A DNA stretch of 33,177 nt from Candidatus Thorarchaeota archaeon (GTDB taxonomy: Archaea; Asgardarchaeota; Thorarchaeia; Thorarchaeales; Thorarchaeaceae): assembly GCA_048882325.1 (NCBI GenBank), contig JBHLRS010000031.1:1-33177 (forward strand). The letters run 5' to 3'. Positions 1 to 33,177 of the stretch are shown one piece after another. The notes beneath the pieces were generated by a model. It made no database searches, had not been told where the DNA came from, and saw nothing but the letters and a program-made list of their open reading frames with translations. Both the position numbers and the translations under genes were made by a program. The first letter of the stretch is position 1; the number at the start of each line of letters is the position of its first letter.

Positions 1-1961
1 GATTCGATTATTTTCTTTGTATTGTCCCATGCCCCTCCAGCATTGTCCATGAGGAGAGCAAGGATAAGACCCGCCATGACAGCACCACCCAGATAGCCTG
101 CAAGAGCCTCAAGACCAAATACCGCTCCTGTGATGATGGTCACTATAATTGCAATCAATGTTCCAGGCATGAGTTCTCGAATTGCTCCAGAAGTCGCAAT
201 GGCTATACACCGGTCATAGTCAGGCATTGATGTCCCCTCAAGTATGCCAGGATCTTCGTCAAACTGTCTTCGGATTTCGACTATCATACGTTCAGAGTTA
301 CTTTCAACCCCAAGGATTAGAATTGCCGAGAACGCTACTGGAACAAGAGCACCAATAAGTGCACCAGCTAAGACAGCAGGGTCGGCAATATTCACCATTA
401 GGAGTTCGTCAATTCCTGGTATGTCTAAGGTTTCAGTCGACTCTATGAATGCAGCAAAGAGGGCTAGAACCGAGATTGTTGACGCCCCGATGGCAAAACC
501 CTTGGTGATTGCCTTTGCTGTGTTTCCACTTGCATCTAGTTTGTCACAAGCTACAATTGCTTCTTCACCAGCGTCTGCCTGTTCAATCAATCCTCTCGCA
601 TTGTCAACAATGGGACCATATGCATCGGAACTCATTATCATACCATTTGTGGATAGAAGACCGACAGCAGCGATTGCTACACAATAGATACCACCCTCCC
701 ACGGGTCAAATCTAAGAAATCCACCAAGTAAGAATGAAACCACCATTGCTATTGCTATACCAACAACAGAGGGTATGACACTGAGTAGACCATATGAATA
801 TCCAGACAGAATCAGATTTGCTGTACTCTTATCTGCAGAATCAACCATCCTAGAAACTGGTCTGAAACCACCCAATCCTCGATCATTGGTGAATACATCG
901 CTTGTGAAACCAATAAACACACCAGCCAGTAGACCAACTATTGCAACGATAGCAATGATAATGTTCTGATTGAGAAGCAAGATTAAAGCAACGGTAAAGA
1001 TTGCGAACAATATAGTCGTGATATACGTTCCACGATTTAGAATCGGACCTGGGTCTTGGTCTTCTTTTGGCCTAACTAAAAACACACCCAATACTGAAGC
1101 TATTGTACCAAGTGCGGCAATCATCAGAGGTAGCAGTGCAAAGAATGGATCAGCAGAGGGAATACTGAGATCAATTCCTGCACCGAGGATAGCCGAGGCG
1201 AGAATGGCAGCCACATTACTGTCGTATATATCTGCGCCAGTCCCAGCAACATCTCCAACGTTATCTCCAACAGCATCTGCAATTGCAGCTGGATTTCTTG
1301 GATCATCCTCAGGGATATGATGTTCAATCTTGCCAACGAGGTCAGCCGACAGGTCAGCTGTTTTTGTATAAATTCCACCACCCGCCTTGGCGAATAATGC
1401 GACTGTGCTGGCTCCAAATGAAAAGCCGGTGATGATTTCCCAGAGCTCTGCTTGTTTTTGTACTCCAAAAACTACGAATAGTGAATCGGGAATGACAAAG
1501 TCCCAGAGCCAATATAGTGATGAAAGTCCTATAAGTGCAATTCCTGCAATCATGAGACCCATTACAGACCCTGCACGGAATGCCACCCTGAATGCAGGAT
1601 TCAGTCCTCCTGATTCTGCAGCTGAAGCAGTGCGACGGTTTGCTTTGGTGGCTACAACAATCCCAGTGTATCCAGCTGCCATACTAGCAAGAGACCCTAA
1701 AATGTAAGAGATTGCTATTGGTAGACCAAAAGATCCGAACACAAGTGCAATTATAATTGCTAGAATGAGTGTAAATATTGCTAGAATTCGATATTGGACC
1801 TTTATGAATGAGTAAGCACCTTCTTCCACTAAAGCACTAACCTCTCTCATTTTGTCACTACCTTGGTCAGCCTTCATCACATCTCTATATATGTAAAGAG
1901 CGATGAAAACAGCAAGTAGGCCAGAAAAGAGCCCACCTGAGAGAAAAAGTATCATGGACAT
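1..1961 (-). CDS. hppA: Membrane-bound ion-translocating pyrophosphatase (mPPase), K+-independent type; 3' end lies beyond the left edge
   Basis: Translated by hand (missing from the ORF track): starts MSMILFLSGGLFSG at 1961 and contains GGGIYTKTADLSADLVGKIE, EDDPRNPAAIADAVGDNVGD, DASGNTAKAITKGFAI and MDNAGGAWDNTKKIIE, with many TM segments. Confidence 0.96.
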   Translation of the reverse strand, partial: MSMILFLSGGLFSGLLAVFIALYIYRDVMKADQGSDKMREVSALVEEGAYSFIKVQYRILAIFTLILAIIIALVFGSFGLPIAISYILGSLASMAAGYTGIVVATKANRRTASAAESGGLNPAFRVAFRAGSVMGLMIAGIALIGLSSLYWLWDFVIPDSLFVVFGVQKQAELWEIITGFSFGASTVALFAKAGGGIYTKTADLSADLVGKIEHHIPEDDPRNPAAIADAVGDNVGDVAGTGADIYDSNVAAILASAILGAGIDLSIPSADPFFALLPLMIAALGTIASVLGVFLVRPKEDQDPGPILNRGTYITTILFAIFTVALILLLNQNIIIAIVAIVGLLAGVFIGFTSDVFTNDRGLGGFRPVSRMVDSADKSTANLILSGYSYGLLSVIPSVVGIAIAMVVSFLLGGFLRFDPWEGGIYCVAIAAVGLLSTNGMIMSSDAYGPIVDNARGLIEQADAGEEAIVACDKLDASGNTAKAITKGFAIGASTISVLALFAAFIESTETLDIPGIDELLMVNIADPAVLAGALIGALVPVAFSAILILGVESNSERMIVEIRRQFDEDPGILEGTSMPDYDRCIAIATSGAIRELMPGTLIAIIVTIITGAVFGLEALAGYLGGAVMAGLILALLMDNAGGAWDNTKKIIE

Positions 1962-2058
1962 TGTCGCTTCGAGCCACGCTTTTACAAACCTGATTATAGA
2001 GGTTGCTGTTTGTGAGCTTCCATCATCAAGCTATGTGAAATGTCCAAGATTAGAGGGT

Positions 2059-2142
2059 GGCGAACACACAGAAAGTCGTGGTAGGAGGGGGGAGTTTTCG
2101 TATGAGGGCATTGTTACGAAAAAACAAGTCTGTGTGCTCGCC
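2059..2142 (-). other. Large stem-loop element between the orphan gene stop and the hppA promoter
   Basis: 2059-2072 pairs with 2129-2142 (14 bp; one position is G.U on the minus strand but A.C on plus), enclosing an 8-bp TTTTCGTA/TACGAAAA stem (2095-2122). Confidence 0.55.
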
Positions 2143-2153
2143 TTTGGTCTCAG

Positions 2154-2519
2154 TTAGTCGAGAATCATGTGTCCATGAATATCGTTCAGTTCATTAAACC
2201 GGTTGTAGACCTCTGATGATATCCGCTCAAGATCATCTATCCTGAGAGATTCACCAACACCATCGAGAAGCATCCTTCTGAACCTGGAATTCAGGTACTC
2301 ATCCAACTCTCGAACTGATCTGAATGTGACTTTTAGACTCACCTTATTCGCACCATGTTGATACACCTCTACTCTCGCATTATTGTGTGATGGCCCTTTG
2401 CGCAGCTCTTCCACGATTGCTAGAGCATTCCTTATGTCCTCCCAGACGGTTAGGGTCTTGTTAACAAAAAGCAGGCCCTCAGTGTCGGGTGGTGTTGGCG
2501 TGGCATTGTCCCTACACAT
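2154..2519 (-). CDS. Hypothetical protein (121 aa)
   Basis: ORF fills the gap between the LRR gene and hppA on the same strand; AGGA just upstream of the ATG; no family recognised. Confidence 0.7.
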   Translation of the reverse strand: MCRDNATPTPPDTEGLLFVNKTLTVWEDIRNALAIVEELRKGPSHNNARVEVYQHGANKVSLKVTFRSVRELDEYLNSRFRRMLLDGVGESLRIDDLERISSEVYNRFNELNDIHGHMILD

Positions 2520-2520
2520 T

Positions 2521-2592
2521 TTCCTATGTTACAGTTCACGTGGAGCGAGATAATCATGTATCTCGGTAGTACCGAGCTGACATAGTAGGAGG
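2521..2592. promoter_or_regulatory. Multi-stem structured intergenic element that can occlude the RBS of 2154..2519
   Basis: CTATGT/ACATAG, CAG/CTG, CGAGATA/TATCTCG and CTCGGT/ACCGAG inverted repeats within about 70 nt. Confidence 0.45.
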
Positions 2593-2593
2593 C

Positions 2594-3241
2594 TCAATCC
2601 CACGAAATTCTACTAAGGTAGGGTTTCAATCCAATAGGCACTTTTGCCTGAGTCTTGAGTTTGGACGACGCTACCAGAGATACAGTTTGATCGATACCTA
2701 CCTTGACAAGGTTAGGACAAAGGAGTAAAGGTGAAACATCAATTGCTTCCAGCCGGTTATTTTCAAGTGTAAGGTTTCGTAACTTCTTAGACTTGCTTAA
2801 GATTGAGAGGTCGATGTCTTCAATTTGATTCTCATAGAGGTGGAGTGCTTTCAGACCCTTGCAATGAACCAAAGGAGTAAGATTGATTGAACGAATTCTG
2901 TTGAACGAGAGGTCTAGATGTATAAGACTCGTACATCCCTCAAGGGGAGCCAAGTCAATCTGCTCTATCTCATTCCCACCTAGTGATAGTTCGAGAAGAG
3001 CATCGCAATCCCTTAGCGGAGTAAGGTCAATGCTCTGTATCTCATTCCCAGAGAGTGTAAGTGCCTCTACATTGGAGAACTGATTAAGAACAGAGAGATC
3101 GGTCGAACCAATCCTTCTGTCACTGAGATCAATACTCGTTGCATTAGGAGGAAACCGTTCGACCACTTTTCCACCCTTTTTAGTCTCGCTCCAGATGGTT
3201 ATGTCTTCCATTTCCGATTCATCCAAGGACATCGAATACAT
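2594..3241 (-). CDS. Leucine-rich repeat protein
   Basis: About six 22-aa repeats of the form LxxLxLxxNxIxxIDLxPL. Confidence 0.92.
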   Translation of the reverse strand: MYSMSLDESEMEDITIWSETKKGGKVVERFPPNATSIDLSDRRIGSTDLSVLNQFSNVEALTLSGNEIQSIDLTPLRDCDALLELSLGGNEIEQIDLAPLEGCTSLIHLDLSFNRIRSINLTPLVHCKGLKALHLYENQIEDIDLSILSKSKKLRNLTLENNRLEAIDVSPLLLCPNLVKVGIDQTVSLVASSKLKTQAKVPIGLKPYLSRISWD

Positions 3242-3349
3242 TCCTCACTTATAATCTGGTATGGATAGTGAATACAAAAGCACAACCAATTCAGCTGGAG
3301 TTATTTGGTGGAAGTACTTTATTCAGACTTGACTTGCGGAGTTGGTTTA

Positions 3350-3679
3350 TTGAGTCTGAAAGGTCCACTTCGCGATAAGAAGGGCTACATCAAGACAGTA
3401 TTGGAACCAATTGATGTGAAACTGCAGAGCCTAATGAACAGGACTACGGGTGATGCCATTTCATACTACGAGATTATTTGGGATACTCCCACAGCTGAAC
3501 CTCGAACTGGTGAAATTGAGATAGTCCTAATGTCACGATTTGATGAGTTACTTTTCAGAATCTTGATTGAAAGTCTAGAGAGCCAGCGGGTTGTGAGGCG
3601 GGTGAGTAGTCGTACAACGAGGGTCTTCTTCAGACACTCTGCCAGTCTTGAGGTTTCAATAGACACGTCAGCTGTGTAG
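3350..3679 (+). CDS. Hypothetical protein (probable TTG start at 3350; ORF track starts at 3305)
   Basis: TATA-like TTTATT near 3317 and GGAG upstream of the in-frame TTG at 3350; divergent from the LRR gene. Confidence 0.6.
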   Translation: MSLKGPLRDKKGYIKTVLEPIDVKLQSLMNRTTGDAISYYEIIWDTPTAEPRTGEIEIVLMSRFDELLFRILIESLESQRVVRRVSSRTTRVFFRHSASLEVSIDTSAV

Positions 3680-3701
3680 GATGGCTGATAGTATCTGAGG
3701 A

Positions 3702-4094
3702 CTATATGATTTTGCGAATTGCTCTCAGGTCTTCGATGAAGAGCAGGCCAAAGAAAAGATCAACAATAACAAAACCGACAACCCAGATTGATGCTTGTCC
3801 TAGTATAAACCAAGCTAGTCCAATAACAAAGACCCATGACTTCTCAAATGCTGCGACCTGAATTAGTCCATGGTTCTCACTCATTTTCTTACTGACTAAA
3901 TAAAAACCGATTCCAAATGCAAAGATCAGTCCCATAAAACAGTCAAACCAGAGCATTGTGTTGGGAATCACAAGGTCAACAGCCAAGAAATAGTTCATGT
4001 TAATCCTTGGGAGAACAAGAAAGCCAATTGCAAGAATCCAGTTCCACATGGCAGCGACAAGGAACATAAATCGATGATATCGTTCTCTATCCAA
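3702..4094 (-). CDS. Small integral membrane protein (about 4 TM), unknown function
   Basis: Four hydrophobic segments; GGTGA SD before a TTG start. Confidence 0.8.
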   Translation of the reverse strand: MDRERYHRFMFLVAAMWNWILAIGFLVLPRINMNYFLAVDLVIPNTMLWFDCFMGLIFAFGIGFYLVSKKMSENHGLIQVAAFEKSWVFVIGLAWFILGQASIWVVGFVIVDLFFGLLFIEDLRAIRKII

Positions 4095-4169
4095 AGTTTT
4101 TCACCGAGTATCGCCCGATTATCCAAGATATAACTCCAGTGACTTTTAGATTCAGTCGCGTATACAGGT

Positions 4170-4204
4170 CAAAACAGAACAGGAGGGGGATCTGATGACC
4201 CCCC
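4170..4204 (-). terminator. Hairpin plus pyrimidine/U-rich tract downstream of the M14 peptidase
   Basis: Minus strand GGGGGGUC-AUCA-GAUCCCCC (8 bp including one G.U) followed by UCCUGUUCUGUUUU. Confidence 0.6.
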
Positions 4205-4219
4205 ATAATGTCTATGATA

Positions 4220-5929
4220 CTAACGGTTCTTTACAAAATAGACCACAACAACTATGGCAATAATGGCAACTCCTGCAACTGCTCCTATGAAGAGTGGGTT
4301 GAAGGGTGCTGAAGGAACTCCAACTAACAGCAGGAACTCTGTGAACCCAGTGTAGTTGTTCCCAATATAGATGCTCAACCCGGTACTATTCAGGTCCTCT
4401 GGAAGAAGTATCGAGGCTTGGTCAGTCAGTGACTGTCCACCACCGACCGCAATCAGTGTATCCAGCTCTGAACCTGAGGAATCAAGGATTAACACACTAT
4501 TCTTACTCCCAAGCCGCGGACTAAGGCATGTTGTTCTGGATGAGAAGGAAACACTCTCACCAGCAGCTACTCCTCCAGACACAGTAGTGATTGAAACGTC
4601 AAGCCTGGGTGTCATCTGAAGAAGATACACAAATGCTGCACGCAGGTCTTCCCAGAGTGAATTGATACCCTCTTCTACTGGATTAAAGTAGCCATAGATG
4701 CCTTTCCACTCTCGAATGATATGCGTACTGTTCTCTTCTATGATTACATGGGCTTCTTCTGCATCTACGGAACCATTGTGGTATATCTCGAATGTGATTG
4801 GCACAGTTGTGCCCTGCTCAAAATACATCCATTCCTTCCAACCACCACTTAGACCAGCTTCAAGTGATCTTCTCGACGTTACTGTTGTAGTATAACCTAG
4901 AAATTCATTGAAACCATCTGGCAACAAATCTGCATAATCTGATGCGATGTCTCCATAGACAACTTCTGGCCAGTGCTCAAGGGTATCAGTCGGAAAGTAG
5001 GTCGCGTTGATTCCTGAGTGCAGTGAGTAAGCCATTGCAAACCGATGTTTCAGGGCAAAATCACGAAACGCTTGAGTTTCAGGCTCTGAGAAGGGTTCAG
5101 TTCCACAATAAACCTGAGTTATTGGGTTAAGCAAATCGCCCCCACCAAGCGACCAGTATTTTGCATAGTTGCGATTGAGATCAACAAGACCAACTTCATC
5201 TTCGTTGACCAGTGAGTCATTATCATTGTCAATCCCCTCCCAATACTCCCAGTCGTAGCTGTTTATTGGAGGATTCTGTGTTGGAAAGTCCTTTTCGTAC
5301 ACAAGGTAATTCGAGATGCTACCATCACCATTTACATCCTCAACATCATCCTCAGAGAACTCGCCATCACCGTCATTGTCAAACGGCCTCAGGTTCTTCC
5401 GTAACCAATGATTTCCTTGGTTGATGACGATCTCAAGAGCATCTGGATTTAGAGTAGGAATGATATAGATCTCTTGAGTGTCGACATATTCTGTGATGGT
5501 TTCATTGACTCCATAGTTGTTTAGGAGATACAGTATAAACCTAAGTGCAATCTCCACTGTGATTTGTTCTCTTCCATGATGCTGGGCAACAACCAGTGTT
5601 TTGGCCTTCTGAACTGTGTTTAACTCGTTGGTTACGCGCACGCATGTCAGATTACGTCCTTGATAGCTCTGACCTATTATTTCTAGATCTACGAGTTCAG
5701 GTACAAGACTATGTATATTCTCTAGCTCTTCATTCAATTCAATAGGGTCATGGAACACTCCATCATAGACCAGGTTGATTGTACTCCAGCTTCGTGTTAC
5801 TGAATCAGTAATAACTTTCTCAATCAAAGGTGTATCTCCTATTGGTTGGGAAGCCATCACCTGAAGTGGGGCTATTGTCAGCGTTAGAATGAGGGAGAAG
5901 AGAAGAATCCTAGATTTGGTATGTGTGAT
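4220..5929 (-). CDS. Secreted, C-terminally membrane-anchored M14 zinc carboxypeptidase (start probably ATC at 5929; ORF track starts at 5860)
   Basis: HHGRE, NPD, RKN, DLNRNY, SEPET and SLHSG motifs; DxDGDG acidic insert; C-terminal TM plus KNR; a signal-peptide-like stretch lies in frame upstream of 5860. Confidence 0.9.
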   Translation of the reverse strand: MTHTKSRILLFSLILTLTIAPLQVMASQPIGDTPLIEKVITDSVTRSWSTINLVYDGVFHDPIELNEELENIHSLVPELVDLEIIGQSYQGRNLTCVRVTNELNTVQKAKTLVVAQHHGREQITVEIALRFILYLLNNYGVNETITEYVDTQEIYIIPTLNPDALEIVINQGNHWLRKNLRPFDNDGDGEFSEDDVEDVNGDGSISNYLVYEKDFPTQNPPINSYDWEYWEGIDNDNDSLVNEDEVGLVDLNRNYAKYWSLGGGDLLNPITQVYCGTEPFSEPETQAFRDFALKHRFAMAYSLHSGINATYFPTDTLEHWPEVVYGDIASDYADLLPDGFNEFLGYTTTVTSRRSLEAGLSGGWKEWMYFEQGTTVPITFEIYHNGSVDAEEAHVIIEENSTHIIREWKGIYGYFNPVEEGINSLWEDLRAAFVYLLQMTPRLDVSITTVSGGVAAGESVSFSSRTTCLSPRLGSKNSVLILDSSGSELDTLIAVGGGQSLTDQASILLPEDLNSTGLSIYIGNNYTGFTEFLLLVGVPSAPFNPLFIGAVAGVAIIAIVVVVYFVKNR

Positions 5930-6207
5930 ATCAGTTCACCTCATATTTTATGTTAGTTTGATGGTTCCCAGCCAAACCTCCTGACAATCTCCAGCCTGGG
6001 ACCTATTTGCAGACTTTCAGAATACTCGCAGTCCCTATAATAGCCGTTTAGTTTCACGTAATACCTCGCGGAATTGTAGATGCTAAATCACTCAAGAAAA
6101 GCTGGAACATCATGGACCGTATTGGACTCTCGAAGTGATGCGATTATTGATTGAGAATCGAACTGCCTATAAGACATTAATGCAATGACCTGCGAGTCGG
6201 GATTAGA

Positions 6208-6480
6208 ATGACTAAGATAAAGGTCACAGTCGAGAAGATTGATGGACATTGCAACCTTCCAATGCAGGTTGGTGATTATTTCTTTGTGGAGGGTTCAAAG
6301 CTGACTGTTCCTGAGGGGCAACATGTATGTATTTGGGCACTCCAGAGCATGATGCCGGTCTTTCCAATCTATGATGTTAAGGAAACATTGCCAAATGAGC
6401 ACTGGGTCAAGAGTGTCAGGCACTTTATTTGCCCAGATCCTGATGGTCGTGTTTTGTATCGACTTGAAACTATTGAGTAG
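6208..6480 (+). CDS. TIGR04076-family small Cys protein
   Basis: KIKVTV..GHC...VGDYF...CIWAL...CPD..GRVLYRLE pattern. Confidence 0.8.
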   Translation: MTKIKVTVEKIDGHCNLPMQVGDYFFVEGSKLTVPEGQHVCIWALQSMMPVFPIYDVKETLPNEHWVKSVRHFICPDPDGRVLYRLETIE

Positions 6481-6496
6481 TTAGGTGTAATAGTGG

Positions 6497-7015
6497 ATGA
6501 TACAGGTTGATTTGAGCAAGTGTACAGGTTGTCGTAGCTGTGAGACTGCTTGCTCTTTCTACAGGTCAGGCAAAGTCAGTAGGCATCTATCAAGAATCAA
6601 GGTGATGCACATCTACGAAACAGGCATTGATGGACCTGTTACTTGTGTTCAGTGCGATGAGCGATATTGCTTGTCGTGCCCTGAGGATGCTCTGATGCTT
6701 GGAAACCTAGGTCAAGTAATAGTATCACCTACAATCTGCACAAGATGTAAAGTGTGTGTCAGAAAATGTCCGATTGGAGCAATCGATTTGTACAATGACA
6801 TCATCTACGTGTGTGATTTGTGCGGGGGGAAACCAAAGTGCATAGAAGCTTGTACAGAAGGTGCAATTCTATTCAAACCAAACGAAGCTGGTAGTAGGCC
6901 ACTTGAAGAATTCATGGAGCACTCAAAGGGTATGAACCCAAGCGAGAAGAGACACCAGTATATTGTGACTCTTGGAGAGATCCTAAGGGAGAACTGGAGG
7001 AATCATCATGACTAA
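6497..7015 (+). CDS. 4Fe-4S polyferredoxin (DmsB-like small subunit of AOR)
   Basis: Four Cys clusters: CTGCRSCETAC, CVQC...CLSCP, CTRCKVCVRKCP, CDLC...CIEAC; overlaps the aor start. Confidence 0.93.
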   Translation: MIQVDLSKCTGCRSCETACSFYRSGKVSRHLSRIKVMHIYETGIDGPVTCVQCDERYCLSCPEDALMLGNLGQVIVSPTICTRCKVCVRKCPIGAIDLYNDIIYVCDLCGGKPKCIEACTEGAILFKPNEAGSRPLEEFMEHSKGMNPSEKRHQYIVTLGEILRENWRNHHD

Positions 7016-8807
7016 CTATGGATATGGAGGGAAGGTCCTTCGTATCGACCTCTCCAGCAAAAGCTTCAAGATAGAGCCTCTGAACTCATCATGGATTAAA
7101 CCGGTCATTGGCGGTCGAGCAGCTAATACAAAACGACTCTATGAAGAATTGAATTTTGATTGCGACCCAATGAGTCCAGAGAACATGCTTGTATTTGGTG
7201 TTGGACCTCTAACAGGCTCGGTTCTCCCAGCATCAGCATACTTCACGGTCAGTGCAAAGTCTCCAATGACAGGCATCCTTGGTGACTCAGCTGCTGGAGG
7301 ACAATTTGCCGCTGAGATGAAACTCACGGGATTTGACCAGATTGTCATAACAGGAGCTAGTGAGAACCTTTGCTATCTGGTTGTGGATGATGAGGGAGTG
7401 GATTTTGTAGGGGCACCTGAGCTTGCTGGAAAGAACATTGTTCAAAGCACCGCTCAGATCCGTAAACGAACCAGAGATCATGGACTGCAGGTTGCTGCGA
7501 TTGGTCTGGCTGGGGAGAACAGAGTTGCGTTCTCAACGATTGTTTCCAGTGGGAACAGAGTGAATGGTCGATGTGGCATGGGTGCAGTCATGGGCTCCAA
7601 GAACTTGAAAGCAATTGCACTGAAAGGGACTAGTGTGACCGAGTATGCAGACACACTTGCACTCATTTCCGAGTCAGAGAGAATCAGACAGAATATCTTG
7701 ACCCACAACGAGTACGACAAACGATACCACATGGGTACGACAATGCTCATGAATGATCTCAACAGCATTGGTATTCTTCCCACTAAACATTTTCAGGATG
7801 GTGTCTGCGACTATGTTGACAAGATTTCTGGAGAGAGGCTCGCTGAAGAGTTCAAGGTGAAGAACAAGGGTTGCTTCAACTGTAATCTTCATTGTTCGAG
7901 GTACTACATCACTGGTAGTTCAGAAGCTGAAGGTCCTGAGTTTGAAACTCTCTGCAGCTTCAGTTCACGTTTAGGAAGCTCAGACCTCTCATTTGCACTT
8001 GACATGAACACATGGCTCAATCAAATGGGACTTGACTGCATCTCCACATCGGAGGTGATTGGATGGCTGATAGAATGCCAAGAGAAGGGATTGATAGACC
8101 CGAAGGATGTGGGTGGTGTCAGAATCTCCTGGGGCGATACAGAAAGGATACAGGAACTTGTGGAGAAAATCACCTACAGAGAAGGTATCGGTGATAAGTT
8201 AGCCATGGGAGCGACTAGATTCTCCAAAGAATTCAGTCTAGAGGCTAAGAAGCTGGTGATGCAGGTCAAGGGACTCGACATCATCTGTGGTGATCCTAGA
8301 GGAATCAAGGCATACGGTCTAACTTATGCCATAGCTTCTAGAGGTGGAGATCATCTTCGAGCAGAACCCTATTTTGAACTGACAAATCGGACTGAAGAGG
8401 CAAAGAAACGATTTGGGACCGAGAAAGCAGCACTGCGACTTGAGGAGGAGGGAAAGGCTGCACTTGTGACATATTCAGAGAAGATTGCCTTACTCACTGA
8501 CTCGCTCACGATGTGTAAGAACATAGGTCTCTGTATGGACATCCTGAACTTTGAGAGTGCATCTATTCTTCTGAACGCAGCCACTGGTATAGAGTACACA
8601 CCAGACTATATTCAGAAGATAATGGGTGACTCGGTTGATCTGCAGTTCAAACTCAATCGCAAGTTTGGACTAACACGTATGGATGACACTCTTCCTGAAC
8701 GTTTCACTAGTGAACCGCTTCCCAGAGGGGCCACAAAGGACTCGACTGTTGACATTCAAAGAATGGTCGACGAGTACTATGATTTACACGGGTGGGAATC
8801 AAAGTAA
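7008..8807 (+). CDS. aor: Tungsten-dependent aldehyde:ferredoxin oxidoreductase family protein
   Basis: GYGGKVLRIDLS, KSPMTG, GRCGMGAVMGSKNLKAI, CFNCNLHC, EGPEFET, RGGDHL, DDTLPERF, EYYDLHGW. Confidence 0.95.
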   Translation: MTNYGYGGKVLRIDLSSKSFKIEPLNSSWIKPVIGGRAANTKRLYEELNFDCDPMSPENMLVFGVGPLTGSVLPASAYFTVSAKSPMTGILGDSAAGGQFAAEMKLTGFDQIVITGASENLCYLVVDDEGVDFVGAPELAGKNIVQSTAQIRKRTRDHGLQVAAIGLAGENRVAFSTIVSSGNRVNGRCGMGAVMGSKNLKAIALKGTSVTEYADTLALISESERIRQNILTHNEYDKRYHMGTTMLMNDLNSIGILPTKHFQDGVCDYVDKISGERLAEEFKVKNKGCFNCNLHCSRYYITGSSEAEGPEFETLCSFSSRLGSSDLSFALDMNTWLNQMGLDCISTSEVIGWLIECQEKGLIDPKDVGGVRISWGDTERIQELVEKITYREGIGDKLAMGATRFSKEFSLEAKKLVMQVKGLDIICGDPRGIKAYGLTYAIASRGGDHLRAEPYFELTNRTEEAKKRFGTEKAALRLEEEGKAALVTYSEKIALLTDSLTMCKNIGLCMDILNFESASILLNAATGIEYTPDYIQKIMGDSVDLQFKLNRKFGLTRMDDTLPERFTSEPLPRGATKDSTVDIQRMVDEYYDLHGWESK

Positions 8808-8877
8808 GTCTTGGTCTTTTGTCAACGAAACAATGTACATAAGAGGGAAAGAACAAAGGTACAATCGGCGACAGTTC

Positions 8878-9336
8878 ATGAAGAAAGCGATCATTGTCTA
8901 TGAGAGCCTTTATGGAAACACGAAGAAGATTGCAGAAACAATCTGTGAGGGCATCAACAAAGTAGAGGGTGTTGAATGCATTACTAGAAAGACTGGAGAA
9001 CTGCACACCGATGATCTCTGTGATTATGATGCCATCTTGCTTGGGTGTCCAAACCATGATCAGGAACCAGCACGTAATCTGGTCAAGTTTATAGAAAGAG
9101 CGTCAATCGTTCATCTAAAGGCAAAGGTAGGAGCTGCTTTTGATACCTATACCGGAGGCAACAAGGATGTTGCAGTTGTAAAACTTGAGGCGGAGATAAA
9201 GGAGAAGTTGCCAGGTATTGAATTGTCCGAGAGACTATCTGCCAAAGTCACTGGTCGTAAGGGACCTCTCGCAGACGATGAAGTGTCGAGAGCACTGGAT
9301 TTTGGTACTCAGTTCGCAAAGAAACTGGTAGAATAG
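8878..9336 (+). CDS. Flavodoxin family protein (start ATG 8878)
   Basis: MKKAIIVYESLYGNTKKIAE FMN-binding loop, YDAILLGCP, AAFDTY. Confidence 0.92.
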   Translation: MKKAIIVYESLYGNTKKIAETICEGINKVEGVECITRKTGELHTDDLCDYDAILLGCPNHDQEPARNLVKFIERASIVHLKAKVGAAFDTYTGGNKDVAVVKLEAEIKEKLPGIELSERLSAKVTGRKGPLADDEVSRALDFGTQFAKKLVE

Positions 9337-9419
9337 GTATCATTCTTGGTTGGACTAACAATTCATAAGCGAAAACGTGCAGGTGATAATGGATTTTCCT
9401 AGCTTAGGAGGTTTGTTAT

Positions 9420-10076
9420 ATGCATAGACTGAAGGTTTTGATCGCTACAATTGTAGGTTTGTTCCTGTTCATCACTGATGTCGTAACAGGATGGATGGGT
9501 CTTACACTTGGGTTTCCTGCTGTTTTTATCATAGTATTTATCGTGGGAATCATAGCTGGTGATGGTGTTTCTGGGTTTGTGGCAGGTCTATTGACAGAGT
9601 TTCTAGGAGTCTTTCTCTTGGCTGCTGTCCCACAAATCTTGATGCCAGGGTATGAATTCGCTTCTGACAACATACTTGTTCGCATGTTTGTCATCATGTT
9701 GATATCAGTAGCGTACGGCACAAGACTAGCAACTGAACCAATGCCTTTGATTGAGGGATTAGTTAGCCTCTTGGTGTTGATTATCATCACTCCGTTTGTG
9801 TTCTTATTTGCCCTCATTCTTGGTCCAATAGGTGGATTAGGTGGAAAGGCAATCTATTCTAGATTCTCGGAAACGACACCTGAGAGAGAGAAGAAACAAG
9901 ATTTCGCAGCGGAAGGTCCGTCTATTTCTCATGAACCACCACCGGCGGATGTTCCAGAGGAGGAAGTTACTCCTGAAATGGAAGGTGACGCATTGGAAGC
10001 TGAAGGGGAAACGGAGTCGTCTACTTCTGGGTTTGACACGCACCAGCAGGTATCCGAAGACAGGGATGAGGAATAA
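9420..10076 (+). CDS. Membrane protein (about 4-5 TM) with acidic disordered C-terminal tail
   Basis: GGAGG SD; hydrophobic N-terminal 145 aa; E/P-rich tail. Confidence 0.8.
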   Translation: MHRLKVLIATIVGLFLFITDVVTGWMGLTLGFPAVFIIVFIVGIIAGDGVSGFVAGLLTEFLGVFLLAAVPQILMPGYEFASDNILVRMFVIMLISVAYGTRLATEPMPLIEGLVSLLVLIIITPFVFLFALILGPIGGLGGKAIYSRFSETTPEREKKQDFAAEGPSISHEPPPADVPEEEVTPEMEGDALEAEGETESSTSGFDTHQQVSEDRDEE

Positions 10077-10122
10077 AAACAATAATAATAACAGTTATAA
10101 CATAATAAGTTATAATAGTTGC
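10077..10122. repeat. AT-rich low-complexity tract with (AAT)n and two AGTTATAA copies
   Basis: aaacaataataataacagttataacataataagttataatag. Confidence 0.55.
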
Positions 10123-10214
10123 AAGAGCTGCTCCACCAGTTCTGACTACACTAGGTATCAGTACATTGGCAGATGTCGACTGATCATCCAAGATAACATC
10201 CGTGAGATAGAAAC

Positions 10215-10547
10215 ATGAAGTCTGAGGCAATACCTGTGTCCGGAACAAAAACAAAGACAGCATGCGGCCAGTGCAGCTGCATAATATTATACACATCCGA
10301 GTTCTGCGTGTTTTGTGATGCTGCAGAGGAGATACTCATAGAGGCTTTGACTAACTTCGGTGTTGCCAAGACTGTCATTCGAGAGGTCGATGTTGAAACC
10401 GAAGATGAGTGTGGTTGCAGAACTGATGACGTGACAATGTTGCCCACGATCAAGGTCTGTGACAAGCATATCACAGGACTGCCAGAGGAGCAGTCTATGC
10501 AGGATGCTGTCATGCAGGCGATTATGAAAGACTGCTTCTGTGAGTAG
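10215..10547 (+). CDS. Cys-rich thioredoxin/glutaredoxin-fold protein
   Basis: ILYTSEFCVFC (CxxC), EVDV, cis-Pro-like MLPTI, ITGLP; 10 Cys in 110 aa. Confidence 0.82.
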   Translation: MKSEAIPVSGTKTKTACGQCSCIILYTSEFCVFCDAAEEILIEALTNFGVAKTVIREVDVETEDECGCRTDDVTMLPTIKVCDKHITGLPEEQSMQDAVMQAIMKDCFCE

Positions 10548-10549
10548 AG

Positions 10550-11005
10550 TCAGAAATCAAGCTGAATTGTCTCCCAACGCACCATTCCCTGCTCCACTGC
10601 TTCTTTGATCTTTCGTTCTGTGCGATTCAGTTTGGCATTTCCAGTCTTGATGTCAGCCAAGACTATAGTGATCGGCCCGTTTGAGTTTCTATCTTTAACT
10701 GCTGTATAACCATCGAATATGACATAGTCTATTGGTGCTCCGAGAAATCTAGCATCTGATGGGTCATATCTAAAGACATCCTTGTACATAGGGATCAAGT
10801 GTTCAGCGATTTTCCCCTTCAAGACATAACGACTCCTGTCAGCTGCATCTTTTCTAATCGAGGATTCCTGCTCAGCCCAGGTCTGGCGAAATTCCTTTTC
10901 CACCATCGCGATTCTGTGGCGGAGTTGCATCTTCATTATCAAGTAGACAGATGCGGTTAGTATCAAACCAACTGACAACCCAATCAGGATATCTGCGAGT
11001 GTCAT
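10550..11005 (-). CDS. Holliday junction resolvase-like endonuclease (Endonuc_Holl type) with N-terminal TM helix (start 11005 or 11029)
   Basis: SRYVLKGKIAEHL, DARFLGAPIDYVIFDG, DIKTG..KL...ERKIK..VEQG.VRWE. Confidence 0.88.
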   Translation of the reverse strand: MTLADILIGLSVGLILTASVYLIMKMQLRHRIAMVEKEFRQTWAEQESSIRKDAADRSRYVLKGKIAEHLIPMYKDVFRYDPSDARFLGAPIDYVIFDGYTAVKDRNSNGPITIVLADIKTGNAKLNRTERKIKEAVEQGMVRWETIQLDF

Positions 11006-11154
11006 ACAAAGACTTGGTCGTGACTCCATATATTCTCAAGTAATCAGGGGGTATTCGCTGGAGATTACATGTCAAAGTTTCTGAAACTAAGAGAAGGACA
11101 GGGCTATCTGAAAGTTTATTCACGCGACTTTGCATATGGCTGCAGTGAAGAATC

Positions 11155-11550
11155 ATGAAGAACCAGACCAAGCTCATTTTCATTGGTGTGGTAGTCATGG
11201 TTCTTGCTTCCAGTGTCATCCTTTTGGCTGCATACGGAGACCATGAAGGACCAGTGATATACCAGGTTGATGTTCTCCCAATAGATCCAGGTCCAAGAGA
11301 TAATATCAGTGTGACAGTGTTTGTAATTGATTCGTCAGGAGTTTCCCATGTCCAGTTGAGATACACAATTGACGGGACAACTTGGAACTGGCTGGACATG
11401 AATTTTGTCAGCTGTCTCTGTGCTGCGGGTGGCAGATGGATTAGTGTGTTTGGTCCAATCAGTGATGAATACACCGTACGATTCTCTGTAAGAGCTTATG
11501 ATAATTCATTGTTGTCAAACCCATCTGATTCACAGATATTCTCGTTATAG
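11155..11550 (+). CDS. Signal-anchored beta-rich (Ig-like) hypothetical protein with a CxC motif
   Basis: N-terminal TM/signal; DSSGVSHVQLRY...RAYDN pattern typical of archaeal Ig-like surface domains; SCLCAAGGRW. Confidence 0.75.
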   Translation: MKNQTKLIFIGVVVMVLASSVILLAAYGDHEGPVIYQVDVLPIDPGPRDNISVTVFVIDSSGVSHVQLRYTIDGTTWNWLDMNFVSCLCAAGGRWISVFGPISDEYTVRFSVRAYDNSLLSNPSDSQIFSL

Positions 11551-11625
11551 AGTGATAATGTTCCGAGATTGCTCAAACCGGACCCTTAAGTGTGAGTTCC
11601 ACAAAATGGAAAATAGTGAGGTAGA

Positions 11626-12678
11626 ATGTCTGAAGAAACATTAGATCTCTTGAAGACTCTGTCAGCAACTCCAGGACCCGTTGGTAGAGAAACACTAGTC
11701 CAAGACATCGTGAAGGAACACTTCAAGGATCACTGTGATAGTTTCACACAGGATCGACTTGGCAATGTGATTGGAACTTTGGAAGGAGGAATCAAACAAC
11801 ACTACGCAATAGTGGCTCATGCAGATGAAGTTGGATTTCTTGTGAGTAGTATGGATGAGAAGGGATTCATCAGAGTCAAATGGAACACACAGGGACACAT
11901 GCCTGATCTTCGACTTCTCCCTGGGCAATGGGTTCTCATCATGACTGAGAAAGGCCTGATTCCAGGAGTCTTCTGTGTAAAGACAGCTCATTTGGCCGGG
12001 GCTGAAGGGAAAGGGAGAATTCCCACCTATGAGGAGGTCTTCCTGGATATTGGGGCTAAGAACCTCGAGGACATTCACGAGTTAGGAATCAACATTGGAG
12101 ACCCTGTGATTTATGCCGCACCAGTTGAGAAACTGCTGAATAATCATGTTGCTGGAAAGTCAATGGATGATAGAGTTGGACTGGTTGCTATGCTAAGGGT
12201 CTTAGCACACGTAGCCAAGGTTCCAAAGGCGAAACGACCCACGATCACCTTTGTTTCTACAGTGATGGAAGAGATGGGAGCAAAAGGCGCAGCTGTAGTA
12301 GCAAAAGACCTAGACCTAGATGCAGTGATCGTGCTTGACATTGGCCTTGCAGATGACCACCCAGGAACCAACGGAGAGGTTGGAATTTCGCTCGGAAAAG
12401 GTCCAGTCGTCGTAATCAAGGACATGGCACTACACTATTCACATGACCTTATTCAGAGTATTGTGAAGACTGCTGAGAGAGAAAAGATTCCAATCCAAAG
12501 AGCAGTATTCCATTCCTATCTGACAGATGGACTACAGTTCGCTACACATGGTCAGGTCGTGGCAGTTCTAGCAATACCCTGTAGATATTCACATTCAAGT
12601 TTCGAAACTGTAAACCTCTTAGATGTCGATATGACTATACATCTGTTGATGAAGTGGCTTACTGGTTCTGAGCAGTAG
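11626..12678 (+). CDS. M42 family (TET-like) metallo-aminopeptidase
   Basis: GPVGRE, DRLGN, AHADEVG, GKSMDDRVG, VMEEMG, LDIG, TDG, IPCRYSHS. Confidence 0.94.
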   Translation: MSEETLDLLKTLSATPGPVGRETLVQDIVKEHFKDHCDSFTQDRLGNVIGTLEGGIKQHYAIVAHADEVGFLVSSMDEKGFIRVKWNTQGHMPDLRLLPGQWVLIMTEKGLIPGVFCVKTAHLAGAEGKGRIPTYEEVFLDIGAKNLEDIHELGINIGDPVIYAAPVEKLLNNHVAGKSMDDRVGLVAMLRVLAHVAKVPKAKRPTITFVSTVMEEMGAKGAAVVAKDLDLDAVIVLDIGLADDHPGTNGEVGISLGKGPVVVIKDMALHYSHDLIQSIVKTAEREKIPIQRAVFHSYLTDGLQFATHGQVVAVLAIPCRYSHSSFETVNLLDVDMTIHLLMKWLTGSEQ

Positions 12679-13078
12679 TATTTGTGACTGGTTCAACGCG
12701 AACCTTCATACTCTCACGAGACACTACTATTACCTCTGTGCCGGATTTGATCACTCCAACATCACATCGAGCATCCCAAATCTCCGCACCGACGCGCACC
12801 TTTCCTGAAACTTGCGTGACATCGTTTATGGTCATACCTTTCATTCCTTTAAGCTCATAGAAAGGTCTGGACACTTCTAGTAGAGAGGGATACACAAGGT
12901 AGTACTTAGCAGCTACGAATACTGCTGCACCAATGATTAGGAGGATCGTCATTGGCCAAAACCAGTCAGGTCTTAATGCATATACAATCCATAGAGCAAT
13001 CGGTACCAAGATTAACTCATCGACAGTAATTGCAATGAATTTGGCTCGAGGCGAAAAGTCTACCACTTTAGTATACAT
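12659..13078 (-). CDS. NfeD-like protein (TM helices plus OB-fold)
   Basis: Hydrophobic N-terminus then GMKG...GKVRVGAEIWDA....IKSGTEVIVVSRESMKVRVEP. Confidence 0.88.
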   Translation of the reverse strand: MYTKVVDFSPRAKFIAITVDELILVPIALWIVYALRPDWFWPMTILLIIGAAVFVAAKYYLVYPSLLEVSRPFYELKGMKGMTINDVTQVSGKVRVGAEIWDARCDVGVIKSGTEVIVVSRESMKVRVEPVTNTTAQNQ

Positions 13079-13206
13079 CCTTCTTTTGAGCTAATTTTCG
13101 TCTGACAGGAGAAAAAGGTTTGCAACCAAACAGGACCAATCAGCAATATTAGCCAGACAGTACTATTGAAAAGGAGGACATAAAGCCGCCATGCAGTGAC
13201 TCATAC

Positions 13207-14322
13207 TTGAAGACTGAAATAATCCAAATAATGGCAGGAGCCGCCATGATCTCCGCTTTCACATATGTTCCAATTCTCGCGAGCGAGCTTGGTATCTCCG
13301 AACTTCTCGTAACTGTCATAGTTGGAGGATATGCCACTGCTTCGTTCTTTTCTTCATACATATTTGGAAGGGCTGGGGACATCTACGGTCGAAGGATTGT
13401 CATCCGGCTAGGTCTATTGGTATCTATGGTCACATTTGGTCTACTACTATTTACGACAAACCTTGAAAACCTGTTTCTTGTCCGGGTGCTAAATGGTTTC
13501 TGTGTTGGAATATACCCAGGCGCTCTAGCTGCTTTTGCATATGAATCAAAGATGAAGATGGGGCGGTATGCTACCTGGGGGGCTGCTGGGTGGGGCGTTG
13601 GAACACTCTTTGCAGGATACGCTGCCACTTTCAATGTGTACTATGCCTTCCTAATGTCAACGATATTCTTTGCCATAGCCTTTGCGTCAGCCCTGACCTT
13701 ACCCTTGTTAACACAGGAGGTTGTAAAGGTCCCTTGGTTCCCAATTGAAACCTTCAAGCGAAATGCTCCAATCTACATAGCATTCTTTCTCAGACACAGC
13801 AGTGCCTTTGCCATCTGGACACTGTGGCCATTGTTCCTAGTCAGTATCGGTGGGGACAATTTCACAATTGCCATAGTTCAGTCTACTAATGCTCTTGCTC
13901 AAGTATTATTCATGGCGACTGTAGTCGATCGGATTGAGAGCAAGCGATTGGTTTCCATTGGATTGGTCACATCAGCAATCACATTCTTCTGGTTTCCGTT
14001 TGCCCATAACATCATTGAAATCATCCCAACACAGATTTTACTGGGCTTTACGTGGGCAACTCTATACGTGGGTGCGTTGAAGTATGTGACCGAAAACAAC
14101 AATGAGCGATCAACTGCATCAGGACTTCTAACATCTACGATGTCACTTTCGGGAGTTGTTGGACCAATTCTTGCCGCAGCGATATATCTGATCTGGCCGG
14201 GCTATGTGCCTACTATGATATACGCTGGAGTTATGTCGCTCATCGCTTATGGATTGTTCTGGCTTACTAATCGTAATGACGGGGTAGCTATGATTGATGA
14301 AGAACTCATTAAGGTTGTCTAG
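13207..14322 (+). CDS. Major facilitator superfamily transporter
   Basis: Motif A GRAGDIYGRR; about 12 TM segments. Confidence 0.93.
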   Translation: MKTEIIQIMAGAAMISAFTYVPILASELGISELLVTVIVGGYATASFFSSYIFGRAGDIYGRRIVIRLGLLVSMVTFGLLLFTTNLENLFLVRVLNGFCVGIYPGALAAFAYESKMKMGRYATWGAAGWGVGTLFAGYAATFNVYYAFLMSTIFFAIAFASALTLPLLTQEVVKVPWFPIETFKRNAPIYIAFFLRHSSAFAIWTLWPLFLVSIGGDNFTIAIVQSTNALAQVLFMATVVDRIESKRLVSIGLVTSAITFFWFPFAHNIIEIIPTQILLGFTWATLYVGALKYVTENNNERSTASGLLTSTMSLSGVVGPILAAAIYLIWPGYVPTMIYAGVMSLIAYGLFWLTNRNDGVAMIDEELIKVV

Positions 14323-15484
14323 CGCGACGCTTCTTCAGGTCCTCTAGTTTCTTTCCAAAATCCACCTCTGTCAACCTATTTGTAATGATTGGTGAGATGA
14401 TGAGGAAAAGGACAGCAAAGACACCGATGACGCTCAGGTCTACTAACAGAGAATCATAGGTACCTTCCACGAACATTCTGATTAGTGACCTATAGACATT
14501 GGACACTGGCAAATATTCATCAAAGGTTCCGAATGTCGCTCCGACAAGACTCAAAGGTGCTATTCCACCCCCTACAATCCAGTAGAATATGGCTCCAAGA
14601 GCAGCTACTGGAACAACGAATACTGAATTCCTGAAGACAGCTCCAGCAATTATTCCAAACCCTGAGCTGAATAGAGCTAGTAGGAATGTGAGAGAGAAGA
14701 ATGTAAGGACATCTCCATCAGGCCAGACGCGAAACAGGATGAAACTAAGGAGGAAAAGAAACGGGACCGCTGCATAACTGATCACAACCCCACTGAACAT
14801 CTTTCCCATGTAGATGGCGTGAGGTGATTGATTTGAGAGAATTAGTTCATCCATAGTTTCTTGTTCGAACTCTTGGGTCATTGCCGATCCAGCTGCAAAA
14901 ATGGCTCCAAACATCACTGAGTAGATAGATACCGTCCATGCCATGTACGCTAATCGCGGAGGAGTGAATGGTCTCAAATCTACCGTTTCAAAATCAACAA
15001 GTGAGTCGTTCAGGAAGTAAGTCTGGTAGAAGATATCCAGCTTTCTAATCACTGGCATCCGCAGGTTCTTTGTGAGATCTTCATGTATGTTAGCCACTTG
15101 AACATGAATTGATATTGACTCGTTATTGGTCACTGCATTCTCAAATCCATCTGGTATTGTGATGACGAGAAGAATCTCACCATTCTGGAAGAGGTGGTTC
15201 GCAGTTTCTGCGTCCATCAAGATTGGATCGAGTCGGGGAGGGATTGGGTCGTTCTCACCCAAAATCTCGAGTAGTCCTTCTGTGTAAACACCAGGATTCT
15301 GCTCATTAAATACAACCGCAGTTTCAACCCCACTCCCGAAGTATACACCACCCATGAGCATGCTGAATCCAACGAAGAACATGAGAGGTAGGAGAACTAC
15401 CAGTACAAGCTTCTGTGGGTTTCGCTTCCATACTCTGAGCTCTTTGATAAAACTGGTCTTGACAACTCTGAATGAGAGGTTCAC
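14309..15484 (-). CDS. ABC-2 type exporter permease
   Basis: KELRVWKRNP, extracellular loop with ITIPDGF, QEFEQETMDEL..S, YMGK. Confidence 0.92.
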   Translation of the reverse strand: MNLSFRVVKTSFIKELRVWKRNPQKLVLVVLLPLMFFVGFSMLMGGVYFGSGVETAVVFNEQNPGVYTEGLLEILGENDPIPPRLDPILMDAETANHLFQNGEILLVITIPDGFENAVTNNESISIHVQVANIHEDLTKNLRMPVIRKLDIFYQTYFLNDSLVDFETVDLRPFTPPRLAYMAWTVSIYSVMFGAIFAAGSAMTQEFEQETMDELILSNQSPHAIYMGKMFSGVVISYAAVPFLFLLSFILFRVWPDGDVLTFFSLTFLLALFSSGFGIIAGAVFRNSVFVVPVAALGAIFYWIVGGGIAPLSLVGATFGTFDEYLPVSNVYRSLIRMFVEGTYDSLLVDLSVIGVFAVLFLIISPIITNRLTEVDFGKKLEDLKKRRARQP

Positions 15485-16614
15485 GACTGTTCAACCTCCT
15501 TCTTCATCAGTTGCATGACCACGGTAGTCATCACTATCCATGTTCCCAGTAGGTACAGGACACCTGTCATGAGACCCAATACAGTGTCAAGGAAGAAAAC
15601 ACGGGACCACAATGATAGGGAATGCGTAGTAGGAAGAATCAGCATAATCATCCGGATTGAAAAAGGAGACAGACCTACAGGAGCCATTCCTCCTCCCAAA
15701 ATGAATCCTGCTACCGTGAGAAGGACAGCGGCCAACAGGGACTGTTCCCTATTTCGTATCTTCATTCCAATCAGTTCACCGATTGGTACCAATGCGAGAA
15801 TTGTGAGGAGAAGTATGCTGACTAAAATCAGAACATTGCCAACCGGTAATACATTCATACTGATACAGATGACAGGAGCGGCAAGCAGCACCGAGGAGAA
15901 TGATCTGGGAATTGCAGCTATTGTTCTACCAATGACCAGTGCAATCCTTGGCGTTGGAGAATTCAGGGTATCTTGTAGAGCCCCTGTTTCAAACTCAGTG
16001 GCGGTCAGCATGGCTTGACTTGCCAGCGAGCAGGCTATGAGTGAGAGAAGGATTGCTACTGCAGCCATGTACTCGAGGTTTGATGGTGTTGCATCAAGAC
16101 TAAAGGACTCCTCAAGTGCTATAGGAGCGCCGGACTGGTCAAAATCAGGATAGACTGCTCCTTGGTTGAACAAGAGGACCGCGACCTCAAAACGATGGAC
16201 ATAGTTCTTGACAACATCGTCGTTCACATTGTTGATATACATCACAGCTGTCGCGTTTTGACCGGACGTGATGTTGTTCCCAAATCCTTCTGGAATCAGT
16301 ATGTATGCAATCAGTTCCCCGTTTCTATACAATTCCTCTGCAGTTTCAAGATCATAACGCTCAATACTAAACCATGTGTGATTAGTGGTAGAAACCATGT
16401 TATCAAGAATATTGGCCATGTCATCTGCTTCTGGAGACATATCTTCAACAACAAGACCACATGCAAAGGACTCGCCTCCTCCGACTGATGTCCACATGAT
16501 TGCATAGACAAGGAGGAAGACAAAAGGGATGATTAGACTGGGACCTAGAAACTTGGGGTCTCGTTTAGCCTGTTTCAGGTCTTTCTTCACTATGGCGACA
16601 ATGGCACGGAACAT
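15481..16614 (-). CDS. ABC-2 type exporter permease
   Basis: KKDLKQAKRDP, LIPEGF, TEFETGAL...LNSP...LVIGR; overlaps the next gene by GTGA. Confidence 0.92.
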   Translation of the reverse strand: MFRAIVAIVKKDLKQAKRDPKFLGPSLIIPFVFLLVYAIMWTSVGGGESFACGLVVEDMSPEADDMANILDNMVSTTNHTWFSIERYDLETAEELYRNGELIAYILIPEGFGNNITSGQNATAVMYINNVNDDVVKNYVHRFEVAVLLFNQGAVYPDFDQSGAPIALEESFSLDATPSNLEYMAAVAILLSLIACSLASQAMLTATEFETGALQDTLNSPTPRIALVIGRTIAAIPRSFSSVLLAAPVICISMNVLPVGNVLILVSILLLTILALVPIGELIGMKIRNREQSLLAAVLLTVAGFILGGGMAPVGLSPFSIRMIMLILPTTHSLSLWSRVFFLDTVLGLMTGVLYLLGTWIVMTTVVMQLMKKEVEQS

Positions 16615-16615
16615 G

Positions 16616-17569
16616 TCAATCCCTCAGAGTTGAGCCAGTGATTGTGAGAAACACATCACCAAGGGAGGGCTCTCTCATTGATGCCTGTTTCACCGCAAGG
16701 CCAGCTTCAGTAAGTCGACTAATGACCAGGGGTAAATCAGAGTGACCAGCCTGACTTCGGATCCATGCTGTGCGTGGACCTCCATTGAGTGGGTCCGAAA
16801 CCTTCTCCACGTTTAACTTTAACCTCTCTGTTAGCCACTCAGGACCGGATGAAGACTCCATGCCATCAATAAGCACCTCAATCAGGTATTCTCCAACATA
16901 TTTACGCTTTAGGTCACTAGGAGTACCAGAAGCAACCAGAGCTCCATTATCAATCACAATCACACGGTCAGCAAGTGCTTCAGCTTCATCCATATAATTT
17001 GTACAGAAGATGATAGTACGTCCCTCGTCTTTCAACTTCCGTACCTGGTTCCAGATCAGGTTCCTACTTTGAACATCGACACCTAACGACATTTCATCCA
17101 GAATCAGAAGTTCTGAATCATGGAGTATCGAGCGAACAAGGGCGAGTCGACGCTTCATCCCTCCGGAATATGTTTTCACCAGGTCATCCTTGCGATGAGT
17201 GAGACCCGCCAATTCGAGCATCTTCAAAATACGCTCATTCACCTCTTCTTTAGGTACACCGTAGAGCTCAGCATGATACTCGAGGGCTTCATAAGCAGTC
17301 AAGTCCTGATAGAGAGCAGTTTCCTGTGGCATGAACCCTATGAGCTTGCGAATAGAGTCAAGATTCGCAGTCACCTCAAGTCCAGATACCCTTACACTTC
17401 CAGATGTGGGCTTTAGAATTCCAGTAATCAGCTTTACAGTGGTGGACTTTCCAGCCCCATTGGGACCCAAGAGACCTATGATTTCACCCTTCTCAACCGA
17501 GAACGAGAGTTCTTGGAGTGCTTTGTGACTACCCTTGTAGATATGAGTAAGATTTGATACTTCAACCAT
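16616..17569 (-). CDS. ABC exporter ATP-binding subunit (DrrA/NodI-like); start near 17569-17578 rather than 17629
   Basis: GPNGAGKS, YSGGMKRR, LILDE, C-terminal REPSLGDVFL; AGGTGA SD at about 17584-17589. Confidence 0.94.
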   Translation of the reverse strand: MVEVSNLTHIYKGSHKALQELSFSVEKGEIIGLLGPNGAGKSTTVKLITGILKPTSGSVRVSGLEVTANLDSIRKLIGFMPQETALYQDLTAYEALEYHAELYGVPKEEVNERILKMLELAGLTHRKDDLVKTYSGGMKRRLALVRSILHDSELLILDEMSLGVDVQSRNLIWNQVRKLKDEGRTIIFCTNYMDEAEALADRVIVIDNGALVASGTPSDLKRKYVGEYLIEVLIDGMESSSGPEWLTERLKLNVEKVSDPLNGGPRTAWIRSQAGHSDLPLVISRLTEAGLAVKQASMREPSLGDVFLTITGSTLRD

Positions 17570-17623
17570 CAAGGTCAGATGAATCACCTGATTACGTAAG
17601 GACCTCAGGACATATGGGTGTAG

Positions 17624-17642
17624 TGTCACGAATGGAGTAACA
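17624..17642. promoter_or_regulatory. Putative operator TGTCAC-N7-GTAACA in the divergent ABC/wHTH promoter region
   Basis: Near-perfect palindrome with the same spacing as the copy upstream of trmB. Confidence 0.6.
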
Positions 17643-17682
17643 TAGCATACTTCTTTATGATGCAGTGACTCTTGTGGTAATT

Positions 17683-17958
17683 ATGTCGCTGGAGTTCTTG
17701 GCAAGGTTGGATGTGCGGGAGGTTTTGTTCGAGCTGATGTGGGGAGACCGTTTTGAGAGAGACCTTATGACAAAGACATCCTTAGATGCAATGTTTATTG
17801 AGATTAGGGAGAAGCTTATAGAAAGTGAGATTGTCTACAAGCTAAAGGGAGAGAACAAAACTCCATACTTATCTTTGACAGACAAGGGAGTCGCCATTGT
17901 GCATAGGCTCTTTGAGATTGAACGAATTCTTGAAGGCGAGGATGTCGACTCAGAATAG
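17683..17958 (+). CDS. Small winged-helix protein
   Basis: REKLIESEIVYK...YLSLTDKG wing motif; TTTATG box about 25 nt upstream of ATG 17683. Confidence 0.75.
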   Translation: MSLEFLARLDVREVLFELMWGDRFERDLMTKTSLDAMFIEIREKLIESEIVYKLKGENKTPYLSLTDKGVAIVHRLFEIERILEGEDVDSE

Positions 17959-17966
17959 GGATATGC

Positions 17967-17985
17967 TGTCACTCCTAAAGTGACA
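17967..17985. promoter_or_regulatory. Putative operator TGTCAC-N7-GTGACA just upstream of the trmB BRE/TATA (TTTAATA 17991-17997)
   Basis: Perfect TGTCACT-cctaa-AGTGACA palindrome. Confidence 0.65.
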
Positions 17986-18030
17986 AGAGGTTTAATATTC
18001 TGAAGCTCATAGATGTGATTAGGGATAAGA

Positions 18031-18861
18031 ATGGCTCAAGACACAATTGTCGGAGACCTCACAAGTCTGGGCCTTACCAAGAATGAGGCCAAAGCATACC
18101 ACTCACTTGTTAGACTTGGGAGGTCCTCAGCCAGGGTCATTGCTGAGGACTCAGGCATCCCGAGGAGCAAAGTGTATGAGACACTCAATCTTCTGGAAAA
18201 GAGAGGGATCATCAAGAAGGTTGCAGGGAGTGATCCAACACTCTTTGATCCAGCTCCTGTAGACGCAGCGTTGGACCACCTTGAAGAGAAGGTGAAAAGC
18301 TCTGCCACAAGTGCAAGAAAGAAGTTGAAGGGACTGCAGTCTCTCAGGGGAACTGAGGCTAAGGAGTTTGCCTGGGCAGTGCAGGGAATGGAACAGGTCA
18401 TTATGGGTCTGCGGACATCCATTGAAAGCGCAGAGGATTACGTATACATAGCATCTGCATCACCGGGTCTGCTAGGACATCTCAGAGGAGCCTTCAGTAC
18501 AGCAAAGAGTAGGAACGTCAAGATAGAACTCTTCACGACCACTCCAGGCTCACAGGAAGTCCCAGGTCTTGAGCATTACCTAAAAGTGTCGATTGCTATG
18601 CCTAGTACAGAACTGCTGAAGGAGAGCTTCGTTGAGGTCTTTCAATCACCATCTTTGTCCGCAGATGAGTGGGAGCCTACACGTATGTTGATTGTGAATA
18701 TTGACGGTCGTGAGAGCGTAGGAGTGTTCCTTCCGGAGGATGACTCCTCACAACCCTGGGCATTGCACATACGAAGCCGGCTAGTGGTATTGATCCAATG
18801 GCAGGTGGTCAAGACTGTTCTGTCAGGTGTGGAGGCCATAGTTCAAAATGAAATGTCTTAG
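18031..18861 (+). CDS. trmB: TrmB family transcriptional regulator
   Basis: LGLTKNEAKAY..L...G..SA..IAEDSGIPRSKVYETL..LEKRG, followed by a C-terminal effector domain. Confidence 0.93.
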   Translation: MAQDTIVGDLTSLGLTKNEAKAYHSLVRLGRSSARVIAEDSGIPRSKVYETLNLLEKRGIIKKVAGSDPTLFDPAPVDAALDHLEEKVKSSATSARKKLKGLQSLRGTEAKEFAWAVQGMEQVIMGLRTSIESAEDYVYIASASPGLLGHLRGAFSTAKSRNVKIELFTTTPGSQEVPGLEHYLKVSIAMPSTELLKESFVEVFQSPSLSADEWEPTRMLIVNIDGRESVGVFLPEDDSSQPWALHIRSRLVVLIQWQVVKTVLSGVEAIVQNEMS

Positions 18862-18940
18862 GTCAACATATCCTACCGCTTTTAAAAATCCATTTCGATT
18901 CATATTTTAGTCAAATCAAGTGCCTAGAAATTGGAGTAGG

Positions 18941-19756
18941 ATGATTGTGAATAAACCTCATCTTGTTGCTTTAAAATGCCCACAGTGCGGAAAGAAACTC
19001 GTCTTCAATGGAAGTTTCGATCCATCCGAGGATGTGAGAGATGGAGAGATTGTTTGCCAGAAGGGACATGTCTGGCCCATTACTAATGGTATCCCTTCGC
19101 TTGTCTATCCCCCAATATCCGAAGAAGACGCAAAGTGGATCAAAGATTATGATGAGATGGCGGAGAATTATGATGAGCTTGTCAAACAGTATGATGAGTG
19201 GCTAGGAATTGACATGATGAAAGAGCGTGAGAATTTCCACGCCATCATTCCCATCGAAGGACCTCTGAGTATAATTGATGTCAGTGTTGGTACAGGTGCG
19301 AACTTCATGGCCTTATACAACACACACAAAGACCAGATGGGTAGGTTCAATCTTCATGGGTTAGATCTGTCTACAGGTATGCTCAAGGTGGCTAGTGGAA
19401 AGTTCACCCAAAGTGGTCTTTCAGTCAGTCTTACACATGGCAGTGTGTTCAACATCCCATACCAGAGAAACCTCTTTGACATCGTTATTCACTCTGGAGG
19501 CCTCAACACATTTTCAGACATCCCAGGAGCATTGAAGGAGCTGCTGCGGATTGCAAAACCCAACGGTCAGATTATAGTGGTGGATGAGGGACTATCCCCT
19601 CAAAAGAGGAAAACCGAGGAAGGAGAAGCCATCATGAAAGCAAACACACTGTTTGCAATCAAACCCCCTTTAGAGCACATCCCTGACGAAGCAAGGGATG
19701 TAGAAGTCACCTATGTTATGAATGAAACCTTCTATCAAATCGTCTTCAGGAAATAG
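18941..19756 (+). CDS. Trm112-like Zn-ribbon fused to a class I SAM methyltransferase
   Basis: CPQC...GEIVCQKGHVWPITNGIPSL followed by DVSVGTG, GLDLSTGML, FDIVIH, LRIAKPNG. Confidence 0.88.
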   Translation: MIVNKPHLVALKCPQCGKKLVFNGSFDPSEDVRDGEIVCQKGHVWPITNGIPSLVYPPISEEDAKWIKDYDEMAENYDELVKQYDEWLGIDMMKERENFHAIIPIEGPLSIIDVSVGTGANFMALYNTHKDQMGRFNLHGLDLSTGMLKVASGKFTQSGLSVSLTHGSVFNIPYQRNLFDIVIHSGGLNTFSDIPGALKELLRIAKPNGQIIVVDEGLSPQKRKTEEGEAIMKANTLFAIKPPLEHIPDEARDVEVTYVMNETFYQIVFRK

Positions 19757-19764
19757 ATGCGTTT

Positions 19765-19782
19765 TTGGTGGTTAAACACCAA
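19765..19782. terminator. Short hairpin between convergent transcription units
   Basis: TTGGTG-gttaaa-CACCAA next to a T5 run after the methyltransferase stop. Confidence 0.4.
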
Positions 19783-19807
19783 GTGATTGTTTCGACTATA
19801 TCGTCGC

Positions 19808-19848
19808 AAAAAGAATGGATGTGCTCAAGTGGCTTCCCACAGGAGCAC
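19808..19848 (-). terminator. Hairpin plus U-tract closing the small-peptide operon
   Basis: Minus strand GUGCUC-CU-GUGG-GAAG-CCAC-UU-GAGCAC followed by AUCCAUUCUUUUU. Confidence 0.6.
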
Positions 19849-19941
19849 CTCTTCAACTGTAACATCACGCTGCTTAGAAGCGCTCTCTGATTGGCTTTTA
19901 TCCCTTCGCTCAAAGTCGAGGGTCTTACTGTGGTAGTACAT
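19825..19941 (-). CDS. Possible small peptide 3 (38 aa) MYYHSKTLDFERRDKSQSESASKQRDVTVEEVLLWEAT
   Basis: ATG 6 nt after the peptide 2 stop, with AGGT upstream, the same coupling geometry as peptide 2; lacks the shared motif and overlaps the terminator hairpin. Confidence 0.4.
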   Translation of the reverse strand: MYYHSKTLDFERRDKSQSESASKQRDVTVEEVLLWEAT

Positions 19942-19947
19942 TGTAAT

Positions 19948-20037
19948 CTACCTGTACATGTAAGAGTGAGTTATAGCATCAGTTGAGATCTTCGGCCTGG
20001 GCGTGAATTTCCTCTTCTGTGTCTTTGCAAGTGCCAT
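19948..20037 (-). CDS. Small peptide 2 (29 aa) MALAKTQKRKFTPRPKISTDAITHSYMYR
   Basis: GGAGGT SD 8 nt before the ATG; C-terminus similar to peptide 1, with synonymous codon differences. Confidence 0.72.
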   Translation of the reverse strand: MALAKTQKRKFTPRPKISTDAITHSYMYR

Positions 20038-20043
20038 GATACT

Positions 20044-20151
20044 TTACCTCCGATAGGCGTATGCGTACCCGATAGCGTCAGTTGTGTAAACCTTCGCAAT
20101 CTTGTTGTCCAACTTCTCTCTCTTGTCGTTAGTTAGTTTCATGCGATACAT
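20044..20151 (-). CDS. Small peptide 1 (35 aa) MYRMKLTNDKREKLDNKIAKVYTTDAIGYAYAYRR
   Basis: First ORF after a BRE/TATA; GTGA just upstream; shares the TDAIxxxYxYR motif. Confidence 0.72.
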   Translation of the reverse strand: MYRMKLTNDKREKLDNKIAKVYTTDAIGYAYAYRR

Positions 20152-20184
20152 TGTTTATCACAACATATGACACACCAAATTTGC

Positions 20185-20198
20185 ATATAAGGTTTGCG
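20185..20198 (-). promoter_or_regulatory. BRE/TATA promoter of the small-peptide operon
   Basis: Minus strand CGCAAACC-TTATAT, about 34 nt upstream of ATG 20151. Confidence 0.65.
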
Positions 20199-20479
20199 TC
20201 ACCAACCATTTCTGTTTTTGTTGTTGATTGATTACACTATTTATATTGAAATAGGTTGAAAATATGTAAAATACAAACTCTTCAATATTGAATGGTTCGC
20301 CATCACCAGCAAACTTAAATAATTAGTTTGTCCAGAATATCATAGAATGGGGGCGTTAAAACACGCTCTTGGCGAGTTTAAAATAAAAACCCGCGAACAA
20401 ATTCCAGAACGAACGATTCCCGGGCCATCCGAGTCGCTTGAAGAATCGACGGATCGAAAATGCATTGGTGAACACAAAC

Positions 20480-21235
20480 ATGGGTGACGATAACATCACA
20501 ACGGAAATCACGGACAGCCTTGAGGGAATTGTCTTAACGAAAGAGGGTAAAGAGCCTCAGAAAGAGATCGTATTTGTAACAAATCAAGAGGCCGCTGATG
20601 TTCTAGACGAACTGGTTAGATACAACATATTGCAAGTCCTACGAAAGGGTATAGAGGACACATTGACCACAAAGACTGTGGATAAGGAAACTGGAGACAC
20701 TATAATACGACAAAAGGTTGTTGTCCGAGATGTGCTTTCAGTAGTGGAGATGGTCAAACTCTCGCCACAGTGTTGCATCGAGGGTGAAGAAATCACCAAG
20801 AATCAAGTGTATCACCACCTTCCAAAGCTAATCGAATATGGCTATGTCATAAAGTATGGTACTGTGACCAAAGGAAAACGAAGTACTGACTACTACAGAA
20901 GAACAGCCAAGGGATTCATGCTGACCACAGGAACTTGGGGCACTGAAGAGAAAAGGGTGAGAGAGAAACTGGAAGGTTTCACAGACAAGATGCTCGAAAC
21001 ATTCAATCTGGATTTATCCAAGGAACAGCGCGAAGAGCTCGTTGAGCTGAGTGTCAAAAGAGCACAGATGCAATATGAGTGGAGGACCAAGATAGCTGAA
21101 ATGGTCAACCTGGACATTGCCACTAAAGAAACCCTCTCAATGTACGAGATGATGTTGGACTACTACTCTGTTGGTTCAAAGGAGTACATGGACACCATTT
21201 ATCGAATACGTGAGATTCTCTTCCCTGAGAAATAA
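20480..21235 (+). CDS. ArsR/HTH_20-like winged-helix regulator with an inserted loop and helical C-terminal domain (start ATG 20480)
   Basis: RYNILQVL...LSVVEM...ITKNQVYHHLPKLIEYGYV...DYYRRTAK; GGTGA SD at 20467-20471. Confidence 0.82.
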   Translation: MGDDNITTEITDSLEGIVLTKEGKEPQKEIVFVTNQEAADVLDELVRYNILQVLRKGIEDTLTTKTVDKETGDTIIRQKVVVRDVLSVVEMVKLSPQCCIEGEEITKNQVYHHLPKLIEYGYVIKYGTVTKGKRSTDYYRRTAKGFMLTTGTWGTEEKRVREKLEGFTDKMLETFNLDLSKEQREELVELSVKRAQMQYEWRTKIAEMVNLDIATKETLSMYEMMLDYYSVGSKEYMDTIYRIREILFPEK

Positions 21236-21243
21236 TAAGTCAT

Positions 21244-21618
21244 CTAGATATGTCCACGCAGTTGGATTGCTGTCTTTTTGACATCAATGAGTGCGAGTTC
21301 AGGTACTGCTGATGGTGCAGCAAATGCAATAGCCCAGCTATTCTCGTCAATTAGTACTAGGATGAGATGACCCATGTTATCATCTGCGGTTGCAATATAT
21401 GAGTCATCAGAAGAGAACACTCGTTTGTAGGTCACCCCTCCACAGGTCAGATTTGACGAGTCCTTGTCGGCTGCCTTGAGGATTGTTTCTATGTCCTCCA
21501 CAAGATTCCAATTATCTGTCTGCCAGACAACTGTACCACTTGTAGCAACTGCAAATGCATGAATCTTCGGATTGTTGGAAAAGAGAATATTCCATTCATG
21601 TCCTATCACTAGTGCCAA
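21244..21618 (-). CDS. Profilin-like protein 2 (divergent; probable TTG start at 21618, 124 aa)
   Basis: IHAFAV...VVWQTDNWNL...GVTYK...SYIAT...GHLILV...WAIAFA...DVKKTA..LRGHI aligns with the neighbouring profilin; GGGGGT SD 7 nt upstream. Confidence 0.8.
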   Translation of the reverse strand: MALVIGHEWNILFSNNPKIHAFAVATSGTVVWQTDNWNLVEDIETILKAADKDSSNLTCGGVTYKRVFSSDDSYIATADDNMGHLILVLIDENSWAIAFAAPSAVPELALIDVKKTAIQLRGHI

Positions 21619-21652
21619 ACCAAAGACCCCCACATTTACTGTGATGTGTATG

Positions 21653-21678
21653 AGGGGAGAACTTTGAAGTTTTCCCCT
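21653..21678. terminator. 11-bp stem-loop between the two profilin genes
   Basis: AGGGGAGAACT-TTGA-AGTTTTCCCCT. Confidence 0.6.
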
Positions 21679-21701
21679 AATGCTCACATGATCAGAAAAT
21701 A

Positions 21702-22088
21702 CTAGATTTTGCCTCGTAGGGTCTTTGCGGCTCTGTCTACATCAACGTAGACACCATCTGGCTGTGCCTGAGCGTCAGCCCATGCTACAACCCATCTGTC
21801 ACTAGCAGCATCGACCTTAGTAAGAATCAGAATTCCATTGCCCTGCACATTGCGGGCAACCAAGCTCTCAGGAGTAGAGCGCATTGTTGAATACTTCACT
21901 TGATTCTGGACAACACTGGCTGCACGAGACTTCACTGCAGACATCAAGTTTGCAGCATCGGCTGTCAAGTCCCAATTATTACTCTGCCAGAGAACTTGTC
22001 CGGACTCTGAGATCACACCAAAGGCTTGGACCATATTTCCTGAACTATTGTATGCTTGCGTATATGCATCCATTACTGGATCGCTCAT
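21702..22088 (-). CDS. Asgard (Thor-type) profilin
   Basis: 128 aa: VQAFGVISESGQVLWQSNNWDL...QVKYSTMRSTPESLVARNVQGNGILIL matches the Asgard profilin pattern (WQxxNW, xKY, LVAxNxxGxG); GGGGTGA SD. Confidence 0.9.
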   Translation of the reverse strand: MSDPVMDAYTQAYNSSGNMVQAFGVISESGQVLWQSNNWDLTADAANLMSAVKSRAASVVQNQVKYSTMRSTPESLVARNVQGNGILILTKVDAASDRWVVAWADAQAQPDGVYVDVDRAAKTLRGKI

Positions 22089-22216
22089 CGTAATTCACCC
22101 CGTACAATCTACGGTCTATGACTTCTCGGAGCTGCTTCCCCAAATAAACAAATCCTTGACGGCCCCTGTTGTAAGACTTTAAACAGACTCTTATGTGTGT
22201 ATACAATTTGGAACCC

Positions 22217-22516
22217 ATGGTAAATGCAATATGGGAAACTGCAAGGGGAACTCTACTTCGAGTCATTGTGAGACCCAACTCAAAGGAGAAGAATTTTGTT
22301 GCATATATCACGCCTGAAGCGATTCTCGTCAATCTACAGAGTCCAGCGCGAGAAGGAAAGGCTAATTCTGAGCTAATAAAAAAACTCTCAAAGATGTTGA
22401 AGGTTTCTACATCTGAAATAAGTCTAGTCGCAGGACACAAGACCAAGGAGAAGACCATGTTAATTGTAGGTATGAGCGCAGAGGAACTCACAAACAAACT
22501 GATGAATGTGACATAG
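22217..22516 (+). CDS. DUF167/UPF0235 (YggU-like) protein
   Basis: VIVRPNSK...SPAREGKANSELIKKLSK...GHKTKEK. Confidence 0.9.
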   Translation: MVNAIWETARGTLLRVIVRPNSKEKNFVAYITPEAILVNLQSPAREGKANSELIKKLSKMLKVSTSEISLVAGHKTKEKTMLIVGMSAEELTNKLMNVT

Positions 22517-22592
22517 GCAGTTAAATAGTGCTTGAGAGTCTTCATTTCCGAAGAGCTACATCTAGGATTACTAATGCCCGGAGTTAATACTA

Positions 22593-25142
22593 GTGTTGAG
22601 AATAGACCGAACCACATTCCTTAGCATCACTTACGCTGTCGGTCTTACTCTTGTCACATTGGCAATACTTTCTGGTCGATTTACCCACCCGGATGTCCTA
22701 ATCACACTTGGGGTGGAATTATTCCTGCTCTATATCTCAGTGTTTAAACCCCCTCTCAAGAGAAATGAAATCATTGCAATGGTTCTCTTTGCAACAGCAT
22801 ACTACCCACTTAGTGTGATATTTGGCATATTCTCGGACATGGTAGTGGTTACTGTTGGAGGAGTAGCTATATACGTGGCAATGACAGTTAGAGTCGAGCT
22901 ACATCCGACAAAAGCCTTGCTCGCAGGTCTATTCTCAGCAGGAATCTTCTTTGCATTATATCTGATGGTCCAGAGAGGAGTGGCCCAACCAGATGTAGTG
23001 ATGGCTTTAGTCATACATACAATGCTGCTGTACATGTCTCTCAGCAAACGTCCACCGGACAAGACTGAGTTAGCTGCAATTAGTGCGCTAATCTTTACAT
23101 GTTTGGCCCTCAGTGTAACGTTTGGATTTCTCTCGTTTGTTGTCATTTGGTCACTTGGAAGTCTCACATTCTATGGACTCATCAGAGCAGAACCTAAGTT
23201 CCCCTTGACTAAACGAGCAATGGGCACTGGTCTGATTGTTGGAGTAGTAATGACATTCATGGGCATCTATCTCGCTCTAAAGATTGGTATCGTTTTTCTT
23301 GTGGGAGCTGAGATGTTGGGTGCTATTTTCCTCGGGATGAGGGGAGGATACACCCGAGAAGAGAACGCGATTGCAGTTACTATATCGAACACTTCATCCA
23401 TGGTGGCAATTGGTGTTCTACTCACATATCCTGCAATAGCAATCTTCGATTCAGGAGATCCCATTACAGGAAATCCTCTCTTTAACACCAATCACATAGC
23501 CTATGACCCAGTAATGACTCTCCTCTTCATAATGTTCACTACCGGCATCAGCGCGGTATTTGGAATTGTGCTCCTAGCGCCATTCAGAAAACGATTCGAG
23601 CATGAACCCTGGCCTCGTGTACAACCCCAGGTGGAGTGCATTAACTCCATTGGAAGTGATGCAGAATCCAAAAAAGCCGTGGGAATTGGATTGGCAGCAT
23701 CCGGAGCATGGGTCGGAGCAACAAAGATAGCTGAGAGTGTTTCCAGGATTTCATTGAGTACACTGCCCTATGCTCTAACACCTGTAGCTCCTGCAGTGGC
23801 TGCAATTCCGGACTGGATTGGTATCAGCAACTCGCCGATGATTGCGGGTATAGGATTCTTTGTTGGATGGAAACGATCACTTGTTATGCTCTTAGGAAGC
23901 ATAATCTCAATGGTAATCTGGATTGTCTTGGAGGGCGCTGATGGGAGTATACTCTATACTGCACACCTGAAACGACCGGAGATTTTGTATCTTGTTCTCG
24001 GAGTTTTTGTTACTGTAATCTTAGCGGATATGATGGGAACAAGAGGGGAGAGGAATCTGACACCTGATGAAGTGCAAGAGAAGATGACCCCTAAAGATGA
24101 GGACTCCGTAATTGTTGAAAATCCTCACAAAACTGATGAATTATCTACGATTCTGAGGGTCAAGCAGGAATTGTTCTCCATAGAGGCCTTCAAGGAGGAC
24201 GTTAGGCAGATTGTGGAAAATCCGAGGGAGTTTTTGAGGTCGAGGAGAGGAAAGGTCCCAGTCTGGATCGCATTTGTGTCAATGGGACTCTTCATTATTG
24301 TGGGACTTGTAGTATTCTGGTTCATTGCACCATTCATCGAAGCTGGATCAAGACCTCTTCGAATTCACTGGCTCTTGATCATCTTAGGTACTCCCTTGTC
24401 GCTTGTTTCTGCGTACTTTACAGCAAGGGCAATCAGTGAAACAGGAATGCTTGCAGGATATATCTCTGACATAATAGCAATTCCAGCGATTCTTTTCTTT
24501 CGAGTGACGTTTGCTGCCATAACCACATTCATGGGCATGCTTGGGGCGATTCAGGATGCGGCTATAGCATTACTGGTCCATCTCAAACTTGGTTCGTTGA
24601 CAGGTGTTCGTGGGAGAGACATACTGAAAGCGGTATTCATCGGAACCGTGTTAGGCACGACTGTTGGTTCGCTAATAACGTTCGAAATATTCAGCACTTA
24701 CGGTTTCGGGACTGTTGAGTTTCCGAGTCCAGCTGCGCAGCTCTTCGGATTCCTTGTACAAAGTCTTCAGGGAATAGGTGAGATGCAACTACCTGGCCTC
24801 CCTGAGTTTTCTATACTTGGTTTTCTCTATCTCTTGTCCTGGGGAGTTGCTGGATTCCTGACCGGGAGGGAGCTGAATAAGAGAGGATTGAGTCCAATCA
24901 GTCTCGTTGTTGGTGTCCTCATCCCACCAGCCACTTCTGTCACGATTCTGATTGGCGGATATATCAGTTATAGAGCAAAACAGATTCAAGAACCAGCGCC
25001 TCTCACAGATCATTTGCCACAACAAGTCGAAGTCTGTGATGCAGGGTATAGCAGGACAAGCAGAATTCTTAGTGGTATAGTAGCAGGTGAGGCAGTTGTG
25101 ACTGTGATATGGGTTCTATTGAGTGTATTCCTCTTTATCTAG
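22593..25142 (+). CDS. OPT/YSL family oligopeptide transporter with an extra duplicated N-terminal membrane module
   Basis: OPT core starts at LTKRAMGTGLIVG...YLALKIG, with EEN, FPSPAAQ and SGIVAGEA; aa 1-207 form a 2 x 100-aa repeat. Confidence 0.87.
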   Translation: MLRIDRTTFLSITYAVGLTLVTLAILSGRFTHPDVLITLGVELFLLYISVFKPPLKRNEIIAMVLFATAYYPLSVIFGIFSDMVVVTVGGVAIYVAMTVRVELHPTKALLAGLFSAGIFFALYLMVQRGVAQPDVVMALVIHTMLLYMSLSKRPPDKTELAAISALIFTCLALSVTFGFLSFVVIWSLGSLTFYGLIRAEPKFPLTKRAMGTGLIVGVVMTFMGIYLALKIGIVFLVGAEMLGAIFLGMRGGYTREENAIAVTISNTSSMVAIGVLLTYPAIAIFDSGDPITGNPLFNTNHIAYDPVMTLLFIMFTTGISAVFGIVLLAPFRKRFEHEPWPRVQPQVECINSIGSDAESKKAVGIGLAASGAWVGATKIAESVSRISLSTLPYALTPVAPAVAAIPDWIGISNSPMIAGIGFFVGWKRSLVMLLGSIISMVIWIVLEGADGSILYTAHLKRPEILYLVLGVFVTVILADMMGTRGERNLTPDEVQEKMTPKDEDSVIVENPHKTDELSTILRVKQELFSIEAFKEDVRQIVENPREFLRSRRGKVPVWIAFVSMGLFIIVGLVVFWFIAPFIEAGSRPLRIHWLLIILGTPLSLVSAYFTARAISETGMLAGYISDIIAIPAILFFRVTFAAITTFMGMLGAIQDAAIALLVHLKLGSLTGVRGRDILKAVFIGTVLGTTVGSLITFEIFSTYGFGTVEFPSPAAQLFGFLVQSLQGIGEMQLPGLPEFSILGFLYLLSWGVAGFLTGRELNKRGLSPISLVVGVLIPPATSVTILIGGYISYRAKQIQEPAPLTDHLPQQVEVCDAGYSRTSRILSGIVAGEAVVTVIWVLLSVFLFI

Positions 25143-26109
25143 CTGTGCTGTCAACATGATCAGCGAGAAGTTGAAGGAACTTTGGAAAGTCATTGATGTC
25201 CAAACTAGCGCCTGCAGCCGCGGGATGCCCACCACCGGAGCTACCCTCTAATCCTTTCAGAATGATATTGAGAGTCTTATTGAGGTCTACATTCGTTCCA
25301 CGTCGACGTATGCTCATGTCGATTTCATCGTCAGAGGACCTTGCACTTATACCGATTTTTGAGTCCGTAACATACGCTGAGAACTTTGCGCTCTTACCTC
25401 TATACCCGTTAATGGGCATGTCTAAGACATAGCCAACTGGGCCCAGCTTTCTTGCGTTTTGCTGTACGTATCTGAAGACTTCATGTTCGATTCTTGTTGC
25501 TTTGAGTGCAAGCGATACTATGTCATCCATGGAGCTGGGTTTAATTCCCATGGCTAGTTGATGCACCAAGTCCTTTGACTCTTTTCGATAATCAATCTCC
25601 TGAAGAGCTTGAACCAGAAGACCCGCCTCAAGATACAGTGTTCGTTTGTCAACATCATCAAAATGTTTCCTTGCAAAGGGTGTGTCATCACAATAATCAC
25701 CAATCGCGCCATAGAGGGCTAATCGACGTGCATATTCAGGAAGAGGTTGATTGAACTTTCGATAGACCAGCTCAGCTGCGCATGGACCTGTTTCATGGAA
25801 CAGATTGACTCGCTTGTCAAGTTCTCTTTGTTCCTTTGGAAACATTGGATGATGGTCTATCCAGTGAATCACTGTAGACTCAGGGAATCTGTCGAGAGCA
25901 CGGAGGAGTTCTTCGAACTTCTTTGAGTTGATAGCAATGTCACTGACATGTACAATGTCAGGTTTGTCCTTTGCAACACGATATAGATCTTGGTGTACCT
26001 GTGATGGTCGTGTGAAGTAGAAGTCAGAACCGGGAAAGACTAGTAGAGCAATTGCGCCAGAAACAATTCCATCAAGATCGCCATGAGTCAGGACAACACT
26101 CTTCGACAT
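25135..26109 (-). CDS. DHH/DHHA1 phosphoesterase (NrnA/RecJ-like); start 26109
   Basis: THGDLDG, SDIA, IDHH, GAIGD, GGGHPAAAGA. Confidence 0.93.
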   Translation of the reverse strand: MSKSVVLTHGDLDGIVSGAIALLVFPGSDFYFTRPSQVHQDLYRVAKDKPDIVHVSDIAINSKKFEELLRALDRFPESTVIHWIDHHPMFPKEQRELDKRVNLFHETGPCAAELVYRKFNQPLPEYARRLALYGAIGDYCDDTPFARKHFDDVDKRTLYLEAGLLVQALQEIDYRKESKDLVHQLAMGIKPSSMDDIVSLALKATRIEHEVFRYVQQNARKLGPVGYVLDMPINGYRGKSAKFSAYVTDSKIGISARSSDDEIDMSIRRRGTNVDLNKTLNIILKGLEGSSGGGHPAAAGASLDINDFPKFLQLLADHVDSTAR

Positions 26110-26132
26110 GGAGTATCCCACCATTGGCTGTA

Positions 26133-27518
26133 TTATTTGAATGCCTCTTCAAGAGCCTTGTCCCATTCATCTACTCCCGTTTCATCGCCCTTTCGTTTCT
26201 TCCGGGCTTTTGCACGAGCTTTACGGGCTTTTTCGGTTTCTCTTCTCTTCCTAGCCAGGTCCCTTTTGCGTTTCTTCTCAGCTTCTATCTCCTCTTTCGT
26301 GAGCTTCTCTTTCTCTACAACCTCACGGCGTGATATCCAACTAATGACAGCTGCAGTGAATGGGAATATACCAACTACCGGAACAAGGAAAAGCACGACA
26401 ATCTCAGGTTGGATCAGTTCAACACTATCTTGAATACCAATTGGAAGATTGAGGAGCATCTGAACCACATTGGGACTGATCAAGATGAATGATACTGCCA
26501 TAACTGTGAGAAAGCGAATTGCAGAACCTGTGATAGTAGACCCAATGACATAGGAAGAGGAGGGAGCTGCAGCTTTGGCGGTCAGTTCATCACGTGCTCT
26601 TGAGTCAGTGTGAAGCAGATCATCCACATAGATTTGAAGACGTCTGACATCTGAAACTGCGTCCAGACTCTCAAGTGCAGATTGGCCACCCATAACCTTC
26701 CGTTCCATCGCTTCTCTGAAGAAGGAGAACGCGGTGGCACCAGTTGAACGACTCATTCCAGTTGTGCTAACCTTCTCTCCACGTTCAATTGCATCCTGTT
26801 TTCGAGTGGCTTGACGGAGAGCAAGAAGCTGCTTCTTGAGGGTTTCCTCTCTGTCCTCTACAGGTTTTCCTACAGAATGGCTGTAGATCATCTGATAGCT
26901 TACTTCAAGATACGCAAAGGAAACAAGTGCAAGAATTTGACCCTGTGTTGTGAGGAACTCGAGGAAGTCAGCTGGTAACGGACTAATATCTGGAACGATT
27001 AGGGTGCGAAAAGCTGCAAGGATAACGATTGCTTGAATTGATAGGAAGGCACCACCGACAAATTTGTGGTCCATCCTAACGAGAGACTGCAAGAAGAGTG
27101 CAATACCAACTCCAGCGCAGAGGAAATAGAGGAACAGGAATGTGTTATTCCAGAGAGCCAATAACACCTCACTGAGGTTGACATAGAAATTCGCCCAGAC
27201 TTCTTGGATATTTGTCAGTGGATCAGATACGCCATAGGGCTGCATGTACCATGTTCTGAGAACAAGCGTATTGTAAAAGCCTACTATAATGTTCTCAGGG
27301 AGTGCACCACCTGCAAATGCACTGGCTAGACCACTAACCATCGTTGTAGCCAAGAAGAAGACTATCAATGACAACAGACGAAAAACTGTCACTACAAATG
27401 TGTAGGGTGCATTCCAATGCCAAATGTCGTTAGGGTCGAGAATTGAATAAACAAGATATGCCATGTATGAGAATGTGGCGATGGACGCGAGCCTCAGTAT
27501 CCATGTGACGACCTTCAA
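26133..27518 (-). CDS. Polytopic membrane protein of unknown family with a central soluble loop and a very basic C-terminal helix
   Basis: Multiple TM segments; tail EKKRKRDLARKRRETEKARKARAKARKKRKG; TTGA overlap with the DUF58 gene. Confidence 0.85.
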   Translation of the reverse strand: MKVVTWILRLASIATFSYMAYLVYSILDPNDIWHWNAPYTFVVTVFRLLSLIVFFLATTMVSGLASAFAGGALPENIIVGFYNTLVLRTWYMQPYGVSDPLTNIQEVWANFYVNLSEVLLALWNNTFLFLYFLCAGVGIALFLQSLVRMDHKFVGGAFLSIQAIVILAAFRTLIVPDISPLPADFLEFLTTQGQILALVSFAYLEVSYQMIYSHSVGKPVEDREETLKKQLLALRQATRKQDAIERGEKVSTTGMSRSTGATAFSFFREAMERKVMGGQSALESLDAVSDVRRLQIYVDDLLHTDSRARDELTAKAAAPSSSYVIGSTITGSAIRFLTVMAVSFILISPNVVQMLLNLPIGIQDSVELIQPEIVVLFLVPVVGIFPFTAAVISWISRREVVEKEKLTKEEIEAEKKRKRDLARKRRETEKARKARAKARKKRKGDETGVDEWDKALEEAFK

Positions 27519-28873
27519 AACATTGCCACCCCCCTTTGCTTTGCTTGTTCATAGGTTCGCATGATTGTTGGTAGAAAGTCTTCTGGACCGACATTGATAA
27601 CATTGATTCCAAAACGTGACAGGGCTCTGGCGATCTTGTTCCGACGCTCCCAAAGTTCCTCTGATACTGCCTCGGAGAGAACTTTCTCCACAGGTCCAAA
27701 CTGACCAACTGGAGCCTCGAACCATGGGCCAAATGGGCTGATAACAAGAGCCTTGTGGCCATTAGCTACCAAGGTCTTCATTGCATTGAGAAGGGGTGCT
27801 GGGCTCTCTTCGAGATCGGTCATCCATATGATGAGCGAGCGTTTCTTAGTCTGTGTAACAACATGAGCGATAGCGGTCTCATAGTCACTCCATCCCTTGG
27901 GCTCAGCCATTGCAAGAACCTCAAGGACATCATACATGTGACTAGGCCGAGAACCGGGTGGAACATATCCATGAACAATATCACTGAAAACACATGTACC
28001 CACTAGGTCTTTCCTCTCTTTTCCCAGGTATGTGAGAAGAACAGCCGCTCTGATTGCATATTCAAGCTTGGTATTCTCAGGATATCCATTACCCATGCTA
28101 CCACTTGTGTCAACCATACAGATGATCTGCACGTTCTTTTCTTGTTCCCACTGCTTGATCACCATGTCACCACGTTTAGCACTTGATTTCCAGTCGATGA
28201 GCCTGAATTCGTCACCGGGAACATACTCTCTGAATCCAGCAAAGTCCGTACCCATCCCAACTGTCTTGGTTCGATGGGCACCGAACATCAGACCAAGCTG
28301 TCTCTGCTTGGCAAAGGACTCAAGTCGACGGACATCTTTCCAAGTGGGATACACAAGAACCTCAGTCTGTTCCTTCAAGGTTCTTTTGTAATAGTGTAGA
28401 CCAAGTCGGTCGCGCATGATTACTTCTGTTGGTCCAAGATAGTATCGACCCCTCATGCGTGCTTGGAGAATGTAGGAGAATGTCATGCTGCTACCGGGTT
28501 CAATCCTAGAGGCAATGAAATTCTCTCCAATGGCAAGAATCCAAGTCTCCGGATACTGGTCATGAACCTCAATGAAGTCAAAATGACGACGGGAAACATT
28601 ACGAATTGTTACACGAACACGAATGAAGTCACCTGAGAAGACTTTTACCTTGTCAATCTCCCGATCAACTTCAATTCCCGCTAAATTGGCGGTCAGTGCA
28701 AAGAGAGGCAACGTGACAACTAGACCAATCACACAATAGACTCCTAAGAGAACGAGGTAGGTGTTGATGAAGGAAAATCCACTAGTCAATAGTAGAACTC
28801 CCGAGAATACTACCACAAAGCCTCTTTGCGTAATCAATTCATATCTTCCCCATCTAAATTGTGTCGTTAGCAA
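27515..28873 (-). CDS. DUF58 / vWA-domain protein
   Basis: N-terminal TMs, RGRYYLGP, VLVYP, DFAGFREYVPGDEFRLIDWKSSAK, MIDAS DTSGSM, TD. Confidence 0.94.
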   Translation of the reverse strand: MLTTQFRWGRYELITQRGFVVVFSGVLLLTSGFSFINTYLVLLGVYCVIGLVVTLPLFALTANLAGIEVDREIDKVKVFSGDFIRVRVTIRNVSRRHFDFIEVHDQYPETWILAIGENFIASRIEPGSSMTFSYILQARMRGRYYLGPTEVIMRDRLGLHYYKRTLKEQTEVLVYPTWKDVRRLESFAKQRQLGLMFGAHRTKTVGMGTDFAGFREYVPGDEFRLIDWKSSAKRGDMVIKQWEQEKNVQIICMVDTSGSMGNGYPENTKLEYAIRAAVLLTYLGKERKDLVGTCVFSDIVHGYVPPGSRPSHMYDVLEVLAMAEPKGWSDYETAIAHVVTQTKKRSLIIWMTDLEESPAPLLNAMKTLVANGHKALVISPFGPWFEAPVGQFGPVEKVLSEAVSEELWERRNKIARALSRFGINVINVGPEDFLPTIMRTYEQAKQRGVAMF

Positions 28874-29863
28874 TTACTTTGGACAATCAACTTCTCCGAG
28901 AATCTTTGATACAACACGACTCACTGTCAAACCTTCCAACTCAGCTTCAGGCTTGAGGATGAGTCTGTGATTCAAGGTTTGCACTGAGAGCTTACGTACA
29001 TCCTCAGGAACCACGTAATCCCTACCTTGCATCGCTGCACGGGTCTTTGAAGCATTCATGAGCACCAGTGATGCTCTTGGAGATCCCCCGAGTAGGATTT
29101 GCGGGTCGTTCCGTGTACGGACAACGATGTCACGGATGTAGTTAATGACATCCTCTTCGATGAATACAGTCCTGCATGTGTTCTGCATCCGAACCATAGC
29201 TGCTGGATCTGCGAGAACATTCAGGTCTGTTGCTTCACCAAGGTGTTTCCTGCGGACAATCTCAGCCTCCTCTTGGTCAGTGGGATAGTCGAGTACTAAA
29301 CGGAACATGAATCTGTCAAGTTGTGCCTCTGGTAGAGGATAGGTACCCTCTTGTTCAACCGGGTTCTGGGTAGCAATGATGAGGAATGGCTTAGGGAGTT
29401 TCCTGGTCACACCCTCGATTGATACCTGTCGTTCTTCCATTACCTCGAGTAATGCACTCTGTGACTTAGGAGGACATCTATTGATCTCGTCAGCCAGTAC
29501 AAGGTTCGAAAAGACTGGACCCTTTCGGAACCAGAACTCACCTGTTCGCTGATTGAACACATTGCTGCCCAGCAGGTCAGCAGGTAGTGTGTCCACTGTT
29601 AGCTGGATTCTTTTGAATGCACAGCCAAGAATTGAAGCAAATGTTCGAGCCATGTATGTCTTTGCAATCCCAGGTACTCCTTCAAGTACAACATGACCGT
29701 TGGAAAGAAATGCAACAAGGACATCTCTTAGGATGTCCTCCTTTCCCACGATAATGCGACTGCATTCTCGAATAATATCATCCGTGGTCTTATGCACCTC
29801 ATCTAACGACATGGTCGCGGAGGTGTCCATGGCCACGGTGTCGTTCGTTTCTTCTGTTGTCAT
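28874..29863 (-). CDS. moxR: MoxR family AAA+ ATPase
   Basis: GHVVLEGVPGIAKT, LADEINRCPPKSQSALLEVMEERQVS, ATQNPVEQEGTYPLPEAQLDRF, GGSPRA. Confidence 0.97.
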   Translation of the reverse strand: MTTEETNDTVAMDTSATMSLDEVHKTTDDIIRECSRIIVGKEDILRDVLVAFLSNGHVVLEGVPGIAKTYMARTFASILGCAFKRIQLTVDTLPADLLGSNVFNQRTGEFWFRKGPVFSNLVLADEINRCPPKSQSALLEVMEERQVSIEGVTRKLPKPFLIIATQNPVEQEGTYPLPEAQLDRFMFRLVLDYPTDQEEAEIVRRKHLGEATDLNVLADPAAMVRMQNTCRTVFIEEDVINYIRDIVVRTRNDPQILLGGSPRASLVLMNASKTRAAMQGRDYVVPEDVRKLSVQTLNHRLILKPEAELEGLTVSRVVSKILGEVDCPK

Positions 29864-29868
29864 ATTTT

Positions 29869-31272
29869 CTACCTCTTTCGTGTGTCTATCATATGTGATT
29901 GGATGTTTCGCATAAAGAAGAAGAGCTCCATCATCTCGCTCTCCTTAATTTCGATATTAGGATCAGCGGAAATCTCCTCGATCCTAGCTATGAACCTAAA
30001 GAATTCACTCTCTTTCAAATTCGGGTCCTTATAACGCATGATGTCCCAGACTTTTCTGGGGTTATAATCTGTCCATTGCTGTGTCTTTCGCAACCCACGT
30101 CTTAACCGACGATATAACATCTTCACTACTCTTGCATAGTTTCCCTCGGTTCGATAATACGCCATTCGTTCACTGAAGTATGTCTGGCCCCTTCGCAGGA
30201 AGACATCTGAAACACTCTTGACTTCTGGTTTCTTTATGTCTGGTAGGTATTTCCTGATGCCCAAAACCGTGATGAGTGGATATGCAGCAGATAGATAGGG
30301 AAGTGATGAGAGCCATAGGACTCGACCAAGATAAAGCCCGAAAAAGAACTCACTTTCCCACCAGGGAATCTCAAGAAGCTGTTCACAGAATAGAATGGGT
30401 TGGGAAGAATCTCCATGAGAGAGCCATTCGATTACGTTATCGCCAAATTGTCGATTACCAGAGAATCTACCCCACATATCATTATTGAACAAGCTTGGGT
30501 CACTGACAGCAACGATTCTTCCACCATTGGGAAATTCTGGTGTGGAAAGATCGATTGCGCCTACCACTGGGAGAGATCCACTTAGTTCATACGGATCTGG
30601 ATCTGGTGTCGGGTCTGTGATGTTTGTTTCACACCAGGACCTAGCGGTTGTCCAAGCAATGCCTCCTCTCCCTAAAAGACTATAGGGACTGATTGCTGAA
30701 GCCCAGTTGAGATGAAGTTCAGACACTCCAGCGGTGAGGGCTCCACCATCGACGCCTACTCTGAAGTCCCGGATGATGGGTAGTCTTGGCTCTTTGGTCG
30801 TGTCATATGAGTCCAAATCAAGAAGTACACCATCAACAAATGACAAAAGGCCCTTAGTCTGATTGTCAGGTATAAACGAGTTCATCAGGAAGTTCAAGAG
30901 AGCCAGTGATCTGTTTGCTGACCCAAAATCGTCTGCTATGAGTACACCACCACCGTTCATTAGGTGAGTGAATACAACTAATGCAGCATCAATGGTGAAG
31001 TCTCGAACCGGACCCATGATGATAATCACAGCAGACCCATTGTACCTACTGGCAACACTCATGCTTGCCTGAATTGACATCACATTTCGACCGTTGCTCT
31101 CAATGTTATTTGCGAATTGGCTGAGTCCGTCAAAATCCTCATTGTATATGGAGAAGTCATAGCCATAGCTAGACTGGGCTCCGACTAATGTACTCGTGGC
31201 TAGAATCCCCACTGGAACCCAAGCTAGAATAAAGAGGGTTACTTGCAGGATCTCTTTCCAGCCCATTCGCAT
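29869..31272 (-). CDS. DUF4350-domain membrane-anchored protein
   Basis: Signal/TM, FSIYNEDFDGLSQF, GGGVLIADDFG, GRIVAVSDPSLFNNDM...N..F..N, then a TM and cytoplasmic domain. Confidence 0.85.
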   Translation of the reverse strand: MRMGWKEILQVTLFILAWVPVGILATSTLVGAQSSYGYDFSIYNEDFDGLSQFANNIESNGRNVMSIQASMSVASRYNGSAVIIIMGPVRDFTIDAALVVFTHLMNGGGVLIADDFGSANRSLALLNFLMNSFIPDNQTKGLLSFVDGVLLDLDSYDTTKEPRLPIIRDFRVGVDGGALTAGVSELHLNWASAISPYSLLGRGGIAWTTARSWCETNITDPTPDPDPYELSGSLPVVGAIDLSTPEFPNGGRIVAVSDPSLFNNDMWGRFSGNRQFGDNVIEWLSHGDSSQPILFCEQLLEIPWWESEFFFGLYLGRVLWLSSLPYLSAAYPLITVLGIRKYLPDIKKPEVKSVSDVFLRRGQTYFSERMAYYRTEGNYARVVKMLYRRLRRGLRKTQQWTDYNPRKVWDIMRYKDPNLKESEFFRFIARIEEISADPNIEIKESEMMELFFFMRNIQSHMIDTRKR

Positions 31273-31284
31273 CTCTCCATATTT

Positions 31285-33177
31285 CTACTCTGCTACAGCT
31301 GGAGCACTTGTCGAATCGATTCTGGGATAGAGGTCTGTGAAGATGCGGACTGCTTCTTCATACCTCTCACGGGTCATTTCATGATGCGAGAAGCGAGCCT
31401 CTTCGTATGTCTGTACGAATTGTTCAACAGTCGCTCCATCAAGAGGGATTGTTTGTAGGACACGCTCCAGATATTCTCGAGCTGTCTCCGAATGAGTCCT
31501 CTCAGAACCCATCTTGTGGCCACACATCTGCTCGAAAGTACGATATGCCAGAGTGATAGAGGCACCGTATTTACCAGCATCTGCGAGCTTTTTGATGTTC
31601 CTGAGTTTAGTTGGAATATCAATTCCTCTTGTTATAATTGGACTGCGGAACATTCCTCTTACAATGTACAGATACGCCAGAACAGCGATGACTGCACCAA
31701 CGAGCAAGATACTTGCTATGAGTAAATCTGTTCCTTGCAATGGATTACCACCTGTTGTTTGTATATTGATTGTGAAAGGATTGGATTGTACACTTGCGAT
31801 ATCAAATGACACAAGCGTGACAGTGAATCTAATTATCGATCCGTCAGACTGACCAGCCACTTGATGCTGAAATGTTCCAGTTTCATCAACAAAGTAGGGA
31901 TACACAGCTGTGCCATTATAGTTCAGTCGGGCGGTCCGAAACATGATTGGCCGTCCATCCGGGTCCTGTAGTGAAACCTCTATGATGAACGGTTGATTGG
32001 GATCAACTCTTCTCGGAGTTGACGCAAATATTACATCTGTAAAGACATGAATTCCTTCATCTGAAAAGTATGAACTGGGGTTGATATACAATGCTCCATC
32101 ATAATCTGCAGTTATGTTGAAGATGCCATCACCCTCATCCCACGATAGTGGGACTGTGTATTGGAATGACATTCCACTGCCAACACTCAGTAAGACATCA
32201 CCCAGGTGTGTCGAACCAAGGTATAGTGAAACCGTTTCTGCATTGAGGTAGAAGCCATCATCATCTGCTAGCCGCACATCAACGGAGAATGTTTCTCCTG
32301 GCATGAGTGATTGAAGATTAGTGGAAACATAAACATCAGAGTCAATATAGACCAATATCAACCATGTTGTTGGGCCATTCCTCAATTCATGATAAGACGA
32401 TGAGAATCGAACACTAATTATGATTGAGCCTCGAGGTTGATTGTCAGCAATAGTAAGAGAGATTGTATAACTACCATCTCCAGCAGTGAAAGCAGTCGCT
32501 CCAGTTCCTCCACCATCCAGAGTCGCCTCGAGCATCAGGCTGTCGACACCAAATCCACCATCATTTAGGACATCACCTGTGATGATCAATGTTTCACCAC
32601 GGCTAACACGATTGTCCACTGGCTCTGCGTCCATGAAGATATCGACTCGTTCAAGGACTGTGACTGAATTGAATAGCTCGGATGTGTCCGCCGTACCCCA
32701 TGCAATGGTTGGAGGTTCGAATAATGCATATCCCGAGAATATCCCTGGGTCAACACTGTAGGGCACGTTGTGAACGTAGCTGAATGCACCCAACGCGGGA
32801 TCGGTGATTGTGATTGTTGTAAGATGAGTTCCGCCCCACCAGATTTGAATATCGTACCCCACCATTGGTGTGCCATTAATGAACTGAAGTGTACCCGAGA
32901 AGGTCACGGTGCCACCCAAATATGTCAGAGTGGTATCAACACCTGTTGTAATAGAAGCTCTATAGATATCGACCGTGACTGAAATTACAGGAGACTCTCC
33001 AAATGTAGCGAATCCAGAGGGGTCAATATAGCCCCAGACATGCTGAACATACGTAAGCAGTCCGATGTCATCTGGAACTTCAAAATTGATTGTGAATCCT
33101 CCGGTTCCATCGGTGAGATAGTCATTCACTATGACCTGATTCGTTCCAAAGTAATCGCCCCAATAGATGTCAAGTGG
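31285..33177 (-). CDS. Large Ig-like repeat surface protein with C-terminal TM and cytoplasmic DUF4129 domain; 5' end lies beyond the right edge
   Basis: Frame is open to the window edge (PLDIYWGDYFG...); beta-rich TDGxGxF repeats; TM; SETAREY...YEEARFS. Confidence 0.88.
   Translation of the reverse strand, partial: PLDIYWGDYFGTNQVIVNDYLTDGTGGFTINFEVPDDIGLLTYVQHVWGYIDPSGFATFGESPVISVTVDIYRASITTGVDTTLTYLGGTVTFSGTLQFINGTPMVGYDIQIWWGGTHLTTITITDPALGAFSYVHNVPYSVDPGIFSGYALFEPPTIAWGTADTSELFNSVTVLERVDIFMDAEPVDNRVSRGETLIITGDVLNDGGFGVDSLMLEATLDGGGTGATAFTAGDGSYTISLTIADNQPRGSIIISVRFSSSYHELRNGPTTWLILVYIDSDVYVSTNLQSLMPGETFSVDVRLADDDGFYLNAETVSLYLGSTHLGDVLLSVGSGMSFQYTVPLSWDEGDGIFNITADYDGALYINPSSYFSDEGIHVFTDVIFASTPRRVDPNQPFIIEVSLQDPDGRPIMFRTARLNYNGTAVYPYFVDETGTFQHQVAGQSDGSIIRFTVTLVSFDIASVQSNPFTINIQTTGGNPLQGTDLLIASILLVGAVIAVLAYLYIVRGMFRSPIITRGIDIPTKLRNIKKLADAGKYGASITLAYRTFEQMCGHKMGSERTHSETAREYLERVLQTIPLDGATVEQFVQTYEEARFSHHEMTRERYEEAVRIFTDLYPRIDSTSAPAVAE

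Follow-up and report, generated by a model that had tools for sequence, protein, structure and literature searches.

An operon of three predicted microproteins opposite a winged-helix regulator belongs to a multi-copy, Thorarchaeota-restricted system

Among the products of archaeal genomes, small proteins remain the most poorly charted. In Methanosarcina mazei, small proteins act on glutamine synthetase or GlnK, and in Escherichia coli MntS, SgrT and AcrZ act on transporters. Other short ORFs serve as leaders, and in bacteria stalling on leader peptides exerts control at mef(E)/mel, at ermB, which has two such peptides, and at bmrCD (PMC4335068, PMC8274638, PMC4191407). A third setting for short peptides is the archaeal 20S proteasome, for which a C-terminal hydrophobic-Tyr-any motif defines the HbYX activators and short HbYX peptides are enough to open the gate (PMC12352868, PMC10349882). 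Here, we describe a Thorarchaeota locus that resembles each of these systems in part and departs from each, located in a window (the whole stretch of DNA that was analysed) of 33,177 nucleotides.

Two long ORFs in the window are separated by a gap of 681 bp (19756 to 20438). The original prediction placed a complete minus-strand unit in this gap of roughly 700 bp, and all of its elements were found there. The features of the gap and its two flanking genes are as follows.

20438..21235, plus strand: c2, a winged-helix regulator with the PH1932/ArsR-homologue fold; alternative ATG at 20480
20191..20207, minus strand: putative operator, an imperfect inverted repeat (GGTTGG-TGACG-CAAACC) overlapping the BRE and directly adjoining the TATA box
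20185..20198, minus strand: BRE/TATA, CGCAAACC TTATAT, 34 nt upstream of the A' ATG
20157..20161, minus strand: Shine-Dalgarno-like GTGAT, 5' of A'
20151-20044, minus strand: microprotein A', 35 aa, C-terminal ...TDAIGYAYAYRR, net charge +4.5
20037-19948, minus strand: microprotein B, 29 aa, C-terminal ...TDAITHSYMYR, net charge +5.6, a paralogue of A'
19941-19825, minus strand: microprotein C, 38 aa, net charge -2.4, of a second family, with the tail EVLxxEAT-stop
19808..19848, minus strand: terminator, a hairpin at 19848-19821 across the end of C, then TTCTTTTT at 19815-19808
18920..19756, plus strand: class I SAM methyltransferase with an N-terminal Trm112-like zinc ribbon, a convergent and syntenic neighbour

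Spacing between the ORFs is tight. Exactly 6 nt separate the stop of A' from the ATG of B and the stop of B from the ATG of C, and the GGAGGT Shine-Dalgarno of B lies inside the final codons of A' (CGG AGG TAA), both as had been proposed. The first ATG of A' is kept in six of six orthologues, and a GTGA[AT] located 7-8 nt before the first ATG, which would base-pair with the 16S rRNA 3' terminus, is conserved in W-type and A-type loci alike. Upstream, the BRE/TATA called from this one sequence is real, as CAAACCTTATAT is invariant across six orthologous loci from six species. The arms of the adjoining inverted repeat are kept in the six orthologues while its 5-nt spacer varies, and the family consensus, GGTTTG-N5-CAAACC, is also followed by a TATA box at 13 loci of other genera; no second repeat of this type was found adjoining a TATA box in this genome. 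At the other end of the unit, the expected hairpin and U-tract are present, with a predicted RNA fold of -30.6 kcal/mol (z = -2.8) and a T-run that is mostly retained among orthologues. Judged from its sequence and conservation, the gap is an operon of three translated microproteins that is regulated and forms part of an undescribed, Thorarchaeota-restricted, multi-copy system.

A' and B were anticipated to be paralogous short peptides sharing a conserved core at the C-terminus, and a single family HMM recovers both (E = 1e-11 for A' and 2e-12 for B). When all six frames of the complete 3.6-Mb genome were scanned for this C-terminal motif followed by a stop, only four places matched, each an ORF of about 30 aa that begins with ATG. 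This genome carries about 10-12 copies of the A/B family. With the HMM, genomes of the genus gave 8-14 matches each at E <= 1 (the first 24 searched) and 3-14 matches each at stricter cut-offs (all 27). The HMM found the family in 70 of the 85 genomes that share this taxonomic family but in none of 314 other Asgard genomes, drawn from more than 30 further families. Members are about 27-40 aa long and basic, and most start with MA[LFI][AT][KT], so the proposal that the Lys/Arg-rich N-terminal halves are unrelated holds only in part; between orthologues, moreover, the N-terminal half is largely kept. The proposed core, TDAIxxxYxYR, likewise needs revision. Conservation of the C-terminal part stands, but across the family Asp, His and the second Tyr vary, and the core is better written [ST]-T-x-A-[ILV]-x-x-[AS]-[YF], followed by 3, 4 or 5 residues, of which the last is usually Arg (112 of 123 distinct C-termini). 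We rejected a transferrin-like Fe(III) site built from Asp, His and two Tyr, given that other genera freely replace all of these except the first Tyr. Readings of the peptides as PIP-box, AT-hook or SPKK-like motifs were also set aside, due to spacing that does not fit or residues that are not conserved.

Several lines of evidence at the codon level indicate that these are genes. Residues shared between A' and B are encoded by different synonyms (GAC/GAT, ATC/ATA, TAT/TAC, CGG/AGG), which had been noted at the outset as a sign of selection on the peptide. The listed matches, about 430 at E <= 1e-4 from 70 genomes, all have open frames without stops. For orthologues, the concatenated A, B and C sequences gave dN/dS values of 0.11-0.45 with dS from 0.27 to saturation, which points to selection at the peptide level. 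Taken separately, dN/dS of A' is below 1 in most orthologue pairs and that of B is 0.09-0.41 against five orthologues, while C, at first listed as a possible third peptide, proved to be a real gene that is conserved as a family of its own with dN/dS of 0.14-0.51. The C-terminal motifs persist through synonymous changes, and substitutions there fall mostly at the third codon position. Codon comparison thus shows all three microproteins to be under purifying selection. Relatives of C, both orthologues and paralogues from several genera, supplied 44 distinct C-termini; the family is acidic with a fixed EVLxxEAT C-terminus. A motif or docking site common to C and the C-terminal tail of the major facilitator superfamily (MFS) transporter found at other loci was considered and rejected, as an HMM of the C tail ranks the MFS tail 1112th among 5435 ORF tails. 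Programmed TAG readthrough from B into C was rejected as well: the two ORFs share a reading frame at only 8 of 13 loci, and the approximately 70-aa "fusions" in the protein library are taken to be gene-caller artefacts because the single one checked translates only if TAG is read as Gln.

All three peptides are hydrophilic, with GRAVY values of about -0.9 to -1.1, and none contains a signal sequence, hydrophobic segment, Cys, double-Gly or protease site. AlphaFold2 models A' as a single helix spanning residues 5-33 (pLDDT 74), whereas the tails of B and C have a beta hydrophobic moment that exceeds the alpha moment; these predictions leave the conserved segment without a firm secondary-structure assignment. 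Prediction of an A+B+C complex with alignments scored 0.06 against a mark of 0.32, which is no answer and is evidence neither way. The original prediction did not recognise the family, and neither did the databases: A', B and C matched no family in Pfam (E <= 0.1) or NCBIfam (E <= 0.01), and an ESM Atlas feature search gave nothing usable for A' and, for C, hits that all fell below threshold. A library of 1.84 billion proteins held only short relatives, and the five that were looked up are all nameless.

Transcription of the unit divergently from an ArsR-like regulator, also proposed originally, is upheld by the nature of c2. Its profile matched 1ULY in the PDB (E = 3.4e-9, residues 103-242), and Foldseek aligned its AlphaFold2 model (pLDDT 83) with 2CWE/1ULY (E about 1e-6, TMt 0.62), with PadR, VanR and LmrR as the next matches. 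Both approaches identify a winged-helix DNA-binding domain and a C-terminal helical dimerisation bundle, the same two parts that are found in PH1932 (PDB 1ULY/2CWE, the Pyrococcus horikoshii ArsR homologue) and in two-domain PadR repressors. As with repressors of the PH1932/PadR type, a palindromic site lies on the promoter of the neighbour. The protein differs from them by an additional N-terminal beta-rich segment of about 100 residues, and its binding to DNA is predicted. A c2 gene is present in 76 of the 86 genomes from the taxonomic family, and in every locus inspected it stands opposite a peptide micro-operon; such a micro-operon also faces c2 in genomes without HMM peptide matches. The c2 protein is the likely binder of the GGTTTG-N5-CAAACC repeat, which in the genera that conserve it is always found beside a divergent regulator of the PH1932 fold.

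The paralogous loci give the family its genomic setting. In at least 12 fetched loci an A-B pair lies directly upstream of an MFS gene, with about 5 nt from the stop of B to the MFS start. These transporters are DHA3-type in at least nine loci, and their main cluster corresponds to TIGR00900/DHA3, which is Mef/EntS-like. A-type operons have in common a near-identical promoter with the palindrome AGTCACA-N3-TGTGACT, degenerate copies of which are found 5' of a GNAT gene and of a membrane-protein gene. A mobile element was considered as the source of this repeated promoter and rejected, since the paralogous loci hold orthologous positions across genera. Other loci adjoin genes for desulfoferrodoxin/superoxide reductase, hemerythrin, PolX and GNAT, although this association with stress genes is a correlation only. 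Stand-alone operons, arranged as A-B-C or A-B-B, close with a terminator, and some loci end on a B-type ORF with a hairpin and T-run behind it. In the window itself, the methyltransferase gene (Pfam Methyltransf_11, 5e-15; Trm112_arch, 1.5e-5; NCBIfam UbiE-like below cut-off) is syntenic with the locus in several genera, and an OPT oligopeptide transporter and an ABC-2 exporter are encoded within 3 kb. However, the block of about 20 kb around the window is syntenic as a whole in six genera, and therefore the proximity of the methyltransferase, OPT and profilin genes carries little functional weight.

Given these features, the reading that we prefer, with a probability of roughly 0.45, is that A', B and C are trans-acting cytoplasmic microproteins under a local repressor in a stress or efflux setting. 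In this model, c2, as a PH1932/PadR-like protein, would bind the inverted repeat on the BRE/TATA and repress the operon until a signal arrives. The peptides would then serve as small trans-acting adaptors or modulators in the cytoplasm, docking through their conserved C-terminal segments, with the variable basic N-terminal halves tuning specificity. The physiological setting would be a stress, detoxification or efflux response, as suggested by the A-B pairs that head DHA3-type MFS operons and by the superoxide reductase, hemerythrin, PolX and GNAT genes beside others. A cytoplasmic location is assumed because the peptides are hydrophilic and lack a hydrophobic segment. Action in trans is favored over action in cis because stand-alone operons end in terminators, a B-type ORF comes last in some loci, and positions are orthologous across genera. 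Nevertheless, the trans-acting role is argued by exclusion, and the tight coupling to a downstream C or MFS gene in many loci also suits a role in cis.

Indeed, the alternative that survives best, though we consider it unlikely, is that A and B are cis-acting leader ORFs, in which translation or a nascent-chain pause near the C-termini sets reinitiation on C or the MFS gene. The ORFs are short, with a conserved C-terminal part and a more variable N-terminus, and stop and start are 5-8 nt apart in A-B-MFS and A-B-C loci with the next Shine-Dalgarno within the last codons. Arg stands directly before the stop in most C-termini, and the gene controlled would be the MFS pump in the loci counted above, a Mef-related DHA3 transporter in at least nine of them. 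However, part of the conservation of the terminal Arg can be explained because Arg codons double as the next Shine-Dalgarno, and the distance from core to stop is not fixed. Coupling of this type is absent where a B-type ORF precedes a terminator, as happens in several loci, and the stand-alone A-B-C and A-B-B operons likewise end in terminators. Pausing at the stop would place the ribosome over the following start codon, resulting in a block rather than induction. Finally, the N-terminal halves are conserved too among orthologues, and known leaders do not show the pattern seen here, in which sets of two to three paralogues in tandem, each set under its own operator, add up to 5-14 copies per genome.

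A poorer account of the locus, and an improbable one in our view, is that the peptides are exported or modified, as RiPP-like, signal or antimicrobial peptides, with export by the co-transcribed MFS transporter and modification by enzymes encoded elsewhere. Tandem paralogous precursors are typical of such systems, and the conserved C-terminal Tyr-containing segment recalls the cofactor-type precursors PqqA and MftA. In many loci the next gene downstream encodes an MFS_3/DHA3 transporter, GNAT and methyltransferase genes are repeatedly found in the vicinity, and the window has the OPT and ABC-2 exporter genes, but the latter belong to the generally syntenic block. No radical-SAM/SPASM, YcaO, lanthionine, ATP-grasp or P450 gene flanks any of the more than 60 loci examined. 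The only two SPASM genes in the genome are on other contigs (C59 and C19), away from the loci, and a YcaO gene was not found in this 93%-complete genome. The peptides lack a signal peptide, Cys, double-Gly or protease site, and at about 30 aa they are very hydrophilic and large for an MFS substrate; nor are Asp, His and the second Tyr conserved. The original suggestions of a RiPP-like precursor, a signalling peptide or a short-linear-motif effector have gained no positive evidence.

It is highly improbable that the 20S proteasome has free HbYX ligands in the B-type peptides, which would insert Met-Tyr-Arg into the alpha-ring pockets as the PAN tail does, to open the gate or compete with PAN. 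The B tail does end in Met-Tyr-Arg, which fits hydrophobic-Tyr-any at the extreme C-terminus. However, only 11 of the 123 distinct C-termini of the family fit HbYX, and 15 have a penultimate Tyr. A' ends in Tyr-Arg-Arg, which does not fit, one B orthologue ends in Met-His-Arg and another is two residues longer. The residues that are conserved precede the would-be motif, and the terminal carboxylate is at no fixed position because the length of the tail after the core varies. The idea that the ORFs are not genes, and that an RNA or DNA element or chance accounts for their conservation, is for practical purposes refuted by the codon-level evidence, namely the stop-free matches, dN/dS well below 1 with saturated synonymous sites and mostly third-position substitutions at the C-terminus, to which Rfam added no match.

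Returning to trans-acting microproteins, a more specific version, which we regard as doubtful, is that the A/B/C trio forms a Thorarchaeota-specific signalling or effector module that is released by the repressor and assembles on, or switches, an efflux pump, the ribosome or a regulator. If this were true, multi-copy paralogues could give graded or condition-specific outputs, and the module would be a microprotein stress switch without a described archaeal counterpart. Apart from mechanism, the peptide family is ancient within Thorarchaeota, multi-copy and, as its promoters suggest, tightly regulated, with two dedicated operator types, one of which is paired with a PH1932-like regulator, and with repeated linkage to genes for a Mef/EntS-like efflux pump, for oxidative-stress functions and for repair. 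Conserved unannotated genes such as these are rare concrete leads because Asgard archaea are not yet genetically tractable, and synthesisable 30-aa peptides, a regulator and a defined operator make a tractable unit for probing stress sensing. Standard gene calling misses or mis-fuses such genes, and some database entries read TAG as Gln, joining B to C.

Compared with described systems, the peptides resemble the trans-acting microproteins of prokaryotes, which are stand-alone small ORFs of 30-50 aa that are induced through a specific regulator, are often encoded beside or with a transporter and are missed by annotation. They have no sequence relation to those of M. mazei or E. coli, however, and differ from them in forming operons of two to three coupled paralogous ORFs with 5-14 copies per genome, a conserved C-terminal core and dedicated palindromic operators. 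Similar to the leaders of mef(E)/mel, of ermB (ermBL and ermBL2) and of bmrCD (bmrB) (PMC4335068, PMC8274638, PMC4191407), they are small ORFs just upstream of a DHA3/Mef-like MFS gene that can be arranged in tandem and are conserved at the C-terminus. The bacterial leaders, by contrast, act through attenuator RNA structures and are not known to be multi-copy families under full-length purifying selection, whereas many of the Thorarchaeota operons have no large downstream gene. Finally, B in the window ends in hydrophobic-Tyr-X, as do the HbYX tails of PAN, Cdc48 and PbaB (PMC12352868, PMC3493965, PMC3605417), but most members of the family, including A', lack this ending and have their conserved core further upstream.

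Between the methyltransferase gene, which ends at 19756, and the divergent regulator gene, which starts at 20438, the minus strand was read as an operon of three microprotein ORFs, A', B and C, with these features:

20207-20191, minus strand: inverted repeat, window copy GGTTGG-TGACG-CAAACC, from comparison of six orthologues
20198-20185, minus strand: BRE/TATA, from sequence reading
20151-20044, minus strand: ORF A', 35 aa
20037-19948, minus strand: ORF B, 29 aa
19941-19825, minus strand: ORF C, 38 aa
19848-19821, minus strand: terminator hairpin (fold -30.6 kcal/mol, z = -2.8), followed by TTCTTTTT at 19815-19808

At both junctions (A'/B and B/C) 6 nt separate the stop from the next start, and the GGAGGT ahead of B is spelled by the final codons of A'. 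The BRE/TATA, the ORFs, the 6-nt spacing and the embedded Shine-Dalgarno site, as well as the synonymous codon differences between A' and B at shared residues, are as described in the original prediction, and no Rfam match was found anywhere across the window. We aligned six orthologous loci, the window's own and one from each of five congeneric species, which share its flanks. Within the conserved C-terminal segments, third codon positions take most substitutions, and dN/dS (NG86) is 0.11-0.45 for concatenated A+B+C (dS 0.27 to saturation), 0.09-0.41 for B alone and 0.14-0.51 for C. These low ratios and third-position substitutions indicate that all three ORFs, as judged from sequence comparison, are translated genes under purifying selection, in keeping with the peptide-level selection originally proposed. 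C, at first only a possible third peptide, is a real gene given its own dN/dS and a C-terminus fixed as [LVI]-[TS]-x-x-[ED]-V-L-x-[WLM]-E-[AVP]-T-stop in 44 distinct tails.

A' and B are paralogues (the A/B family). Across genera, the family starts MA[LFI][AT][KT], continues through a variable, basic middle and keeps the core [ST]-T-x-A-[ILV]-x-x-[AS]-[YF]. Of the TDAIxxxYxYR motif first proposed, the Asp, His and second Tyr are not conserved. Three, four or five residues follow the core in 43, 48 and 21 of 123 distinct tails, and Arg is terminal in 112 of them, a constancy owed in part to those codons also serving as the Shine-Dalgarno site of the next ORF. All three products are hydrophilic, with A' (+4.5) and B (+5.6) basic and C (-2.4) acidic. 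An AlphaFold2 model makes A' a single helix (pLDDT 74), whereas the tails of B and C have a larger hydrophobic moment at beta periodicity, so the helix is a tentative assignment.

In the window (19942-19950), B and C share a frame and are separated only by TAG and two codons. Since they are in frame in only 8 of 13 loci (L006, L013, L018, L019 and L024 are cited for this arrangement), programmed TAG readthrough of B into C is unlikely. About eight database entries of ~70-90 aa join B and C by placing Gln at the TAG; the single entry we checked can be translated only if TAG is read as Q, and we regard such "fusion" proteins, including ~70-aa calls on short public contigs, as gene-calling artefacts.

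The pattern search suggested at the outset covered all six frames of the entire 3.6-Mb assembly (89 contigs, the window being C31), with the C-terminal motif plus stop as pattern, and returned four matches, all ATG-initiated ORFs of ~30 aa: two in the window, one on contig C8 and one on C18. Both C8 and C18 hold a tandem pair, joined at C18 by a third ORF that matches C at its C-terminus. An HMM placed more copies on C14 and C27, and a motif scan found a divergent subtype with the same MAFAK start, ending ...TDVYRTSF[HQ]R-stop, at C28 14822-15388 and C41 3621-3803. Taken together, these scans give about 10-12 A/B members in this genome. On C28, a longer ORF (~60-95 aa, ending ...GFMR) comes next, and the pair lies opposite another HTH regulator, of 360 aa; micro-operons opposite regulators may be an arrangement that this genome uses repeatedly.

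Among same-genus genomes, all 24 first searched have 8-14 HMM matches (E <= 1), and within the taxonomic family as a whole 70 of 85 genomes have copies, against none of 314 from 30+ other families of the phylum (E <= 1e-4). No HMM match listed is interrupted by a stop; all are open over ~30-40 codons. We inspected the region opposite the regulator orthologue in ten genomes with no match or one weak match; in nine, small ORFs there end in a C-terminus of this type, and four of these nine also have a C-like ORF, so every genome of the taxonomic family probably has the unit. Searching 1.84 billion proteins by profile gave 56 representatives, nearly all 29-40 aa, and two spurious repeat proteins, with no fusion to a larger domain among the matches.

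Of 86 genomes of the taxonomic family, 76 carry the divergent regulator gene (20438-21235, plus strand). Its ArsR-like character, proposed earlier, is borne out by a profile match to PH1932 (1ULY, E = 3.4e-9) and a model (pLDDT 83) that resembles 2CWE/1ULY in fold (TMt 0.62), followed by PadR, VanR and LmrR. In the six orthologous loci CAAACCTTATAT is invariant and follows the left arm of the inverted repeat GGTTTG-N5-CAAACC, the spacer of which varies freely. Copies of this repeat abut a TATA box at 13 loci from other genera, and of nine in this genome only the operon copy adjoins one. The simplest reading is a repressor site on the BRE/TATA that the neighboring regulator would bind. Several other genera (L094, L095, L103, L041) have a second GTTTG-N5-CAAAC repeat ~40 nt past the TATA, a sign of two possible operator sites; at the window copy no second repeat is evident.

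Paralogous copies of the "MALTTN" type have a different ~95-nt promoter, almost identical within and between species (own genome C8 ~65550, C14 ~25317 and C18 ~39090; loci L003-L032 and L104-L121), in which a perfect palindrome, AGTCACA-N3-TGTGACT, is accompanied by a third TGTGAC half-site and a TATATATAC box, with the ATG at +87. All 12 genus genomes searched carry the exact palindrome, at 1-4 copies each, and none carries its reversed control; an A-type peptide gene lies downstream of nearly every site fetched. Such near-identity across paralogous loci and species points to a dedicated transcription factor. Degenerate copies on C5 (~7437 and ~50322) precede a GNAT acetyltransferase gene, which has a ~150-nt leader and a 38-codon upstream ORF overlapping its start, and a gene for a 369-aa membrane protein, both possible further regulon members.

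Five locus types recur across genera: regulator, A-B-C and methyltransferase, as in the window; PolX then A-B-C; superoxide reductase then A-B-C, with GNAT close by; A-B-B then a terminator, beside hemerythrin; and A-B with an MFS gene starting ~5 nt further on (in at least 12 of the loci fetched), mainly of the MFS_3/TIGR00900 (DHA3) cluster related to Mef, Tap and EntS. Around the window operon, six genera keep a ~20-kb block (DUF58, OPT, two profilins, regulator, peptides, methyltransferase) in synteny, so adjacency to its genes says little on function. The tandem profilin-like genes (21244-21687 and 21702-22088, minus strand) are both kept beside the regulator in six genera; one scores at or above the Pfam cut-off for Profilin, clustering marks the other as a paralogue, and profilin neighbors are in keeping with an Asgard origin. 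Transporter genes lie on either side: at 13207-17629 an MFS_1 gene together with those of an ABC-2 exporter (ATPase and two permeases), and at 22593-25142, within 3 kb of the peptide operon, the gene of an 849-aa OPT oligopeptide transporter; the conserved block includes the OPT gene and excludes the ABC-2 genes.

We tentatively favor, at a probability of roughly 45%, trans-acting microproteins. A local PH1932/PadR-like repressor would release them, they would dock on a partner in the cytoplasm through their conserved C-terminal segments, and the setting would be stress, detoxification or efflux. The A-B-MFS loci would also suit A/B as purely cis-acting leader ORFs, and leader-peptide control is known in bacteria for Mef-type pumps (PMC4335068, PMC8274638, PMC4191407). 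However, this explanation is unlikely, as it does not account for operons with a terminator right after B or C, the varying core-to-stop distance, N-terminal halves conserved among orthologues, or a multi-copy family with dedicated operators. Still less probable is an exported or modified peptide, the RiPP-like precursor or signal first suggested: A', B and C have no hydrophobic segment, Cys or signal sequence and no maturase gene adjoins any examined locus, leaving the classical RiPP or secreted-signal reading without support; SPASM genes are on other contigs only, and no YcaO gene was found in this genome. An HbYX-type C-terminus (PMC12352868, PMC10349882) describes the window's B, yet only 11 of the 123 tails in the family have one, and this reading is very improbable; the remaining probability falls to unforeseen roles.

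The family went unrecognized at first reading, and neither the A/B nor the C family is in Pfam or NCBIfam. A 15-billion-protein collection lacks the window's A', B and C and holds a few relatives without any name, and full-text literature searches turned up no description. This is a new family, of a gene kind, regulated microprotein operons, that is itself generally known; its organization is unusual: paralogous ORFs are coupled in twos or threes, copies are numerous, and operators of two types are dedicated to them.
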